In this document: one piece after another, positions 1-64,000 of the stretch
Layout: each line of letters opens with the position of its first letter
How positions within the stretch are numbered: the stretch's first letter is position 1
Assembly: GCA_903826575.1 (NCBI GenBank)
Contig: CAIKEU010000101.1
Location: 6,096-70,095, forward strand
Direction: 5' to 3'
Length of the DNA stretch: 64,000 bases
Origin: an uncultured bacterium
GTDB lineage: Bacteria; Actinomycetota; Actinomycetes; S36-B12; CAIYMF01
Position numbers and translations under genes: made by a program
Notes under the pieces: generated by a model
Told to the model about the DNA's origin: nothing
Databases searched by the model: none
The model's input: only the letters and a program-made list of their open reading frames with translations

Positions 1-660
<660 letters not shown>

Positions 661-688
661 CGCGAGCCGACTGCGCCAGGCTTAGTCA

Positions 689-1165
689 CTAGTTCAGTTG
701 GGCGGAAATCGTCTGAGCTCCGGTGACTGCGTCCTCAACGGTCACCGCGAACCGACGTCCGTCCTTGAGCAGGAGTTCAATGCCGGGACCTTTGCGAATA
801 ACTGCGGCCGATGCTTTTGCCCACGGAATCCATCGATAGCCCCAACCACCCCACTTCATGGGGTCCACCATGATGGCATCGGCCGATTCGATGTCTGCGT
901 ATGCGATGACGCGACCAGGCCAGCCGAAGGGTCCAAACCGAATCGAGACGGCAGTTTCCTTCGCATGTACACGCAGCGAGGAGAAGTTGTACGCGAGGAA
1001 GGCAACAAGTAAGCCCACCGCTATCGAGAACCAGCCGGGCCAGGCTGGTTCTCGGGTCCCCCTGAATGCCAATAGCGTGAAGGCGCCGATCGCTACCGCG
1101 ATAAGTGCAACGCCGACGCCCAAGAGTGCGGTGCCTTTGCTCGAGCAACTACCGGTCCAACGCAT
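689..1165 (-). CDS. Conserved hypothetical membrane protein (two TM helices plus a PH-like domain with WGGWGYR)
   Basis: Two N-terminal hydrophobic segments, then a WGGWGYR...RKGPG...GRRFAVTV pattern seen in actinobacterial membrane proteins. Confidence 0.6.
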   Translation of the reverse strand: MRWTGSCSSKGTALLGVGVALIAVAIGAFTLLAFRGTREPAWPGWFSIAVGLLVAFLAYNFSSLRVHAKETAVSIRFGPFGWPGRVIAYADIESADAIMVDPMKWGGWGYRWIPWAKASAAVIRKGPGIELLLKDGRRFAVTVEDAVTGAQTISAQLN

Positions 1166-1185
1166 AGGACTAGTTTAGTTGGCTC

Positions 1186-1725
1186 TTAGGTCAGTGTGGT
1201 GAATCGTCGGTCGTGGTAGAGCAGCGGCCGTGGTGCAGTGGCGTCGGGCATCACGACGTCATGCACCTCGCCGACTATGACCGTGTGCGTAGCCTGTTGC
1301 ATCGAGTTAACGATGCGGCAGATACACGTGGCAACGGCTCCCGTGAGCACCGGCGTACCGCTGTGATGAGCGGTCCACTGCGGGCCGAATCGATTTTCTC
1401 CGCTGAGCCCAGTTCGGCCTGAGAAGTCTGTGGCAATGCCCTCTTGGCCCGCCGCTAAAAGGTTCACCGAAAACCAGCCCGTCGTGCGTAGCATCTTGGC
1501 CAGGCTTGACTCGCGATTGAGGCACACGACCATCATGGGTGGCTCAGTAGATAGCGAACATACCGCGGTAGCGGTGGCACCTGTTCGACCCGCGGTGGGG
1601 CTAGCTGCCGCTGCAATCGTGACGGTCGCCGCGAGTGAACCCATTGCCCGTAGGAATTGATTGGTCAGTTCAGGGTGGGCCGGCCGAATCGACTCGTCGT
1701 AGACCCATAGGTCGTCGCTGGTCAT
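1186..1725 (-). CDS. Flavin reductase family protein (HpaC/RutF-like)
   Basis: GATATAVCSLSTEPP, FSVNLL and ATHTVIVGEV...PLLYHDRRF motifs. Start reassigned to ATG 1725, 2 bp after the upstream gene's stop. Confidence 0.88.
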   Translation of the reverse strand: MTSDDLWVYDESIRPAHPELTNQFLRAMGSLAATVTIAAAASPTAGRTGATATAVCSLSTEPPMMVVCLNRESSLAKMLRTTGWFSVNLLAAGQEGIATDFSGRTGLSGENRFGPQWTAHHSGTPVLTGAVATCICRIVNSMQQATHTVIVGEVHDVVMPDATAPRPLLYHDRRFTTLT

Positions 1726-1727
1726 CC

Positions 1728-3011
1728 TTAGTAGACCCGTCCATACGTGGTGACTTCCCAATCGGTGACGGTCTGCTCCCACCGTGCGATTTCTGCGCGC
1801 TTAATGGTGGTGAAGACGTTCGTCAGATCTTCGCCTAGTGCGTCGACAAGGACCTGGTCGGCCTCGAGGGATACCAGCGCTTCGCCGAGACTGGCGGCAA
1901 CTGCTGGCACCTCCCCCGGGTTTTCCTCGGCATTGCCGGCACTGGGGGCGGGGGGTTCGAGTTTGCGTTCGACGCCATCGAGCGCAGCGGCGAGAAGCCC
2001 GAGCGAGGCTAGGTGTGGTGAGGCGGTGCCATCCGGTGTTCGATGTTCGATCCTCGTTGCGCTACCGCGTTGGCCCGGAATGCGAATACTGGTGAGCCGG
2101 TTGTCGAGCCCCCACGTACCGTAATAACCGGCGAGCATGCCTGGCCGCAATCTCTTGTACGAGTTGATAGTTGGAGCGAAGAGCGCCGAGAGCGCGGTGT
2201 GATGCTCGATCAAGCCCGCGATCGCGTGGCGACATAATTGCGAAATGCCATCAGCTGCTGATGTGTCTGCAAATGCGTTCGCACCCGTCGAATCATTAGC
2301 GCTCATGTTCAGGTGCATACCGTTGCCGACGAGTCCGTCGAATGGTCGTGCCATGAAGGTTGCACCCATACCGCGCGCGAGGGCGATCTCTCGGACCATG
2401 TCGCGGAATAGGAAGGCAGCGTCCGAGGCAGTGAGTGCATCGCGGTAGCGCAGGGACGCTTCCACCTGACCGGGATGGAACTCGCCGTTAACTCCTTCGA
2501 TGTCAAGGTGAGCGCGGTGACCTGCGTCATGAATCGCATCGAGTAATCCGCTCGGGTCGGCGCCGGGACCGGTGCCGTAAACCCGGTGCATCGGTACGTT
2601 GAGGGGCCCCGACTTCAAAGCTGGATCCTCGCTCAGGAAGAACTCCATCTCGAACCCGATCATCGGATCGAGACCGAGATTCCGCCACTTCGAAACCTGC
2701 TCCGCCAGACGAGTGCGAGCGCACAGTGGCAGCGGTCGTCCGTCGCTGAAGTGCAGATTCGTCATGGCGATGAGGCCGTTATCCCACGACGGACGAACCG
2801 TGGCTGGGTCGAGCCGCGCTTCCATGTCGGGGAAACCGTCACCGACGGAATAGTTCGTGATGTCGTCGAACTCAAGATCTAGGCCCTGGATCATCACGGT
2901 GATTGCGTAATGAGTGGGGTGGTCTCGGTGACTATCGCGAACAACTTTGCCGTGGCTCAATCCGAGAACGTCGGTGAAGAGCAGTCGGATCCGCTCATCG
3001 CTATCGCTCAT
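1728..3011 (-). CDS. Glutamine synthetase-like protein (probable gamma-glutamyl-amine ligase, not housekeeping GlnA)
   Basis: GFEMEFFL, EFHPGQVE, ATFMARP...GNGMHLN, NSYKRL, WGLDNR and RIEHR motifs; short, divergent N-terminus. Confidence 0.88.
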   Translation of the reverse strand: MSDSDERIRLLFTDVLGLSHGKVVRDSHRDHPTHYAITVMIQGLDLEFDDITNYSVGDGFPDMEARLDPATVRPSWDNGLIAMTNLHFSDGRPLPLCARTRLAEQVSKWRNLGLDPMIGFEMEFFLSEDPALKSGPLNVPMHRVYGTGPGADPSGLLDAIHDAGHRAHLDIEGVNGEFHPGQVEASLRYRDALTASDAAFLFRDMVREIALARGMGATFMARPFDGLVGNGMHLNMSANDSTGANAFADTSAADGISQLCRHAIAGLIEHHTALSALFAPTINSYKRLRPGMLAGYYGTWGLDNRLTSIRIPGQRGSATRIEHRTPDGTASPHLASLGLLAAALDGVERKLEPPAPSAGNAEENPGEVPAVAASLGEALVSLEADQVLVDALGEDLTNVFTTIKRAEIARWEQTVTDWEVTTYGRVY

Positions 3012-4066
3012 GTACTTATCCCGTCTGGTGCTGCGAGTTCGCCCTGAAGGTGACCATTCTTCACGACGGCCACACCGTCTAACTCAACGGTGCACTCGCG
3101 CATCGGCAAATCGAAGTGGCATGGTGAAAATCGCTGCGCGTTTTCGTTAGCACCCGTGCTGTACATGAAGTTGCCCTCAAATGCGCGTGCCTCAGTGCCG
3201 TTGATATCGCTGCGATCGTAAAGGTCGATGTAGTCCCAGCGGGCGGCCGGATTCATCCCCCAGCCGAGGTGCGACGATGCGTAGGCATCTCGGCTGTTGA
3301 ACGCTGACATGTAACTAGCCAGTTGCTTCGCCTCATAACCGTCACCGGTGATCTCGGTGACGTAGTCATCGACCACCGTCATCGTGATCGGTGACGTGAC
3401 GTACTTCTTGAAGGTCAGGTTGATGTCGCCGGCAGCTAGGACGATCGTGCCGTTGACTGTCCCTGGCGCCGGGAATGCTAAGACGAGGCCACCGGGCCAG
3501 TGCGCGATGCTGCCGGGGCCGTCCGTTACGCCGGTTGAGCCGGCGCGGAACGATCCGTCGAGGTGCACCGTGAGGTCGGTGCCAGCCCCGCTGGTGACGC
3601 GCATCGTCGACGCGGCGCAGATCATGTCGTAGCCCTTGGCGACGCGATCGGCCATCCCCGAGTCGTGGGGGAGGCGCTCGAAATTCTCTGGGTGCTCATT
3701 ACTGATCATCAGCACCCGCGTGCCAGCGCCGAGAATCGCGCCGAGCTCACGTGAATGTAGGAGGCCTTCAACCGTGCAGTCAACGACGAAATCGGCAGTT
3801 TGTAGAGCAACGATGGCGGCCTCGATGCTCCCCAGTGCAAGGGACGTTCCTGTGGAGCGTAGGGCGACTGGTCCGGGGTTTGCAGGTGTTGGCATCACCA
3901 CCTGAAAGGTGTCGGCGCCTAGGGCTTGTGCGGCGAGTACGGCAGTGTCGACGAGTTCGCGTCGGCTACCCGTTTCCGACAGAACGACACAGGTTTCCGT
4001 CTCATTTAGGCCGCACAACGCGAACTGCTGCCGAAATCTTGAGAGCCAGCGCCATTCAGTGTTCAC
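3008..4066 (-). CDS. NicX-like 2,5-dihydroxypyridine dioxygenase / 'peptidase M29' family protein
   Basis: LLHS, HWPGG, SHLGWG, ARAFEGNFMYSTGANE and CHFDLPMREC match the motif order of Pseudomonas NicX as I recall it. 4-bp overlap with the GS-like gene. Confidence 0.72.
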   Translation of the reverse strand: MNTEWRWLSRFRQQFALCGLNETETCVVLSETGSRRELVDTAVLAAQALGADTFQVVMPTPANPGPVALRSTGTSLALGSIEAAIVALQTADFVVDCTVEGLLHSRELGAILGAGTRVLMISNEHPENFERLPHDSGMADRVAKGYDMICAASTMRVTSGAGTDLTVHLDGSFRAGSTGVTDGPGSIAHWPGGLVLAFPAPGTVNGTIVLAAGDINLTFKKYVTSPITMTVVDDYVTEITGDGYEAKQLASYMSAFNSRDAYASSHLGWGMNPAARWDYIDLYDRSDINGTEARAFEGNFMYSTGANENAQRFSPCHFDLPMRECTVELDGVAVVKNGHLQGELAAPDGIST

Positions 4067-4108
4067 CTGAGCAGGTTATCCGGTATGTGCCTGCGTTCCC
4101 ATCCCGAA

Positions 4109-4123
4109 GTCAACGGTGTTGAC
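4109..4123. promoter_or_regulatory. Palindromic operator candidate GTCAAC-N3-GTTGAC in divergent promoter
   Basis: Perfect 6-bp inverted repeat in the ~90-bp gap between divergent genes; overlaps TTGACA at 4119-4124. Confidence 0.5.
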
Positions 4124-4154
4124 ATGGTTCGGCGGACGGAAGAAACTTGCCACT

Positions 4155-5360
4155 ATGACGACTCTTGCTTCCGTTGACAGCCCCGCGCGCGATCGCGTCG
4201 AGTACCGCGATGCTCTCGTAGCCCAAATTCGTGCCCTTGGCCCAGTTTTCGCTGAGCGAGCCGTTCGCTATGACCGAGAAGCGTCGTTCCCGTTCGAAAA
4301 CTTTTCTGATCTTCGCGATATCGGGTTTTTGGGCCTGTGCGTTCCGACCGAGTACGGCGGGCTCGGAGCCACCTTGGCTGACTACTCGCGCGTTTCCGCC
4401 GAGATTGGTCGCTACTGCGGTGCGACAGCGCTCACGTTCAATATGCACAACGCCACCATGATCTGGGCCGGCGAAGTTGCCGACATGTTGGATATGACCG
4501 ATGAGGCGCGAGCCCTGCACAACGAGCGTCGAGCAGAAATCTTCCGCGGTGTTATCGAAGACGGGATGATTCATAGTCAGCCGTTCAGCGAAGGTGTGTC
4601 TGCCGGTGCGACGTCGGGCGTCATGACCCGCGCGGAAATTGTTGAGGGCGGCTACCGCGTCTCGGGTAAGAAGATTTTCGCTTCGCTGTCAGGTGCAGCC
4701 GATCGCTACAACATCACCTGTCAGGTACCGGGTGAACCGTTCATCCGCCTTCTGTCAGTGGACAGTAACGCCGAGGGTGTCGAGATTGTTGGCGAGTGGG
4801 ACCCACTCGGCATGCGCGGTACGGTTTCGCGCACGCTCATCTTCACCGACGCGTTCGTTCCCGCAGATCAAGAAGTTCTGCCGCCCGGCTCCTATGACGA
4901 AGCGGCGCAACGCTTCCCGTTCGTCTTCATGTCGCTTGCACCGTCTTACCTCGGTGTGACGCAAGGGGTTCTCGATTTTGTGCGCGGCTACCTTCGTGGA
5001 GACATTGCCGGCACACCTAGTGGGCCGCCGCGGCGCGATCTACCGCAGAAGCAACACGGCTGGGCGCAGTTGCAGATCTCGTACGAACAGAGTCGCGCGC
5101 TGCTCTACGACGTCCTCGATAACACTCGTATCGATCCTGACGAGGAGCTACTCGCACGTGCGTGGGCTGCGGTATACACGACAATGGAAACCGCGAATGA
5201 GGTTGCAGCACTTGGGGTCCGCGTGTGCGGCGGGCAGTCGATGCTGAAGCATTTGCCACTCGAGCGTCTCTACCGCGACTCCCGTCTTGGCGCGCTCATG
5301 CTGCCGTGGAGCGGCGAGGTGTGTCTGGACAGACTAGGAACAGCAAAGCTTTACGACTAA
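4155..5360 (+). CDS. Acyl-CoA dehydrogenase family protein (possible flavin-dependent monooxygenase)
   Basis: GLCVPTEYGGLG, SGKKIFASLS, WDPLGMRGTVS and LERLYRDSR motifs. ATG 4155 preferred over the TTG at 4116. Confidence 0.88.
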   Translation: MTTLASVDSPARDRVEYRDALVAQIRALGPVFAERAVRYDREASFPFENFSDLRDIGFLGLCVPTEYGGLGATLADYSRVSAEIGRYCGATALTFNMHNATMIWAGEVADMLDMTDEARALHNERRAEIFRGVIEDGMIHSQPFSEGVSAGATSGVMTRAEIVEGGYRVSGKKIFASLSGAADRYNITCQVPGEPFIRLLSVDSNAEGVEIVGEWDPLGMRGTVSRTLIFTDAFVPADQEVLPPGSYDEAAQRFPFVFMSLAPSYLGVTQGVLDFVRGYLRGDIAGTPSGPPRRDLPQKQHGWAQLQISYEQSRALLYDVLDNTRIDPDEELLARAWAAVYTTMETANEVAALGVRVCGGQSMLKHLPLERLYRDSRLGALMLPWSGEVCLDRLGTAKLYD

Positions 5361-5398
5361 CGATCATGGGGTACCGTGGCCATTGAGGTCACTCGGGG

Positions 5399-6304
5399 GT
5401 GCCCATGGGAGCGAAGGATCATTCGGTTCTTGGGAAACGATTGGTAAAGCAGCCGTTTCCCGATGTTCTAACGCTCGTTGGCCGTGAATTGGCACAGGCC
5501 GTGCTCGTTGCTGCGCCGTCGGCGCAAGCGGGATCCGATGAGGGAATCCATGTACAGCGCGTGGCGGTTCGACGCCTTCGCAGTCTGATCCGTTGTTGTG
5601 TGCCCGTTCTTCGTAGCTCCGATATTGATGAGTTCGCCGAAGATCTGTCCTGGCTCGGGTCAGCACTTGGTGCGAGGCGCGACGTTGACGTCCTTGAGAA
5701 TCACCTCCGGTCCGCGATCAATGCGCTACCGCTTGATGATCGAAGCGAATCGGCCGCGCGTGTTGATGAGTATGTGCTGAAGCTCTATTCAGCGGCTGAT
5801 GTACGGCTAGGCGAGGTGTTCACTTCGGAACGTTATGCCAACCTCGGTGAGCAGTTGGTGGCTGTTGAACTCGGCGCCTTCGTTCGGGCGGATACCCCGG
5901 TATCGGTTGAGACGGTCGTCGGAGAACTGATTCATGGCTCATGGCGGCGGCTGGCAAAGTCAGTGGATCACATTCACAGCGAATCGGATATCACCGAATG
6001 GCATCGGGTGCGTACAAAGGCCAAGAAGCTCCGCTATGTGGTGGAAGTATTCACCCCAATCTTTGGTAGGGATTATGAACGTCTCGGCCGACGCCTAGCT
6101 GCCGTGACCGACGAACTTGGCGAGCAAAGAGACGCGTACGCCTGCTCCGAAGCGCTGGCCGAAATTGCAGGTAATGTTCCGGGGCACCTAGCGTTTGAGT
6201 TCGGACGGATGGCCTTTATTCAGGAGATTCGGAGCGTCACTGCGGCCGAGGAGTTTCCTGCGCTGTGGCGCAGAGTGCGCAGTAGTTTCGAGTCGGCGGT
6301 CTAG
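5399..6304 (+). CDS. CHAD domain-containing protein
   Basis: IHVQRVAVRRLRS, LGARRDVDV, WHRVRTKAKKLRY and LGEQRD motifs. Confidence 0.88.
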   Translation: MPMGAKDHSVLGKRLVKQPFPDVLTLVGRELAQAVLVAAPSAQAGSDEGIHVQRVAVRRLRSLIRCCVPVLRSSDIDEFAEDLSWLGSALGARRDVDVLENHLRSAINALPLDDRSESAARVDEYVLKLYSAADVRLGEVFTSERYANLGEQLVAVELGAFVRADTPVSVETVVGELIHGSWRRLAKSVDHIHSESDITEWHRVRTKAKKLRYVVEVFTPIFGRDYERLGRRLAAVTDELGEQRDAYACSEALAEIAGNVPGHLAFEFGRMAFIQEIRSVTAAEEFPALWRRVRSSFESAV

Positions 6305-7245
6305 TGCGTCAAGGCTTGAACAGCACGCATTCTCTCGCCGACTAACTGAGCATCGAGTTTAGTGAACTCTTGGCTGTTCATTGAGATAATTTCGTTTTTG
6401 TATCCACTTTCGACTGCGTACCAAATGCCAACTAAATTAGTTTTGTCTCGGCAATGGGCGTCACTGGTGGCAGTGCGAAGCTCGTCAGTCGTGGGAGGTT
6501 CGTCCATCTTCCAGCCCGCATCGTTTGCTTGCCAAGGCGAACTGAATTTAAGCCCAAAGCCGGCCATGCATTCAGACCAAGCCCGCCATGCAACTTGAAC
6601 CCGTTCGTCGTTCTCTGCGAAAGTCGACGCATCGTGACTACGTGAGTTCGCGACCTCGGGGTCAAGTGGGTTCGGACCAACTAACTGAGACCACGCTTGG
6701 GTGTAGCAGCCCCCGTTAGGGAGTGGATTAACATCCCGATCTTTCAGTGCGTCCGCGCCCGGCCCGGTCCCGTACGCTGTCAACTCTTCAAGCGGCGACG
6801 GAGTCCATGCGCTGGACGCCCCCTTGTCGTTGGAACTGCTGGAGGGATCCGCTGCCGCAGGCGCGTGGTAACCGAGAACTTGCGCTTCGGCCAGCGATGC
6901 AATTCCGTAGTGACGACTATTGTCGATTGGAACGGTTGTTATGTTGCCAGAGTTGCTGTTCGCAACCCCGAAACGGTTCTCACATGCGCTAGCTAGAACT
7001 ATGGTTGCGCGGCTCATCAGTAGTTGATCGTCTGGTGAAAGTTCGTATCTGTCCATGGGGTACGTCAGCGCCGACGCGTCGCTGACCCTGGGTGGTGATG
7101 ACGAGATGGTTGGGGGTGCTGGTACAAGGTCGCCTGCCGAAGCGCCCACTTGTCCATTGATCGCAGCAATTCCTGCGCCGGTTGCCATGACTGTGAGGCA
7201 AATCGTGACGGTTGAACTCGAAAAAAATCGTCGGCCGTGTCCCAT
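6301..7245 (-). CDS. Hypothetical exported protein (Streptomyces-type, four Cys in the mature region)
   Basis: N-terminal hydrophobic/signal segment; YPMDRY..AC, GGCY, WSECM and AxSDAHCR pattern; 9 bp downstream of the crystallin-like gene. Confidence 0.6.
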   Translation of the reverse strand: MGHGRRFFSSSTVTICLTVMATGAGIAAINGQVGASAGDLVPAPPTISSSPPRVSDASALTYPMDRYELSPDDQLLMSRATIVLASACENRFGVANSNSGNITTVPIDNSRHYGIASLAEAQVLGYHAPAAADPSSSSNDKGASSAWTPSPLEELTAYGTGPGADALKDRDVNPLPNGGCYTQAWSQLVGPNPLDPEVANSRSHDASTFAENDERVQVAWRAWSECMAGFGLKFSSPWQANDAGWKMDEPPTTDELRTATSDAHCRDKTNLVGIWYAVESGYKNEIISMNSQEFTKLDAQLVGERMRAVQALTH

Positions 7246-7254
7246 ATCATCACC

Positions 7255-7674
7255 TTAAGAAACGTAGAAGGACGAAATTCGGTCGTTCCACCCGGCGGCA
7301 GTCGCATCCCAGCTTGCGCCCATGTCCTTGTAATGAGGACTGCTCGTTGGATAGAAACTGCCACCGTAATTGACGTTCACATATATCTGCACGTCGCAGC
7401 CGTTGAAGTCCTTACCTGAACTTATCTGATCATTCCAAGCGTCCGAGACATACGAGATTGAGTCGTCGTGATCGGTCACCTCTGGCGTGCACGCACCTGT
7501 TCCGACAACCTTGAAAAGACCGCCGGCGAAGCCGGCATGTTCGAAGAATTGAACCCTAGTTAACGAACCGCTGCCAACCGTTCTGTTGGCGACTGCGTTG
7601 GCACTTGTCGAGGTAACGAAAATGGAGGTCAATGCGCTGACAATGGCAATCCCGAAAATTATCGGCGAACGCAT
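7255..7674 (-). CDS. Secreted beta/gamma-crystallin-fold protein (peptidase inhibitor I36-like)
   Basis: Signal peptide ending ANA; two Greek-key repeats FFEHAGFAG...WNDQISS and IYVNVNYGG...WNDRISS; GGAG RBS before ATG 7674. Confidence 0.75.
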   Translation of the reverse strand: MRSPIIFGIAIVSALTSIFVTSTSANAVANRTVGSGSLTRVQFFEHAGFAGGLFKVVGTGACTPEVTDHDDSISYVSDAWNDQISSGKDFNGCDVQIYVNVNYGGSFYPTSSPHYKDMGASWDATAAGWNDRISSFYVS

Positions 7675-7714
7675 ATCATTCTCCAGCAGTCGCGCGGAAG
7701 TTGAACATATCTGA

Positions 7715-7743
7715 TGTATATCCGTATATTTACAACATGTCAA
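7715..7743 (-). promoter_or_regulatory. Sigma70-type promoter for the crystallin-like operon
   Basis: TTGACA (7743-7738), 17-bp spacer, TATACA (7720-7715). The -35 lies within a TGTCA-N8-TGACA inverted repeat. Confidence 0.6.
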
Positions 7744-7869
7744 GAAGGTCTGACAAATAGACACATTCATCGTTAAGTTGCGCAACAAGAGATTATGAGA
7801 AATCTAAAAAGACGTTTTTGCATGCCACTTTTCATCACGTATGAGTAGCGCAGGAATTGGACTCAATGC

Positions 7870-7905
7870 AAAAACTGGCCGACCCCAAAGGGTCGACCAG
7901 TTTTT
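7870..7905 (-). terminator. Intrinsic terminator, identical to the one at 8083-8118
   Basis: AAAAACTGG-CCGACCC-CAAA-GGGTCGA-CCAGTTTTT hairpin. Confidence 0.75.
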
Positions 7906-7973
7906 AGTCGGGGTGGCGGGACCCCGTCGAGGTGCCTGGCGGCACCTCTTCCTCCTCGAATCCCCGGACCCCA

Positions 7974-8012
7974 AAAAAATGATGGCCGGCCCCGTAGGGC
8001 CAGCCATCATTT
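7974..8012 (-). terminator. Intrinsic terminator (variant, middle repeat unit)
   Basis: AAATGATGG...GGCCC-CGTA-GGGCC...CCATCATTT hairpin with a T-run on the minus strand. Confidence 0.72.
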
Positions 8013-8080
8013 AGTCGGGGTGGCGGGACCCGTCGGATCACCTTCGGCGCTCCTCCTCCCGAATCCCACTCAGCTCGATT

Positions 8081-8118
8081 AAAAAAACTGGCCGACCCCA
8101 AAGGGTCGACCAGTTTTT
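8081..8118 (-). terminator. Intrinsic terminator directly after tRNA-Pro
   Basis: Same hairpin as 7870-7905, followed by T7 on the minus strand. Confidence 0.8.
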
Positions 8119-8120
8119 AG

Positions 8121-8194
<74 letters not shown>

Positions 8195-8207
8195 GTGGAG
8201 CCTGATG

Positions 8208-8236
8208 AGTCTACGGGGCCGACGCCGCGCTACCAA
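8208..8236 (-). promoter_or_regulatory. Probable tRNA-Pro promoter
   Basis: TTGGTA - 17 bp - TAGACT just upstream of the tRNA. Confidence 0.55.
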
Positions 8237-8276
8237 AACCGGTCTGCTCAAAACGACGCGTGACCGAACTGAGAAG

Positions 8277-9179
8277 TTAATCGAGACTCCCGGTGAGTGT
8301 CAGCAATGTGGCCTCGGGAGGGCAAGCGAAGCGGACAGGTGCATACGGCGAGGTACCGAGTCCAGCGCTCACGTGGAGATACGCACCGGACTCATCATCG
8401 GCTGGATGTCGGGATAAACCCTTGGCGCGCTTGGTATCTAAGTCGCAATTCGTCACTAGTGCACCAACGCCGGGAACGCACAATTGCCCTCCATGGGTGT
8501 GGCCAGCCAGGATTAAGTCGGCGTGGTCAGCCGTCATCGCATCCAAGACGCGTAGATACGGGGCATGGGCGACCCCAAGTCGAAGGTCAGCATCTGCATT
8601 GAATGGCCCAGCCACAACGTCGTAGCGATCCCTTTGAATATGTGGATCGTCCACTCCCCGCACATCCCAGTGCCGCCCCGCGACGTCGATAGAACTTCGG
8701 GCATTCGATAAATCGTGCCAGCCTGCGGCTGTCAGTCCCTTAATCAGTTCGCCCCAGGGAAGTTCGGGCCGCTGCGCGTCCATCTCGGATGGGCCGCGCA
8801 GGTACTTCCACGGTTGCACTGGCGTCGGTGCGTAGTAGTCGTTAGAACCAAGTACAAATAGGCCGGCAATCCCAAGCAGCGGGTCAAGGGCGTCCATCAC
8901 AACAGGTACTGCCCGCTGATGGGCAAGGAAATCGCCGGTCACAACGACCAAATCCGGTTCCAATGCGGCGAGTGACTGGACCCAAGCTACTCGACCCTTA
9001 TGGCGCGGTGTTAGATGCAGATCCGATAGGTGCAGGACTTTGATCGGTGCCCCATGAGCCCGGCCTAGTGGAACATCCACGCGACGCAGGATGTAGCGGT
9101 GTGCCTCGGTAATGGCATAAGCCAAGCCCGCAGCACCAACGGCCGACGCGCCGACAAGTCCTTTCACCACTGCACCCAC
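8277..9179 (-). CDS. Metallophosphoesterase
   Basis: HLSDLH, TGDF, GSND and AGHTHGGQ calcineurin-like motifs; conserved position next to tRNA-Pro and yqeY. Confidence 0.92.
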
Positions 9180-9301
9180 GGGCTAAGGATCCCATGAACA
9201 CGCCGTCTCAGCGCTACACCGCCGCGTCGGATCGAGGGTGGGCGGGCGCTACGTGGCTAAAATCTGCGATCGAGCAGAGCTCGAGATGCGAAGATGTCCA
9301 T

Positions 9302-9757
9302 ATGAGTTCACTTGAGCAGCAGTTACATGACGACCTAACCGATTCGATCCGTTCCCGTGACGAAGTCAGGTCGTCGACCCTGCGGATGGCACTCACGGCC
9401 ATCAAGAACGAGGCTGTCTCCGGCGACGAGGCTCGTGAACTCTCCGACGCAGACGTCATTGCGGTGCTCGGACGCGAGGCAAAGAAGCGACGCGAGGCGG
9501 CGACCGCATATGACGACGCAGCTCGACCGGAATTGGCCGCGCGCGAGCGCGCAGAGCTCGAGGTACTTGCTACGTACCTACCGGCCCAACTCACCGATGA
9601 CGAACTAGCAGCGCTTGTTGCGCAAGCTATTGTCGAAACTGGTGCGGATTCACCTAAGCAGATGGGTGCAGTGATGAAGGTGCTCACCGCGCGAATCGCT
9701 GGCCGGGCAGATGGTGGACGAGTCTCGTCAGCGGTTAAGACCGCTCTCAATCACTAG
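9302..9757 (+). CDS. GatB/YqeY domain protein
   Basis: STLRMAL.AIKNE, REAKKRREAA, E..VL..YLP.QL and KQMGAVMK motifs. Start reassigned to ATG 9302. Confidence 0.93.
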   Translation: MSSLEQQLHDDLTDSIRSRDEVRSSTLRMALTAIKNEAVSGDEARELSDADVIAVLGREAKKRREAATAYDDAARPELAARERAELEVLATYLPAQLTDDELAALVAQAIVETGADSPKQMGAVMKVLTARIAGRADGGRVSSAVKTALNH

Positions 9758-9805
9758 TACCGCATCACAACAACCAGACACGCGTCACCGGGCCCGTAAG
9801 GCTGA

Positions 9806-12226
9806 TCACCCGGTTGGTGCCGGTGTTGGATTCTTAGTTGGCGGCTTAGTCGGTGGCTTGCTGGGCTGCTTAGTCGGGCTCTTGGAGGGGTTCGGCGAAG
9901 ACGGCGTTGGTGTTGGAGTGCGCGAACTCTGCGATGGGCTCGGTGTCGAGCTTGGCGCAGGTGTTGGCGAGTGGCTGCCGCCTCCCGACGGCGACGGTGT
10001 CGTCGATGGCCCACCGCCCGGAGAGGGTGAGTTACTCGAAGTTGGTGAACTACTGGGGGTTGGGCAGGCCGACGGTGCGGTCGACGCATAGTACGTCGGG
10101 GTAACCCCACCGCTGTTCGAACACTGATTCGGGGGCGGCGGCGTGTAGTAGGCCAACCCGTCCATGGCTAGGAGGTCGAAGGGAGTCGCTGGGGTTCCGG
10201 CCAGCGCGGCGGTCATCGCATCTCGCCAGATTGGCCCCGGCAGCGTTGATCCGAACACTTGGGAAAAGTACTGGCCACCAATCACAACATCTTTCATCGG
10301 GTAGCCGTACCCACCCCGCGGGTCGTAGGTCGCGACGGCAGTAGCTAGGTCAGGCGTGTAACCGACGAACCAAACGGCCGCGGAGTTATTGACGGTTCCG
10401 GTCTTACCAGCCGCTGGCCGGCCGAGGGACATTGCAGCACCGGTACGTCCGGGCAACGGTCCGTCGATGACCTGACTCAAAATTGTCGTAACTGAGTCGG
10501 CGATACGTCGCGGGATCACCTGCTTGCAGTTAGCGCTGGGAACTGGAAGTTCCTTACCGTTGCGATCCACGATCTGCGTTATGACGATCGGGTCGCAATG
10601 GATGCCGTGGTTGGCAAAACCTGCGTACGCCGTCGCCATTCCGAGCGGCGTAACCTCTTGCGTACCAAGGGTAAACGAGGGCACACGTTGCAACTTTGTT
10701 CCGTCGCCACGATACAGGCCTAACTTCTGGGCAATCGAAGCCGGCTTACAGATGCCGGTACGCAGTTCAAGTGCCATGAAATATGTGTTGATCGAAAACG
10801 CCGTGCCCTGGAGCATGTTGAACGCGCCCGCTCCGGTGGAGTTGTTGACGGTATACGGGGCGAATGGAGTGTTGTCCGAGCAGTTTGTAAAGCCGTCGAA
10901 AGTTGCGCGCTGTGGAGCGTTGATCACCTCATAAGGTGAGATCCCAGAAGAGAGCGCGGCGGCAAGAGTGAAAGCCTTAAACGTGGAGCCAGCCTGGGCA
11001 CCGATGCTGCCGCCATCACCGACACCTACGTTGAAGTTGTATGTCGTAAATCCGCGGCCTTTTACACCCCAAGACCTGTTCTCTGCCATGGCGACGATCT
11101 CGCCCGTGGACGGGCGAACCATCGTGATTGCCGCGACCTTGCGGCTTCTATCCTTCTGCGGAATGTGTTTTTCCGCTGAATCCTGAGCTGCCTTCTGCGC
11201 GACCGGATCTAGGCTGGTTTTGATCGTGTAACCGCCGACTTTTAGAAAGTTCTGACGGTCCGCAGGTGTCTTGCCGAAGGTAGGATCGTTGAGCAGGGTC
11301 CGGTAAACATAGTCGCAAAAAAATGGTGCGTATGACGTGGTGCAACCGTTATGTGGCCGACTTGGGTGCAAAAACGATTCCGTAGGCGTTGCACCGGCAG
11401 CGGTCGCCTCAGCCTGAGTGATGTACCCCATCGTTACCATGCGGCCGAGTACCTGTAGTCGGCGCTTGCGTGATGAATCGGGATTACGCAGCGGGTCGTA
11501 AGCCACGGGCTGTTGCACCGCTCCGGCGAGCGTGGCCGCTTCGTTAAGGGTCAGGTCCTTCGCGGGCTTGTTGAAATATCGGCGTGAGGCCGCTTCAACT
11601 CCATATGCCCCAGCGCCAAAGTAGGCAATGTTCAGGTAACGCTCGAGGATTTGGTCTTTGCCCAGTTGGCGCTCGATCGCCATCGCGTAACGCATTTCTT
11701 TGAGTTTGCGTCCGAGATTGCGTGCACGAGCAGCTGAAGCGTCTGCATCGGTGGCAGCGCTTTCAACGAAGACGTTCTTCACATATTGCTGGGTGAGCGT
11801 TGAGCCGCCCTGGGTGACTCCGCCTGCTCCACCAGCATTTCCAACAAGTGCACGCAGGACGCCGCGAGGATCTACTCCGTGATGCTGATAGAACCGCCCA
11901 TCCTCAACGGCGACGATCGCTTGACGCATTACTGGTGCGATATCAATGAGCGGCACCTCGACGCGATTTTGTTCGTAAATCGTCGCGATTATGGATCCGT
12001 CCGACGCAACTATTCGAGTGCGCTGAGGCAATGGTGGCGTCGTGAGATGGTCCGGAAGTGATTCGTAACCGTTAAACGCAGCTCGCGTTGCCAGCCCGAT
12101 ACCACCGACGAACGGCACGACAGCCACCGCCGTCAGAAGACCAGCGATCAAACTAATCACGACAACCAGACCTAGTCGCGTAAACGACGAGGCAAGGGTG
12201 GGCGAACGTCTGGGGTCAGAAGTCAT
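9806..12226 (-). CDS. ponA: Class A penicillin-binding protein (transglycosylase/transpeptidase) with Pro/Ser/Thr-rich tail
   Basis: EDGRFYQHHGVD, QGGSTLTQQYVKN, GSTFK (SxxK), SINT and KTG motifs; low-complexity C-terminus. Confidence 0.95.
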   Translation of the reverse strand: MTSDPRRSPTLASSFTRLGLVVVISLIAGLLTAVAVVPFVGGIGLATRAAFNGYESLPDHLTTPPLPQRTRIVASDGSIIATIYEQNRVEVPLIDIAPVMRQAIVAVEDGRFYQHHGVDPRGVLRALVGNAGGAGGVTQGGSTLTQQYVKNVFVESAATDADASAARARNLGRKLKEMRYAMAIERQLGKDQILERYLNIAYFGAGAYGVEAASRRYFNKPAKDLTLNEAATLAGAVQQPVAYDPLRNPDSSRKRRLQVLGRMVTMGYITQAEATAAGATPTESFLHPSRPHNGCTTSYAPFFCDYVYRTLLNDPTFGKTPADRQNFLKVGGYTIKTSLDPVAQKAAQDSAEKHIPQKDRSRKVAAITMVRPSTGEIVAMAENRSWGVKGRGFTTYNFNVGVGDGGSIGAQAGSTFKAFTLAAALSSGISPYEVINAPQRATFDGFTNCSDNTPFAPYTVNNSTGAGAFNMLQGTAFSINTYFMALELRTGICKPASIAQKLGLYRGDGTKLQRVPSFTLGTQEVTPLGMATAYAGFANHGIHCDPIVITQIVDRNGKELPVPSANCKQVIPRRIADSVTTILSQVIDGPLPGRTGAAMSLGRPAAGKTGTVNNSAAVWFVGYTPDLATAVATYDPRGGYGYPMKDVVIGGQYFSQVFGSTLPGPIWRDAMTAALAGTPATPFDLLAMDGLAYYTPPPPNQCSNSGGVTPTYYASTAPSACPTPSSSPTSSNSPSPGGGPSTTPSPSGGGSHSPTPAPSSTPSPSQSSRTPTPTPSSPNPSKSPTKQPSKPPTKPPTKNPTPAPTG

Positions 12227-12587
12227 CTCATCGGCAATTCTACGTTGTCATATGGGCTGGTCGTGTCTATGTCGCTGTTCACCAACTGCATAGCCCTAGT
12301 GCTGTTCGTGCTGTGCGCATTAGCCACTACGGCTAGAGGCGGTCTTGCAAGAGTTTCCTCGAAAGTTTGGACGTACGTCTCGGGAGCATCGTTCCCCATC
12401 CCCGACCTGAACAAACTCACCCCGAGAGCTCTGTCTATAGTCATTTATGATTAGTAAGGATAGTATTTAATGACCTAACCGAAGTGGCTTCAGGTGCGTA
12501 GGTTCGGCAGTGACGGAGCAAACAGTTCCGGTGCGATAGGCGCCAGTGCAGGTCAGGTACCTGATGGGGAGATCGCAGACGACGAGC

Positions 12588-12932
12588 ATGGGGGTGAGTC
12601 CCGCGGTGACATGGACATCGGAGTGGACATCGGTTGCTGCGTGCAAGACGACCGATCCGGACGAATTGTTCGTTCAGGGTGCGGCGCAGAACAGAGTCAA
12701 GACCATTTGTGTCTCATGTTCTGTGCGGACGGAGTGTCTGGCAGATGCCCTCGATAACAACATCGAATTCGGTGTTTGGGGCGGTATGACGGAGCGAGAG
12801 CGCCGCGCGCTGCTGCGTCGTCGCCCGCATGTGACGTCATGGCGTCAGCTATTGGAAACTGCCCGCACTGAATACGACGTCACGATTACCGATCTCACTG
12901 AACTTGATTTGCGCGCCAGTCGCGCTGGTTAG
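12588..12932 (+). CDS. wblA: WhiB-family regulator (WblA/WhiB4)
   Basis: AACKTTDPDELFVQGAAQ...C..C.VRTECLADALD...FGVWGGMTERERR, very close to Streptomyces WblA as I recall it; divergent from ponA. Confidence 0.93.
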   Translation: MGVSPAVTWTSEWTSVAACKTTDPDELFVQGAAQNRVKTICVSCSVRTECLADALDNNIEFGVWGGMTERERRALLRRRPHVTSWRQLLETARTEYDVTITDLTELDLRASRAG

Positions 12933-12976
12933 ACGTGCGCGTCTCGCGTGACGAATGGCGATCTGAACACACAGTG

Positions 12977-14134
12977 CTATCCGTCTGCGAGTGCTTGACC
13001 AATGGCCCGTAAGTCGGCCAAATCCGTCACGTCAGCCGGCATTGTGGGTACGACGGCGATCGGCACATGGCGATGAGCGGACGTAAATCGTTCTGCCAAT
13101 CTGCGTTGTCTGTCCTGCGTCGCGACGAGTTGGGCATGAATTCGCAGGACCGCGGCGCTGGTATCAGCACCTAGAGCCGTTAAGCGCGCGGCGGCAGATG
13201 TTGCTGTTGCCGCGTCGATGCTCAATCCCTCGGTTGAAGCGACTCGGTTCAGAACTAACCCCGCAAGGGGCATCTCGTCGCCGTCGAGACGTTCGACGAA
13301 GTATGCGGCTTCGCGAAGGGCATCTCTTTCAGGGGCTGTGACAACGACGAACGCTGTGTCGTCGGCCTTGAGCATCGCGTACGTTTCGTCGGCTCGTTCC
13401 CTGAACCCACCAAATAGCGTGTCTATGGATGCCACAAATTGCTGGACGTCGGTGAGTACCTGGCCGCCGAGGATTTTGCTCAGCACTGAGGTGAAAACCC
13501 CGAAACCGGCTGATAGGACTCTCATATATGCGCGTCCACCTGCCTTCGCGGGTGCTGCCAGAAGTCGAATGAACCGTCCGTCGAGGAACGAGCCAAGCCG
13601 CCGCGGTGCGTCGAGGAAGTCAAGCGCTGAGCGGGACGGGGGAGTGTCGACAACGATGAGATCCCAACGGTTGTCAACCACTGCACTGCTGCGTAATTGG
13701 CCAAGCTTTTCCATGGCCATGTATTCCTGCGTTCCGGCAAATGAGCTGGAAAGTGATTGGTAGAAGGGATTAGCCAGGATCGCGGCCGCGCGTTCAGGAT
13801 CTGCGGCGGCCTCCACGAACTCGTCGAATGTTCGCTTCATGTCGAGCATCATCGCGTCGAGCGAACCGCTTCCGTCGATACCCACGACGGGACGGGGTTC
13901 ATTGTCTAGGTGGCCGAGGCCGAGTGACTGAGCAAGTCGTCGTGCCGGATCGATCGTCAGAACGACGACCTTTCGCCCTTGCTCAGCTGCGCGGACGGCC
14001 AATGCCGCGGCAGTTGTTGTCTTTCCGACGCCACCGGCTCCACAGCAGACAATGATTCGAACCGTCATGTCGCCGAGCATTGCGTCCACGTCGAAAACCG
14101 GGCTCTTGGGTACTACGGCATGTGCGTTGTTCAT
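12977..14134 (-). CDS. ArsA/Get3-family ATPase (Rv3680-like)
   Basis: GAGGVGKTT, TIDPARRLA and VDTPP motifs. Confidence 0.92.
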   Translation of the reverse strand: MNNAHAVVPKSPVFDVDAMLGDMTVRIIVCCGAGGVGKTTTAAALAVRAAEQGRKVVVLTIDPARRLAQSLGLGHLDNEPRPVVGIDGSGSLDAMMLDMKRTFDEFVEAAADPERAAAILANPFYQSLSSSFAGTQEYMAMEKLGQLRSSAVVDNRWDLIVVDTPPSRSALDFLDAPRRLGSFLDGRFIRLLAAPAKAGGRAYMRVLSAGFGVFTSVLSKILGGQVLTDVQQFVASIDTLFGGFRERADETYAMLKADDTAFVVVTAPERDALREAAYFVERLDGDEMPLAGLVLNRVASTEGLSIDAATATSAAARLTALGADTSAAVLRIHAQLVATQDRQRRLAERFTSAHRHVPIAVVPTMPADVTDLADLRAIGQALADG

Positions 14135-15147
14135 GCCACGCCCTGATCACGAAGTGATTCGGCTAGGTCATAAAGAATGCCGGGATCGATGCCATCTGGA
14201 CGCAATGGCAGCTCGTACGTCGGCCGGTCGAGTGCCGCTATCACGATTCGTTCGCGCTCCTCCAGTGCAACCCGCTCGGCGTGGTCTGCTGCTTGGTTGC
14301 CAAGCGCTGTCAGGATTGAATCAGTGGCCGTGATGCCAACGGACTCAAGGTCAATTGCGAGCTGAGCGAGATCGATAGCGTGATCGGTGGCCTGTGCTTG
14401 CTCGGCTTCAGTAAGCAGCGGGATGCGAACCTGATTGACGATGATCGCTCCGACGGGTAGTCCCGCTTCGATCAATTCGGTTATTGCGTCACCTGTCTCT
14501 TGAACGGGCATTTCCTCAAGAAGAGTCACCACGTGCACCGCTGTCGCAGGAGAGGCGATCACGGCCATGACGGCGTCGGCTTGCGAACGGATCGGCCCCG
14601 TTTTAGCAAGGTCCCCGATCTCGCTATTGACGTTTAAGAACCGGGTGATTCGTCCGGTCGGCGGCGCATCCATAACGACTGCGTCGTAGACGTAGGCATC
14701 ACCCGACTTGCGACGGACGGCCTCCTTGGTTTTACCTGTCAGCAGGACGTCTCGAACGCCGGGTGCGATGGTGGTGGCGAAGTCGATTGCGCCCATCTTT
14801 TGTAGGGCGGATCCGGCCCGACGCATGTTGTAGAACATGTCGAGGAACTCCAATAGTGCTTCCTCCGAGTCGAGCGCATTTCCGAAAACTTCACCACCAC
14901 CGGGGGCCGATGCAATTCGCCGATCGTTGTGATCCAGTGGCGGCACGTCGAAGAGTTGGGCGATGCCTTGGCGACCCTCGACTTCGATAAGGAGAACTCG
15001 CCGTCCGTCTGTTGCCAAGGCGAGCGCCAACGCGCCGGCAATCGTCGTCTTACCGGTTCCGCCTTTGCCGGTCACGACGTGAAGGCGAACGCCCCCCCAG
15101 TCGGTGTCGGATTCTCGGGCCACACAGTGAGCGTACGCGGCAGACAC
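14131..15147 (-). CDS. ArsA/Get3-family ATPase (Rv3679-like)
   Basis: GKGGTGKTT and MDAPPTG motifs; 4-bp overlap with its paralog. Exact start uncertain. Confidence 0.9.
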   Translation of the reverse strand: MSAAYAHCVARESDTDWGGVRLHVVTGKGGTGKTTIAGALALALATDGRRVLLIEVEGRQGIAQLFDVPPLDHNDRRIASAPGGGEVFGNALDSEEALLEFLDMFYNMRRAGSALQKMGAIDFATTIAPGVRDVLLTGKTKEAVRRKSGDAYVYDAVVMDAPPTGRITRFLNVNSEIGDLAKTGPIRSQADAVMAVIASPATAVHVVTLLEEMPVQETGDAITELIEAGLPVGAIIVNQVRIPLLTEAEQAQATDHAIDLAQLAIDLESVGITATDSILTALGNQAADHAERVALEERERIVIAALDRPTYELPLRPDGIDPGILYDLAESLRDQGVA

Positions 15148-15208
15148 GAACTCGGCCTGATGGGAGGGCGATGTGGCTACGAGCGGCCGGAGGCTTTAGG
15201 GTCAGGCC

Positions 15209-15367
15209 ATGACCACATGGGAGTACGCCACCGTGCCGCTGCTTGTGCACGCGACGAAGCAAATTCTTGATACGTGGGGACAGGATGGCTGGGAACTAGT
15301 CCAAGTCGTCCCAGGCCCGAATAGCGAGTCGATGGTGGCCTACCTCAAACGACCAAAGGCGGGATGA
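15209..15367 (+). CDS. DUF4177-family small protein (52 aa, absent from the ORF track)
   Basis: Manual translation MTTWEYATVPLLVHATKQILDTWGQDGWELVQVVPGPNSESMVAYLKRPKAG; WEY...G.DGWELV signature; 4 bp before the RidA gene. Confidence 0.9.
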   Translation: MTTWEYATVPLLVHATKQILDTWGQDGWELVQVVPGPNSESMVAYLKRPKAG

Positions 15368-15371
15368 CGCT

Positions 15372-15836
15372 ATGAGCAATGTTGAACAACGACTGGCCGA
15401 GATTGGCCGAACTGTGCCCGATGTTGTACCGCCAGTCGCTGCTTATATCCCGGCCGTGCGCAGCGGTTCCTACATCTACACCTCAGGGCAGTTGCCGATG
15501 GTTGCCGGTGCGCTTACTGGCACCGGCAAGGTTGGTGCTGAGGTAACGGCCGAGGATGCGAAGGAACTCGCCGCGACGTGTGCCATCAACGCCATTGCCG
15601 CCGTGAAATCGGTTATCGGCGATCTCGACAAGGTTGTACGAGTGGTCAAGGTCGTTGGGTTCGTTGCTTCGGATCCATCATTCACTGGTCAACCGGGTGT
15701 AATCAACGGTGCTAGCGAATTGCTCAAGCAGGCCTTTGGTGATGCAGGTGTTCACGCTCGCTCAGCCGTTGGAGTGGCAGTGCTACCGCTAGATGCGCCG
15801 GTAGAGGTTGAAATCATCGTCGAGGTTGCCGACTAA
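15372..15836 (+). CDS. RidA/YjgF family protein (Rv3678c-like)
   Basis: AAYIPAVRSG...SGQLP and HARSAVGVAVLPLDAPVEVE motifs. Confidence 0.92.
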   Translation: MSNVEQRLAEIGRTVPDVVPPVAAYIPAVRSGSYIYTSGQLPMVAGALTGTGKVGAEVTAEDAKELAATCAINAIAAVKSVIGDLDKVVRVVKVVGFVASDPSFTGQPGVINGASELLKQAFGDAGVHARSAVGVAVLPLDAPVEVEIIVEVAD

Positions 15837-15864
15837 CAGTTTCGGGTCGCTCTAACTGCCGATA

Positions 15865-16728
15865 GTGAGCGTGGATACCGTGAGCAATGATCAGGTAGAC
15901 GAGGTGTGGATACCCCCTACACCCCGTCATGCGTCGACGGTATGCCTTGTTCGCGATGGCGCAACTGGCGTTGAAGTCTTCGTCATGCGTCGAAAGTCGT
16001 CGATGAAGTTCGCGCCCCGAATGTATGTGTTTCCGGGGGGAGCAGTTGAGTCGGCGGATAACGATGTGCCCCTCACCGGATCCGTCGATCTCGTTCACGC
16101 TTCGCAGCAATTGTTTAGCGAGTCCCCAGCGGCTGTGATAGCCGCCGGGGCGCGGGAAACCTTCGAGGAATGTGGCGTGTTAATCGCCACGTCCGCGAAT
16201 GGAAGTCCACCAGTATTCGACGAGAGCCTCATGCGCGACCGTGCGGCACTCGTGGCACATGAGATGTCCTTCACCGATCTCTTGAGCCAGCGACATCTGC
16301 TCGTCGATGACTCTGCGCTTGTGCCGCTCGCGCACTGGGTCACCCCCGAAAACGAACCTCGCCGGTTCGACGTTCGCTTCTTCGTGGCGGCTCTCCCAGA
16401 AGGTCAGCACACGTATGAGGTGGATGAAGAGGCGGATCGAACACAATGGATTCGACCGACGGACGCGCTCGACGCGTGGCATGACGGAACGTTAGAGATG
16501 TGGATCCCCACGGCCTCCACGATGAGATTGCTCATGAACGGCGATACCGCCGCAGACGTGGTCAACAACTCGCGCGGGCGCCACATCGTTCCGCTTCGTC
16601 CCCATGAGGTGATCAATGCCGACGGTGAACTCGCCTGGCATCTCGTTCACGATCGGACGATGGAAGTGCTCGAAGCGATGGATCCGAAAGACATGGAATC
16701 GGAAACGGCCGTGGTGCGCCGAACATGA
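15865..16728 (+). CDS. NUDIX hydrolase
   Basis: YVFPGGAVE...ARETFEECGV and HWVTP...RRFDVRFF motifs. Confidence 0.88.
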   Translation: MSVDTVSNDQVDEVWIPPTPRHASTVCLVRDGATGVEVFVMRRKSSMKFAPRMYVFPGGAVESADNDVPLTGSVDLVHASQQLFSESPAAVIAAGARETFEECGVLIATSANGSPPVFDESLMRDRAALVAHEMSFTDLLSQRHLLVDDSALVPLAHWVTPENEPRRFDVRFFVAALPEGQHTYEVDEEADRTQWIRPTDALDAWHDGTLEMWIPTASTMRLLMNGDTAADVVNNSRGRHIVPLRPHEVINADGELAWHLVHDRTMEVLEAMDPKDMESETAVVRRT

Positions 16729-16741
16729 GTTACTCACACAC

Positions 16742-17563
16742 ATGAGCGGCCGATTGGTTCCCCTCGGTGGAACAGATGTGTGGCAGGGGGGATCGGTTTC
16801 GATCCGAAGTCAGTGCGTCTTAGCACCCAACGCCTCGCCCATGACCTTGGACGGGACGAATACATGGCTGCTGCGCGAGCCGGGGGCGCCCGACTGCATC
16901 GTGGTTGATCCGGGACCGGATGACGATTCCCACTTCGACGCAATCGAACGTGCTCTCGATGGAGCCAAGGTCGCGCAGATCCTGTTGACCCATGGACATG
17001 AAGATCACTCTGAAGGTGCTCGTGGACTGGCTGATCGCGTGGGTGCGCCGATCGCGGCGTTAGATCCGCAGTTTTCGTACGGTTCGCAGGGTTGTCATGA
17101 TGGGGACATTGTCGCTGTGGGCGACCTAGAAGTTCACGTCATTTCCACGCCGGGTCACACGGCCGATTCACTGTCGTTCTATCTGCCCGCAGACGCGGCA
17201 CTGTTAACGGGTGACACCGTCTTGGGTCGAGGCTCCACGATGGTGGCTTATCCAGACGGTGATCTTGGCCAGTATCTTGACTCACTGGACGTCTTGGAGG
17301 CTCTGTCGAGGGAATCCGCAGCGCAACTTCTGCTACCAGGACATGGTCAAGCGCTGCGTGATCCGGCCGAGGTGATTAACGGCTATCGCATCCATCGCCA
17401 GCTTCGTCTAGATCAGGTTCGAGCGGTCCTTGACCTTGGTGCGGTGACGGCAGAAGACGTCGTCGCGGCTGTCTACGCAGATGTGCCCCGAGATTTATGG
17501 CCCGCGGCTGCCGTAAGCGTTCGCGCTCAACTCTCCTACTTGGGCCGACTAGACATCAACTAG
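16742..17563 (+). CDS. MBL-fold metallo-hydrolase
   Basis: APNASPMTLDGTNT, THGHEDH, TPGHTADS, GD and PGHG motifs. Start reassigned to ATG 16742. Confidence 0.9.
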   Translation: MSGRLVPLGGTDVWQGGSVSIRSQCVLAPNASPMTLDGTNTWLLREPGAPDCIVVDPGPDDDSHFDAIERALDGAKVAQILLTHGHEDHSEGARGLADRVGAPIAALDPQFSYGSQGCHDGDIVAVGDLEVHVISTPGHTADSLSFYLPADAALLTGDTVLGRGSTMVAYPDGDLGQYLDSLDVLEALSRESAAQLLLPGHGQALRDPAEVINGYRIHRQLRLDQVRAVLDLGAVTAEDVVAAVYADVPRDLWPAAAVSVRAQLSYLGRLDIN

Positions 17564-17615
17564 CGACGAACAACGTTCGGCGTGACTCCGACCGGCGTGA
17601 CCTCAAGCGGCTCGG

Positions 17616-18290
17616 CTAGCGCGCGCGACGTTGAAGTCGTTCTGTGTCGATCAAGACGACCGATCGAGACTCGAGTCGCAGCCAACCACGCGATACGAAA
17701 TCGGCCAACGCCTTGTTGACTGTTTCGCGTGATGCACCCACCAGTTGGGCGAGCTCCTCCTGCGTCATGTCGTGGGTGACGTGAAGGCCGTCCGGTTCCA
17801 TATGGCCGAATCTCTCGCCGAGATCCAAGAGCGCCTTTGCCACTCGACCTGGGACGTCGGAGAACACGAGATCTGAGAGCGTTTCGTTAGTGCGGCGTAG
17901 GCGCCGAGCCAGCGCCTGAAGGAGTGCCTCGGCTACCTCAGGGCGTCCGGTCAGCCATGGGCGTAGCGCTTGATGGCCGAGGCCCAGCACAGCGACGTCG
18001 GTGAGCGCGGAGGCGGTTGCCGTCCGCGGTCCAGGATCGAACAGGGACAGTTCACCAAACATCTGTCCCTCGCCCATGACGGCAAGTAGTGTCTCGCGTC
18101 CGTCGCCTGATGAGTGACTCAGTTTGATTTTTCCCTCTGTCACGACGTAAAGGCGATCACCAGCGTCGCCTTCAGAAAACAGAGTGTCACCCTTGAGAAG
18201 TCGGGTTTCTTCCATCGACGACTTAAGTGCCGCGGCACCTTCTGCATCGAGCACAGCAAACAACGGTGCTCGCATCAGGACGTCATCCAC
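17616..18290 (-). CDS. crp: Crp/Fnr family regulator (CRP/GlxR)
   Basis: FGELSLFDPGPRTAT cNMP-binding motif and TQEELAQLVGASRETVNKAL HTH; GGAGG RBS before GTG 18290. Confidence 0.95.
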   Translation of the reverse strand: MDDVLMRAPLFAVLDAEGAAALKSSMEETRLLKGDTLFSEGDAGDRLYVVTEGKIKLSHSSGDGRETLLAVMGEGQMFGELSLFDPGPRTATASALTDVAVLGLGHQALRPWLTGRPEVAEALLQALARRLRRTNETLSDLVFSDVPGRVAKALLDLGERFGHMEPDGLHVTHDMTQEELAQLVGASRETVNKALADFVSRGWLRLESRSVVLIDTERLQRRAR

Positions 18291-18521
18291 GAATGTCCTC
18301 CGAGAGTTCAGGGCCACCTGACAGCAACACGTGGCTCGCTTTATGTTTTCTGGCTCGATCTTGCCAGAAACAACATATGAACAACAGTGTGACGTATGAG
18401 GCCACTGCGCGGGTCACAAGGGCGCAATTTGGCGTGTGGAGACCATGTGAAAAATCGGTCCGCGCCGTGTCGCCGGATCGGGCGTTGCCGCCAGGTGCCA
18501 GTGACGCTTAGTGGTGCGCGG

Positions 18522-19076
18522 TTACCGAAACGGATCCGTCGGCAGGATTTGCAGGGCCAGAAGCGGCTGCTCGCGGTAGCGGGCGATCAGTTCATTCGTG
18601 GCTACTTCGATGCCACGAAAGAGTTCGCTGCGGAACTTCGACAACTTATCTTCGGCTGATTCCAAATCTGAGATGAGAGCCGTGATGTTTTTTACGTCGC
18701 CGGGCTTGACTTGGCGAGCCCACATTTCAGCCAGATCTGGCAGCGGAGGGATGTCGTCGATGGGAAGAACTGAGATATGAGCCAGGCGTCTATGAGCAGA
18801 GGTCGCCTCGGTGAGCACCTTTGCCAAATCAGTGACCGGCGAGTGATCTGTGACGTCGGAACGTAGGACGTCGAGCCGCGCTTGGATGATTCGGCGCCAG
18901 TACGACACGCGGGTCTCTTGGTCCATCAGTTCTGTGCGCAGCTCGCGAAGATCTTCCAGACTCATGTGATCAAAAGTTATGTTGCGCTCAGGCGGTAGCA
19001 CGGCGGCGCGGGCAGCCTTACGAGCCGCGCGGCGCTGCGCGGCCTCGTCTGTGACAACGTTTACGTCGTCCCCCAT
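18522..19076 (-). CDS. RsiG/AmfC-family coiled-coil protein
   Basis: [16 protein letters not shown] matches E-x3-S-x2-R-x3-Q-x3-D; second helix EDKLSKFR...ELIARYRE. Confidence 0.75.
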
Positions 19077-19259
19077 GGCTCCTCCTCGAGCGGGAAAGTC
19101 TTGCGACCTCGTCGTTACCCTTCGACGGCGTCAGACAACGAATCTCAATCAAGACACGTGGCCTTATCTTCATCTTCGGCATTCCCCGAAAAACCTTTAG
19201 CGACCGTCGCCAGATTCTTCGAGTCCTGCGTTGTGGCAGCGGCAACGTACGCTGGTCAC

Positions 19260-19985
19260 GTGCCTTCAGTACCCGCTGCGCAGCCGCCGCAAACATCTCG
19301 CACCTCTTTGGTGCGGCGTGCGCGTCGCATGCACCGAATTTTGGCCGCTGCCTATCCCGACGCACATTGTGAGCTTGACTTCACGAGCCCGCTCGAACTG
19401 GCAGTTGCCACAATCCTTTCGGCTCAATGCACTGATCGTCGGGTTAATCTGGTAACACCAATTCTGTTCAAACGCTACGTCGATGCTGCCTCCTACGCGT
19501 CAGCCGATCGGGCTGAGCTTGAAGACATCATTAAGTCCACCGGCTTCTTTCGTGCCAAGGCCAACTCAATCATTGGGTTAGGCCAGCAATTGTGTGATCG
19601 CTTCGACGGTGAATTGCCCAACAAGCTAGATGAGTTAGTTACCCTGCCGGGCATCGGACGAAAGACCGCCAATGTCATTTTGGGTGACGCATTTGGAGTT
19701 CCGGGCATAACAGTTGACACCCACTTTGGGCGCCTGAGTAGGCGGTTCGGGTGGACTGAATTAGAAGATCCCGTCAAAGTGGAGTTTGAGGTTGGGAAAC
19801 TCTTCGAACGACGAGATTGGACGATGTTGTCGCATCGAGTCATCTTTCACGGGCGCCGCTGCTGCCATGCAAAAAAGCCAGCCTGTGGGGCTTGCCCACT
19901 GGCTCAGTTATGCCCGTCGTTCGGTGTCGGCCCCACGGATCCCGCGGTTGCTGCCGCGCTCGTTACAACGCAGGGCCCGCGTTGA
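19260..19985 (+). CDS. nth: Endonuclease III
   Basis: ILSAQCTD, HhH motif [11 protein letters not shown] and Fe-S motif [20 protein letters not shown] 19260 is the likely start. Confidence 0.96.
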
Positions 19986-20704
19986 CCAGCCACGGTGGCT
20001 CTCCCGGTCTCAACACCGAAAACGATGCCACTGCCACGGTGAATTGCGCGGGTCAATCTCGTACCCCGCTTCCGGCGATGCCGCCCTGGATTGCAGACCT
20101 TGAGCGGGTAGTCCCAACGGTTCGCGCTGAGCAACTGTCGCGATTTTTGCCCCCCGAGCAAGGTGGCCGTCAGGCGGCCGTGTTGATGCTGTTCGGTGAT
20201 GGCCCGCGCGGTCGAGATATCGTGCTGATTCAGCGAGCAGCGACTCTGTCGAGTCACGGCGGTCAGGTCGCATTTCCCGGCGGTGTTGTTGATCCGGAGG
20301 ATGCCGACGCCGTGGAGGCTGCATTACGTGAAGCGCGCGAAGAAATTGGTGTAGACACAAATGGAATCCAGGTCCTTGGCAGTCTGCCCGATCTCTATGT
20401 TCCGCCGTCAAACTTCGTGGTTACTCCTGTCGTCGGCTGGTGGCACACGCTCTCGCCCATAGATGTCGTGGATGTTGGCGAAGTTCATCGGGTTGAGCGG
20501 GTGCCGTTCGAGGAGCTACTCGATCCGCGCAATCGGTTTACTGTGCGCCATCCGTCCGGCTTCACCGGGCCGGGCTTTGAGGTTCACGAGTTGTTTGTGT
20601 GGGGCTTTACCGCTGGCCTGCTGAGTCGAATGTTTGCCCTGCTTGGCTGGGAACGGCCGTGGGATGATCAGGAATTCCGGGATTTGCCGGAGGCTGCACT
20701 GTGA
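19982..20704 (+). CDS. CoA pyrophosphatase (NUDIX)
   Basis: [17 protein letters not shown]...[10 protein letters not shown] and VWGFTA motifs. Start uncertain (TTG 19982 or ATG 20078). Confidence 0.88.
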
Positions 20705-21912
20705 ATATTGCTGATGCAGTAGTGATTGGTCTGGCCTTACTGGCTGGGATTTCGGGTTGGCGTTCGGGAATTTTGCGCAGTGCGTTCTCAGCAGTCGGCT
20801 TCGTGCTTGGGGCACTCCTAGGTCTAGTGCTCACTTCACGGCTGCTCGCAGGCATGAGTGGCTTCATGTGGTTCATCGCGGCGGCGGCGCTCGTAGTTGT
20901 AAGCGCGGGAATAGGCCAAGGAGTTCTTGGTCTTCTAGGCACGTGGCTCAAGGGCAAACTCTCGTGGAAGCCGGTCCGGATTCTCGACTCAATGTCGGGA
21001 TCCCTTTTTGCCGTGTCAACGGTTGCGCTGCTCACCTGGCTGCTCGCAGGAACATTCGCCCTGCTGCCGTGGCAGAACGTCTCTCAACAGGTTGATCAGT
21101 CAGTAGTCATTGGGCGACTCGACAATTTGCTCAGCACGCCCGGGGCCAATTTCCTTGATGGGATGCGGGCCCGACTCGAGGCAATGGGGCTCCCACCTTC
21201 GTTGGCTACATTGCCCTGGGGAGTGTCGGCTAACGTCGATGCGCCGGATCCGGCCCTGCTGAAGAACCGCGCGGTTCGACGCGCCTGGGGCTCGCTGGTC
21301 AAAGTTGAGGGCATTGCAACGTCATGCGACGCACAAGTCGACGGCTCCGGTTTCGTTTATGCACCTGACCGGGTCATGACCAATGCACACGTTGTTGCTG
21401 GGGTGGCGCATCCTGATGTGATTGTTCGTGGAACCGGCAAAGTCTGGTCGTCATCTGTGGTCTTTTTTGATGCCAATCGTGACGTGGCCGTTCTATACGT
21501 TCCTGGCCTTAACGCTCCGGTCCTTGAGTTTGCGCCTGCGGCCAAACATGGCGATGCTGCCGTGGTTGCGGGCTTCCCAGGTGGTGGGAAGTTGACGGTC
21601 TCGGCAGCACGCATCAGAGCCCGTGTGACAACTCGCGGTTCGGATATTTACGGTAAGCCCAGCGGGCCGCGCGAAATCTATTCGATTCGCGGAAAAGTAC
21701 GCCCGGGCAATTCTGGTGGGCCACTGCTATCGCCTGATGGCCATGTCGACGGCGTCGTGTTTGCCACCGCCGTGAATGACCCGCAAACGGGTTACGCCTT
21801 GACCTCCGCGGAAGTTGCAACCGCGGCCGCTAAAGGTGCCGTGCGCACTGAGCCGCTACCCGCCGGTTCTTGCGCGACGAAGAACGGATTCGACGAACTG
21901 CACGCGGGATAG
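20701..21912 (+). CDS. marP: MarP-family membrane serine protease (CvpA-like N-terminus + trypsin-like domain)
   Basis: Four TM helices followed by TNAHVV, RDVAVL and GNSGG catalytic motifs. Confidence 0.92.
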   Translation: MNIADAVVIGLALLAGISGWRSGILRSAFSAVGFVLGALLGLVLTSRLLAGMSGFMWFIAAAALVVVSAGIGQGVLGLLGTWLKGKLSWKPVRILDSMSGSLFAVSTVALLTWLLAGTFALLPWQNVSQQVDQSVVIGRLDNLLSTPGANFLDGMRARLEAMGLPPSLATLPWGVSANVDAPDPALLKNRAVRRAWGSLVKVEGIATSCDAQVDGSGFVYAPDRVMTNAHVVAGVAHPDVIVRGTGKVWSSSVVFFDANRDVAVLYVPGLNAPVLEFAPAAKHGDAAVVAGFPGGGKLTVSAARIRARVTTRGSDIYGKPSGPREIYSIRGKVRPGNSGGPLLSPDGHVDGVVFATAVNDPQTGYALTSAEVATAAAKGAVRTEPLPAGSCATKNGFDELHAG

Positions 21913-21944
21913 CGCATCGTGCGACTCGTGCGAGGCGGTAGGGC

Positions 21945-24005
21945 TTACGTCCGGGACCCGGTACTGCGCGAGCCGGCGTTTCCTGCTCCTGAGCGACTTG
22001 GACCGGCCCCGACTGGCCCAGCTCCGACGGGCAGTACATCGTCATCGTCGATCGCGCCAACGAATTGGGCTTGGTACAGGTCGTAGTAGGCACCCTGTCG
22101 TTCAAGTAGTTCGTCGTGGGTTCCTTGTTCGACGATTCGACCCTGCTCCATAACCAAGATCAGATCAGCGTCGCGAATGGTCGACAGGCGATGCGCAATG
22201 ACAAAGCTAGTTCGATCTGCGCGCAGGTTGGCCATCGCCTTTTGGATGAGCACCTCGGTACGTGTATCTACCGAGCTGGTCGCTTCGTCAAGAATAAGTA
22301 GTGAAGGCTTGGCAAGGAATGCGCGAGCGATCGTTATGAGCTGTCGCTCACCGGTCGAGACGTTGCTGCCCTCTTCATCGATCAGAGTGTCGTAGCCATC
22401 GGGCAGTGCGCGAACGAATCGGTCTACGTACGCGGCTTTCGCTGCGTCAACAATTTCTTCCTCGCTGGCATCCGGTCGACCGTATGCGATGTTCTCGCGA
22501 ATTGTGCCGCCGAATAGCCACGTATCCTGAAGCACCATGCCGATTTCTTCGCGCAGACCGGCGCGAGTCATCTGCGTTGTGTCGACGCCGTCGAGGGTGA
22601 TTCGGCCGGCGTCGATGTCGTAAAAGCGCATGATGAGATTGACCAGCGTTGTCTTGCCTGCGCCCGTAGGGCCAACTATTGCAACGGATTGCCCGGGTGC
22701 GGCAACGAGGGACAGATCTTCTATCAGTGGCGTATCAGCTTGGTAACGGAACGAAACATGTTCAAAGGTGACTCGCCCATCCGGGGCGTCCACGACGATC
22801 GGGTGAGCCGGATCTAAAGACTGATCGGGTGCGTCGAGGAGTTCAAATACACGTTCTGCTGAAGCAACGCCGGACTGAAGCAGGTTCGACATTGACGCCA
22901 CTTGCGTCAGCGGTTGGCTGAACTGGCGGGAGTACTGGATGAACGCCTGTACATCGCCAAGGGACATGCTGCCGGAAGCGACCTTGAGACCGCCGATGAC
23001 AGCGATGAACACGTAGTTCAGATTTCCAATGAACTGGATGGCCGGCATGATGATCCCGGAAAGGAACTGAGCACCGGAACTTGCCGTGTAGAGCGCCTCG
23101 TTCTTCTCAGCGAACGTTGCGTCGGCCTCCTCTTGGTGCCCGAAAACCTTAACCAGAGCGTGCCCGGTGTACACCTCTTCGATCGTCGCGTTCAGATGGC
23201 CAGTTTGAGCCCACTGTTCGATGAACAGGGGCTGAGAGCGCTTGGCAATCATCGCCGTCACGACGATCGACAGTGGGACGGAGATAAGCGCGACAAGCGC
23301 TAAGACGGGCGAGATCCAGAGCATCATCCCAAGCACGCCAACTAGCGTTAAAACAGAGCTGAGCAGTTGGCTGAAAGTTTGCTGCATTGTTTGCTGGATG
23401 TTGTCGATGTCGTTGGTCACCCGGCTCAGTAATTCGCCGCGAGCGACAGTGTCGTAATAATTAAGTGGAAGTCGATGCAGCTTGTCTTCAATGCTGGTGC
23501 GCATTCGTAGCGCGGTTCGTTGAACAACTCCGTTAAGGACGTAGGCCTGCGCCCACATGCACAGCGAAGCCAAAACATAGAGCCCGAGTACGATCAGCAG
23601 GACGTGGGCGAGGCGTGAAAAGTCGATGCCTTGACCAGGAACCACGTTCATCCCTGAGATCAAGTCGGCCTCGCCGTGTTGACCCTTGGCGTTCAACTCC
23701 GCTACCACTTGATCCTTGCTCACTCCTGCGGGAAGCATCTTTCCGATAATGCCTTCGAAGATGATGTTTGTTGCATTACCAAGGATTTTCGGCCCAACGA
23801 CGCTAAACGTGACACTGCCTACTGTCAGGATCATGACGAGAATCACCAGCGGTCGTTCTGGTTGCAGATAGCCTAAGAGGCGACGTGCTGAGGGCCAGAA
23901 GTTCATCGACTTCTCGGCCGGCTGCCCGGCCCCCATCATGTGGGCCGGGCCACGGGTGGGTCCTTGTGGACGGTTGGGGATTCGTGCGGGTGCGGGAGTA
24001 CTCAT
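21945..24005 (-). CDS. ABC exporter ATP-binding/permease subunit
   Basis: TMD + NBD; [15 protein letters not shown] and IAHRL motifs; degenerate signature STGERQ. ATG 24005 is coupled to the upstream stop. Confidence 0.93.
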
Positions 24006-25735
24006 GCTGCGGCTCCTGCTGGCATCTGGGATTCGACGATCTCCGTGTACGTCGGACACGTGATGACCAACTCATCGTGTGTTCCGATGCCGACGATGTT
24101 TCCGTCGTCAAGAACGACGATTTGATCCGCGTCCAGAATGCTTGAAACGCGTTGGGCCACAACCAGAACCGTCGAGTGTCTCGTCACCGGTTTCAACGCT
24201 GCCCGCAGTCGGGCGTCGGTAGCAAGATCCAAAGCTGAGAAAGAATCGTCGAACAGGTAGATCTGCGGGCCGCGAATGACGGCCCGGGCAATAGCAAGCC
24301 GCTGACGCTGTCCACCCGAAAAGTTTGACCCGCCCTGCGAAACGGGTGCTTCTAACCCTTCGGGCAAAGCGCGGACGAAGTCGTCAGCCTGTGCGATCGT
24401 CAGCGCCGCCCAGATTTCGTCGTCGGTTGCGTCTGGCTTTCCATAGCGCAGGTTGCTGGCAATGGTTCCAGTAAATAAGAACGCCTTTTGCGGGACGAGC
24501 CCGATGCGTGAATTGAGAACGTGCGGGTCCAGTTGACGAACATCAACCCCATCGACGAGAACTGAACCAGACGTAACGTCGAAAAGCCTTGGAACCAGTG
24601 AGATGAGTGTGGTCTTACCTGATCCGGTACTTCCGATGATTGCGGTGGTCTGCCCAGCGCGGGCGGTAAACGTGATGTCCGACAGCACCGAATCTGTTGC
24701 GCCGGGGTACTGGAATCCTGCCGATCGCATCTCAACACCGGTATGTGCCCCCAGTTGTGAAATCGGGTTCGTCGGGGCGACTAAGGACGAATCGGTGTCG
24801 AGCACCTCGCTAATGCGCTCAGCGCAGACTGCCGCGCGGGGGATCAAGACCAGCATGAACGTGGCCATCATGATCGACATCAAGATCTGCACAAGGTAGC
24901 TGAGGAAAGCCGTCAGCGATCCAATCTGCATATCGCCGGCATCAATTCGCGCTGCGCCGAACCAGAGCACCGCAACGCTAGAGACGTTCAGCACCAACAT
25001 GACGATGGGGAACATCAAGGCCATTAACTTGCCGACGGCCAAAGACGCTTCGGTGAGTTGGCCATTGGCATCTGCGAAGCGAAGGTTCTCTTCGGGTTCG
25101 CGCACGAAAGCACGAATCACGCGGATACCGGTGATCTGTTCGCGCAGCACGCGATTGACGGTGTCGAGCCGCTTTTGCATGCGTCGGAACTGCGGCACCA
25201 TGCGCGAGACGATCAGCCCAATCGCCGCGACCAAGACCACCACGCTCAGGACAATGAGCCACGCCAGGCCAACGTCCTGGCGAAGAGCCATGACGATGCC
25301 GCCGACACACATGATTGGGGCGGAGACCATCATCGTGCAGGTGAGAAGCACCAGCATTTGAACCTGCTGCACGTCGTTCGTCGTTCGTGTGATCAGTGAT
25401 GGTGCCCCGAATTTAGTGACTTCACGAGCCGAGAATGTGCCCACTTTGTGGAAAACCGCGGCGCGGACGTCTCGACCAAAACCCATTGCGCTGCGCGCAC
25501 CGAAGTACACCGCGGCGATCGTGCACAGCACTTGGACGAAAGTAATCGCGAGCATGATCGATCCGATGCTCAGGATCTTCTGCGTATCGCCTTGTGCAAC
25601 GCCCTTATCGATGATGTCAGCGTTCAAGGTGGGTAAGTACAGCGTGGCGATTGTCCCGAGGAATTGCAGGACGACGACCACAAGCAGTGCACCCTTGTAG
25701 GGAGCCAGATAGCGCCGTAGGAGTGAGATGAGCAC
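24002..25735 (-). CDS. ABC exporter ATP-binding/permease subunit (degenerate-site partner of a heterodimer)
   Basis: GSTGSGKT and FSGGQRQ motifs; Walker B FDDS (no catalytic Glu) and H-switch replaced by VAQR. Confidence 0.93.
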
Positions 25736-25819
25736 AGGTTCTCCGAGTCGTTAGTAGGACTCCATCATCGGGTACAACACCGGGATGATTCGCGTTCATT
25801 TCCAGATCGATCAAGATCT

Positions 25820-26740
25820 TTAGTGATCCGCATAGGCGAGCCACTCAAGGAGTATGTTGTTGAAGCCAGCTGGATCTTCCTCGTGCGGGAAGTGACCGAC
25901 GTTGGCCATGTCCATTCGACGGTAGGACCCGCCCGCATAAGACTCCGAACCGATCAAACTACGGGGCAGTATGGCGCCATCATTGACGCCGTGGATCTGC
26001 AGGACCGGTGGTGAAACTGGTTGCGCCACCGCAGCCTGAAATTGCCGACCGTCTCGTCGTGGGATCGATCGCACTGCCCATCGATGGAATTCCACGGAGC
26101 AGTGGGCGGTGTTTGGGATGAGCATTGCCGCCCTGTACACCGCAGCGGTCTGCTCGTCAGGCCACGATGATCCAGACCAACGGCGAAGATAGTCCGCTAC
26201 CGCGGCTGCGTCGTTGGCCGTTAGCTGCCGCTCGGGGATGAACGGACTCTGCAGGCCCCAGATATAGCGTGCCCTCTTACGCTGCTCGGCATCACCGACG
26301 AATGCGTTGCGCAGTAGGGCAGGGTGAGGCATCCCCACCACGCCAATCCCACGAATTAGGGATGGCTCAGTAGCTGCGATCGTCCAAGCAACAACCGCGC
26401 CCCAACCTTGGCCGACTACTACGGCTTCCCGCGCTCCGAGAGCGCGGATGATGCCAGCGGTATCTGCTGCCAAAGTTAGCGGGTCATATCCATGTGGGGT
26501 GTGGTCGCTACCACCGTAACCGCGCACATCGACGGACACGGCTCGGTAGCCGGCCTCGGCCAATGCTGTCATCTGATGTCGCCATGTCCACCAAAACATC
26601 GGGAAGCCGTGTAGGAAGACGACTAGCGGTCCGTCACCGGATTCAGCGATATGAAAGCGACATGAGTTAGCCGTAATATCGCGATGAGTCCACGGTCCGT
26701 CGGGACGGATGACCGAAAGCGGATCAGGGATTGCATTCAC
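25820..26740 (-). CDS. Alpha/beta hydrolase (epoxide hydrolase-like, Rv3670-like)
   Basis: LHGFPMFWWTW, DVRGYG, GQGWGA and GHFPHEE motifs. Confidence 0.88.
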   Translation of the reverse strand: MNAIPDPLSVIRPDGPWTHRDITANSCRFHIAESGDGPLVVFLHGFPMFWWTWRHQMTALAEAGYRAVSVDVRGYGGSDHTPHGYDPLTLAADTAGIIRALGAREAVVVGQGWGAVVAWTIAATEPSLIRGIGVVGMPHPALLRNAFVGDAEQRKRARYIWGLQSPFIPERQLTANDAAAVADYLRRWSGSSWPDEQTAAVYRAAMLIPNTAHCSVEFHRWAVRSIPRRDGRQFQAAVAQPVSPPVLQIHGVNDGAILPRSLIGSESYAGGSYRRMDMANVGHFPHEEDPAGFNNILLEWLAYADH

Positions 26741-26771
26741 AGGTTTCTAGACCGCCCACGTGAGGGGTTTT

Positions 26772-27158
26772 CTAGGCTCCGGTTTGCTTGGAAATTAACT
26801 CGCGCGTCTTTGCCAGCGACTCGTTCGATCGCGCAAGACCTTTGACCTCTTGTAACTGCTTACGTCCAAGCAGACCAAGGATCACCGCAATGATCGTCAG
26901 AACCAGCGTAACGATGCCAAAGGCACCCCAGTTGGGAAGACCTAGTTGCACCAAAATCCATGCGAAGGTCAGGAGCAGGAACAGCCCCGCCATCGATGCC
27001 ACCGCGGCAGCCCCGGCGAGTAATCCGGCGCCCTTTGACGCGACTTGAGCACTGTCGCGGAGTTCGGTCTTGGCCAGTTCGATTTCACCGCGGATGAGCG
27101 TGGACATGTCCTCGGTCACCCCTGCGACCAAATTACCCAGCGACTGCTTGTCAGCCAT
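26772..27158 (-). CDS. Actinobacterial holin-X family membrane protein
   Basis: SLGNLV...STLIRGEIELAKTE followed by two TM helices; AAGGAGG RBS before ATG 27158. Confidence 0.85.
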   Translation of the reverse strand: MADKQSLGNLVAGVTEDMSTLIRGEIELAKTELRDSAQVASKGAGLLAGAAAVASMAGLFLLLTFAWILVQLGLPNWGAFGIVTLVLTIIAVILGLLGRKQLQEVKGLARSNESLAKTRELISKQTGA

Positions 27159-27309
27159 GGTCCCTACCTCCTTAGCTCCGCCGACTTTCGTCGACGTCAC
27201 GATCTAGCACAGCAATCTCGTTTGGTGCCCTAGCGGTGCGATGTCTATACGATCTAGGTACGAGGTTACCGGGCGGGACGCCAACGCGGCCCCCCGCATA
27301 CGGTCAGAC

Positions 27310-29265
27310 CTAGTCCTCGTTCGCGTTCGCGCTCGAAAGGCCCTGACCGATCAGGTTCATCACAGTCGGATCAGCGAGGGTTGTGACGTCTCCCATGACG
27401 CGGTTCTCGGCTACATCTCGAAGAAGTCGACGCATGATTTTGCCCGAGCGCGTTTTCGGGAGTTCGGGTACGACGAGAATCTGGCGCGGTTTGGCGATCG
27501 GGCCAATTTCCTGAGCTACGTGATTGCGAAGCACCATGACGATGTCGTCTCCGACCTCGGCGTCTGAGCGCAGAATGACGAATGCCACGATGCCTTGGCC
27601 CGTCATTTCGTCGTTCGCGCCAACAACGGCCGCTTCAGCAACTGCCGGGTGAGACACCAGCGCTGACTCGACTTCGGTGGTTGAGATTCGGTGTCCAGAG
27701 ACGTTCATGACGTCATCAACGCGACCCAGTAGCCAGATCGCGCCATCTTCGTCCAGCTTTGAGCCATCACCAGCGAAGTACTTGCCGGCAAAGCGCGACC
27801 AGTACGTCTCTACGTAGCGATCGTTGTCTCCCCAGATTCCACGAAGCATCGACGGCCACGGCTCAGTGAGCACTAGGTACCCGCCACCACCGTTTCCAAC
27901 CTCACGTTCCTCGTCGTCCAACACGGCCATGCTGATGCCAGGAATCGGAATCATTGCCGATCCTGGTTTGGTCGCGGTAACGCCCGGCAGGGGGCTGATC
28001 ATGATGGCGCCAGTTTCCGTCTGCCACCAGGTGTCGACGATGGGGCAGCGATCGCCGCCGATGACGCTGCGGTACCACATCCACGCTTCGGGATTGATCG
28101 GTTCACCGACCGATCCAAGGAGGCGAAGTGACGTCAGGTCGTAGCTGTTGGGGATGTCGTCGCCCCACTTCATGAACGTGCGGATTGCTGTCGGCGCGGT
28201 GTAGAGGATCGTGACGCCGTACTTCTGGACGAGTTCCCACCAGCGGCCGTTATGTGGTGAATCTGGAGTGCCCTCGTACATCAGTGACGTAGCGCGGTTA
28301 GCAAGTGGGCCGTAAACGACATAGGAGTGGCCGGTCACCCAGCCGATATCTGCCGTGCACCAGTACACGTCAGTGTCCGGCTTGAGATCGAAGACGTTGC
28401 GGTGGGTGTACGCGGCCTGAGTTAGGTAGCCGCCCGTTGTGTGCAAAATGCCCTTGGGCTTGCCGGTAGTTCCCGACGTGTAGAGGATGAACAGGGGATG
28501 TTCAGCGTCGAATGCCTTGGGCTCATGTGTTGTGGGCTGTGATCCAACGAGTTCATGCCACCACACGTCCTTGGTCGTCCACTCGACGTCCTGACCGGTG
28601 CGACGAACCACCAAGACGTTTTCCACCGACGGTGAGGCCGCCACGGCCTCATCCACTGCCGGCTTGAGAGCCATTGGCTTGCCCTTGCGGTTTCCACCAT
28701 CGGCGGTGATGACGAGCTTTGCTTCAGCGTCCTCGATCCGCGAACGCAGTGCCTCAGCGGAGAAGCCACCAAAGACCACTGAATGCACCGCTCCGATTCG
28801 CGCGCAAGCCAGCATCGCCACGGCTGCCTCGGGAATCATCGGCAAGTAGATGGCGACGCGGTCACCTTCTTTCACGCCAAGTGACTCGAGTGCGTTCGCA
28901 GCCTGCGACACCTGCGCCAAGAGGTCTGAGTAGGTGATGGTCTGCGTATCGCCTGGCTCACCTTCGAAGTAGTAAGCGATCTGATCACCATGGCCGGCCG
29001 AGACGTGACGATCGACGCAGTTCACACTGACATTGAGCTTGCCTCCGTCGAACCAGCGCGCGAACGGGGCGTTGGACCAGTCCAGCGTTGTCGTCCACGG
29101 GGTGTCCCACGTGAGGTTGCCGGCCTGCTTATCCCAGAAAGCGAGCCGATCGTCCTTAGCCTCGTCGTACAGGGCCGCAGTGGCATTTGCCTGCGCGGCA
29201 AACTCAACCGACGGGGGGAAAGCGCGGTCCTCGTGCAGCAGATTTTCAAGGGCCTCGTTGCTCAC
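27310..29265 (-). CDS. acs: Acetyl-CoA synthetase
   Basis: [26 protein letters not shown] and [12 protein letters not shown] motifs; AAGGAG RBS before GTG 29265. Confidence 0.97.
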
Positions 29266-29485
29266 GGCTCGCTCCTTCATTGTTCTGACGTCTTGGCCTG
29301 ATGCATTCGTCGTCAACGCGGCCTGCCCGGTCGCGCGTTCACACTTTGTACTGGTTCACAGTAGTGCGTGTTTGGTTTTACCCCACGGAAGCCCGCTGCG
29401 GCTAGTACGCAAGATTCAAGAGTTGTGAATCACGTCGAAGGAACAGGATCTGAACTTCCAGATCGGGCAGCGTACGGTTGTCGTC

Positions 29486-30301
29486 GTGCCCGATGACGTT
29501 CTTGCTCCACTTGTTGATTTGCCTGGTGTGACCGAGGCCATTGAGCGTGCTCGGGCTGCGGTTGATTCGGTCCTGTGGGATCGAGCGATGCGGCAACGTG
29601 CGAGCGATATCGCAGCGCGCTCGCAGCTTCGAGGGGCATGGGCAACCTCGGCGATCGACGGGGCCGAAGTACGCCCCGACGCCCTGGTGTCGGGTGAAGC
29701 TCTGGACGGCTCTCCAATTGGCAATGTGGTTGCTGCGGCCTGTGCACTACAAGCGGAGATCCCTCGTAATGTTGATACTTTCGGCAAAGCTCCGCTTCAG
29801 GTTATTTCACGGCTTCACGCCGTCGTCTCAGTCGATTTTGTCAGCGCAGACGATCGAGGACGTGTGCGAACTGAGCGGGAGGCTGACGATCCGCTGCGCC
29901 TGCCCGATCTGCCAAAAGCGGCCGAGGCCGCTGCGCGGCTAACTGCGTTGTCTCGATTACTGGTTGCGCCAACGACCGCTCCCGCGCTGGTGGTAGCCGC
30001 CGTAGCGCACGCCGAAATTGCCGTGACTCGGCCATTCGCTTGGGGATCAGGTCTGGTCGCTCGAGCGATGACGCGATTGGTCTGTGCGTCTCGTGGTGTT
30101 GATCCCGACTGTTGGACGGTGAGTGAGGCCGGTATTTTTGCAGCTGGGCGACCGAAGTACACCGCAGCACTGCGCGCCTACCAATCAGCGACGCCTGAAG
30201 GGTTAGCCGAATGGTTGATTCTGCATGCGGATGCTGTTCGGGTTGGCGCTGACGAGAGTCGGCGAATCTTCGTCGATCTACCAGCCGCTGGGACGACCTA
30301 G
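29486..30301 (+). CDS. Fic-like (Fido) protein with degenerate motif
   Basis: AHAEIAVTRPFAWGSGLVARA occupies the position of the HPFxxGNGRxxR motif; conserved location between acs and the HAD gene. Confidence 0.7.
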   Translation: MPDDVLAPLVDLPGVTEAIERARAAVDSVLWDRAMRQRASDIAARSQLRGAWATSAIDGAEVRPDALVSGEALDGSPIGNVVAAACALQAEIPRNVDTFGKAPLQVISRLHAVVSVDFVSADDRGRVRTEREADDPLRLPDLPKAAEAAARLTALSRLLVAPTTAPALVVAAVAHAEIAVTRPFAWGSGLVARAMTRLVCASRGVDPDCWTVSEAGIFAAGRPKYTAALRAYQSATPEGLAEWLILHADAVRVGADESRRIFVDLPAAGTT

Positions 30302-32496
30302 GCGCTCAGCAGGCCCTTAACTCGGGCCGCCACTCCTGTCGAGATACCTCGCGAATACGACTGGGTCATGTGGTGTTGGTCGCGGTAAACGACCGTCCCG
30401 TTGTCCGCGACCTCGCGGCATATTCGGCCGGGGCAAACCAGTTCGGTGAAGTCGACGCTCGACGCATTCCCGTGACCAGCGATGGCGGCCTGCTCAGCGC
30501 CAATCAGCGTCTGTTCACGTGCACTCGTCACCCCAACGAACGCACAGGCCGATGAATCCTGCATATGTGCAGACAAGCACTCGGTTCGATCAGAGGGCGC
30601 CCATGGAGTGTCCTGCAGCAGGGCAATTCGCTTCGCTCCTCGCAGATCGCGCAGGAGGGCCGTCGTTCCGGTGGCCCATGCTGCTTGCACGTCGCCATCG
30701 CCCAACTGCTGTCCATGTGCGTCGATGACAGGTGAACCCGAGTTGCTGCCATACCCGCCTGACCGTCCAACGAGGACGAGGTCGACTCCGCCGTTGTCGG
30801 TGAGATTCTTGATCTGATCTAACACAGCTCTGCGCCATGAGTCACAAGCGGTGTAGGCACCGCCCACCTGTCCGTTGTTCACCGATACTTCAACCATCGG
30901 GCAGGCGCTCTTGGTCCATGCGTAAAGTTTCCAGCCGTTGTGTCGCGCGGCGCGCTCGAGCGCAGGAAACCAGTGCTGTGCATGCGAATCGCCGACAAGA
31001 ACAATCGTTTTACTGCCACGCGGATCGCCGAAGAGGCAATCAGTTGCGATTGGGGTGGCAGGGAAGGATTGGTGGCAGTCGCGCATTCCCGTTACGCCGT
31101 CGTTGGACGCGTCTAATGCGCTCATCGCGGGGATGGTGTTAGGAACTGCGGCAAGAACGCTGGGATCAATCGAAGCGCCATCGACGGCTCCGGCCACCTG
31201 CGTGCTTGTGGATGTCAGCGGCCCGGGCAGCGGTGCCATGACAAACAAAATGGGGATTGTCGTGAGCGCAGCACCCAAAACCAAACTTGCATTGGTGCTG
31301 TTTTTGAAAAGGGCCGAGTTCCGCACCGGATCCTCGATGAATCGTGTACTGATGACTGCCATCGCGAACGATGCGAGGACGGCTAGCGCAATCGCCCACC
31401 AAGGTGCTGGAATCGGCTCACCGTCGATCGTGACCTGTGAGGTGAGGCTTCGCGCGAAGGTGAGCAACGGCCAGTGCCACAGATAGAGCGAATAGGAGAT
31501 CAAGCCGATAGCCACGAGTCGTGGTTGGGACAGCAACAGCGGTGTGCCGCCGGTGCGGACTCTGACTCCGGCCATGATGACTAGCGCCGTGCCCAGAACC
31601 GGCACGAGAGCCGCAGTACCGGGATAGGTGGTGGAGTCGTTAAATCGAAGGGCGCTGAAGATGATCAGCCCTAAGCCGAGCCATCCACCAAGCACCGCGG
31701 CGATACGTGGCAGCCGGCTGACACTGCCGGTAAGGGCGGCGAGGCCCGCACCTATGGCTAGTTCCCACGCCCGGGCCTGAAGCCCGTAGTACGACCAACC
31801 AGGCTGACTACCGGTGAGAAGCGCTGACCACAGGAACGAGATCACTCCGACCGTGCCAAGCGCCAGAACTATGCGACGCAACGCAGTTGTATCGAAACGA
31901 TGTGAGCGCGCGACCCCGATTCCGAGGGTGCCAAGGATGAGAATCGGCCAGAGCATGTAGAACTGCTCTTCCACGGCTAACGACCAGTAGTGCAGCAGCG
32001 GACTGGCATTGACTTGCGCGGCGAAGTAGTCAGTGGTCTGCATCGCGAAATGCCAGTTTGCGACGTAAAGCGCCGATGCTACGGCGTCGCCATTAACTCG
32101 CTGTGCTGTGAGCGGCGACATGATTGCGTGCGAAACAAGGATGGTGACTACCAGTACAAGTGCTGATGCGGGAAGAAGTCGACGAGCTCGTCTGGCGTAG
32201 AAGTCACGGATCGAAATCGTTCCGGTGCGGGCAACCTCTTGAAGTAAGAGCCCGGTTATCAGGAAGCCGGAAATGACGAAAAAGACGTCAACCCCGACGT
32301 AGCCGCCGCTAAAAAGCGGGACACCAGCGTGGTACGCGACGACCAGTAGGATGGCGATCGCCCTAAGTCCGTCAATATCCCGACGGTGGACGTTCGGCTG
32401 GCGAGTAGTGGACGTTGATGTGTTCGGTCTTGGGCGCGTCGATTGAACCTGCGGTCGATCGACGCGCAGGTGCTCACGTTCGGGAGCAATCGACAC
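30298..32496 (-). CDS. Acyltransferase-3 + SGNH O-acyltransferase (OafA/OatA-like)
   Basis: DIDGLRAIA, GVDVFFVISG, HYWSLAVEEQFY, GDSHA and YRDQHH motifs. Confidence 0.93.
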   Translation of the reverse strand: MSIAPEREHLRVDRPQVQSTRPRPNTSTSTTRQPNVHRRDIDGLRAIAILLVVAYHAGVPLFSGGYVGVDVFFVISGFLITGLLLQEVARTGTISIRDFYARRARRLLPASALVLVVTILVSHAIMSPLTAQRVNGDAVASALYVANWHFAMQTTDYFAAQVNASPLLHYWSLAVEEQFYMLWPILILGTLGIGVARSHRFDTTALRRIVLALGTVGVISFLWSALLTGSQPGWSYYGLQARAWELAIGAGLAALTGSVSRLPRIAAVLGGWLGLGLIIFSALRFNDSTTYPGTAALVPVLGTALVIMAGVRVRTGGTPLLLSQPRLVAIGLISYSLYLWHWPLLTFARSLTSQVTIDGEPIPAPWWAIALAVLASFAMAVISTRFIEDPVRNSALFKNSTNASLVLGAALTTIPILFVMAPLPGPLTSTSTQVAGAVDGASIDPSVLAAVPNTIPAMSALDASNDGVTGMRDCHQSFPATPIATDCLFGDPRGSKTIVLVGDSHAQHWFPALERAARHNGWKLYAWTKSACPMVEVSVNNGQVGGAYTACDSWRRAVLDQIKNLTDNGGVDLVLVGRSGGYGSNSGSPVIDAHGQQLGDGDVQAAWATGTTALLRDLRGAKRIALLQDTPWAPSDRTECLSAHMQDSSACAFVGVTSAREQTLIGAEQAAIAGHGNASSVDFTELVCPGRICREVADNGTVVYRDQHHMTQSYSRGISTGVAARVKGLLSA

Positions 32497-32627
32497 ATAT
32501 GAAGTGTCTATGACACCGGCCGCAGGATTCGGTAACTGCGTAACGAGTCGCGCGGTGTCATTGAATTTTCCGCGGCTCAGGTCGTCAGTCTTCTAGGTGT
32601 TCGATGGACCGATCGCTTTTAATGCCG

Positions 32628-33461
32628 TCAGATCGCGTCAGCGCGCCGCCGGCTAGCCAGCCATGCGATGCCTGCAGCAGCGGCTGCGCTACCCACCGCT
32701 CCGCCGACAGCGAGTGCATTGCGGCGGTTATCGGGGGTGTTGAGGTCACTGGTCAGTTCGCTGAGGCGGTGGCGCGCTGATTGCAACCCCGCTGGCTTGG
32801 TGAAATCACGGATCGGCCACCCGCGCTCTGTAGCGATATCTCGAAGCCGTGAATCGGCGTTAACCGCGGTTGGAAAGCCGACAGCGTCGAGCATCGGTAG
32901 ATCGGTGTGACTATCGCTGTATGCGTAGGACAGGCTCAGGTCATAATTGAATTCCTGCGCCAGACGTGCCATCGCGTCAGCCTTGCCCTGGGCATAGGCG
33001 TAGAACGTGATCTCGCCGGTGTATTTACGGTCGACGATTTCGACCTTCGTACCCACGCAGCGATCCACCCCGAGGCGCTGACCAATGATGTCGACGATGT
33101 CATGGCCCGATGAACTGATGATGATGACATCGCGCCCGGCAGCCTTGTGCTCGTCGATGAGATCAACTGCTTCAGGGAAAACGACTGGAGCGATGATCGA
33201 GTCGTACGTCTCGTCCACGATCTGTCGAACCTCGTCGACATCCCATCCGGTGACGAGCGCAGAAAGGTAACGCTTCATCTGCTCCATTTGAAGATGTGTC
33301 GTATCACCCGTGACGAAGGAAAACTGGGCGACTGCGCTGCGTACGACGTCAGCTGGGCCGATGAGGCCGCTGCGGTAGAACGGCCGTGCGAAGGCCAATG
33401 AACTCGACACCGCCAAAATGGTCATGTCGAGATCGAAAAAGGCTGCACTTCGCTTCGTCAC
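32628..33461 (-). CDS. HAD-IB family hydrolase (Rv3661-like)
   Basis: FFDLDMT and YAYSDSHTDLPML motifs; divergent from ssd. Confidence 0.92.
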   Translation of the reverse strand: MTKRSAAFFDLDMTILAVSSSLAFARPFYRSGLIGPADVVRSAVAQFSFVTGDTTHLQMEQMKRYLSALVTGWDVDEVRQIVDETYDSIIAPVVFPEAVDLIDEHKAAGRDVIIISSSGHDIVDIIGQRLGVDRCVGTKVEIVDRKYTGEITFYAYAQGKADAMARLAQEFNYDLSLSYAYSDSHTDLPMLDAVGFPTAVNADSRLRDIATERGWPIRDFTKPAGLQSARHRLSELTSDLNTPDNRRNALAVGGAVGSAAAAAGIAWLASRRRADAI

Positions 33462-33587
33462 ATCTCGATGGTAGGCGCGGTGCTGGCAGTTGGCAGGTTG
33501 GAGTCACAGGGTCTAGCCCAAGCGTGTCGTCCACAACGAGGGTTTATGCACATCTGACGTGGGCGGCGTGGCCGTGACTATCGATGT

Positions 33588-34649
33588 GTGACCAAAGCAC
33601 AAACGTCCCGAGCGATCCGCCGAGTCCTCATCGTTGGTTCTGACGTGCGGGTCACCGAAGAAGTTCGTCGATGTGCCATCGCCTCGGGGTTTGAAACCGA
33701 TGAGGTTGCTTCACTTACGCAGGCGCGCTCGCGATGGTCTTCCGCTGACATAGTCGTTGTCGCTGATGATCAAAACACAGGCCGACTTTCCGATGCTCTG
33801 CCGTCAAGGCCGGGGGTTGTTGTCGCAAGTGCTGACGTGACTCGCTCATCCCCGTGGCGCCTGGCCGTCTCGCTTGGAGCAGCGAGAGTCATTGATGTCG
33901 TATCGGAGCAATCCGCCTTCGTAGAACTGTTGGCATCTCGTTCAGCTGTGAGAGCCAAGATTCTGGCGGTGACCTCTGGGTCGGGTGGGGCGGGTGCAAG
34001 TATCACCGCGGCCGCGTTGGCTGTCACCGCCGCGATTCAGGGCCTGCAAACGGTGCTGCTGGATGTCGATCCACAATCACCGGGTGCCGACCTACTACTG
34101 GGGTTGGACGAATCACCCGGTTTACGCTGGGGCGATCTCAACCCGACGGCCGGTCCCCCGCCTGGCGAACGATTCTTCGCATCACTGCCTCGGTCAGGTG
34201 GCTGTGCGGTCCTAACCCGAGATCGGACTCCGCAGGCGCCTCCGGAAGTGCCGTTGGTGCAATCGACCATTTCATCGTTGTCCTCGGCAGTTGACTTGAT
34301 CGTCATCGACTTCGCGCGTGGCCATAGCTCGCTTTGTGACGAACTTCTGCCCGCATGTGACGTTGTGTTCGTCGTCGTCACATGCGATGTCCGCGGTGCG
34401 ACGAGCGCGAGCGTCTTGATCGAGTCCATTCGCGATCGCGCCGAGTTGAGGTTGCTGACGCGATCTAGGCCGGGCGATTCACTAGATCCCGATGACGTGG
34501 CGGACTGGCTGAACGTGTCACACGCTGGCTGTCTTCCGCATGAACCAGGACTGATTTCCATGATTGACCGCGGTGAGCCGGTGGCCGGTCAGCGTCGCTC
34601 CAAGTTGGCGGCAGTGTGCTCGGACGTGATCGGTGGGATCGCCCCGTGA
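33588..34649 (+). CDS. ssd: Septum site-determining protein Ssd
   Basis: Receiver-like N-terminus plus degenerate MinD-like P-loop SGSGGAGAS...DLLLG...GLRW; heads the Tad operon. Confidence 0.88.
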   Translation: MTKAQTSRAIRRVLIVGSDVRVTEEVRRCAIASGFETDEVASLTQARSRWSSADIVVVADDQNTGRLSDALPSRPGVVVASADVTRSSPWRLAVSLGAARVIDVVSEQSAFVELLASRSAVRAKILAVTSGSGGAGASITAAALAVTAAIQGLQTVLLDVDPQSPGADLLLGLDESPGLRWGDLNPTAGPPPGERFFASLPRSGGCAVLTRDRTPQAPPEVPLVQSTISSLSSAVDLIVIDFARGHSSLCDELLPACDVVFVVVTCDVRGATSASVLIESIRDRAELRLLTRSRPGDSLDPDDVADWLNVSHAGCLPHEPGLISMIDRGEPVAGQRRSKLAAVCSDVIGGIAP

Positions 34650-35809
34650 GCGCAATTGATCCGGCCGCAGTTGACCGAGTTCGGCATCACTTGGTAACCG
34701 TCGGGAAGACGCCCACCGTCACAGATGTGGCACGGGCCCTTCGCGACGATGGGGTTCTGCTCGACGCCACAGCGCTGTTAGAAGAGGCGGGCAAACTGTT
34801 TGCCGAGTTGGCTGGGGCTGGTCCGTTGACGAGTCTTCTGACCGATCCGCTCATCACCGATGTTTTGGTCTCATCGCCGGAACATGTGTGGATTGATCGG
34901 GGGAACGGAATTGAGCGAACCGATGTGACATTCCCCGACGACGCGGCCGTCCGCCGACTCGCTCAGCGGTTGGCAAGTGCGTGTGGCCGACGGCTCGACG
35001 ATGCGACACCTTTCGTCGATGCGCGCCTTAGCGATGGCACTCGCTTTCACGCCATCCTTTCTCCCATCGCACTGTCAGGTACCTGCATCAGCCTGCGAGT
35101 GCCTCGCCGGCATGATTTCGATGTGGCTGCACTCGTCGCCGCCAAGTCCGTACCGCAGCGCATAGTGCCGTGGATTCAAGCGATCGTCGACGCTCGCCTG
35201 AGTGTGTTGCTCACCGGTGGCACCGGTTGTGGCAAAACCACCTGGCTTTCGGTGCTCCTGGATCTCGTCGACGCCGACGAACGCATCGTCTTGGTTGAAG
35301 ACTCCGCCGAGCTACATCCGGCTCACGCACATGTGGTCCGGCTGGAGGCGCGGCCACCAAATATTGAAGGTTCGGGAGCCATCTCTCTTCGCGATCTCGT
35401 GCGTCAGGCACTGCGCATGCGCCCGGATCGACTCGTTGTGGGGGAGGTCCGAGGGGCTGAGGTTGTGGACTTGTTAGCCGCTATGAACACTGGGCATGAA
35501 GGCGGTTTCGCAACCATTCACGCGAACTCGGCCGCTGACGTGCCCGCTCGGTTAGAAGCACTCGGTCAAGCTGCGGGGCTTGATAGAGCAGCAGTGCATT
35601 CACAACTGATTGCAGGCGTCGATGTGGTTATCCACCTTCGTCGTGACCGTGACGGGGTACGGCGCTGGTCGTCGATTTCGGTAGCGAGCCGAACCGATAC
35701 GGGGTGCGAAATTCGCGATGCCCTCCTGATGCATAACGGTCGGTTGTGTCGAGGTCCTGGCCTTGCTCAACTCCAGCAGCGGCTAGGTGACTATGCACCA
35801 GACCTTTAA
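34646..35809 (+). CDS. tadA: TadA/CpaF pilus assembly ATPase
   Basis: GGTGCGKTT, LRMRPDRLVVGEVRG and NTGHEGG motifs; GTG overlaps the ssd stop. Confidence 0.94.
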   Translation: MSAIDPAAVDRVRHHLVTVGKTPTVTDVARALRDDGVLLDATALLEEAGKLFAELAGAGPLTSLLTDPLITDVLVSSPEHVWIDRGNGIERTDVTFPDDAAVRRLAQRLASACGRRLDDATPFVDARLSDGTRFHAILSPIALSGTCISLRVPRRHDFDVAALVAAKSVPQRIVPWIQAIVDARLSVLLTGGTGCGKTTWLSVLLDLVDADERIVLVEDSAELHPAHAHVVRLEARPPNIEGSGAISLRDLVRQALRMRPDRLVVGEVRGAEVVDLLAAMNTGHEGGFATIHANSAADVPARLEALGQAAGLDRAAVHSQLIAGVDVVIHLRRDRDGVRRWSSISVASRTDTGCEIRDALLMHNGRLCRGPGLAQLQQRLGDYAPDL

Positions 35810-36479
35810 CTCCGGCTGGCCGATGTTACCCACCCTCGTCGGCATTCTCGTTGGCGGATGGCTGTGGTTACTGACCATGCGACCGACGTTGTCGAACACT
35901 GGCTCAACCCGTCGAATTGATCTCGCGACTGTCATTCCCCGACGCCGAGGTGGACGAGTGCAGCGGCAAGCTGAACGCCGCTGGATCGACACGCTCATCG
36001 GCGAGCTAACCGTCGGTCGCGATCCCGTGGGTGCCTTGGTTATCGCGTCTGATTCGTCGCATCCCCAGGTTGCATACGACGCGTGGGTTGCAGCGCGAAT
36101 GGGTGGTGATGTAGCGGGCGCGCTTATGGCGGACCGGTCTGAGCTTGTACGCAGTGTCGGTGCTTGCTGGCTCGTCGCTGCGAACTCTGGCGCCGGCTTG
36201 GTGAAGTCGTTAAGTTCAATTTCTGAGTCGGCCCGTGAACGTGAACGAATGCTTCAACAGGTTGAGGTGGCAATTGCCGAGCCGCGCGCTGCAGCTGCAG
36301 TCGTGGCGGTGCTCCCGGCAATTGGGCTAGGCATGGGATCGCTCCTTGGTGCCAACCCACTTGGCTGGCTCATCAACACCACGGTCGGAAGGTTGATCCT
36401 CCTCAGCGCAATCACGCTCGAAGTGGTGGGTTGCCTGTGGGCATGGAGAATCATCCGATCAGTGGCTGAGCCCTCATGA
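35787..36479 (+). CDS. tadB: TadB-like (T2SS F family) membrane protein
   Basis: SGAGL...L...AEPRAAA..VAVLP and GANPLGWL...G motifs. Start may be ATG 35823. Confidence 0.8.
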   Translation: MTMHQTFNSGWPMLPTLVGILVGGWLWLLTMRPTLSNTGSTRRIDLATVIPRRRGGRVQRQAERRWIDTLIGELTVGRDPVGALVIASDSSHPQVAYDAWVAARMGGDVAGALMADRSELVRSVGACWLVAANSGAGLVKSLSSISESARERERMLQQVEVAIAEPRAAAAVVAVLPAIGLGMGSLLGANPLGWLINTTVGRLILLSAITLEVVGCLWAWRIIRSVAEPS

Positions 36480-37183
36480 GCGGATCAGTTTTCCTAACTG
36501 CACTGTGCGTTTCGCTGATGATTGCACTCATGTTTGCAAATCCTTTGGCTAAGCCGCGCATACGGGAACCCGTCCGATCTCGCGCCCTGCCAAGCTGGTT
36601 ACCACCATTGCTCGTTCTGGTCGGTAGTTCGGTTCTGATTGGTGGTGCACTCGGCATTGCCCTTGGCGTCCTGTTGGCTATCGCATCGGGTTTCGCTCTA
36701 CCAAGATTCGAGTCGGCGATAGGGCGTCGGGACCGGTTAGCCCGCGAGCGGCAGCTTCCGCTGTTCGTCGATTTAGTTGCTGCTTGTCTATCGGCCGGCG
36801 TGCCGACGGATGATGCCCTGATGGCTGCTGGGGCAGCAGTCGGCGCCCCTTTGTCGGAGATCGTTACCACCGCAGTCACGTCCATTCGGTGGGGCGCTGA
36901 GCCCGTTCGAACCTGGTCATCTGTGCAGTCAATCGACGGGATGGGCCAGCTCGCGGGTGCGCTCGTTAGGTCGGCGGAGTCCGGCGCGCCGCTGGCAGAG
37001 CTGCTGCCGGCGCTCGCGCAGGACGCCCGCGAGATGCGGCGGGCACGAGTCGAAGCCAAGACCCGCACCGCCGGTGTGCGGCTTATGGCGCCGTTGGGGC
37101 TCACCTTTCTTCCGGCCTTCATCCTGCTCGGCGTCGTGCCCGTTGTGGCGTCATGGGCCACATTGCTGCTCGGTAACAACTAA
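36476..37183 (+). CDS. tadC: TadC-like (T2SS F family) membrane protein
   Basis: DLVAACLSAG, RSAESGAPLA and AGVRLMAPLGLTFLPAF motifs. Confidence 0.85.
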   Translation: MSGSVFLTALCVSLMIALMFANPLAKPRIREPVRSRALPSWLPPLLVLVGSSVLIGGALGIALGVLLAIASGFALPRFESAIGRRDRLARERQLPLFVDLVAACLSAGVPTDDALMAAGAAVGAPLSEIVTTAVTSIRWGAEPVRTWSSVQSIDGMGQLAGALVRSAESGAPLAELLPALAQDAREMRRARVEAKTRTAGVRLMAPLGLTFLPAFILLGVVPVVASWATLLLGNN

Positions 37184-37347
37184 CACGATCATTTGATGAC
37201 GTGAGTCTGACGGTCCAGTCGTCCACAGCCGCATCTAGCGCGCGTGTCGCGCGCAGCCAACCTCCACAGATCTGCTGCACCCCAACGGTTTGCGCGAGGT
37301 TAGGTACGTCGGCGAAGGACGCCAGACATTAGGCAAGGAGGACTGCT

Positions 37348-37647
37348 ATGACCCGCGAACTCGAATGTACCCTCAGTCAAGATCTCAGTGGAAGTCTGAC
37401 GAGGAATCGCAGCGCGCTGCGTGATTCTCGAGGGCTTGTCCGAGCAAAGTTGGCGTGGACGCGTCAGTGGTTGGGGCGTGATCGTGGGGCGGCTACTGCG
37501 GAATACGCGGTTGTGAGTGTTGCCGCGGCTGGTCTCGGCGGAATCCTGATCAAGTTGCTGACCAGCGACTGGTTTCAGGAAATTCTCAAGACCATCCTCA
37601 ATTGGATCGTGCGCATCGCCTTGAATTTCTTTGGTTTCGGCGGCTGA
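37348..37647 (+). CDS. DUF4244 Flp-type pilin
   Basis: Class III signal G|AATAEYA followed by a hydrophobic helix; AAGGAGG RBS. Confidence 0.88.
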   Translation: MTRELECTLSQDLSGSLTRNRSALRDSRGLVRAKLAWTRQWLGRDRGAATAEYAVVSVAAAGLGGILIKLLTSDWFQEILKTILNWIVRIALNFFGFGG

Positions 37648-37650
37648 TCC

Positions 37651-38037
37651 ATGCAGATTCACCGACTTTGTGCGCGACGTGTGAACGTGGCTGCTCACGA
37701 TGTCGGCTCGGTTAGCGTCGAGGCCGCCATGGGGATGTTGGCGATTTGCTTCGCCCTGCTCGTGGCGGCCTGGTGCGCCGGGTTGCTCATTGCCCAACTC
37801 GCTGTTGGTGAAGCGGCTCGCGCAGGTGTACGCGTGGCAGCTCGAGGCGATGCAGCGGGCGCGGTCTCAGTTGAGGTGCACCGACTCGTCCCCGAAGCCG
37901 ATGTTGCCGTTACACATGAGGGTGCTGACGTTCGCGTCGAGGTGAGTCGCGTCGTGCGCCCGCCTGGAATGTTGGAACATCTCGGTGATGTTCGTTTAAG
38001 CGCATCGAGTTATGCAGCAGATGAGACCCAGTCATGA
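37651..38037 (+). CDS. TadE-family pseudopilin
   Basis: G|SVSVEAA and EAARAGVRVAARG motifs. Confidence 0.82.
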   Translation: MQIHRLCARRVNVAAHDVGSVSVEAAMGMLAICFALLVAAWCAGLLIAQLAVGEAARAGVRVAARGDAAGAVSVEVHRLVPEADVAVTHEGADVRVEVSRVVRPPGMLEHLGDVRLSASSYAADETQS

Positions 38038-38444
38038 GCGCCAAGGAGTTGCTCGCGCTCGCGCGTCGCGATGAAGGGATGGCGATTTTTGGTGCCATCT
38101 GTTCGGTCCTGGTGCTGTTGTCGATGCTCCTTGCCGCAACGACCTGCGCAGATCTTCTAGCAGCTCGGCAACGGGCGGCGGCTGCGGCTGATGTCGCGGC
38201 TTTGGCGGCTGCACCCGATGCAGTCCTATCGCCGGATGATGCTTGCATACGAGCCCGCGAGATTGCTGCTCTAAATGATGCTCGACTTATCAGCTGTCAA
38301 GTCCAGAACGAAGAGGTTGTCGTGCGAGCAGTGGCTTCACCACGGACGAACTGGGCTCGCTGGATCGAGCACGTGGTGAGCGATTCGACCGATCCATCAG
38401 TTTCTGCACGGGCGACGATGTCAGAGTCGGCATCGTCAAAATGA
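38034..38444 (+). CDS. Rv3654c-family TadE-like pseudopilin
   Basis: RDEG|MAIF, RAAAAADVAALAAA and C..A..IA..NDA.L..C motifs. Confidence 0.82.
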   Translation: MSAKELLALARRDEGMAIFGAICSVLVLLSMLLAATTCADLLAARQRAAAAADVAALAAAPDAVLSPDDACIRAREIAALNDARLISCQVQNEEVVVRAVASPRTNWARWIEHVVSDSTDPSVSARATMSESASSK

Positions 38445-38556
38445 GCCGCTGGAACTTTTTTCTCCAGCTCAGCCCGCAGATGCAGCCGGGGACTCCGCGG
38501 TCTGCTCGTCGTCAGCTGCTTAGGTCACATGAATAGAACGGTTGGTTGCTCGATCT

Positions 38557-40881
38557 CTACGCGATCGCATCGAGCTCTGGCGCGTTGGCCAGAACTGCGT
38601 CGAGCAGCATTACCGAGCCACTCTTGTCGAGCGGGTCGTTTCCATTTCCGCACTTTGGCGATTGAACACAGGAGGGGCAACCATCTGAGCATTCACATGA
38701 AGCGATGGCATCGCGAGTGGCGCGAAGCCACGTCGCAGCTACCTGAAACCCGCGTTCAGCGAAGCCCGCGCCACCGGGATGTCCGTCGTACACGAAAGAC
38801 GTGAGTCGTCCAGTCTGCTCGTGTAACGCCGTCGAGACGCCGCCGATATCCCAGCGATCGCAGGTGGCCACTAGCGGAAGTAATCCGATCGATGCATGCT
38901 CGGCTGCATGTGCGCATCCGGGTAAGTCGGCGTCGGCTAATCCAATGGATTGGAGTTTCTCCGGGCTTACTGTCCACCACACGGCAGTGGTGTGAAGGTT
39001 TCGCGGTGGTAAGTCAAGAAGTTCTTCACCGAGGACCTCGCCAGTGAGGTAGCGACGTTTCAAGAAGGCGACAACTTGTGAGGAAACGTCCACCTTTCCC
39101 AAGTGGACATCCGCATCGCCCCACTTTTGGTGCTGTTCCTCCGCTGCGATGGTGATGTTCGTTATATCGCGCGCGGTTGTCGTGTAATCAACCTCCTCTC
39201 GATGGACAAGAGCGACGTGATCATCGAGTGAGAGATGGTCCACAAGGTACGTGTTTCCCTGGTGTACGTAAACGGCGCCGCGATGCACGGTCGAGTGGGC
39301 CGCGCCAGGATCGACAGTGCCAAGTAGACGACCTGTTCCATCTTCGACAACCTTGATTACGCCGCCTCCGATCCCGCGAAGATCGGTGAGGTCACTGGCC
39401 CTTTCCGGGCGCGTCCAGAACCAACCGCCAGGTCGTGCCCGAAGTAGTCCGCGGCTGACCAATTCTTCAACCGCAGTACGTGCGGTTGGCCCAAATAGCG
39501 GTAGGTCGGTCTCAGTCAGTGGCGACTCTGCGGCGGCTGCGGCCAAATGTGGAGCCAGCACGTAAATATTGCTGGGATCAAAGACCGTGGCTTCGACCGG
39601 CTGCCCAAAAATGGCGTCGGGATGATGAACGAGGTAGGTATCAAGGGGGTCATCGCGGGCAACCAAAATGCTCAAAGCGGCATCCCCGGATCTGCCGGCT
39701 CGGCCGGCTTGCTGCCATAGCGATGCTCGGGTGCCAGGCCAACCGCACATCAGCACCGTGTCTAGGCCGGTGACATCGATACCAAGTTCGAGCGCGTTAG
39801 TCGCGGCAACACCGAGTAGTTCCCCCGATCGCAGCGAATGCTCTAGCGCGCGACGTTCCTCCGGTAGATATCCGGCTCTATACGCGGCAACGCGACTACT
39901 GAGATCTGGATCGATCTCGGCCAACGTGTCGCGCGTGGTCATCGCTACGGCCTCAACTCCACGACGCGATCGGACAAATGCGAGTGTGCGAGCCCCCTCA
40001 ACGACGAGATCGGTGAGTAGTGAAGCCGTTTCGGCCGTGGCACTGCGCCGCGTCGGTGCGTCGTTCTCCCCACCATGTTCACGAAGAGCCGGCTCCCAAA
40101 GAGCAAAGGTGATCGGACCTCGCGGGGAGGTGTCCTCGGTGACAGCGTGAACCTCTCTACCAATCAGCCGGGTTGCCGTGAGCGCCGGATCTCCTGAAGT
40201 GGCCGAGGCCGCAACAAACGTTGGGTGTGCACCGTAAAGGGCAGCGACCCGCTGGAGGCGCCGCAACACTTGAGCAACGTGTGAACCAAAGACCCCTCGG
40301 TAGACGTGGCACTCGTCGACGATGACATAGGTGAGTGCACGTAAGAACGACGACCAACGTGAATGCCCCGGCAGCAGCGAGCGGTGCAGAAGGTCTGGAT
40401 TGGTCAAGACGTACGAAGCATGTGAACGAATCCAAGTTCGTTCATCCGATGGGGTATCGCCGTCGTACGTGGCGGCACGTAAAGCGTCGATCTCTAGTTC
40501 ACGCAGCGCCCGCAACTGATCATTTGCTAAGGCTTTCGTTGGTGAAAGGTAAAGGACGGTAGCTCCGCGACCATTCGGGGCCCTACTGCCTTCGAGTGTG
40601 GCCGTCAGCGCTGGCATCAAAAAGGCCAGGGACTTTCCGGACGCGGTGCCGGTGGCCACCACGACGTCACGTCCGCTCCAGGCCAATTGGGCGGCGTCCG
40701 CTTGGTGTGCCCACGGGTTCGTGATGCCGCGTCGGCCGAAGGCATCGCGGGCCTCGCCGTCCACCCAGTCAGGCCAGCCCACGGCTGTGCCCATCCGCGC
40801 TGGCAGGGATTCCACGTGCACGAGTCGTTCGGGCGCAACCCCGGTTAACCGACGCAAAAGTGCCTGCGGATCAGAATGCAC
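38557..40881 (-). CDS. DEAD/DEAH helicase with DUF1998 (Rv3649/SftH-like)
   Basis: GTASGKS, DECH and QQAGRAGR motifs; C-terminal CECSDGCPSC...KCGNGN. Confidence 0.93.
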   Translation of the reverse strand: MHSDPQALLRRLTGVAPERLVHVESLPARMGTAVGWPDWVDGEARDAFGRRGITNPWAHQADAAQLAWSGRDVVVATGTASGKSLAFLMPALTATLEGSRAPNGRGATVLYLSPTKALANDQLRALRELEIDALRAATYDGDTPSDERTWIRSHASYVLTNPDLLHRSLLPGHSRWSSFLRALTYVIVDECHVYRGVFGSHVAQVLRRLQRVAALYGAHPTFVAASATSGDPALTATRLIGREVHAVTEDTSPRGPITFALWEPALREHGGENDAPTRRSATAETASLLTDLVVEGARTLAFVRSRRGVEAVAMTTRDTLAEIDPDLSSRVAAYRAGYLPEERRALEHSLRSGELLGVAATNALELGIDVTGLDTVLMCGWPGTRASLWQQAGRAGRSGDAALSILVARDDPLDTYLVHHPDAIFGQPVEATVFDPSNIYVLAPHLAAAAAESPLTETDLPLFGPTARTAVEELVSRGLLRARPGGWFWTRPERASDLTDLRGIGGGVIKVVEDGTGRLLGTVDPGAAHSTVHRGAVYVHQGNTYLVDHLSLDDHVALVHREEVDYTTTARDITNITIAAEEQHQKWGDADVHLGKVDVSSQVVAFLKRRYLTGEVLGEELLDLPPRNLHTTAVWWTVSPEKLQSIGLADADLPGCAHAAEHASIGLLPLVATCDRWDIGGVSTALHEQTGRLTSFVYDGHPGGAGFAERGFQVAATWLRATRDAIASCECSDGCPSCVQSPKCGNGNDPLDKSGSVMLLDAVLANAPELDAIA

Positions 40882-40938
40882 CCCTAGATCCTCGCCGACG
40901 GGCGCACTTTTTGCTCAGCGGTGTGTCAGAGTTCAGGT

Positions 40939-41331
40939 GTGGAATTAGATGTCACTACGCGTCAAGAGTCCGGTTGCACCGTCGTCGCGGTCGCAGGTGA
41001 GGTCGATGTATACACCGCGCCCACGCTTGACCAAGCGCTGTCGGCGACGATCGCCGATGGTTGCACGTGTGTTGTCGTCGATTTAACCGGCGTTGATTTC
41101 CTTGATTCAACAGGGTTGTCAGTGCTGGTCAAGGCCCTCAAGCGAATCCGTGAAGCCGATGGCTCACTCGATGTCGTCGTCTCGGCGGATCGCGTTGCCA
41201 AGGTGTTTCGCCTCACCGGTCTCGACAAGGTCATTCCCCTTCATGCGGCACTCGTCGATGCGCTCGAAGGCGATCGCGCCGATGTACCCGCAGCCAATGA
41301 CGACGAATCCATCACCGGTGGGGAAGCCTGA
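40939..41331 (+). CDS. bldG: STAS anti-sigma factor antagonist (BldG-like)
   Basis: GEVDVYTAP, VDFLDSTGL (phosphoacceptor Ser) and FRLTGL motifs; syntenic with the helicase and hppA. Confidence 0.82.
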   Translation: MELDVTTRQESGCTVVAVAGEVDVYTAPTLDQALSATIADGCTCVVVDLTGVDFLDSTGLSVLVKALKRIREADGSLDVVVSADRVAKVFRLTGLDKVIPLHAALVDALEGDRADVPAANDDESITGGEA

Positions 41332-41333
41332 TC

Positions 41334-41696
41334 GTGTCGGGCGCCACGCTGACGATCCCTCCCCTGGCAGAGCACGTCCGGGTTGCGCGAGTCGTAGCGG
41401 TGGCCGCTGCTCGGCGAATTGGCCTCGCGCCCGAACAGCTCGATGACGTTCGACTCGCCGTCGGTGAAGCTGTTTCACGTGCGGTGAGCCGGCATTTAGC
41501 CGGAAATCTTGTCAGGGACATTTCTATCGACATCACCGAGGTGGGCTCCGAGTTCACGATCGTCATCACTGATCATGGTGACGCAGGGCTGCCAGAAACC
41601 GATGATGGAGTGGCATTAGCCCTGATCAGGGCCCTCGCGCCGCAGATGCAACTCCATGGTTCCGTCTTAACCGTGAGCTGGGCTACGGCCGCTTAG
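41334..41696 (+). CDS. Anti-sigma factor / HATPase_c-like protein
   Basis: HVRVARVVA...LDDVRLAVGEA...ITDHG pattern; directly downstream of the STAS gene. ATP-lid motifs look degenerate. Confidence 0.78.
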   Translation: MSGATLTIPPLAEHVRVARVVAVAAARRIGLAPEQLDDVRLAVGEAVSRAVSRHLAGNLVRDISIDITEVGSEFTIVITDHGDAGLPETDDGVALALIRALAPQMQLHGSVLTVSWATAA

Positions 41697-41853
41697 GCTC
41701 GCCAGCTGGCCGGATCGGCCCAAATGTGACCTAAACCGCAGCGGTAATCGCCGCTGTGATGGTGGTCCAGATCACATTTCCCCATAGACTTCGGGCCATT
41801 CGCGGGTTGCTCACTTTGGGCAGACCCCTCTTCGTAAGCCAAGGAGTTCATGC

Positions 41854-44181
41854 ATGTCTTCGTCCCTGATCGCCGCTGTGACGGTCTCCGGAACGAACCA
41901 GACACTCGTCATCATCGTTGCGCTCATTGCGATCGCTGCGCTGGGAGTTGCCTGGGTTCTCGTCCGTGAGGTTCTGTCTGCTGACGAGGGAACCGAGAGT
42001 ATGAAGGAGATCGCGGCTGCCGTTCAAGAAGGCGCGGCCGCATACCTTTCTCGGCAGTTCAAGACCCTCATCCCCTTTGCAGCGCTGGTCTTCTTGGTGC
42101 TGTTCCTACTTCCCGCTGACACCACGTCTGAGAAGATTGGCCGTTCGGCCTTCTTCGTCATTGGTGCACTGTTCTCGGCCATCACCGGTTACACCGGTAT
42201 GTGGTTGGCAGTTCGTGGCAACGTCCGCGTTGCCGCTGCTGCCAACACCACCGGCGAGCAGGACGCAATGCGGATCGCTTTCCGTACCGGTGGAGTAGCT
42301 GGAATGTTCACCGTTGGTCTCGGCCTCTTGGGCGCCGCAATCGTGGTTCTGGTCTACAAAGATCAGGCTCCTACTGTCCTTGAAGGCTTCGGCTTCGGTG
42401 CAGCGCTACTCGCCATGTTCATGCGTGTTGGTGGCGGTATCTTCACCAAGGCCGCTGACGTTGGTGCCGACCTCGTCGGCAAGGTTGAGCAGGGCATCCC
42501 CGAGGACGACCCGCGTAACGCCGCGACGATCGCGGACAACGTTGGTGACAACGTTGGCGACTGTGCCGGCATGGCGGCAGACCTTTTCGAGTCCTACTCC
42601 GTCACTCTCGTTGCCGCGCTGATTCTCGGCAAGGCAGCGTTCGGATCATCTGGTCTTGTGTACCCGCTCTTGGTGCCGGCAATCGGTGTCATCACCGCGG
42701 TCATCGGTATTTTCGCTGTGGCACCGCGTGCCGGCGATCGCTCAGGTATGACTGCGATCAACCGAGGCTTCTTCATCTCGGCCGTGATCTCCGCTGTCCT
42801 CGTGGGAGCAATGACGTGGATCTACCTGCCCGATTCGATGGCGAAGTTCACTGATATCGATCCACTTGCACTCGGACTAACGAATCCGGCTTCGGTTAAC
42901 CCACGAATTCTTGCCATCAGTGCAGTTCTGATCGGAATTGTTCTGGCCGCTGCCATTCAGCAACTGACCGGCTACTTCACGGAAACGGATCGTCGTCCGG
43001 TTGACGACGTTGCAAAGTCGTCACTTACCGGCCCAGCGACCGTCATCCTCAACGGTATTTCAATCGGTCTCGAGTCCGCTGTGTACAGCGCGCTCCTCAT
43101 TGGCGCTGCCGTTTACGGTGCGTATCTCCTCGGTGCAGGCTCGATCACGCTGTCACTGTTCGCCATCGCACTCGCCGGCTGTGGCCTGCTCACGACCGTC
43201 GGCGTCATCGTTTCGATGGATACGTTCGGCCCCGTGTCTGACAACGCTCAGGGCATTGCCGAAATGTCTGGCGACGTTCACGGTGATGGTGCACTCGTCC
43301 TTACCCGCCTCGATGCGGTCGGCAATACGACGAAGGCAATCACCAAGGGCATCGCCATCGCGACGGCAGTCCTTGCGGCTACGGCCCTGTTCGGATCGTT
43401 CCGTGACGCCGTAGTGAGTGCTACCAAGACCGCGATCGACGGTGGCGGAGTCGTTGTACCTGACATTGTCGATCGTGCCCAGTACGGTGCGGATCTCGAC
43501 GTATCGAACCCGCGTAACCTTGTTGGCCTCATCATCGGTGCGGCAGTTGTGTTCTTCTTCTCTGGCCTTGCCATCAACGCGGTATCCCGCGCTGCCGGCG
43601 CGGTCATCTTCGAGGTGCGTCGCCAATTCCGCGAGCACCCCGGAATCATGGAAGGTACCGAGAAGCCGGAGTACGCCAAGGTTGTCGACATCGTTACCCG
43701 CGACTCCCTTCGTGAGCTCGCGACCCCTGGTCTGCTCGCGGTCCTGGCTCCGATTGCCGTTGGCTTCAGCCTCGGTATCGGTGCGCTCGGCTGCTACCTC
43801 GCTGGAACGATTGCCACCGGAACGCTGATGGCCGTCTTCCTGTCGAACTCCGGCGGCGCATGGGATAACGCGAAGAAGTACGTCGAAGATGGCAACTTCG
43901 GTGGCAAGGGCTCTGACGCCCACGCTGCAACTGTCATTGGCGACACTGTTGGTGACCCGTTCAAGGACACCGCGGGTCCGGCTATCAACCCGTTGATCAA
44001 GGTCATGAATCTGGTTGCGCTCCTCATTGCGCCAGCTGCTGTGTCTTTGGCCCTTGGCGGACATACCCTGCTTCGCTGGGGCATTGCCATTGGTGCACTT
44101 GCGATCATCGTCATCTCGACGCTGATCTCAAAGCGTCGTGGCGTCGCTGTGGAAGCCGAAGAAATCGCAGTACCCGTTTAG
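41854..44181 (+). CDS. hppA: Membrane-bound ion-pumping pyrophosphatase (K+-independent H+-PPase type)
   Basis: DVGADLVGKVE, DNVGDNVGD and GNTTKA motifs; many TM helices. Confidence 0.96.
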   Translation: MSSSLIAAVTVSGTNQTLVIIVALIAIAALGVAWVLVREVLSADEGTESMKEIAAAVQEGAAAYLSRQFKTLIPFAALVFLVLFLLPADTTSEKIGRSAFFVIGALFSAITGYTGMWLAVRGNVRVAAAANTTGEQDAMRIAFRTGGVAGMFTVGLGLLGAAIVVLVYKDQAPTVLEGFGFGAALLAMFMRVGGGIFTKAADVGADLVGKVEQGIPEDDPRNAATIADNVGDNVGDCAGMAADLFESYSVTLVAALILGKAAFGSSGLVYPLLVPAIGVITAVIGIFAVAPRAGDRSGMTAINRGFFISAVISAVLVGAMTWIYLPDSMAKFTDIDPLALGLTNPASVNPRILAISAVLIGIVLAAAIQQLTGYFTETDRRPVDDVAKSSLTGPATVILNGISIGLESAVYSALLIGAAVYGAYLLGAGSITLSLFAIALAGCGLLTTVGVIVSMDTFGPVSDNAQGIAEMSGDVHGDGALVLTRLDAVGNTTKAITKGIAIATAVLAATALFGSFRDAVVSATKTAIDGGGVVVPDIVDRAQYGADLDVSNPRNLVGLIIGAAVVFFFSGLAINAVSRAAGAVIFEVRRQFREHPGIMEGTEKPEYAKVVDIVTRDSLRELATPGLLAVLAPIAVGFSLGIGALGCYLAGTIATGTLMAVFLSNSGGAWDNAKKYVEDGNFGGKGSDAHAATVIGDTVGDPFKDTAGPAINPLIKVMNLVALLIAPAAVSLALGGHTLLRWGIAIGALAIIVISTLISKRRGVAVEAEEIAVPV

Positions 44182-44190
44182 TCACGGCTG

Positions 44191-44230
44191 ACTGTGGGCC
44201 CTCGAGGATTCCTCGGGGGCCCACAGTTTT
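44191..44230 (+). terminator. Intrinsic terminator after hppA
   Basis: ACTGTGGGCCCTCGAGG-ATT-CCTCGGGGGCCCACAGT hairpin followed by TTT. Confidence 0.85.
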
Positions 44231-44253
44231 GTGTTCCTGCGCAATCAGGGACC

Positions 44254-45750
44254 ATGACGAGAGAGACTGAAGACATGCTGACACCTGATGATCGACAGAT
44301 CGCTGCGCGTCTACGTCAGACACTGGTGGCCGCTGGGTTCACCGCTGATGGTGTTCTCAACCTGATTGGAGCACAGGCGTACTCGGCCCTGTCCCGCGAT
44401 GAGTTTGTTCCGGCCCGTCGGGCCCTTCGTGGCACCGTGAGTGTGTTGGCTGACCTGGTTCGGCTCTTCGTCATTGACGAAATGATTGACGTCGATCAGT
44501 TGGCGCCCGGCTTTCCCCTAGATGACGTCCGCAGGCTTGGCCTTATCGAAGGTGCTGAACAAATTCACGCCGTTGTAGATGTTCGACCCTATGGCGAGCC
44601 GGATACCGACTGGTACGTCGTTAGTGACCACTCGGCTGGCCGAGGCGCGATGGCTAAGTCTGAGGTCGATCCAGATCACGTCCTAGGTGTTGGCGGGGCC
44701 TCACTTACCTTGGCCCGAATAACTCCACGCAGCCGCGTCACTCGGGCGCTAGATATCGGCACTGGTTGTGGGGTGCAGGCCTTGCACCTGAGCCGACACT
44801 GTGACGAGGTCGTCGCTACGGACAACAATCTGCGCGCCCTGCGTTGTGCGGCATTGAGCGCCGCGTTGTCTGACTGCGAGTGGGATGTGCGGGCGGGATC
44901 GTTCCTTGAACCCGTTGCCGGCGAATCATTCGATCTGATTGTCAGTAACCCACCATTCGTCATATCCCCGGGGCGCCGCTATACGTATCGAGATGCAGGG
45001 TTTCCGGCCGATGATCTGGGTCGGCAACTGGTTGCTGACATTCCGGGCTACTTGAGTCGTGACGGCGTCGCCGTGTTACTCGCCAACTGGCTTCATGTGC
45101 AGGACGAGGACTGGCGTGAACGCGTTACCGAGTGGGTCACGGGAATTGGTTGCTCGGCCTGGATCGCTCAACGCGACGTGCAAGATCCGACGCAATACGT
45201 AGGGCTGTGGCTACGTGATGCAGGGGATGCGGGTTCCGATCAGGACGAGCGATACAACCAGTGGTGTGATGCCCTTGCGTCGTGGCGTACGGAGGCGATC
45301 GGCTTCGGCTGGATTGTCCTGGCTACGTCGGATCGCCCGTGGATTCATGTAGAAGACGTGTCACGGGCGAGCAGGCAACCCACAGGCGCCGAGGTGCTGG
45401 CCACCATGCAGGCGTTAACTGTGTGTGAAACCACCGACGCGCTTGCCTTGTTGTCGAGTCGCCCTCAGATCGCTCAGGGTGTGGTTGTCCGCTCAGAAGA
45501 TCACTACGTCAAATCGGGGAACTGGGCCAGCGGCCCGACGTTGTTATCTACCCCCGAAGGGTGGCGTGAGGACCAATTCTTGGACGTGGTTACCCGCGAA
45601 TTCATCCGCAGATGCGACGGGGAAAGTACCGTCGAGGGACTAGTGGACGACATTGCTGTGGATTTGGCGATGGACCCTGATGACGTGCTGGCTGTCGGCC
45701 TTTTTCGGCTGCGTGAGCTCATTGCTCAAGGGTTCGTGGTGCTGCCATAA
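44254..45750 (+). CDS. Class I SAM-dependent methyltransferase (NPPF type)
   Basis: ALDIGTGCGVQ and VSNPPF motifs; conserved position upstream of topA. Confidence 0.88.
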   Translation: MTRETEDMLTPDDRQIAARLRQTLVAAGFTADGVLNLIGAQAYSALSRDEFVPARRALRGTVSVLADLVRLFVIDEMIDVDQLAPGFPLDDVRRLGLIEGAEQIHAVVDVRPYGEPDTDWYVVSDHSAGRGAMAKSEVDPDHVLGVGGASLTLARITPRSRVTRALDIGTGCGVQALHLSRHCDEVVATDNNLRALRCAALSAALSDCEWDVRAGSFLEPVAGESFDLIVSNPPFVISPGRRYTYRDAGFPADDLGRQLVADIPGYLSRDGVAVLLANWLHVQDEDWRERVTEWVTGIGCSAWIAQRDVQDPTQYVGLWLRDAGDAGSDQDERYNQWCDALASWRTEAIGFGWIVLATSDRPWIHVEDVSRASRQPTGAEVLATMQALTVCETTDALALLSSRPQIAQGVVVRSEDHYVKSGNWASGPTLLSTPEGWREDQFLDVVTREFIRRCDGESTVEGLVDDIAVDLAMDPDDVLAVGLFRLRELIAQGFVVLP

Positions 45751-45913
45751 GCCAGTTTTGCGCAAGCCTGTGACCTGCGACGATACAAACCTATTCGCTA
45801 GGGTTTGACAGAGCACCCCCTAGGGCGGCCAGACTCCGGCACATACGTGTTTTCAGATGATCGGTTACGGTTGCACCATTCACGTCGGTGAATACACCAG
45901 TTAAGGAGAGCTT

Positions 45914-48634
45914 GTGGCTGCTAAGGGCACATCCACGAAAGGTGATGGGGCTGGTACCCGTCGCCTGGTCATTGTGGAATCCCCAGCCAAGGCAAAGACG
46001 ATCCAGGGCTACCTCGGTGACGGTTACGAGGTCGAGGCGTCGGTCGGTCATATCCGCGATCTACCCAAGCGTGCGGCCGATATCCCCGCTCAGTACAAGG
46101 CGGAGTCTTGGTCGCGCCTAGGCGTCGATGTCGATAACGGCTACTCGGCCCTTTACGTGGTGGACGCGGACAAGAAGACCAAGGTCGCTGAGTTGAAGAA
46201 GAAGTTGGCAGATGCCGACGAACTCTTCCTCGCCACCGATGAGGACCGCGAGGGTGAAGCAATTGCGTGGCACCTGCTTGAGGTTCTCAAGCCCAAGGTG
46301 CCGGTTCGCCGGATGGTTTTTCACGAGATCACCAAAGATGCGATCCAACGAGCTGTCGAGGAAACTCGCGACCTCGACACCAGTTTGGTGGACGCGCAAG
46401 AGACGCGACGAATCCTTGACCGCCTGTACGGCTACGAGGTTTCTCCCGTGCTGTGGAAGAAGGTCATGACGGGCCTTTCGGCCGGCCGGGTTCAGTCGGT
46501 GGCTACGCGCTTGGTGGTGGAACGCGAACGCGAACGCATCGCGTTCAGCGCGGCGTCCTACTGGGACATTGAAGGACTTTTCGATCCAGGGGCATTCACG
46601 GCGAATCTCATCGCCGCCGATGGTGCGCGCGTGGCCACGGGTAAAGACTTCTCGCAGCAGGGCCAACTTACTCGTGCGGGTGCGGCGCATCTGTCCGAGT
46701 CTGACGCTACGTCGTTGGCGGCCGGTCTTGTCGCTGCAACGTTCACCGTTCGGTCGGTCGAGGATAAGCCCTACCGTCGCTCACCGGCCGCGCCGTTCAT
46801 GACGTCAACTCTTCAGCAAGAGGCCAGCCGCAAACTTCGCTGGGGTGCGCAACGCACAATGCGTGTGGCACAGGGCTTGTACGAGCGTGGCTTCATCACA
46901 TACATGCGTACAGACTCGACGACGTTGTCCGAATCGTCCATGACGGCAGCTCGTTCGCAGGCCGCCACACTGTACGGATCTGATCACGTGAGCGAAGTGC
47001 CCCGTCGCTACGACCGCAAGGTGAAGAACGCGCAAGAGGCGCACGAAGCGATTCGTCCGGCTGGTGATGTGTTCCGCACTCCGGCCGAGGTGGCAGGTGA
47101 GCTTCGCGGTGATGATTTCGCACTATATGACTTGATTTGGAAGCGCACTGTTGCGTCGCAGATGGCTGATGCGCGAGGCCAAACCGCGACCATCAAATTG
47201 GGGGCTGTGTCTACTGACGGGCGCGATGCCGAGTTCTCGGCGAGCGGTACTGTCATTACATTCCGCGGATTCCTTGCCGCATATGAAGAATCAGTGGACG
47301 AGGAAGCCGAGCGTGATGGTGATGATGCTGAGCGTCGACTCCCGCTGTTGGCGGTAGGGGATTCTGTCACTGCCGTCCGTCTCGACCCCGATGGCCACTC
47401 AACGACCCCGCCGGCGCGCTTCACTGAAGCATCGCTGGTTAAGGCTCTGGAAGAGCGTGGTATCGGTCGTCCGTCGACGTACGCCTCAATCATGGGCACG
47501 ATCGTCGATCGTGGCTACGTCGTCAAGCGTGGCTCTGCACTGGTGCCATCCTTCTTGGCCTTTGCGGTAACGCGATTGATGGAAGAGCACTTCACCAGCT
47601 TGGTCGATTACGACTTCACCGCGCGGCTCGAGGAGATCTTGGACACCGTTGCGGCAGGTGACAGCAATCGTGTTGAGGTTCTCGATCGCTTCTACCGCGG
47701 TAGTGGGAACGAAGACTTCGCAGGGTTACACACTCTTGTTACAGGTCTTGGCGATATTGATGCGCGCGAGATTTCATCGTTTCCCATTCGCGACTCGGAT
47801 ATCGTCCTGCGGGTTGGCAAGTACGGCGCGTACATCGAACGCGATGGTGAGAGGGCAAACGTTCCGCCGGAGATTGCGCCTGACGAGCTGACCGCTGAAA
47901 AGGCCGAAGAACTCATGGCTCTGCCGTCGGGCGATCGCGAGCTGGGAATTGATCCGGAAACCGGTCGGATGATCATGGGCAAGTCGGGACGATACGGCCC
48001 GTATGTCACTGAGGTGCTTGAAGAGACGGCGCCAAAGTCGGCAAAGCCGCGCACAGGTTCACTTTTCTCGACCATGAACCTCGACACCGTGGACTTGGAA
48101 CAGGCACTGAAGTTGCTCTCGCTGCCTCGAGTGGTGGGTGCGGATCCGGCTGATGGCGTAGTGATCACGACACAGAACGGTCGATACGGTCCGTACCTCA
48201 CGAAAGACAAAGACTCTCGCTCGCTCCCGGATGAGGACTCAATCTTCTCCCTGACGATTGATGAGGCGCTCGCCATCTTGGCGCAGCCGAAGCAGCGTCG
48301 CGGCCAAGCTGCGGCCAAACCGGCTGTCATAGTTGGCGTCGATCCGTCAACGAACCGAGAGGTTCAACTTAAGGAAGGCCGTTTCGGCCCGTATGTCACC
48401 GACGGTGAAACCAACGCGTCACTTCGACGAGCTGACGACCCTGCAACCATCTCAATAGATCGCGCGGCAGATCTTCTGGCTGAGCGTCGCGCCAAGGATG
48501 CTAGCGATCCTAAGAAAGTCAAGAAGGCAGCGGCCAAGAAGGCAACAGCGAAGAAGGCGCCAGCAAAGAAGACCGCAGTTAAGAAGGCAACAGCGAAGAA
48601 AACCACCGCCAAGAAGGCTGCTGCCAAGGCTTAG
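45914..48634 (+). CDS. topA: DNA topoisomerase I
   Basis: IVESPAKAKT, ATDEDREGE, GFITYMRTDS and HEAIRP motifs; actinobacterial C-terminal repeats. Confidence 0.98.
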   Translation: MAAKGTSTKGDGAGTRRLVIVESPAKAKTIQGYLGDGYEVEASVGHIRDLPKRAADIPAQYKAESWSRLGVDVDNGYSALYVVDADKKTKVAELKKKLADADELFLATDEDREGEAIAWHLLEVLKPKVPVRRMVFHEITKDAIQRAVEETRDLDTSLVDAQETRRILDRLYGYEVSPVLWKKVMTGLSAGRVQSVATRLVVERERERIAFSAASYWDIEGLFDPGAFTANLIAADGARVATGKDFSQQGQLTRAGAAHLSESDATSLAAGLVAATFTVRSVEDKPYRRSPAAPFMTSTLQQEASRKLRWGAQRTMRVAQGLYERGFITYMRTDSTTLSESSMTAARSQAATLYGSDHVSEVPRRYDRKVKNAQEAHEAIRPAGDVFRTPAEVAGELRGDDFALYDLIWKRTVASQMADARGQTATIKLGAVSTDGRDAEFSASGTVITFRGFLAAYEESVDEEAERDGDDAERRLPLLAVGDSVTAVRLDPDGHSTTPPARFTEASLVKALEERGIGRPSTYASIMGTIVDRGYVVKRGSALVPSFLAFAVTRLMEEHFTSLVDYDFTARLEEILDTVAAGDSNRVEVLDRFYRGSGNEDFAGLHTLVTGLGDIDAREISSFPIRDSDIVLRVGKYGAYIERDGERANVPPEIAPDELTAEKAEELMALPSGDRELGIDPETGRMIMGKSGRYGPYVTEVLEETAPKSAKPRTGSLFSTMNLDTVDLEQALKLLSLPRVVGADPADGVVITTQNGRYGPYLTKDKDSRSLPDEDSIFSLTIDEALAILAQPKQRRGQAAAKPAVIVGVDPSTNREVQLKEGRFGPYVTDGETNASLRRADDPATISIDRAADLLAERRAKDASDPKKVKKAAAKKATAKKAPAKKTAVKKATAKKTTAKKAAAKA
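48514..48631 (+). repeat. Lys/Ala-rich pentapeptide repeats in the TopA tail
   Basis: KKAAA KKATA KKAPA KKTAV KKATA KKTTA KKAAA. Confidence 0.85.
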
Positions 48635-48676
48635 TGTTTGTCGCCCGGTTCAACGGGGTGCACTTCTGGAGGATCA

Positions 48677-49282
48677 ATGGTTGTCACCCGTGGATTCGTT
48701 GGGCGGCGTGGTGTCGGTGCTCGCAATCTTCCGCCGGGACAGTACGACGTCGGTGACGATTGGCCTGTACTCACTGCCGAGGTCACGCCGAATGTTCGCA
48801 CCGAATCGTGGACGATGACTGTTGATGGCCTCGTTGAGAGGCCGGTTACGTGGACGTGGGATGAGATGTTGACACTTCCTACATCTGACTACCGCGGTGA
48901 TATCCATTGCGTCACAACGTGGTCGAAGTTTGATACCCACTTCACCGGCGTGAGTTTGGATGTCTTGCTCGAGGCGGCTGGTCCACTGCCTAGCGCAGGG
49001 TTTGCCCTCGCCCGATCGACGACGGGGTACACAACCAATATTCCCCTGAACGATCTCGTCGATGGTAAGGCATGGGTGGTCTGGCTTTACAACGGACTGC
49101 CGTTGACCTCACATCACGGTGGCCCTGTTCGACTGCTCGTTCCGCATTTGTACTTTTGGAAGAGTGCGAAATGGATCACCCGACTGACGTTGCTTGACGA
49201 GGATTCGCAGGGCTTTTGGGAGGTTAACGGTTATCACGATCGTGGAGATCCGTGGCTTGAGCAGCGGTATCAGGGAGATTGA
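48677..49282 (+). CDS. Sulfite-oxidase-like molybdopterin oxidoreductase
   Basis: LPPGQY, DIHCVTTWSK, HGGPVRLLVPHLYFWKSAKW and GFWE..GYH motifs; GGAGG RBS. Confidence 0.9.
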   Translation: MVVTRGFVGRRGVGARNLPPGQYDVGDDWPVLTAEVTPNVRTESWTMTVDGLVERPVTWTWDEMLTLPTSDYRGDIHCVTTWSKFDTHFTGVSLDVLLEAAGPLPSAGFALARSTTGYTTNIPLNDLVDGKAWVVWLYNGLPLTSHHGGPVRLLVPHLYFWKSAKWITRLTLLDEDSQGFWEVNGYHDRGDPWLEQRYQGD

Positions 49283-49283
49283 G

Positions 49284-50009
49284 ATGACTGATACGACCAT
49301 GACACCGACGGCCGATGCGCCATATGGTGGCTGGAATCGGGCCGTCGTCCGCGAGGTTATACGTCCGACGAATCGGCTCGTCATGATTAATCTCGATGTC
49401 GAGCATCGCATGCCTCATATGCCGGGGCAGCGCTACGTTGTGCGACTAACCGCAGAGGATGGATACAGCGCGTCGCGGTCCTATTCAGTGGCGTCTGCTC
49501 CGTCGGACTCGCTCGTCGAGATCTGTGTGGAGCGAGTCGATAACGGCGAAGTCTCCTCGCATCTTGTCGATGTTCTGGAGGTGGGTGACGAGTTGGAGGT
49601 GCGCGGTCCCATTGGCGGCTGGTTCGCATGGGATGGGGTAACTCCCGCATTGGCGGTGGGTGGTGGAACGGGTGTTGTTCCGCTTGTGTCGATGTTCCGT
49701 CAGGCCCGCAACGTCAATCGGCTAGATGACCTGTGCCTGATCGGTGCGGCGCGTACATATGACGAACTGCCGTACGCGGATGAAATCGCGCAGGGTTGCA
49801 GCGTCATTGCGCTGTCGCGGGAGAACTCACCTCATGGCCGTCCAGCCGGCCATATCCGCGCAGAAGATCTCGCGCCGCATATCGATGGACGAGAAGTCTT
49901 CTTCGTATGTGGGTCGACGCGATTCGCGGAGACTGCAAGTTCGCTATTGGTCGATCTCGGGGTGCCCACCCATCGAATCAGAGTTGAACGATTCGGCTCG
50001 CTAGCCTGA
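49284..50009 (+). CDS. Ferredoxin reductase-like FAD/NAD(P)-binding oxidoreductase
   Basis: PGQ, RSYSVAS, GEVS, GGGTGVVP and FVCGS motifs. Confidence 0.9.
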   Translation: MTDTTMTPTADAPYGGWNRAVVREVIRPTNRLVMINLDVEHRMPHMPGQRYVVRLTAEDGYSASRSYSVASAPSDSLVEICVERVDNGEVSSHLVDVLEVGDELEVRGPIGGWFAWDGVTPALAVGGGTGVVPLVSMFRQARNVNRLDDLCLIGAARTYDELPYADEIAQGCSVIALSRENSPHGRPAGHIRAEDLAPHIDGREVFFVCGSTRFAETASSLLVDLGVPTHRIRVERFGSLA

Positions 50010-50095
50010 GTCTGGAACACCTCAGTTTCGCGGGTGCACAGCACGGTCGCAGCCATACGGCGACGTTGTCGGACCGGGTGTCATAGGGTCGGGGG

Positions 50096-50728
50096 GTGAC
50101 GAACACGGCTGGGCTCTTCATCGCCCTTGAGGGCGGCGATGGGGCGGGTAAATCCACTCAGGCGCGGCTCCTCGTCGATTCACTCACCGGGGCGGGGTTT
50201 GACGTTGTTTTGACCCGTGAGCCGGGGGGTACCCCTGCGGCCGAAGCGATCCGATCTATCGTTCTCTCACCCGATTATGCCGGTCTTGACCCGCGTGCCG
50301 AGGCGCTGCTTTTCGCTGCGGCTCGAAGTGAGCATGTGCATCGACTCATTCGTCCAGCCCTCGACCGCGGGGCGATTGTGATTTCTGATCGCTTCGTTGA
50401 TTCGTCCATCGCCTATCAAGGCGTTGCTCGGGGGCTCGGGGTGGACGTCATTGCCGAGATCAATCTGTGGGCGACTCAGGACACGGTGCCTGACCTCACT
50501 GTGTTGCTCGATGTCGATGCGTCCACCGGCCTCGGGCGTGCCACCGATCCGAATCGATTGGAGGCCGAGCCGACCGCGTTTCATGACGCGGTCGTTGAGG
50601 CATTCCGAACACGCGCGGCGGGTGACCCAGATCGCTATCTGGTGATCCCAGCGTCCAATGCGCCCGAATCGATTTCCGCGCAGATACATGATCGGGTTTT
50701 GGTTGAGTTGCAAAGGCGCACCCAGTGA
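50096..50728 (+). CDS. tmk: Thymidylate kinase
   Basis: EGGDGAGKST, TREPGGT and DRFVDSSIAYQG motifs. Confidence 0.96.
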   Translation: MTNTAGLFIALEGGDGAGKSTQARLLVDSLTGAGFDVVLTREPGGTPAAEAIRSIVLSPDYAGLDPRAEALLFAAARSEHVHRLIRPALDRGAIVISDRFVDSSIAYQGVARGLGVDVIAEINLWATQDTVPDLTVLLDVDASTGLGRATDPNRLEAEPTAFHDAVVEAFRTRAAGDPDRYLVIPASNAPESISAQIHDRVLVELQRRTQ

Positions 50729-51957
50729 CGAATCCCGCCGAGGACGTGTTTGGCGAACTGATCGGTCAAGATGCGGTCGTCGCTCAACTGCGAGCCGCTG
50801 CCGCTGACGCACCCGCCGCCCGCGCCGGTCAGCCTTCGACTGCGATGACTCACGCCTGGCTGATTACTGGCCCGCCCGGAAGCGGACGTTCCACCGCGGC
50901 ACTTGCTCTTGCAACCGCCCTAGTTTGCCCCACTGGCGGCTGCGGAACATGTGAGGAATGCATGCTGGTTCGCCACTCGAGCCATGCCGACGTGGAGCAC
51001 GTCATCCCGGAGGGGGTCGACTACCTGCGGGCGGAGGCCGATGCGCTGATGCACAGTGCTGCTTTGGCGCCTACTCGCTCGCTGTGGCATGTCTTTGTGT
51101 TGGAGGATGCAGACCGGCTCACCGAGGTGGTTGGGAATTCGATGCTCAAGAGCATCGAGGAGCCGACGCCGGGAACGGTGTGGATTTTGTGCGCGCCAAG
51201 CGCCCAGGACGTTCTACCGACCATTCGTTCGCGCTGTCGTCACGTCACGCTCGCAACGCCCAGCACGACTGCTGTAGCAGCTGGTCTTGTTTCGTCACTG
51301 GGCGTGGATCCGGCCATGGCCTCGTTCGCCGCGCGGGCTTCGCAGGGCCACATCGGGCGAGCGCGCGCACTGGCCACTGACGAAGCCGCACGTCTTCGTC
51401 GGCAGGACGTTCTGCGAATTCCTCTGCAGCTCGGCGATCTTGGATCATGTCTAGCACTGGCAGCGGACCTCGTCGAGACGGTTAATGCGGATGCGGCCGC
51501 GATGTGCGATCCACTAGATGCGCGCGAGGATGCTGCCCTCCGCGCTGTTTACGGCGATGGGGCTCAGGGCAAGGGACTTGGGACGGTAGAACGTCGTGCG
51601 AAGGGTGCCTTCAAGGACATGCAGGAGCGTCACAAGCGGCGACGTCGTCGAGTTGTGCGCGACCAGTTGGACCGCGCCATTGTTGATCTCATTGGTTTCT
51701 ATCGCGATGTGTTGGTGATCCAACTGGGTGCTCACACCGAGCTTGTCAACGCGGAGATGCGGCCACAGATCGAGCGAGTTGCATCGGCGTCGCAGCCACC
51801 TGAAACCCTCCTGCGCGTTGATGCCCTGGAACGTACTCGCAATTTGCTCGCGGCAAATGTGCCCGCACTGCTCGCATTCGAATCGCTGACCGTCACCTTG
51901 AAGGATCCGTCGCTCGCCTCATCAGGTGCGGTACGCCGTGATCGAGTTACTGGTTAG
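50725..51957 (+). CDS. holB: DNA polymerase III delta' subunit
   Basis: HAWLITGPPGSGRS, C...GCGTCEEC, LKSIEEP and TIRSRC motifs; overlaps tmk. Confidence 0.95.
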   Translation: MTNPAEDVFGELIGQDAVVAQLRAAAADAPAARAGQPSTAMTHAWLITGPPGSGRSTAALALATALVCPTGGCGTCEECMLVRHSSHADVEHVIPEGVDYLRAEADALMHSAALAPTRSLWHVFVLEDADRLTEVVGNSMLKSIEEPTPGTVWILCAPSAQDVLPTIRSRCRHVTLATPSTTAVAAGLVSSLGVDPAMASFAARASQGHIGRARALATDEAARLRRQDVLRIPLQLGDLGSCLALAADLVETVNADAAAMCDPLDAREDAALRAVYGDGAQGKGLGTVERRAKGAFKDMQERHKRRRRRVVRDQLDRAIVDLIGFYRDVLVIQLGAHTELVNAEMRPQIERVASASQPPETLLRVDALERTRNLLAANVPALLAFESLTVTLKDPSLASSGAVRRDRVTG

Positions 51958-52759
51958 CTGCGACCCGTAGACCCTCGGCGTACGACGACAACGCGTCGGC
52001 CGCGGGGCCAAGCACATCTTCGGCGGACCGACCAAGATCTGGGGATGCCAACATGCTGGCCGCTGCTGCCAGTAGTCGGTCGTAGATGTTGACTCCCTCG
52101 GCTAGTCGCACCTGGACCACCCGCGCGGACTGCTCAGCGGCCGCAGCGGCGGCAGTCCCGGGTAAGTCGCGACGCATCTGATCGAGCAGAACGAGCCGGC
52201 CGATCTGGGATGCCAGTTGCGGAGCGGCTTCGTTGTCGGCGTCGCGCAGCTCGCGCCCGGCATCGGTGTGCAGTGCGCTAACCGCGGGGATCAAGGTGAT
52301 CACTTGTCGTCGAACGGTTTCAACTCCGTTGGCTTCAGCAGTTCCGATCGCGTCTTTTCGCAGGTTGCGGGCAGTGCCCTGCGGCATCATCTGGACAAGT
52401 TGCGGCGGGCTGATCGTTTCTGATTCCTGCTTCGCGCGCACAGCGATAACTGCGGAGAGTGCAGAGCCGGTCAGCAATGCCCATGGGGCAAAACCATCCG
52501 TGGCCGCATCGATCACCCCGAGTACTGCGGCAGCTCCAGAGACTGCGCTCATGGTGACCGCCCGGGACTTGAGGCGATTAACCCGTCGGTAGTGCTTCTT
52601 GACTGCCTTATCGTGGCGCTCGAGCGCCTTGACCTGCTCGCGGGCCAATTTAGTGTTCGAGGCCTGTACGACGGCATAGGCCTCAACGACGTCAAGACCC
52701 TGCGTAACGAGGTTGGTGACCCGTTCCGCGAGCCGTGAGATGTCGTTCGGAGTGCTCAT
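51947..52759 (-). CDS. Hypothetical membrane protein, resembles PspM (Rv2743c)
   Basis: Two TM helices then a helical region; GVNIYDRLLAAAASML and ADALSSYAEGL recall the PspM C-terminus (from memory, not searched). Confidence 0.5.
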   Translation of the reverse strand: MSTPNDISRLAERVTNLVTQGLDVVEAYAVVQASNTKLAREQVKALERHDKAVKKHYRRVNRLKSRAVTMSAVSGAAAVLGVIDAATDGFAPWALLTGSALSAVIAVRAKQESETISPPQLVQMMPQGTARNLRKDAIGTAEANGVETVRRQVITLIPAVSALHTDAGRELRDADNEAAPQLASQIGRLVLLDQMRRDLPGTAAAAAAEQSARVVQVRLAEGVNIYDRLLAAAASMLASPDLGRSAEDVLGPAADALSSYAEGLRVAANQ

Positions 52760-52798
52760 AGGAACACGTTAAGCCAGAAACGGCCGTAGTCTCGACCC

Positions 52799-53662
52799 GT
52801 GCCGGTAGAAAATGCTGAAATCCACCTCGACGATCCCGTCTGGGGTGAGCTCGTATTTGACGCTGTGCGAGCAGGTGCTGACGATGGTGAGCCAGTTCTC
52901 CTCCTGCACGGATTCCCGCAAAACAGCGGCGAATGGGCAGGTGTGCTGCCTGCTTTGGCTGCCGGTGGTTTGTCCGTCGTGGCACCAAATCAGCGTGGCT
53001 ACTCATCGGGGGCTCGACCAGATCAACCCGAGGCGTATCAAACTGCGCTGTTGGTGAACGACGTGGTTTCGATCATTTCCGCCCTTGGCTGGCAAAGCGC
53101 GCACCTTGTGGGGCATGACTGGGGCGCCATTATTGCCTGGTGGGTTGCGGCTACCTGCCCGGATGTTGTTCGCACGCTGACGGCGCTGTCAGTGCCTCAT
53201 CCGGGGGCTTTCGGTTCAGCTCTAGTGCAGGATCCCGTTCAACGCGAGAAGTCGGGCTATATCGGCTTCTTTCGCAACGATCCGACGAAGGCTCGTGATG
53301 TTCTTCTCCGTGCCGATGCCATAACCCTGCGAACGATGTACGGGGGAGCGGTGTCGCCGGCTGATCTGGATGATTACGTGGAGTTCTTTGCAGATGACGA
53401 GGGGGCGGCGCTTGTTGCTGGGATGCGTTGGTATGAAGCGATGTCGGAGCGGGAAATGATGTCGGTGCCGGCTGTTTCGGTGCCGACCACGTTCGTGTGG
53501 GGTGACGACGATGTAGCGATCGGTGCGACGGCGGCCCACGCGTGTGCCCAGTACGTCACGGGTGAATTTGATTTCCGGGTGCTCGAAGGCCGCGGACATT
53601 GGCTGCCCGACGAGGATCCGTCAGCCGTGATCGATGCCATTAAGGCAAGAGTAGGAGCGTAA
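52799..53662 (+). CDS. Alpha/beta hydrolase (epoxide hydrolase/dehalogenase-like)
   Basis: LHGFPQ, NQRGYS, GHDWGA and GHWLP motifs. Confidence 0.9.
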   Translation: MPVENAEIHLDDPVWGELVFDAVRAGADDGEPVLLLHGFPQNSGEWAGVLPALAAGGLSVVAPNQRGYSSGARPDQPEAYQTALLVNDVVSIISALGWQSAHLVGHDWGAIIAWWVAATCPDVVRTLTALSVPHPGAFGSALVQDPVQREKSGYIGFFRNDPTKARDVLLRADAITLRTMYGGAVSPADLDDYVEFFADDEGAALVAGMRWYEAMSEREMMSVPAVSVPTTFVWGDDDVAIGATAAHACAQYVTGEFDFRVLEGRGHWLPDEDPSAVIDAIKARVGA

Positions 53663-54496
53663 ATGCCGAACATGCTTGCCGTGACGTTCTCCTCCAACGG
53701 TCGGCTCTACTACCTTGACGCTGCAGACGTACGTCCCAAGGTGGGTGACCGAGTGCTGTTTCCAACGTCGGTGGGTACCGAGGTAGTTCAGGTGATCTGG
53801 GGCCCGGAGTGGGTCGAAGAACCCATCGGTGGTTTACCGATCTGCGCCGGTATGGCGTCAGCGGCGGACATCGAACGTGATGAGACGAATCGGCTTCGTC
53901 GAACTGAGATCAAGGTGGCCGCTCAACGATTGATCCGAGAGCAGAAGTTGCCGATGAAAGTCAGCGGTGTCGACTGGGTGGACGAGGGTCACGAATCGGG
54001 ACGACCGACCGCGACGATCTACTTCACCTCACCAGGACGAGTGGACTTTCGGGATCTTGTTCGTGAGCTTGCGAACAAGATCGACGCGAAGGTCATGTTT
54101 ACGCAGTTGTCGCCTCGAGACGATGCTCGAGTACAGGGCGGGATCGGATCGTGTGGTCGCGAGACATGCTGTTCGACGTTCCTGGTGGATTTCGAGCCAG
54201 TCACGTTGCAGATGGCTCGTGACCAAGATATTCCTGCAAACCCACTCAAGATTTCAGGTGCATGCGGCAGGCTCATGTGCTGTTTGAAGTACGAACACCC
54301 GATCTACGACGAGTTCAATTCCACGGCGCCGGGTATCGGTGAACGGGTGGCCACCGAGGATGGTGACGGCCGCGTGATCGGCCATGATGTGCCGCGAGAT
54401 CAAGTGGTGATCCGCCTTGACGCTGGGGGTCAGCGAACCGTGTGCGATCGGGCCTCGGCTTGCTCGGCGCGTGCGGCGTACGAGTCGCGCACGTGA
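53663..54496 (+). CDS. PSP1-domain protein (RicT/YaaT family)
   Basis: RVDFRDLVREL, GGIGSCGRETCC and KISGACGRLMCCLKYE motifs. Confidence 0.93.
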   Translation: MPNMLAVTFSSNGRLYYLDAADVRPKVGDRVLFPTSVGTEVVQVIWGPEWVEEPIGGLPICAGMASAADIERDETNRLRRTEIKVAAQRLIREQKLPMKVSGVDWVDEGHESGRPTATIYFTSPGRVDFRDLVRELANKIDAKVMFTQLSPRDDARVQGGIGSCGRETCCSTFLVDFEPVTLQMARDQDIPANPLKISGACGRLMCCLKYEHPIYDEFNSTAPGIGERVATEDGDGRVIGHDVPRDQVVIRLDAGGQRTVCDRASACSARAAYESRT

Positions 54497-54612
54497 ACCT
54501 GCGGCGGACGTCAGCGCGCGATGCTGCATGTGCGCAACGCCGGTGAGGGAACTCGGCGACCCGGTGAGGCGTCGTACTAGCTGGACGTGACAGGCTCGTC
54601 CATGACTGAATC

Positions 54613-56238
54613 TTGTCCCGAGGGGGGTTTGTGCGCTCGTATCGCGTAGCTTCGCGTGCTGCAGTGGCTGCGTGCATGGCGATCGCGCTTGCCGCGTGCT
54701 CGGGAACCATTGGAAACGTTTCTCATTCGGGTTCGGCTGGTGAGTGGGTTCCGTCGGCAGCTCCGACCGCGCCGACGGTGAACCCGTCCACTGATCCCTC
54801 CGCTCAGCCCTCCGAATCGCCCTCGGGCTCGGCCGAGCCGCTGGCGCGTTTCTATCAACAGCATTTGGCGTGGACTGCGTGCGGCGGCGATTTCCAATGT
54901 TCGAAACTTGTTGTCCCGGTCGACTATGCGGCTCCGAACGCAGAAACAACGAAGGTTTCTGTCATTCGGTTGCGTTCGTCGGATCCGGCGAATCGCATCG
55001 GCTCTCTGGTTATCAATCCTGGTGGGCCTGGCGGCTCGGGCGTTGATTTCGCCCGGGCTGCGCGAGGTATTTACTCGCAAGCGATCCTTGACCATTACAC
55101 GATCGTCGGCTTCGATCCGCGCGGCGTGGCGAGTTCAGATCCTGTCCAGTGTTTGAACGATCCACAGACGGATAGATTCATCGCCGCGGACGGAACACCT
55201 GACACTCCTGCGGAAATTTTGCAGCTTCAGGCGCTTGGCAAACTCTTCGCCGATTCATGTAAGGCGCGCTCACCAAAGCTTTTCGCTCACGTCGATACCC
55301 GCTCGGTCGCACGTGATCTCGATGTGCTTCGCGAAGCCCTTGGCGATAAGAAGCTCAACTACTTCGGTGCGTCGTACGGCACCTATCTCGGCGCAACGTA
55401 TGCAGATCTTTTCCCGACGCATGTCGGTCGGATGGTTCTCGACGGCGCGATAGACCCAACGCTGACGAACGTGGAGATCACCCATCAGCAGTTAAAGGGG
55501 TTTGAACTCGCAATCGGACGCTTCATCGAAGACTGCGCCAAGCAGTCAAACTGTCCGCTTCCGGCCGGGGTCGAAGCGGGTAAGGCGAAGCTTGCGGAGT
55601 TCTTCGCCGGACTCGATCAGACTCCGCTTAAGACGAATGACCCCAAACGCCCCTTGAACGAGGCGTTAGCTGAAAATGCGGTTCTGTCGTATCTCTACTT
55701 CCCGCAGAGTGACTATGGCCAACTTCGCGATGGTCTTAAAGCCGCACTCAATGGCGATGGGTCGGTTCTGCTGGACCTGCTCGATCAGCGGATCTCTCGA
55801 GATAGCAATGGGCATTACACCGATAATTCGAATGCCATGCTCTATGCGGTAAACGCGTTGGATCGTCCCGATCGTCCGACCGTCGCCCAGTGGCAGACGT
55901 ACGCGGATCAGTGGGCGAAGGAAGACCCGCTTTTTGGTCGGTTTTTCGCCTGGGGAAACATTCCGTTCGACTACTGGAGCGCTCCTGCCACAAACACTCC
56001 ACATGAGATTCATGCTCCCGGCTCGCCGCCCATTCTCGTCGTGGGCACCACCTACGATCCGGCAACCCCGTATCCGTGGGCTCAGGGGCTTGCGAAGCAG
56101 TTGTCGCAAGGGGTTCTGTTAACCCGAGTGGGTGATGGCCATACCGCCTACGGAATGGGTTCGACGTGTGCAGACGACGCGATTGACCGGTATTTGACCA
56201 CAGGGGTGACGCCCCCGGTTGGAACTGTCTGTCACTGA
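54613..56238 (+). CDS. Lipoprotein alpha/beta hydrolase (TAP-like peptidase)
   Basis: Lipobox LAAC; NPGGPGGSG, GFDPRGV, GASYG and DPATPY...GHT motifs. Confidence 0.9.
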   Translation: MSRGGFVRSYRVASRAAVAACMAIALAACSGTIGNVSHSGSAGEWVPSAAPTAPTVNPSTDPSAQPSESPSGSAEPLARFYQQHLAWTACGGDFQCSKLVVPVDYAAPNAETTKVSVIRLRSSDPANRIGSLVINPGGPGGSGVDFARAARGIYSQAILDHYTIVGFDPRGVASSDPVQCLNDPQTDRFIAADGTPDTPAEILQLQALGKLFADSCKARSPKLFAHVDTRSVARDLDVLREALGDKKLNYFGASYGTYLGATYADLFPTHVGRMVLDGAIDPTLTNVEITHQQLKGFELAIGRFIEDCAKQSNCPLPAGVEAGKAKLAEFFAGLDQTPLKTNDPKRPLNEALAENAVLSYLYFPQSDYGQLRDGLKAALNGDGSVLLDLLDQRISRDSNGHYTDNSNAMLYAVNALDRPDRPTVAQWQTYADQWAKEDPLFGRFFAWGNIPFDYWSAPATNTPHEIHAPGSPPILVVGTTYDPATPYPWAQGLAKQLSQGVLLTRVGDGHTAYGMGSTCADDAIDRYLTTGVTPPVGTVCH

Positions 56239-56285
56239 GGTATCCTTGTGGATCGTGCCGCTGTGACCCTCGGGTGCAGATGTAC

Positions 56286-56361
56286 GCCGCCTTAGCTCAG
56301 TCGGTAGAGCGTCTCACTCGTAATGAGAAGGTCAACGGTTCGATTCCGTTAGGCGGCTCCA
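56286..56361 (+). tRNA. tRNA-Thr (CGT)
   Basis: GCCGCCT acceptor stem, anticodon loop CTCGTAA, GGTTCGATTCC T-arm, encoded CCA. Confidence 0.98.
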
Positions 56362-56365
56362 GATG

Positions 56366-57307
56366 TCACCGTTCTTTCGGCGCTACCTTCAAGCGCTCAC
56401 GTACTTCGTCTAGTTGGTGATCAGCCAGCGCAAGGTGATCAATCGTGGTGAAGTCGACGCCGCAACGCGCGCCTCGATCCAGTGCGGATGCCCATAAGTC
56501 TGATACCCCGGGGCGGGCCATGACGCCGATCTCTGGCTCTTTGTGATGAAAGTGAACGAGTCCGGTTTCGTGGATCGCTAGGTTGGCGATGCACAGCATC
56601 CAGTTAGCGTCGGTATCGGCCAAGCCCATCTGGAATGCTCCTAGCGCCATCTCACCCTCAGCCGTTGCTTCATATCCGGCAATCACGTGATTCATATCGT
56701 GGGCGACGAAGACGTAATTGACGGTGGAAGGTGCAAGCCCGGGAACGCCAAGTCGATTCCGGTGATAGAAGTCCAGCAGTTCACGCCCGAGGGTTCCCTC
56801 AGGGAGGGCTTCGAAACTCAGAAGTAGCTTGGCGAGGTCGGGGTCGGTCTTATCCGCAAGCAGAATCCGATCGCGGAGGGTGACTTCACGCTGATTGATT
56901 TCCAGATCCCGTTCGAACCGCTTGAAGTCCTCTTTAGCGCGATCCATTCCTTCGTTGACCATCGTCCGCGTCAGATCAAGCCCCGACCCAGATAGCGACA
57001 GCGCGCGAGCGTATTCATCGACGCGGTCGACCTGAGCCGTGCTGAGCGGATGGCGGCACTGTTCCAAGAACATAAGGAACAGATGAAAGCGGCGCACAGC
57101 CGGGTGATCACCAAGCTGGCGAGCGGTATCGGCCGGGCTAAGTGGCGTGAGGCTGGAGAGGTCGAGGCCGTCAAGATGGAGGTCGTGCTTGACGATCGCT
57201 TCCAGCAGTGCCACCTGTTCATCGGTTGCTCCGCCGTCAACGTCAATCGCTCCAAGTAGCCCTCGAAATACCGGTACGGCGAGGTCGTCGGCAATGAGGC
57301 GAGGCAC
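56366..57307 (-). CDS. Coq4-like metalloprotein with probable TerB-like N-terminus (paralog B)
   Basis: LPEGTLGR and HDMNH-x11-E motifs. Start reassigned to GTG 57307 by alignment with paralog A. Confidence 0.68.
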   Translation of the reverse strand: MPRLIADDLAVPVFRGLLGAIDVDGGATDEQVALLEAIVKHDLHLDGLDLSSLTPLSPADTARQLGDHPAVRRFHLFLMFLEQCRHPLSTAQVDRVDEYARALSLSGSGLDLTRTMVNEGMDRAKEDFKRFERDLEINQREVTLRDRILLADKTDPDLAKLLLSFEALPEGTLGRELLDFYHRNRLGVPGLAPSTVNYVFVAHDMNHVIAGYEATAEGEMALGAFQMGLADTDANWMLCIANLAIHETGLVHFHHKEPEIGVMARPGVSDLWASALDRGARCGVDFTTIDHLALADHQLDEVRERLKVAPKER

Positions 57308-57401
57308 GCGGCAAGTAAACCACGCTGTAATCACTGCTGTTCCGTGGCCGGTTACATCGTTGCAGGCTCTATGGCGTCCACCCGCTGGAGCAATGAGTGT
57401 G

Positions 57402-58367
57402 CTACCAGACGTGCCAGCCGTCGGTGGCGTTTGCTGGCGGACGAACTCCGTACTGTTCGCGGAGTTGCTCGAGTGGTTGTGCGGCGATAGCGAAGTGGTC
57501 GACGGCGGCGAAGTCACCAGTGACCGCTGAACCTCGGGCGAATGATTCGCCGAGTAGATCGATGGCACCCGGACGGGAGAGCGCTCCCTCGGTGACAACA
57601 ATGTTGTCCACACCACTAATGCCAGTCTCATGAACGATGATCGGCGATAGGAATGCAAAGGCGTTGACGGGATTGTCATCCATCGCCATTTGGAACGCTC
57701 CAAGACCGATCTCGCCCGGTCCCGTTGGCTCGATGCCGGAGAGCACGTGGATGAAGTCGTGGGCGACATACATATGGTTGACAGTTGATGCGCGAACACC
57801 AGGAAGCTCTAGGTTGTTGCGCTCGTAAAAGTTCAGGAACGCGCGACCAAGGCTGTCATCGGGCAGGTCAGCGAAACCCTCAAGAGCCCCAACGATCGCA
57901 GGCTCCGGCGTCTCCTTCTGAATCGGCATACCCTTGAAGCGTTGCTCGGATCGGCCGATGATCATGTCATCGAAGTAGCGGCTGAAATCTGCAGCCGCGC
58001 GCTTGGCGCCTTGGTCGATGAGATCGCGGAAGATTTCCAGATCGCGTGGTGCCAAGCCGATTGCGGCCGAGTACTGCTCTACCCGTGATACTTGAGCGTC
58101 ATCGAGTGGGTGCCTGCACATCTCCAGCGTCACGAGAATTTCGTAGAACCGACGACGTGCCACCGGATCGGTTACCGCCGCGGCCAACTCGTCGGGTCCA
58201 AGACCGCCAGTGGCCTTGAGATCGATATCCGGGCGGCCCCAGACCGGGCCAACAACTGCGGCCAGGACGTTCAGCTGCTCTTCGGTGGGCCCATCGCCTA
58301 CGTCAATACCGCCAATGAGTCCGCGCACTACTGGGTCGACAAGTTCTGGTGCGATGGCGAAAGTCAT
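57402..58367 (-). CDS. Coq4-like metalloprotein with probable TerB-like N-terminus (paralog A)
   Basis: LPDDSLGR and HDFIH-x11-E motifs; aligns end-to-end with paralog B. Confidence 0.68.
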   Translation of the reverse strand: MTFAIAPELVDPVVRGLIGGIDVGDGPTEEQLNVLAAVVGPVWGRPDIDLKATGGLGPDELAAAVTDPVARRRFYEILVTLEMCRHPLDDAQVSRVEQYSAAIGLAPRDLEIFRDLIDQGAKRAAADFSRYFDDMIIGRSEQRFKGMPIQKETPEPAIVGALEGFADLPDDSLGRAFLNFYERNNLELPGVRASTVNHMYVAHDFIHVLSGIEPTGPGEIGLGAFQMAMDDNPVNAFAFLSPIIVHETGISGVDNIVVTEGALSRPGAIDLLGESFARGSAVTGDFAAVDHFAIAAQPLEQLREQYGVRPPANATDGWHVW

Positions 58368-58423
58368 GAGCCAAGAGTAAGGGACTGTCCGCTGCGGGAA
58401 GTCTGCTGAAGATAAAGTTTGGG

Positions 58424-61087
58424 TTAACCCTTGCGTCCGACGATGAGGTCAGCGATCAAGCCTGTCCATCCCGTTTGGTGCGAAGCGCCCAGGCCCCGCC
58501 CGGTATCGCCGCAGAAGTATTCGTGGAACATCAGATTGCTACTCCAGCGCGGATCGCTCAGGAACTTTTCGTCGCCGGTGAAACATGTCCGCGCACCGTT
58601 GGCGTCAGGTAGGAACAGATCCAGGAGTCGTCGGCGCAACTCGCTAGCGACCTCGTTGAGATTCATATACGTACCCGACCCTGTGGGGCATTCAACGGTG
58701 AACTCCGGGCCAAGGTAGAGGTAATAGCGTTCTAGTGCCTCGATCAGCAAATGGTTGATCGGGAACCACACCGGGCCGCGCCAGTTTGAATTACCGCCGT
58801 AGATCGGTGAGGTTGACTCGGCTGGCTCGTAATCGATTCGAAACTCTTGGCCATTCACCGTCACAGCGAATGGATCGTTTCGATGTCGAGCCGATAGAGA
58901 TCGAATGCCGTACGGGCTAAGCATCGATTCCTCGCTCAGCACTTCGGTGAGCACGCGGCGAAGTCTCTCGCTGTCGACGACGGACAGCAACATGCCACCT
59001 CCGTCGATGACCGATCCGGTGATCGAGACGAAGCCTGCCGACATGGGATCGTCCATGCCACGGTGTTTCAGGAATGAGTTCCAGCGGCGTTGTAGTCGAT
59101 CGGCAGTCAGCTCATCTCGTCGATCGCCGGTGATGTAAGCCGCAGCTAGGACAGGGATGATGCCCACAATCGACTTCACTTTAAGTGGCACGCGAACACC
59201 ATCGGGGCGAATGAGTTGATCGTAGAAGAATCCGTCGGCAGCATCCCACATGCCGCTAGCCGTTACTCCGTCGGTGATTTGGACGAAGTGTTCGATGAAC
59301 TTCGTTGCCATTGACTGGTACACATTGTTGCGACGGGCTAGGCGCAGTGAAATGCGCAGCATCATCTGGCAGTAGAACGCCATCCATGCGGTGCCATCGG
59401 CCTGTTCGACTTCGTAGCCGTGAGGGACTTTCGATCGGTCGATTGCGCCGATGTTGTCAAGGCCAAGGAAGCCGCCACCAAAGACATTGTTTCCACCTTC
59501 GTCAACTCGGTTGACCCACCAGGTGAAGTTGATCAGGAGTTTATGAAAGACGCGTTCAAGGAAGTCGAAGTCTTCACCGCCATCAATTTCGAAAACCCGC
59601 AGAGCGGCCCATGCGTGCACCGGCGGATTTAGATCGTCGAAAGACCATTCATACGAGGGGATTGCACCGTTAGGATGCATGTACCACTCGCGAAGCATGA
59701 GGACGAGTTGGTACTTGGACCACTCCGGATCGATATGTGCGAAGACCACCGTGTGAAACGCCAAGTCCCAGGCGGCAAACCATGGGTACTCCCATGGATG
59801 CGGCATTGAGATGATGTCGTCGGCGAACATGTGTCGCCAGTTCCTGTTGCGAATATGTGCGTGGCCCGACGGTGGCGCGGGTTTACCAGGGTCTCCGTCG
59901 AGCCACCGGTCAACGTCGTATCGATAGAACTGCTTGCCCCAGATCATCCCGGCGAATGCCTGGCGCATGATCTGCATCGTGTCGGCGTTGGTCCCATCGG
60001 GCGCAAGTTCGTTGTAGAACTCGTCTGCCTCTCGCTTGCGCTTGATCATGAGATCGTCGAAATCGCTTTGCGCCCAGCCGGGATGGCTGACGTCTCCGTG
60101 TGTCGGTGACCAGAGCCGAAGTCTCAGTTCGACCGTTTCGCCTGCGGGAACTTCGAGCCGGTACCACCACGCAGCCTTGGTTCCGGTGTTTTCGGGATTG
60201 ACGGTGTTGGCGCCGTGGATCACGTGGTCGTTGATTCCGTCTTTGGGGTAGGGCGTCGTCGCTGCGACGGCTGCCCCCCAAATCGCGGTCGCATTCGTTT
60301 CGTTCTCACAAAACAGTGCGCGTGGAGTCTGGCCGTCGGGGCCGGGCATCGCCGCGAGGTGGTAGGTGCCGGTACGCCAGTGCTCGGCGCGAATCACGTC
60401 ACCCGCTAGGTCGACGTTGGGACGCACCGTGTCAGGGCTGGCGAAACTCCACGTATCACGAAGCCACATGTGCGGTAGTACGTGAAGGGTGTCTGCGTCG
60501 GGCCCGACGTTGGTGATGCGGATCCGTATCGAGATATCCGTTGGGTCTGCCTTTGCGTAATCAACGTCGACGACCCAGTAGCGGTCTTCGTCAAAGGCCC
60601 CAGTGTCGAGGAGGTCGAATTCAGGTTCGTTGCGGGAGCGGGCTGCATTTGTTCGCACCAGCTCGTCATAAGGAAACGCACATTGCGGGTAGTGATAACG
60701 CCAGCGCAACCATGCATGGGACGGCGTTGCGTCGAGGTACCACCAGTAATCCTTGGCGTCCTCTCCATGATTACCTTGATGGCCGTTTAGGCCAAACATT
60801 CGTTCTTTGAGGTGGCTATCGCGGCCATTCCAGAGGGCCAGTCCGAGGCAGAGATCCTGCGAGAGGGTGGAAATCGCCGCCATCCCATCTTCATTCCAAC
60901 GGTACGCTCGCGAACGGGCGTGCTCGTAGGGAAAGTAGCTCCACGCATCCCCGTCGTCGGAATAGTCTTCGCGCACGGTGCCCCAGGCGCGCTCGGCCAC
61001 GTAGGGCCCCCATTCATACCAGGGTCCAGCATCCGCAGGGCCGTGCAGCAGTCGACCGGGATTCTCCATACGTTGGCGCTCACTCAC
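58424..61087 (-). CDS. Glycoside hydrolase family 63-like (MGH1-like glucosidase)
   Basis: WGPYVAERAWGTVREDYS, WEYPWFAAWDLAFH, SNWRGPVW and GLGASHQTGWT motifs. Confidence 0.92.
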   Translation of the reverse strand: MSERQRMENPGRLLHGPADAGPWYEWGPYVAERAWGTVREDYSDDGDAWSYFPYEHARSRAYRWNEDGMAAISTLSQDLCLGLALWNGRDSHLKERMFGLNGHQGNHGEDAKDYWWYLDATPSHAWLRWRYHYPQCAFPYDELVRTNAARSRNEPEFDLLDTGAFDEDRYWVVDVDYAKADPTDISIRIRITNVGPDADTLHVLPHMWLRDTWSFASPDTVRPNVDLAGDVIRAEHWRTGTYHLAAMPGPDGQTPRALFCENETNATAIWGAAVAATTPYPKDGINDHVIHGANTVNPENTGTKAAWWYRLEVPAGETVELRLRLWSPTHGDVSHPGWAQSDFDDLMIKRKREADEFYNELAPDGTNADTMQIMRQAFAGMIWGKQFYRYDVDRWLDGDPGKPAPPSGHAHIRNRNWRHMFADDIISMPHPWEYPWFAAWDLAFHTVVFAHIDPEWSKYQLVLMLREWYMHPNGAIPSYEWSFDDLNPPVHAWAALRVFEIDGGEDFDFLERVFHKLLINFTWWVNRVDEGGNNVFGGGFLGLDNIGAIDRSKVPHGYEVEQADGTAWMAFYCQMMLRISLRLARRNNVYQSMATKFIEHFVQITDGVTASGMWDAADGFFYDQLIRPDGVRVPLKVKSIVGIIPVLAAAYITGDRRDELTADRLQRRWNSFLKHRGMDDPMSAGFVSITGSVIDGGGMLLSVVDSERLRRVLTEVLSEESMLSPYGIRSLSARHRNDPFAVTVNGQEFRIDYEPAESTSPIYGGNSNWRGPVWFPINHLLIEALERYYLYLGPEFTVECPTGSGTYMNLNEVASELRRRLLDLFLPDANGARTCFTGDEKFLSDPRWSSNLMFHEYFCGDTGRGLGASHQTGWTGLIADLIVGRKG

Positions 61088-61321
61088 CGTCCGATCATCG
61101 CATCCCGGTGCGTTGTCGACAGGGCCTCCGAGGTGAATTTCGGGCGAGGCAGTATTCCCCCAGCGTTACCGAATTGTTTTCAATTACGTGCATATTTTTT
61201 CGAAAACATCTGGCGGGAGTGAAAAGCCACGTGATATAAGCCACTCTCGCGACGGGGGTTGGTAACCCTGCCGTCACATGCATGTTCGAATGGAGACACA
61301 TTCACACGTTAGGAAGGTGTC

Positions 61322-61648
61322 ATGAGAACCACAAGTGATCAGTCCACCAGTCAAAATCCGTCTACCAAGACCCCCTTTGCGGTTACATCCGGAACATGGT
61401 TCAGCCGCTGGGGTAACTCCGCCTACGAGTTGTCAACCGGTGTCGATTACGACCAGGCAGTGCGCATGGCCACCGAGTGGGCCACTCGCAATCTCGACTC
61501 AACTGAGGCAGTAGAGGTCGAAATCGACGTCATGCCTATCGGTGACGAGTGGGTTGTCGATGTTGTCGCCTACGAGGTTGACAGCACCGTCCGACCGATC
61601 GGCTCGCGCCGCGCCCGCATCACTAGCGCGGGACGACTCGTCGCGTAG
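61322..61648 (+). CDS. Hypothetical protein (108 aa; weak PepSY-like pattern)
   Basis: AGGAAGG RBS; fills the gap between opposing genes; YDQAVRMA...VEVEID...WVVDV...GRLV pattern. Confidence 0.6.
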   Translation: MRTTSDQSTSQNPSTKTPFAVTSGTWFSRWGNSAYELSTGVDYDQAVRMATEWATRNLDSTEAVEVEIDVMPIGDEWVVDVVAYEVDSTVRPIGSRRARITSAGRLVA

Positions 61649-61654
61649 TCCGCG

Positions 61655-62755
61655 TCAGACGTTCGCACGGCTTGCGCTTCGAAAGAAGCGGTGACGATGC
61701 TCATGTGTCGTCGACATCCATACCAGCGACCACACAATCGTGATGGCACCTCCCAAGATGGTCGCGAGGATGCGGTACTCCTCAGAAGAACCAACAGGCT
61801 CTCCGATGAGGGTGAACAGGGCGATCAGGAACACCGTTACGCCGGCGACGGCGATCATGTAATTAGCCGCGATGAACATCATCGTGATAAGTGCGCCAAA
61901 GCCGATGAGTACTGAGGTCTGATACGGGCCAAGGTGCCCTAACTCGATCGCGGCCGTGACGACTGCGATCCCGATGATCGTTCCGAAGATGCGTGCAGCG
62001 ATTCGAGTGGCCGTTCCGCTGAGGTCTGGAACGGAGGCCCACGCTACCGTCATTGGAATCCAGTACTGATGCGGCCATTTCACGCATTCGGCGATAATCG
62101 TTGCCGTAGTGAATGAGCCGGCGAGACGTACGCCGTGCCGCAGGAAGTCGTCACGGGGGTTCAACCGCGGATGAAGCTGTGCGATCACACTCGGCGTTCG
62201 TTTCGGTGCGCCCCACATGCGTGGGCGTTTGAACACGGCGCGTAACACGATGACCCAGCCCATTATCAGGATGCCCCCGAGGCCAACGAGAAGGCTGTCT
62301 GCGACCGCACTGTCACGTGCAACGGGCATGCCTAGGAAGATTGCGAAAAGGACCAGGGACAGCATCCCTGAGGTTCGCGCATTTGGCCCCGCCCCACCTA
62401 CGAAACCGCAGGCGAATGCTAGGACAGCGCCCACCAGGACGCCGGCCATCATCGTGAACGGAAAGTCAGACGACAGCAGCCCACCCAGAAGGGTTGCCAG
62501 CATCAGCCACAGTAGCGTCCACAACTGCGTAATCAGGCGCCGGTTGGGTGGGTCGTACGTCCCGGAAATCGGGATGAACAGTGATGCTGCCGCTAACGGC
62601 AGCGTCTTGTCTGCCCATCCGACGGTAAGGAAACCAGCAATCATGAGCGTAACGGCGACGGCGGCGGCTAACGGAACTCGCCAGGCGAGCTTGTCTCGCT
62701 GTAGGGCGATGGTTCCGACTGTGACGGTGTGCAGCATCGAATTCGTTCTGCTCAC
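61655..62755 (-). CDS. FUSC family membrane protein
   Basis: Multiple TM helices; RHGVRLA, HQYWIPMTV and RIFGTIIG motifs. Confidence 0.85.
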   Translation of the reverse strand: MSRTNSMLHTVTVGTIALQRDKLAWRVPLAAAVAVTLMIAGFLTVGWADKTLPLAAASLFIPISGTYDPPNRRLITQLWTLLWLMLATLLGGLLSSDFPFTMMAGVLVGAVLAFACGFVGGAGPNARTSGMLSLVLFAIFLGMPVARDSAVADSLLVGLGGILIMGWVIVLRAVFKRPRMWGAPKRTPSVIAQLHPRLNPRDDFLRHGVRLAGSFTTATIIAECVKWPHQYWIPMTVAWASVPDLSGTATRIAARIFGTIIGIAVVTAAIELGHLGPYQTSVLIGFGALITMMFIAANYMIAVAGVTVFLIALFTLIGEPVGSSEEYRILATILGGAITIVWSLVWMSTTHEHRHRFFRSASRANV

Positions 62756-62903
62756 AGGCGTGCGCCAGTGATGTGCGCTGCGTCCATCGTCACAGTGTGG
62801 CGTATCGGGTCACAAGGGCTGACACACACATGTCAATGGCGGTATCTGGTTGTGTCAGATACCGCCATTGACTTTGTGTTTCTTGGATCAGTTGCTCGAC
62901 CGA

Positions 62904-63209
62904 CTACTGGCCAGCGCCTTCCCAGAACATGGCATCGCCAACGAGGTTTGCGGTGCGGTGGAGACGTCCATCGAGATGCTCAGCAACGAACTCTGCTGCG
63001 GCGCGGGTGGCTGCCTCAGCTTCTTCGTGGGTTTCCCACACAGTGATGGAGATCATCGTGACCGGGTCTACCTCGATGAGTGAAAACGCTCGGAAGCCAG
63101 GCTGTGCGGTAAAAATGTCGCGGGTTCCGCCTGGTCCGAGAGCGACCTCGGCGATGTCTTTCGCGGTTCCGTGGGTGACATCGTAGGTAGCGATACGGAC
63201 GTGATTCAT
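62904..63209 (-). CDS. Small ABM-like (dimeric alpha-beta barrel) protein
   Basis: QPGF...ISITVWETHEEAEAA pattern; AAGGAG RBS. Confidence 0.65.
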   Translation of the reverse strand: MNHVRIATYDVTHGTAKDIAEVALGPGGTRDIFTAQPGFRAFSLIEVDPVTMISITVWETHEEAEAATRAAAEFVAEHLDGRLHRTANLVGDAMFWEGAGQ

Positions 63210-63266
63210 GTGAGTGCTCCTTTGTGGATGCTCCGGCGGAGCGTGAGGCTCCCGACTCTAGCCGCT

Positions 63267-64000
63267 TCAGGTGGTGGAGATAGCCACGCCTGTCACGACG
63301 AGTAGCCCGCCGAAGATGATCCCGAGTGTCAATGATTCACCGAGGAAGAGCGAGGAGAAGATCACTCCGAAGACTGGAATCAAAGTCAGGCTGGCACCTG
63401 CCAGTGTTGGGCTGACGTCCTGCAGGGCTCGGTTGTAAAGCAGGAAGCCAAGTGCCGAACCGAAAATACCGGTCGTAATTGCCGCACCAATTTCCAACGC
63501 AGTCGCCCCCGCGATGATGCTCTGGTGACTGTTGTAAACCGACAACGAAATGAATGGAACAAGTGCGAGCGAACCGAACAAGAACTGGTAGAACGTAAGT
63601 TCCACGGAGTCGTATTTCTCAGCAACGCCATGGGCAACAAGGATGTACGCGGCCGCGCACAGCACTCCAAGAAAGACCAGTGCGTCGCCGACGAACGTCG
63701 GTGTGCCACTGCCTTTGGTTGTTGTCACAGCAATCAGACCGACTAGTGCAAGTCCGAGTCCGAGCATGACGCGGCGGGTGGGAATGTGCTTATGAAATAC
63801 CGCAGCCATGATCACGACGAGCAACGACTGAAGTCCAATAACCAGCGACGCATGAGTTCCCGATGTTCGAGCCATTCCACTGTTGATCAGTATGTAGGCC
63901 AACGTCGGTTCGAGAAATCCAGCAAAGGCCAATCCCCAACTCGGTTTGTTGAGTTTCACTCGCCCAATGATCACAACGCCAGCCAAGATGATCAGTGTTG
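63267..64000 (-). CDS. DMT/EamA family transporter (5' end lies beyond the window)
   Basis: Frame open to base 64000; LEPTLAY...G and LYNRAL...L.PVFGV..S..FLGE motifs. Confidence 0.88.
   Translation of the reverse strand, partial: TLIILAGVVIIGRVKLNKPSWGLAFAGFLEPTLAYILINSGMARTSGTHASLVIGLQSLLVVIMAAVFHKHIPTRRVMLGLGLALVGLIAVTTTKGSGTPTFVGDALVFLGVLCAAAYILVAHGVAEKYDSVELTFYQFLFGSLALVPFISLSVYNSHQSIIAGATALEIGAAITTGIFGSALGFLLYNRALQDVSPTLAGASLTLIPVFGVIFSSLFLGESLTLGIIFGGLLVVTGVAISTT

Follow-up and report, generated by a model that had tools for sequence, protein, structure and literature searches.

Related catabolic systems

The NicC-NicX-NicD-NicF-NicE pathway of Pseudomonas putida KT2440 combines a flavin hydroxylase with an M29-fold Fe(II) dioxygenase carrying a His/Ser/His/Asp iron site (PMC7910607). 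Both elements recur in a four-gene module within the 64-kb stretch of DNA analysed here (the window); an adjacent alpha/beta hydrolase is shared by the module's relatives in other genomes, and cleavage beside a nitrogen is the predicted common reaction. The module differs from the nic pathway in several respects: its hydroxylase is a two-component ACAD-fold protein instead of a class A FAD monooxygenase; its dioxygenase belongs to a separate clade in which Glu177 and Glu308 of the 2,5-dihydroxypyridine (DHP) pocket are replaced; the hydrolase of related loci is PcaD-like and only 24–26% identical to NicD; and NicF amidase and NicE isomerase are missing, with a GS-like ligase and, in relatives, an APC permease and a TetR regulator added.

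A GS-like ATP-dependent ligase and an oxygenase are also united in the catabolic clusters that rely on gamma-glutamylation, such as those of AtdA1/TdnQ for aniline (with a Rieske dioxygenase), NpaA1 for 1-naphthylamine, IpuC for isopropylamine and PuuA for putrescine. The oxygenases of those systems are Rieske dioxygenases or P450s, whereas the module has an ACAD-fold flavin monooxygenase and a NicX-type enzyme; its window copy lacks an amidotransferase-like partner, and its ligase, scoring 121 bits against NpaA1 (8WWU) and about 180 bits against true glutamine synthetases, is no nearer to the former.

With the ACAD-fold two-component monooxygenases (DszC/TdsC, HsaA, p-hydroxyphenylacetate hydroxylase C2, IifC/IacA-type indole oxygenases, KijD3, 5Z8T), the module shares the fold, the lack of a catalytic glutamate and a flavin reductase of the HpaC/RutF class encoded separately nearby. 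The window protein is at most about 30% identical to any solved member, and it is steadily accompanied by a NicX-like dioxygenase, a combination of which no description was found in the literature. CoA-dependent routes from salicylate to gentisate, reportedly encoded by sdgABCD in Streptomyces sp. WA46 and cehGHI in Rhizobium sp. X9, follow a logic of ligase, hydroxylase, hydrolase/thioesterase and ring-cleaving dioxygenase that reappears in marine alphaproteobacterial relatives of the module; all four proteins, however, come from other enzyme families, and the window copy has a GS-like enzyme and no CoA ligase. A literature search returned no published pathway with this gene set, as the first-pass annotation of the window had surmised.

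Organization of the locus

All four open reading frames are present in the window and translate without stops (Table 1). Three translationally coupled genes facing a divergent ACAD-fold gene had been proposed earlier, and the junctions read off the sequence confirm it: a shared ATGA (3008–3011) ends the NicX-like frame and opens that of GS, and the two bases 'gg' separate the GS stop TAA from the flavin reductase ATG at 1725, a 2-bp gap. Because this ATG sits 2 bp past the GS stop, the listed 198-aa frame opening with GTG at 1782 is too long; the 179-aa product agrees in length with its relatives. The spacer between operon and ACAD-fold gene measures 49 bp (GTG 4116) or 88 bp (ATG 4155), the ATG being the more likely start. 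The intergenic region, a putative promoter and operator, contains a TTGACA hexamer at 4119–4124 and weak inverted repeats, and no consensus promoter or terminator call within it exceeded shuffled expectation.

Table 1. Coordinates of the module and its intergenic region in the window
Feature	Position	Strand	Description
Flavin reductase	1186..1725	-	NAD(P)H:flavin reductase, 179 aa, HpaC/RutF class; last of three operon genes
GS-like ATP-dependent ligase	1728..3011	-	427 aa; predicted gamma-glutamyl-amine ligase, lineage 'type A'
NicX-family (M29-fold) mononuclear Fe(II) ring-cleaving dioxygenase homolog	3008..4066	-	352 aa; substrate pocket altered
Divergent intergenic region, NicX-like operon / ACAD-fold gene	4067..4154		Presumed promoter and operator
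ACAD-fold flavoprotein	4116..5360	+	414 aa from GTG 4116; 401 aa from ATG 4155

A reduced copy of a widespread cassette

Neighbours were counted within 8 kb at 76 loci carrying a homolog of the NicX-like gene. An alpha/beta hydrolase lies beside that gene at 68 loci, and an ACAD-fold ortholog (64/76) and a GS-like ligase (48/76) lie near it, frequencies that exclude a chance grouping. The four-gene neighbourhood singled out by the first-pass annotation is kept in Actinomycetota, one Acidobacteria MAG and Alphaproteobacteria. It occurs patchily, in an island-like pattern typical of catabolic cassettes. In four cultured Rhizobiales, the genes form an ordered cassette of NicX-like, ACAD-fold, hydrolase, TetR and GS genes followed by an APC permease, with a flavin reductase annotated inside it in two of the four; Nocardioides-type contigs carry the same gene set. 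The presence of a TetR regulator and an APC importer suggests that a charged amine or amino acid is taken up.

The window genes are a cut-down copy of this cassette. No hydrolase, regulator or transporter adjoins the four genes; orthologs of the hydrolase and of TetR reside unlinked on another contig of the same genome, the hydrolase being tied to the module by orthology and by its phyletic pattern inside one subclade. The 'compact module' of the first-pass annotation thus consists of four real, tightly packed genes but is incomplete, since the larger cassette almost always adds the alpha/beta hydrolase and often TetR and the APC permease.

The place of the ligase also needs qualification. In the clade with Ser at position 177 (NicX numbering), GS is found within 5 kb at 34 of 45 loci. 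The ligase is accessory to a wider trio of ACAD-fold, hydrolase and NicX-like genes, which marine Alphaproteobacteria and some Actinomycetota loci carry with no GS. Glutamylation is therefore not universally required for cleavage.

The NicX-like protein has an altered substrate pocket

Against NicX (PDB 7CN3), the window protein aligns over 334 residues with an E-value of 5.2e-57, and its identity to NicX proteins is ~39–42%. All four iron ligands (NicX numbering His265, Ser302, His318, Asp320) are kept, together with His105, His189 and Arg293. These residues are invariant across 28 module members, which argues that an oxygenase role is retained. The label 'NicX-like' is apt for fold and iron site, and fails for the substrate pocket. 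Glu177, which in NicX hydrogen-bonds N1-H and O1 of DHP (PMC7910607), is Ser in the window protein, Glu308 is Asn, and Cys76 falls within a three-residue stretch that is missing. Position 177 is never Glu among 30 module members, which carry Ser, Val or Thr there and Asn, Phe, Tyr or Val at 308; in four canonical NicX proteins, each encoded in a complete nic cluster, both glutamates are kept. A tree places the window protein in a clade apart from those four canonical proteins.

Because both glutamates are absent and the clade is separate, DHP is an unlikely substrate, as judged from sequence. It is likewise very improbable that the module is a fragment of the ordinary DHP (maleamate) pathway for nicotinate or hydroxypyridines, with a true DHP 5,6-dioxygenase at its centre. 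The identity to NicX, the complete iron site and the JGI automatic name of close homologs, '2,5-dihydroxypyridine 5,6-dioxygenase', are consistent with that pathway; the pocket replacements and the tree oppose it, as does the NCBI annotation of cultured-strain orthologs as 'peptidase M29'. Moreover, no homolog of NicC, NicF or NicE was detected near the module in the window or across the 76 loci, unlike in canonical clusters.

The ACAD-fold protein as a predicted flavin monooxygenase

The ACAD N, M and C domains are all found in the ACAD-fold protein, which scores under every NCBIfam equivalog cut-off. Its best PDB sequence match is 5GJ7/5Z8T (E 2.6e-42, 30% identity), and 5Z8T, the nearest solved relative, was deposited as 'Flavin-containing monooxygenase'. 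Leu replaces the catalytic Glu of MCAD/Bcd (MCAD-376), no Glu is present at the IVD-type position (IVD-254), and at least three lineages encode a flavin reductase alongside the protein. These features agree with the earlier view that the protein is not an ordinary CoA-thioester dehydrogenase, and it is predicted to serve as the oxygenase in a two-component flavin monooxygenase system.

Among the protein's better PDB sequence matches are three nitrososynthases, KijD3, ORF36 and DnmZ (E 1e-16 to 1e-18), which would suit a biosynthetic pathway using ACAD-fold amine N-oxygenase chemistry. Such a pathway, or adjacency of genes without a common function, is extremely improbable: the genes turn up as a set in different phyla, with frames that overlap and with a TetR regulator and an importer, their island-like spread resembles that of catabolic cassettes, and no glycosyltransferase, PKS, NRPS or sugar genes were found near the module at the examined loci.

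At 29 loci, an AMP-forming CoA ligase lies in the same array, in place of GS or alongside it; the marine alphaproteobacterial four-gene operons (NicX-like, hydrolase, ACAD-fold, ligase) all have one and never a GS. These ligases hint at a carboxylate, and possibly CoA chemistry, at related loci. An aromatic or alicyclic acid could accordingly be converted to its CoA thioester and acted on by the ACAD-fold protein as dehydrogenase or CoA-ester hydroxylase, with the hydrolase as thioesterase and the NicX-like enzyme cleaving the released para- or ortho-substituted ring, as in the salicylyl-CoA to gentisate conversion. Weak Pfam 'Thioesterase' matches of the hydrolases fit this scheme, as does a fold search in which the AF2 model of the ACAD-fold protein (pLDDT 85.7) matches true acyl-CoA dehydrogenases equally well. 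We consider it improbable for the module: the catalytic Glu is absent at both base positions, the co-encoded flavin reductase would be superfluous for a dehydrogenase, and a ligase is entirely missing from many trio loci. The array ligases are also non-orthologous between clades (MenE/FadD-like in one, benzoate-CoA-ligase-like in another), and no ortholog of them lies near the module in the window genome, where the best ligase matches overall are 28–33% identical.

Flavin reductase and GS-like ligase

The flavin reductase matches Flavin_Reduct (PF01613, 124 bits, 8.6e-36) and the RutF and HpaC models (1e-33 to 1e-30), yet falls far under the cut-offs of the latter two; orthologs at two other loci (L010 and L049) are 88–89% identical over 179 aa. 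The ligase matches Gln-synt_C (PF00120, 298 bits, 8.5e-89), lies far under the cut-offs of all GlnA, GS-III and gamma-glutamylputrescine equivalogs, and has the metal/ATP/Glu motifs EMEFF, NGEFHPGQVE, GNGMH, NSYKR and RIEHR. In a tree, it forms a monophyletic clade with the GS genes located after NicX-like genes in other Actinomycetota. Across loci, the module carries two strongly supported, non-sister GS-like lineages, 27% identical to each other, and the recruitment of two unrelated lineages implies that a ligase of this kind was needed more than once.

All characterised catabolic GS-like enzymes known to us gamma-glutamylate an amine at the first step; PuuA, IpuC and NpaA1 are precedents. 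Aniline AtdA1/TdnQ offers one for glutamylation ahead of oxygenation, as cited in a passage of bioRxiv 10.1101/2024.12.29.630347.

A proposed ring-cleaving route

The four genes quite possibly, if still short of probably, encode the core enzymes of a horizontally mobile cassette that degrades an aromatic or N-heteroaromatic compound bearing an amine, other than DHP. In this tentative scheme, the GS-like ligase would use ATP and glutamate to gamma-glutamylate the amino group of the compound. The ACAD-fold protein, fed reduced flavin by the co-encoded reductase, would then hydroxylate the ring carbon beside the N-bearing carbon, and the NicX-family Fe(II) dioxygenase would split the C-C bond joining the two; NicX cleaves the equivalent bond in the HO-C=C-NH-C(=O) motif of DHP. 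The product would be an N-acyl acid (imide or formamide-type), which the PcaD-like hydrolase encoded on the other contig could hydrolyse to glutamine or glutamate and an unsaturated acid. Gene structure, protein families and active-site residues, gene-set conservation and the split from canonical NicX are directly supported; the substrate class, each reaction and the order of steps are what we infer.

The ligase may instead act last, after a trio that opens an N-heterocycle. The ACAD-fold monooxygenase would hydroxylate a heterocycle with a CH beside the ring NH, indole to indoxyl fitting best; NicX-like cleavage of HO-C=CH-NH would give an N-formyl amino acid (N-formylanthranilate), the hydrolase would deformylate it, and anthranilate would be taken by the GS-like ligase through its NH2 or by a CoA ligase through its COOH. 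No unit is more conserved than the trio, which at many loci occurs by itself and resembles NicC-NicX-NicD logic, and the Glu177 and Glu308 replacements would enlarge and de-charge the pocket side that may face the fused benzo ring. The ligase of the acI loci comes close to the benzoate-CoA-ligase family cut-off, the Aminobacter cassette lies downstream of a gentisate/5-aminosalicylate-dioxygenase-like gene and a FAH-family hydrolase, and a kynureninase-like gene adjoins the Streptosporangium locus. These last associations are each confined to a single locus, however (one of four Rhizobiales for gentisate, one of 76 loci for kynureninase), and the ACAD-fold protein is no nearer to the indole-oxidising XiaF, TdsC and DszC than to other ACAD-fold proteins in the PDB sequence search. 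An enzyme acting after gamma-glutamyl-anthranilate is absent, we know of no GS-like enzyme acting at a pathway end, and importers (APC, TRAP or ABC) would be unneeded for indole. This order of events is conceivable but rather unlikely, and glutamylation as the first step remains our preferred reading.

TRAP, ABC or APC importers accompany the cassette at related loci, some of which also hold C26 gamma-glutamyl hydrolases.

Gene structure of the module

In the window, the module consists of three genes on one strand and a divergent gene for a protein of acyl-CoA-dehydrogenase (ACAD) fold. The 4-bp overlap and 2-bp gap described in the first-pass annotation proved exact when both junctions were read directly: the NicX-like gene ends in ...GGGATAAGTACATGA, with the ATG of the glutamine synthetase (GS)-like ligase gene inside it to give an ATGA overlap, and the ligase gene ends in TAC TAA, followed by 'gg' and then by ATGACCAGC, the start of the flavin reductase gene. 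The divergent spacer measures 49 bp from the GTG at 4116 and 88 bp if the ACAD-fold gene starts at ATG 4155, the start given in one public record; scans of this intergenic region for promoters, terminators and operators returned nothing above shuffled expectation. A 158-residue ORF at 689-1165 (minus strand), which encodes a protein that is predicted to be membrane-bound through two helices and matches no family, was rejected as a fifth module gene, since it also lies beside asd in congeners that lack the module.

Coordinates of the features in the window and of the related pair elsewhere in its genome
Feature	Coordinates	Strand	Basis or remark
Flavin reductase	1186-1782 as listed ORF, true start 1725	-	ORF list and sequence reading
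GS-like ligase	1728-3011	-	ORF list
NicX-like gene	3008-4066	-	ORF list
ACAD-fold gene	4116-5360	+	ORF list
Islet	1186-8119		bounded by tRNA-Pro(CGG) 8120-8194
TetR and alpha/beta-hydrolase pair	contig C13:31684-33315 (fetched locus L089:6658-8316)		orthologs of the cassette regulator and hydrolase; unlinked from the module

Conservation of the gene set

The genomic contexts of three distant homologs held the same partners together with an alpha/beta hydrolase, an APC permease, a TetR regulator and C26 amidotransferase-type hydrolases. Seventy-nine loci were fetched from species-representative genomes, 76 of them with a clear NicX-like match, and partners were mapped by tblastn with reference proteins. 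Within 8 kb of the NicX-like gene, an alpha/beta hydrolase is found in 68 of the 76 loci, an ACAD-fold ortholog (44-97% identity) in 64, a GS-like gene in 48, TetR in 27, the APC permease in 21 and a flavin reductase in 11; de novo clustering of the neighbouring ORFs revealed an AMP-forming ligase in 29 loci. Taken together, the counts and the clustering identify the trio of ACAD-fold protein, hydrolase and NicX-like protein as the most conserved unit. In Actinomycetota, a GS-like gene is usually added directly 3' of the NicX-like gene. A ligase-swapped form of the cassette occurs in marine SAR116 and Rhodobacteraceae, in which the operon reads NicX-like, hydrolase, ACAD, ligase, with GS in none. 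The ligase of these marine Alphaproteobacteria is MenE/FadD-like, and that of the acI type scores slightly below the benzoate-CoA-ligase family cut-off. A kynurenine link was rejected as a general association of the clade: the kynureninase gene of the window genome stands alone on contig C104, and such a gene lies nearby in 1 of the 76 loci.

Copies of ~50% identity were found by tblastn on plasmid records of Aminobacter aminovorans KCTC 2477 (pAA02), Ensifer adhaerens, Sinorhizobium sp. RAC02 and Shinella sp. PSBB067. All four carriers share an ordered array of 'peptidase M29' (the NicX-like gene), acyl-CoA dehydrogenase family, alpha/beta hydrolase, TetR, glutamine synthetase family and APC permease genes. 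An IS3 transposase and a VapBC pair border the Ensifer array, which thus resembles a self-contained mobile unit that brings along an importer and a regulator of its own. With cultured, genetically tractable carriers now listed, the substrate question becomes directly testable. The cassette ranges over freshwater acI/Nanopelagicales, Acidimicrobiales, Gaiellales, soil actinomycetes and Rhizobiales plasmids; solving it would assign a function to thousands of genes mis-named 'peptidase M29', '2,5-dihydroxypyridine dioxygenase' or 'acyl-CoA dehydrogenase', would give the NicX dioxygenases, as a family, their second substrate class, and would possibly show by what route a nitrogen-containing aromatic compound common in the dissolved pool is used by abundant planktonic bacteria.

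Two further features of the fetched loci were recorded. Seven records from freshwater metagenome-assembled genomes (MAGs), namely L020, L023 and L024 ('Bifidobacterium breve') and L028-L030 and L032 ('Rubrivirga'/'Rubricoccaceae'), carry acI-type modules nearly identical to those of Nanopelagicales in order and sequence; their organism labels look wrong, or the contigs mis-binned. In SAR116 (L077, L079-L083), genes for a CMD-family protein, a 2OG-Fe(II) oxygenase, a 362-residue protein and a true M29 aminopeptidase precede the four-gene operon, ~6 kb upstream of the NicX-like gene, and the operon has transporters of the SBP3-type ABC and TRAP kinds on its flanks.

A NicX paralog with an altered substrate pocket

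The NicX-like protein of the window (P0003) aligns with the solved structure of NicX, the 2,5-dihydroxypyridine (2,5-DHP) 5,6-dioxygenase of the nicotinate pathway, over residues 11-344 (7CN3; phmmer, 334 residues, E 5.2e-57), pointing to the M29-type NicX fold. It had no model match in the local Pfam or NCBIfam collections, that Pfam copy being without PF26233, the NicX family precomputed for its close homologs. The residues that bind iron are conserved and those that contact 2,5-DHP are partly replaced, as listed below.

Active-site residues of NicX (roles from PMC7910607) and their counterparts in the module proteins
NicX residue	Role in NicX	P0003	Module proteins
His265, Ser302, His318, Asp320	iron ligands	H266, S303, H317, D319 (own numbering); all four Fe(II) ligands kept	invariant in 28 members
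His105, His189	substrate network	kept	invariant in 28 members
Arg293		kept	invariant in 28 members
Glu177	substrate network; contacts ring N1-H and the C2 oxygen of 2,5-DHP	Ser	Ser in Actinomycetota, Val in marine Alphaproteobacteria, Thr in Rhizobiales
Glu308	channel control	Asn	Asn, Val, Phe, Tyr, His or Thr
Cys76	channel control	within a three-residue NicX stretch absent from P0003	

Glu177 and Glu308 are kept in all four NicX proteins taken from complete nic clusters (Cupriavidus, Azospirillum, Variovorax and Caballeronia). The clusters at L094, L099, L100 and L101 encode NicD and NicF homologs in every case and NicC and NicE homologs in three of four; neither the window module nor any of the 76 related loci was found to contain one of these four partners. 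The hydrolase of the module shares 24-26% identity with NicD, its best-matching families being PcaD-like enol-lactonases and esterases, and is not a NicD ortholog. In a maximum-likelihood tree, a comparison that the first-pass annotation had proposed, canonical NicX forms one clade (SH-aLRT 99) and 30 module proteins another (98), with long branches between them. Within the clade carrying Ser177, loci with and without a linked GS cannot be told apart by the residue at position 177 or at position 308.

The initial naming of this gene after NicX holds for the fold, the full-length homology and the iron ligands; it fails for the DHP-binding network (Glu177), for Glu308 and Cys76, and for the Nic partner genes. 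A canonical DHP route, which would share the former and call for the latter, is among the weaker explanations of the module. The NicX-like protein is a sister-clade paralog in which the oxygenase machinery is kept and the DHP pocket is not.

A third kind of NicX homolog, with Gln177 and a long branch, is encoded at 6977-7990 of L095, a plasmid of Rhodococcus pyridinivorans YF3 from a quinoline-degrading reactor. Its neighbours are Rieske dioxygenase subunits, an isochorismatase-family gene, an SDR, a protocatechuate-3,4-dioxygenase-like gene, a C-N hydrolase and an Asp/Glu racemase-type gene, and the locus probably represents another uncharacterised N-heterocycle pathway.

The ACAD-fold protein and its flavin reductase

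The ACAD-fold protein contains the Pfam ACAD N, M and C domains. Its best PDB sequence matches are 5GJ7 and 5Z8T (E 2.6e-42, ~30% identity), the next being twenty orders of magnitude weaker; the class of 5Z8T is taken from its deposit title alone, 'Flavin-containing monooxygenase'. When aligned to butyryl-CoA dehydrogenase (Bcd, 5OL2), the catalytic Glu of YEGT, at the position of MCAD Glu376, is replaced by Leu in the motif RDSRLGALMLPW, and the position of IVD Glu254 (DGGR in Bcd) is occupied by hydrophobic Val/Phe. 5Z8T has the same Glu-less motif, with RD-R-G----P common to both. The flavin reductase (Flavin_Reduct, PF01613, 124 bits) has counterparts at the same locus in the 11 related loci counted above, in the nearest clades and in the Aminobacter and Ensifer cassettes, where it is annotated in the public records. 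From the missing Glu bases, the kinship with 5Z8T and the co-encoded reductase taken together, the protein is not an ordinary CoA-thioester dehydrogenase, an outcome that would have undone the first interpretation of the module. By sequence criteria, it fits a class D two-component flavin monooxygenase, with hydroxylation dependent on reduced flavin and O2 as its predicted reaction.

The AlphaFold2 model of the protein matches many ACADs with Z-scores of 37-39, so that the fold search separates no oxygenases from dehydrogenases, and a look-up in the ESM Atlas retrieved only generic 'acyl-CoA dehydrogenase' clusters. Because the fold search does not discriminate, the protein may act on a CoA ester; a CoA-dependent route, which the Glu-less motif does not favour, is again one of the weaker explanations.

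Twofold recruitment of a GS-like ligase

The GS-like ligase of the window (P0002) matches Gln-synt_C (PF00120, 298 bits) and carries the metal, ATP and glutamate motifs EMEFF, GEFHPGQVE, GNGMH, NSYKR, DNR..IR and RIEHR. Equivalogy with GlnA, GS-III or PuuA was rejected, its scores lying far under every NCBIfam cut-off (GlnA, 229 bits against 429; GS-III, 232 against 470; gamma-glutamylputrescine synthetase, 256 against 650). In a quick tree of 58 GS-like proteins, whose long branches leave exact placements unsure, the module-attached ligases fall into two non-sister lineages. Type A (39 rows, support 99) unites the window, acI, Acidimicrobiales and Kineosporia copies, whereas the acI loci encode a further, Puu/Ipu-like GS that lies outside this lineage; type B comprises the Nocardioides-type and Rhizobiales copies and shares 27% identity with P0002. 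Judged from these sequences, the two types are clearly not orthologous, and recruitment of a GS-like ligase on two occasions argues that the module really needs one.

The window genome also holds a second GS set, on contig C18 (L090:1399-12389), made up of a P450, an SDR, a C26 amidotransferase-like hydrolase, a GS-like ligase, another P450, a 392-residue protein, an MppR-like protein of the acetoacetate-decarboxylase family and a class III aminotransferase. This cluster resembles the isopropylamine/putrescine-type glutamylation pathways, and the same set adjoins the NicX-like module in acI loci (L026-L046).

Proposed chemistry and relation to known systems

The closest known systems are the maleamate pathway, with its NicC/X/D logic, and the gamma-glutamylation-dependent arylamine pathways; the module contains elements of both, plus an ACAD-fold oxygenase. 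Descriptions of the NicX-like and ACAD-fold pairing, of the gene set or of non-DHP NicX paralogs were not found in the searchable full-text literature, which leaves most subscription journals outside and does not prove absence. New here are the tree and residue table of canonical versus module NicX proteins, the double ligase recruitment, and the split architecture and tRNA-Pro islet of the window genome.

The analysis shows gene structure, families, residues and associations; the chemistry proposed for the module is inferred throughout. NicX cuts the bond between the hydroxylated carbon and the N-attached carbon in HO-C=C-NH-C(=O). To our knowledge, the characterised catabolic GS-like enzymes, PuuA, IpuC and NpaA1 as well as AtdA1/TdnQ, all acylate as the first step. 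The reading we favour, and hold tentatively, is that the imported compound would be an amine, which fits the APC permease, and that the GS-like ligase would acylate it first, a glutamylation with a precedent in AtdA1/TdnQ (cited in bioRxiv 10.1101/2024.12.29.630347). The two-component monooxygenase would then hydroxylate the carbon beside the N-bearing one, the NicX-like enzyme would open the ring, and the hydrolase would split the imide or formamide formed by ring opening. Such a sequence would make the 6-7-gene cassette self-sufficient and would account for most cassettes being without a C26 hydrolase.

A different order of events, which we regard as unlikely, would have the trio open an N-heterocycle and the ligases then take the amino-acid product; chemically its neatest case runs from indole through indoxyl and N-formylanthranilate to anthranilate. 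It accounts for the trio as the universal core and for occasional neighbours such as aryl-CoA-ligase-like genes, a gentisate-dioxygenase-like gene (Aminobacter) and a kynureninase-like gene (Streptosporangium), but neither for the importer nor for the fate of the glutamylated product.

We give a small chance to the idea that the gamma-glutamyl amide is itself part of the substrate motif. After hydroxylation, the ligase would turn an arylamine into an N-acyl-ortho-aminophenol-type compound mimicking the HO-C=C-NH-C(=O) of 2,5-DHP; the NicX-type enzyme would cut the carbocycle or heterocycle at C(OH)-C(N) to give an imide, from which the hydrolase would free the amine nitrogen as the glutamine amide. 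If true, this would be a type of arylamine ring cleavage not known before, and would give abundant bacteria of fresh water and soil a direct way to salvage amine nitrogen as glutamine.

Split architecture and a tRNA-Pro islet in the window genome

No hydrolase gene lies between the ACAD and NicX-like genes in the window or in its three nearest relatives (L010, L011, L049). Contig C13 of the window genome encodes a hydrolase that shares 68% identity with its acI-type counterpart, with TetR adjacent; this pair is neighboured by a Baeyer-Villiger-type flavin monooxygenase, a Zn-dependent alcohol dehydrogenase, a DUF1697 protein and an isochorismatase-family gene. A permease ortholog is found on contig C77. 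Among 41 sampled relatives, and at the thresholds used, four genomes have the NicX-like gene, and these four alone also have a high-identity ACAD ortholog and the C13 hydrolase; as they form one subclade, the shared distribution lends weak support to a functional link of the hydrolase with the module. In one relative (G003, contig C57:6925-7818), two in-frame TGA codons interrupt the gene orthologous to this unlinked hydrolase, reflecting a pseudogene or an assembly error.

In module-less congeners, asd, the 158-residue ORF, tRNA-Pro(CGG) and a metallophosphoesterase gene form a tight row. The window has ~6.95 kb of extra DNA at the 3' end of the tRNA-Pro(CGG), containing the module, a CHAD gene, two small secreted-protein genes and repeated tRNA-end units, with no integrase gene in this interval, and the corresponding site in other congeners is occupied by 3-6 kb of different DNA. 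The synteny identifies the site as a hypervariable islet of which the module is part, which fits its patchy distribution (4 of 24 sampled congeners).

What the first reader, a model, noticed from the sequence alone, without database searches (positions are those of the whole stretch)
7870..8134. Array of three tRNA-Pro 3' ends, each with its own terminator, and structured half-tRNA-like spacers
Seen (minus strand): the tRNA is followed by two more ~107-bp units ending in TCCCGCCACCCCGA-CTA plus a terminator. Terminators 1 and 3 are identical. The middle one differs in sequence but keeps the stem (compensatory-looking changes). Both extra units contain GGGATTCG, resembling the T-arm 5' strand GGGTTCG, then a 31- or 35-nt insert (RGGAGGARGAG...CGACGGG), then the T-arm 3' strand and acceptor strand. 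Each unit therefore looks like a T-arm with an expanded loop. Established: integrases that target tRNA T-loops duplicate exactly this 3' fragment, and E. coli tyrT has downstream repeats carrying tRNA 3' ends. No integrase is in the window. Inference: either stacked att scars from repeated integration, acting as a landing pad or decoy array, or a selected array of small tRNA-like RNAs.
Basis: partly seen in the sequence, partly recalled or inferred. Interest (0 to 1): 0.72.

Follow-up and report, generated by a model that had tools for sequence, protein, structure and literature searches.

The report
Structured repeat units behind tRNA-Pro
The three tRNA-Pro ends are real: the two extra ones belong to a conserved, apparently undescribed family of folded ~100-base units found behind many tRNA and tmRNA genes of actinobacteria, built like E. 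coli's long-known tRNA-linked repeats, and their spare tRNA ends also serve as landing sites for mobile elements.

Summary
On the minus strand, tRNA-Pro(CGG) is followed by two ~107-nt units. Each ends in the tRNA's last 14 nt plus a terminator, and terminators 1 and 3 are identical.

The units are not private scars. A conserved module lies 50-70 nt behind at least 9 other tRNA/tmRNA genes of this genome. It reads local 5' arm, GGAGGAG, variable hairpin, CGACGG-N, then a spare copy of the local tRNA's 3' end. A covariance model finds it in 58 of 101 good genomes of the same order. It matches no Rfam family and is almost absent from phage and viral DNA.

The hairpin covaries strongly.

The "T-arm 5' strand" is a misreading. 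That arm is the reverse complement of the local T-loop 3' half plus the T-stem 3' strand, and it tracks five T-loop variants.

In relatives, and at this genome's tRNA-His, integrative elements sit directly after the spare copy, so it is used as an attachment site.

The closest known thing is the E. coli tRNA-linked repeat family (RtT, RrA/B/F RNAs).

My best reading (about 45%) is a trailer RNA module co-transcribed with the tRNA. The main rival (about 30%) is a gene-less recombination cassette.

The scan has noted similar units in other phyla.

The parts
8121..8194 (-). tRNA-Pro(CGG), with no encoded CCA; T-arm GTGGG-TTCGAAT-CCCGC
8121..8134 (-). Repeat O, copy 0: T60, T-stem 3' strand, acceptor 3' strand and discriminator (TCCCGCCACCCCGA), inside the tRNA
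8081..8118 (-). Terminator A, copy 1 (A5, an 11-bp stem with one T.G, loop TTTG, T7); it reads as a terminator on both strands
8060..8067 (-). Unit 1, 5' arm GGGATTCG: the reverse complement of tRNA positions 56-63 (CGAATCCC)
8053..8059 (-). Unit 1, conserved purine block GGAGGAG. GGAGGA is the 5' side of the internal loop; the last G closes the hairpin
8036..8052 (-). Unit 1, variable hairpin (GAGCGCC-GAA-GGTGATC, imperfect). It is related to the GCGCCGAAGGCGC hairpins inside the longer inserts of congeners
8029..8035 (-). Unit 1, conserved 3' core CGACGG plus N (here G)
8015..8028 (-). Repeat O, copy 1 (spare tRNA 3' end)
7973..8012 (-). Terminator B (12-bp stem with one T.G, loop TACG, T7)
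7957..7965 (-). Unit 2, 5' arm GGGGATTCG
7922..7956 (-). Unit 2, core: AGGAGGAAG, then hairpin AGGTGCC-GCCA-GGCACCT, then CGACGGGG. The covariance model scores it at 33.5 bits
7908..7921 (-). Repeat O, copy 2 (spare tRNA 3' end)
7870..7905 (-). Terminator A, copy 2; stem, loop and A-run identical to copy 1, T-run two bases shorter (T5)

Best explanation
The array is a stack of two 'tRNA-linked repeat' units from a conserved actinobacterial family. A unit consists of a trailer terminator, a short spacer and one long bipartite hairpin. Helix P1 pairs a 5' arm with CGG-N-T plus the first bases of a spare copy of the tRNA's last 14 nt. The 5' arm is the complement of the local T-loop 3' half and T-stem 3' strand. 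An asymmetric purine loop (GGAGGA opposite GA) then leads to a variable hairpin, P2. The rest of the spare acceptor strand hangs free in front of the next terminator.

By analogy with E. coli RtT and RrA/B/F, I infer that the units are transcribed from the tRNA promoter by read-through of the preceding terminator. The tRNA-like 3' end would define or process their 3' end, and the exposed GGAGGA loop would be the working surface; its partner is unknown.

Unit number changes by recombination between the 14-nt repeats. As a side effect, each spare end is a usable attachment site for tRNA-targeting integrases.

Shown here: the anatomy, the family, the covariation, the distribution, and the use of the spare end as an attachment site. 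Inferred: transcription, processing, and any function of the RNA.
For: Family and anatomy: the same core follows tRNA-Ser(tga), Ser(gct), Arg(ccg) (3 units), His, Ala(cgc), Gly(tcc) and tmRNA in this genome. In 131 distinct modules from many genera, CGACGG is present in 131 of 131 and GGAGGAG in 130 of 131.

Position: the core starts 50-70 nt after the tRNA end and is always co-oriented with it.

Structure: P2 is 93% paired, 7 of 8 pairs change on both sides, and 0 of 500 shuffles reach the observed score. Minimum-free-energy folds give P1, the 6+2 loop and P2. The wobbles are specific to the tRNA strand: an invariant U.G in P1 and one T.G in each terminator stem.

Conservation in place: about 14 of 26 congeners keep the module at the orthologous tRNA-Pro locus. 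The insert varies from 17 to about 150 nt while the core ends stay intact, and the spare copy follows the tRNA's T-arm variant. 58 of 101 high-quality genomes of the order carry it, including 11 of 12 genomes of a genus with 1.4-1.8 Mb genomes.

Not phage-borne.

Precedent: E. coli tRNA-linked repeats have the same build and are expressed RNAs (PMC8144298; tyrV/rttR locus).

Identity to the tRNA holds through the discriminator plus one base and then drops (0.95 to 0.62), as expected for a mimic of the tRNA end.
Against: No transcript data could be obtained. No partner protein is evident: the genome has no L7Ae, CsrA or Y1-transposase homologue. The strong terminators in front of each unit would limit read-through. 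Hairpin loops are mostly GNA and GNNA, including the minimal GCGNAGC, which are classic DNA hairpin loops. The 5' arm tracks T-loop positions 57 and 59 of the tRNA gene although its partner inside the module does not, and a pure trailer-RNA model does not require that. The same core and hairpin occur at different genes within one genome, and gene-bearing segments are flanked by modules; both point to a DNA-level process. About a quarter of congeners have lost or truncated the module, so it is dispensable.
Confidence: 0.45

Rival explanations
1. Gene-less recombination cassettes. Core plus spare end would be a recombination site that, folded as single-stranded DNA, imitates the duplex of the tRNA gene at its T-loop/T-stem border. 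This is how integron attC sites and the CTX phage attP imitate their targets. A recombinase encoded elsewhere would insert cassettes (terminator, spacer, site) at any copy of the 14-mer, so cassettes with or without genes stack behind tRNA genes.
For: The 5' arm is an exact complement of the local tRNA gene's positions 56-63 and follows five T-loop variants. The module's own 3' arm stays constant, as expected if the arm must pair with the target strand.

The conserved ends with a variable central hairpin of 5-150 nt resemble attC sites.

The A-B-A order of terminators here and at tRNA-Arg is what insertion of one unit at an internal 14-mer would give.

Segments of 107 bp, 860 bp (with a small possible ribbon-helix-helix gene), 1.3 kb and an integrase-bearing element are all bounded by modules.

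The attL and attR of the tRNA-His element share the core and hairpin, 46 nt with one difference.

An almost identical core and hairpin occur at tmRNA and at tRNA-Ala in G030.

One unit in G004 lacks exactly the stretch from GGAGGAG to the spare end.

The hairpin loops are of the DNA type.
Against: No cognate recombinase was found. Most modules in five well-assembled genomes are far from any integrase, and the two integrase-like genes next to modules are broken. The module is essentially absent from viral contigs and phages. The element family seen using the spare end (next to tRNA-Pro) has an ordinary T-loop attP without the core. Modules persist at orthologous loci and in small genomes. Templated 'quasi-palindrome correction' could make the 5' arm follow the tRNA without any function.
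Confidence: 0.3
2. Passive remnants: ordinary attR/attL scars of decayed integrative elements, multiplied by unequal crossing-over between the 14-nt repeats and kept only because they are harmless.
For: tRNA 3' ends are classic integrase targets, and displaced fragments are common (PMC9897764). Uninterrupted partial tRNA copies from integrated elements lie next to modules in relatives. Perfect tandem arrays could arise by slippage. Modules are lost or truncated in some species.
Against: Random decay would not leave the same 7-nt and 6-nt motifs, a covarying hairpin and the same spacing at more than 15 tRNA types in 21 of 34 genera. Nor would it keep them intact while the neighbouring spacer diverges. 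For example, the tmRNA module core is identical over 33 of 33 nt between two families while the spacer is about 70% identical. The 5' arm's match to the T-loop is also not a feature of a normal attR.
Confidence: 0.1
3. Assembly artefact: the repeat number is inflated or collapsed in a short-read metagenome assembly.
For: The genome has 106 contigs. In the closest relative a contig breaks inside this tRNA.
Against: Units 1 and 2 differ in spacer, hairpin and terminator. Equivalent arrays of 2-4 units are present in many independent assemblies, some with only 1 to 10 contigs.
Confidence: 0.03

Closest known systems
E. coli tRNA-linked repeats (TLRs): RtT RNA of the tyrT/tyrV operon (Rfam RF00391) and RrA/RrB/RrF behind the 5S rRNA genes (Egan & Landy 1978 and Rudd 1999, as cited in PMC8144298; Stenum et al. 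2021, PMC8144298)
   Same: Units lie directly behind a tRNA or rRNA gene and are co-oriented with it. There are 1-5 units per locus. Each ends in a copy of the upstream gene's 3' end that starts in the T-loop, and each sits between terminators. The tyrV unit has hairpin-rich DNA, including GCGAAGC, inserted at the same point of the T-loop. GGA motifs are exposed in RrA/B/F.
   Different: There is no sequence or Rfam match. The E. coli left part, AAGGTTCGA, is a direct copy of the T-stem 5' strand and T-loop. The actinobacterial 5' arm is the reverse complement of the 3' half. The copy is 14 nt without CCA, against 18-19 nt with CCA. The core here is short and conserved across an order and beyond. 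Hfq and CsrA partners are absent (that actinobacteria lack Hfq is from my own knowledge). Expression is shown in E. coli and untested here.
Displaced tRNA fragments (attR) of tyrosine-integrase islands, tandem accretion, and integrase-less cis-mobilisable elements (CIMEs) (Williams 2002 as cited in PMC9897764; CIMEs from my own knowledge)
   Same: Direct repeats of the tRNA 3' segment bound each unit. Spare copies are used as attachment sites in relatives. Each copy is followed by a terminator that could serve the tRNA.
   Different: Units are only about 100 bp and carry no genes. They contain a conserved structured core that is not part of the attP of the integrative element seen using the site. 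They are mostly far from integrases and are conserved in place.
Integron attC sites and the folded attP of CTX phage (my own knowledge)
   Same: Conserved ends around a central hairpin of very variable length. The folded strand would imitate a duplex target site with a few unpaired bases. The result is arrays of short cassettes.
   Different: No IntI-like or dedicated recombinase was found, and the two conserved ends are not complementary to each other. This is only an analogy.
Structured units in spare tRNA-end copies noted earlier by this scan in CPR/Saccharibacteria, Melainabacteria, Clostridia and one actinobacterial group
   Same: A conserved fold lodged at the T-loop of a spare copy of the neighbouring tRNA's 3' end, often in tandem.
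   Different: Different sequences, sizes (88-190 nt) and phyla. Those notes are unverified AI notes.

Membership tests
tRNA-linked repeats (E. coli TLR type) | Unit lies immediately downstream of a tRNA/rRNA gene, on the same strand | tested here: met
   the core starts 50-70 nt after the tRNA end at dozens of loci.
tRNA-linked repeats (E. coli TLR type) | The 3' end of the unit repeats the 3' end of the upstream gene (18-19 bp in E. coli) | tested here: met
   The 14-nt copy is exact here. Across 91 loci identity is 0.90-1.0 through the discriminator plus one base, then drops to 0.62. The copy is shorter because CCA is not encoded.
tRNA-linked repeats (E. coli TLR type) | One to five tandem units per locus | tested here: met
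   Two units here, three at tRNA-Arg(ccg), and 2-4 in relatives.
tRNA-linked repeats (E. coli TLR type) | Sequence or structure homology to RtT (RF00391) | tested here: not met
   No RtT hit even at E up to 10. The left arm is an inverted copy, not a direct one.
tRNA-linked repeats (E. coli TLR type) | Transcribed by terminator read-through and processed to a stable RNA | not testable with these tools
att sites of integrative elements / CIME | Flanked by direct repeats of the target tRNA segment | tested here: met
att sites of integrative elements / CIME | An integrase gene or a recognisable element between or beside the repeats | tested here: not met
   No PF00589 match on the window's contig. 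The units are 107 bp with no open reading frame of note.
att sites of integrative elements / CIME | The matching site is carried by a mobile element (attP) | tested here: inconclusive
   Both ends of the tRNA-His element carry the core. The tRNA-Pro element's attP lacks it, and phage and viral collections lack it.
Integron attC-like folded sites | An integron-type integrase and an attI platform next to the array | tested here: not met
   Only Xer-like and degraded integrases are present in the genome, none near the arrays.
REP/RAYT or IS200/IS605-derived palindromic elements | A Y1 (HUH) transposase in the genome | tested here: not met
   PF01797 is absent from G000, which is 98% complete.
Kink-turn RNA motif | A 3-nt bulge followed by tandem sheared G.A pairs, bound by an L7Ae-family protein | tested here: inconclusive
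   The loop is 6+2 (GGAGGA/GA), so the GA/GA pairs are possible but the bulge would be 4 nt. There is no L7Ae homologue.

The most novel reading that the evidence does not exclude
Behind actinobacterial tRNA genes lies a cassette platform. Each unit's hairpin would be a folded single-strand recombination site whose 5' arm is templated on, or selected to pair with, the T-loop/T-stem of the local tRNA gene. A recombinase acting in trans could then stack terminator-bearing cassettes, with or without genes, at any copy of the tRNA end. This would be an integron-like system anchored on tRNA genes. It could also explain how tRNA-linked repeats arise in E. coli and other phyla.
Probability: 0.2. Interest if true: 0.85.

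Novelty: new variant of a known kind. Interest (0 to 1): 0.62.

Why it matters
tRNA-linked repeats have been known in E. coli since 1978, without an agreed origin or function. In the papers I could search they are described only for enterobacteria.

This work adds a second, sequence-unrelated family with the same overall build. It is present in more than half of the sampled genomes of a large actinobacterial order, including Bifidobacterium, Gordonia and Microbacterium relatives. It has a compact conserved core, clear covariation, and an unexpected rule: the 5' arm mirrors the local T-loop.

That makes the question 'what are tRNA-linked repeats for, and how are they made?' testable in cultivable, genetically tractable bacteria.

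There is also a practical point. The spare tRNA ends are real secondary integration sites, which matters for mapping genomic islands and for integrase-based vectors in actinobacteria.

Tried and rejected
1. Rfam at permissive thresholds gave only the tRNA; the other hits were noise.

2. I looked for a phage or viral attP carrying the module. BLAST of a Gordonia module against 50,697 phages gave nothing useful. A pattern scan of 2.9 million viral contigs gave 1 hit.

3. I looked for integrases beside modules. There are none in the window. In five well-assembled relatives, modules and PF00589 hits do not co-locate, with one exception (G018); there the module belongs to the displaced host side. 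The tRNA-His integrase is truncated. The open reading frames after the G030 module have no integrase domain.

4. I tested whether the unit is an interrupted direct copy of the tRNA from the variable loop onward. Variable-loop similarity is not above chance (1.24 against 1.35).

5. I looked for an acceptor 5' strand that would make a minihelix. It is seen only sporadically (unit 2 here, B. breve tRNA-Ser) and is not general.

6. Possible partner proteins L7Ae and CsrA, and the Y1 transposase, are all absent.

7. I compared G.T with A.C mismatches in P2 to choose the folded strand. The counts were 8 against 5, which is not informative.

8. I looked for an autonomous version with a gene after the Shine-Dalgarno-like GGGAGGAG. 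None exists in this genome.

9. A reverse-transcription origin of the copy does not fit, because the copies lack CCA and follow the gene's trailer base instead.

10. Literature searches for a description in actinobacteria found none. This is a limited open-access search, not proof of absence.

Full report
THE OBSERVATION

On the minus strand, tRNA-Pro(CGG) lies at 8194-8121. It is followed by terminator A (8118-8081). Unit 1 ends in TCCCGCCACCCCGA at 8028-8015 and is followed by terminator B (8012-7973). Unit 2 ends in the same 14-mer at 7921-7908 and is followed by a second copy of terminator A (7905-7870) whose stem and loop match the first exactly.

The 14-mer occurs three times in the window and nowhere else in the 3.0-Mb assembly. 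Tandem Repeats Finder reports period 106, 2.5 copies, score 305.

The exact copy number rests on the assembly, but the two units differ from each other, so this is not a simple collapse or inflation.

IT IS ONE MEMBER OF A FAMILY

A BLAST of the array against the whole genome hit the regions behind tmRNA and tRNA-Arg(ccg).

Reading those loci showed the same module each time. It consists of a short G-rich arm, ATTCG or a variant, GGAGGAG, a hairpin of variable sequence, CGACGG, one free base, and then T plus the T-stem 3' strand, acceptor 3' strand and discriminator of whichever gene lies upstream.

A covariance model built from 44 diverse modules finds 14 copies at 9-10 loci in this genome. 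The loci are Pro(cgg) with 2 copies, Arg(ccg) with 3, tmRNA with 2, Ala(cgc), Ser(tga), Ser(gct), Gly(tcc) and His, plus two fragments.

The other tRNA in the window, Thr(cgt) at 56286-56361, has no module.

DISTRIBUTION

A strict pattern found the module in 33 of 61 relatives.

Almost all are Actinomycetota: Flexivirga, Phycicoccus, Terrabacter, Dermacoccus, Gordonia, Bifidobacterium breve, Microbacterium, Nocardioidaceae and others. In these the core starts 50-70 nt after the end of a tRNA: Ser, Ala, Pro, Arg, Gly, Met, Thr, Trp, Tyr, or tmRNA. The few non-actinobacterial hits have no tRNA nearby and look like chance.

The covariance model hits 58 of 101 high-quality genomes of the order, in 8 of 10 families and 21 of 34 genera. 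There are up to 13 copies per genome and many tandem arrays, with periods of 60-118 nt. One genus with 1.4-1.8 Mb genomes has hits in 11 of 12 genomes; there the terminators are AT-rich but the core is unchanged.

An even sample of 400 genomes from the rest of the class and phylum gave only a handful of carriers. The family is thus concentrated in one order and patchy elsewhere.

It is essentially absent from viral contigs (1 of 2.9 million) and from sequenced phages. It has no Rfam match.

STRUCTURE

The variable hairpin (P2) is 93% paired across 44 diverse modules. Seven of its eight pairs change on both sides. None of 500 shuffles reaches the observed scores, and sliding the partners by 1-3 columns destroys the signal. 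Its length ranges from a five-base insert that forms GCGNAGC up to about 150 nt at the orthologous Pro locus of congeners.

Minimum-free-energy folds of several modules give a second helix, P1: GGGATTCG paired with CGG-N-TCCC. P1 has an invariant U.G wobble and a usually mismatched position. It is separated from P2 by an asymmetric loop, GGAGGA opposite GA. P1 is almost invariant, so covariation cannot test it.

The loop could hold tandem G.A pairs as a kink-turn does. However, the bulge would be 4 nt, not 3, and the genome has no L7Ae homologue. It also has no CsrA that might read the GGA motifs.

THE 5' ARM IS AN INVERTED COPY

It is instead the reverse complement of T-loop positions 56-60 plus the first 3-4 bases of the T-stem 3' strand.

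The arm follows the local T-loop variant:
- TTCGAAT gives ATTCG.
- TTCAAAT gives ATTTG (8 of 11).
- TTCGAGT gives ACTCG (4 of 4).
- TTCGATT gives AATCG (4 of 5).
- TTCGATC gives GATCG (2 of 2).

All five variants occur and obey the rule within this one genome.

At the orthologous tRNA-Pro locus, species whose tRNA has TTCAAAT carry ATTTG or ATGTG. Species with TTCGAAT carry ATTCG.

The arm's partner inside the module is constant (CGG-N-T). Positions 57 and 59 therefore covary with the tRNA gene and not with the module's own 3' arm.

Beyond the stem, the spacer shows no similarity to the tRNA's variable loop.

Either the arm must pair with the tRNA or its gene, or it is repeatedly re-templated on it. 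Quasi-palindrome correction across the terminator is one possible re-templating process.

A fold of the read-through transcript predicts the corresponding strand swap. The tRNA's 56-66 region pairs with the arm, and its 5' acceptor strand pairs with the spare end. This is only a thermodynamic prediction.

RELATION TO INTEGRATIVE ELEMENTS

At the orthologous tRNA-Pro locus of 26 congeners the picture is as follows:
- About 14 have tRNA, terminator, spacer, module and spare end.
- About 4 have a truncated module.
- About 3 have none.
- In G004, G005, G015 and G027 one integrative element family sits directly after the tRNA. It is recognisable by the arm CA.GATCCAGCCGGTGTCTCTGCAGGTCAGAGGCACCGGCTGG and a tyrosine integrase.

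In G002 (the closest relative), in G017, and for a second element in G005, the same element sits directly after the module's spare end instead. The spare end is thus a working attachment site. That element's own attP has a normal T-loop and no core.

In this genome the tRNA-His module is followed by an integrase gene that is truncated. Two further His modules on another contig bound an 860-bp segment carrying a small gene with weak, sub-threshold ribbon-helix-helix similarity.

Most modules in five well-assembled relatives are far from any integrase. Where an integrase is adjacent (G018), the module lies on the displaced host side.

SIGNS OF DNA-LEVEL DYNAMICS

Many arrays are perfect tandem repeats of spare end, trailer, spacer and core.

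In G004 the whole unit is nearly the same behind two different tRNA-Ala genes. In G030 an almost identical core and hairpin sit behind tmRNA and tRNA-Ala(cgc), although the spare ends and spacers differ.

The tmRNA module's core and hairpin are identical in G000 and in a genome of another family, while the spacer is only about 70% identical.

In G002 the left half of unit 1 is replaced by the complement of the right half, giving a long perfect hairpin, within otherwise conserved flanks.

The terminator order A-B-A, seen here and at tRNA-Arg(ccg), is what insertion of one unit at an internal spare end would produce.

CLOSEST KNOWN THING

Stenum et al. 2021 (PMC8144298) describe 22 such repeats at ten loci, one to five per locus. 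Their last 18-19 bp equal the 3' end of the upstream tRNA or rRNA. RrA, RrB and RrF lie between two terminators and are transcribed by read-through. They are processed, and they bind Hfq and CsrA. The authors suggest that the repeated end is an RNase E processing signal.

The tyrV locus of E. coli K-12 is annotated with the small RNA rttR. It shows the same build: AAGGTTCGA, about 60 nt of hairpins including GCGAAGC, then AATCCTTCCCCCACCACCA.

The actinobacterial family differs in four ways. It has no sequence or Rfam similarity. Its copy is 14 nt without CCA. Its core is compact and conserved. Its 5' arm is inverted rather than direct.

VERDICT

The finding is real. It is a member of a widespread family that I could not find described, and it belongs to the same kind as the E. 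coli tRNA-linked repeats.

I rank a co-transcribed structured trailer RNA first, at about 0.45. The reasons are the precedent, the strand-specific wobbles, the terminator after every unit, the conservation in place, and the retention in small genomes.

A gene-less recombination cassette with a folded site comes second, at about 0.3. It explains the T-loop-tracking arm, the module-bounded segments, the sharing of cores between loci and the DNA-type loops. It lacks a recombinase.

Passive scars (about 0.1) and artefact (about 0.03) are unlikely.

The two leading readings are not exclusive: a trailer module could be spread and reshuffled by recombination at its spare tRNA end.

Noticed in passing
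G000 contig C89, about 31040-31115 (locus L211), minus strand: After the tRNA-Gly(tcc) module's spare end come four more tandem 15-nt copies of part of the acceptor strand, CACGCCACCCGCTC(G/C). This is a micro-array of acceptor fragments with no core between them.
   Followed up: no
G000 C31:11803-12447, C45:8050-8299 and C17:3811-4710 (L210): tRNA-His locus. The module is followed by a tyrosine-integrase gene that is split over two contigs and truncated after about 148 aa. Two further His modules without the G-rich arm bound an 860-bp segment with a 106-aa open reading frame that hits DUF6290 and NikA-like (ribbon-helix-helix) families weakly, below cut-off.
   Followed up: partly
window 6301-7870: The DNA just downstream of the array is richer in A+T (GC 0.49-0.52 against about 0.59-0.61). 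Another reader noted that it carries a secreted beta/gamma-crystallin-like gene pair. No further copy of the 14-mer bounds it. In the closest relative an integrase element occupies the equivalent position.
   Followed up: partly
Trailers of tmRNA, tRNA-His, Ala and Gly in G000 (C47, C31, C58, C89) and of many tRNAs in G004, G009, G017, G045 and G027 (L014): The terminator hairpins behind many different tRNA genes and genomes share a conserved centre, (C)CGGGG(T)TGATCCCC(C)GG, inside otherwise locus-specific long stems. The 'terminator' may therefore be a second conserved part of the unit. The tRNA-Pro terminators here do not have this centre.
   Followed up: no
L063 (G021, orthologous tRNA-Pro locus): The module is interrupted after GGGAGGACC by an insertion of about 200 bp bounded by inverted repeats (GGTCAATGTGGCTTTCACT ... 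AGTGAAAGCCACATTGACC). It looks like a miniature transposable element.
   Followed up: no
L046, L050, L054, L055, L017, L059, L068 (G005, G004, G027, G015, G017, G002): One family of integrative elements with a conserved arm sequence and a tyrosine integrase targets tRNA-Pro(CGG) in at least six congeners. It uses either the tRNA's own end or the module's spare end. G005 carries two in tandem.
   Followed up: partly
L197 against L196 (G017), and L190 (G004): Long palindromic trailer hairpins are precisely deleted in some copies; for example ATGA[...]CCTGGG lacks the whole stem-loop. This is typical palindrome instability.
   Followed up: no
L095, L126 and L132 (MAGs labelled Bifidobacterium breve): Arrays of 2-3 modules with periods of only 54-73 nt and no terminator between units. 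In the tRNA-Ser(tga) array the spacer CGCAGCGGAGGC can pair with the acceptor strand.
   Followed up: no
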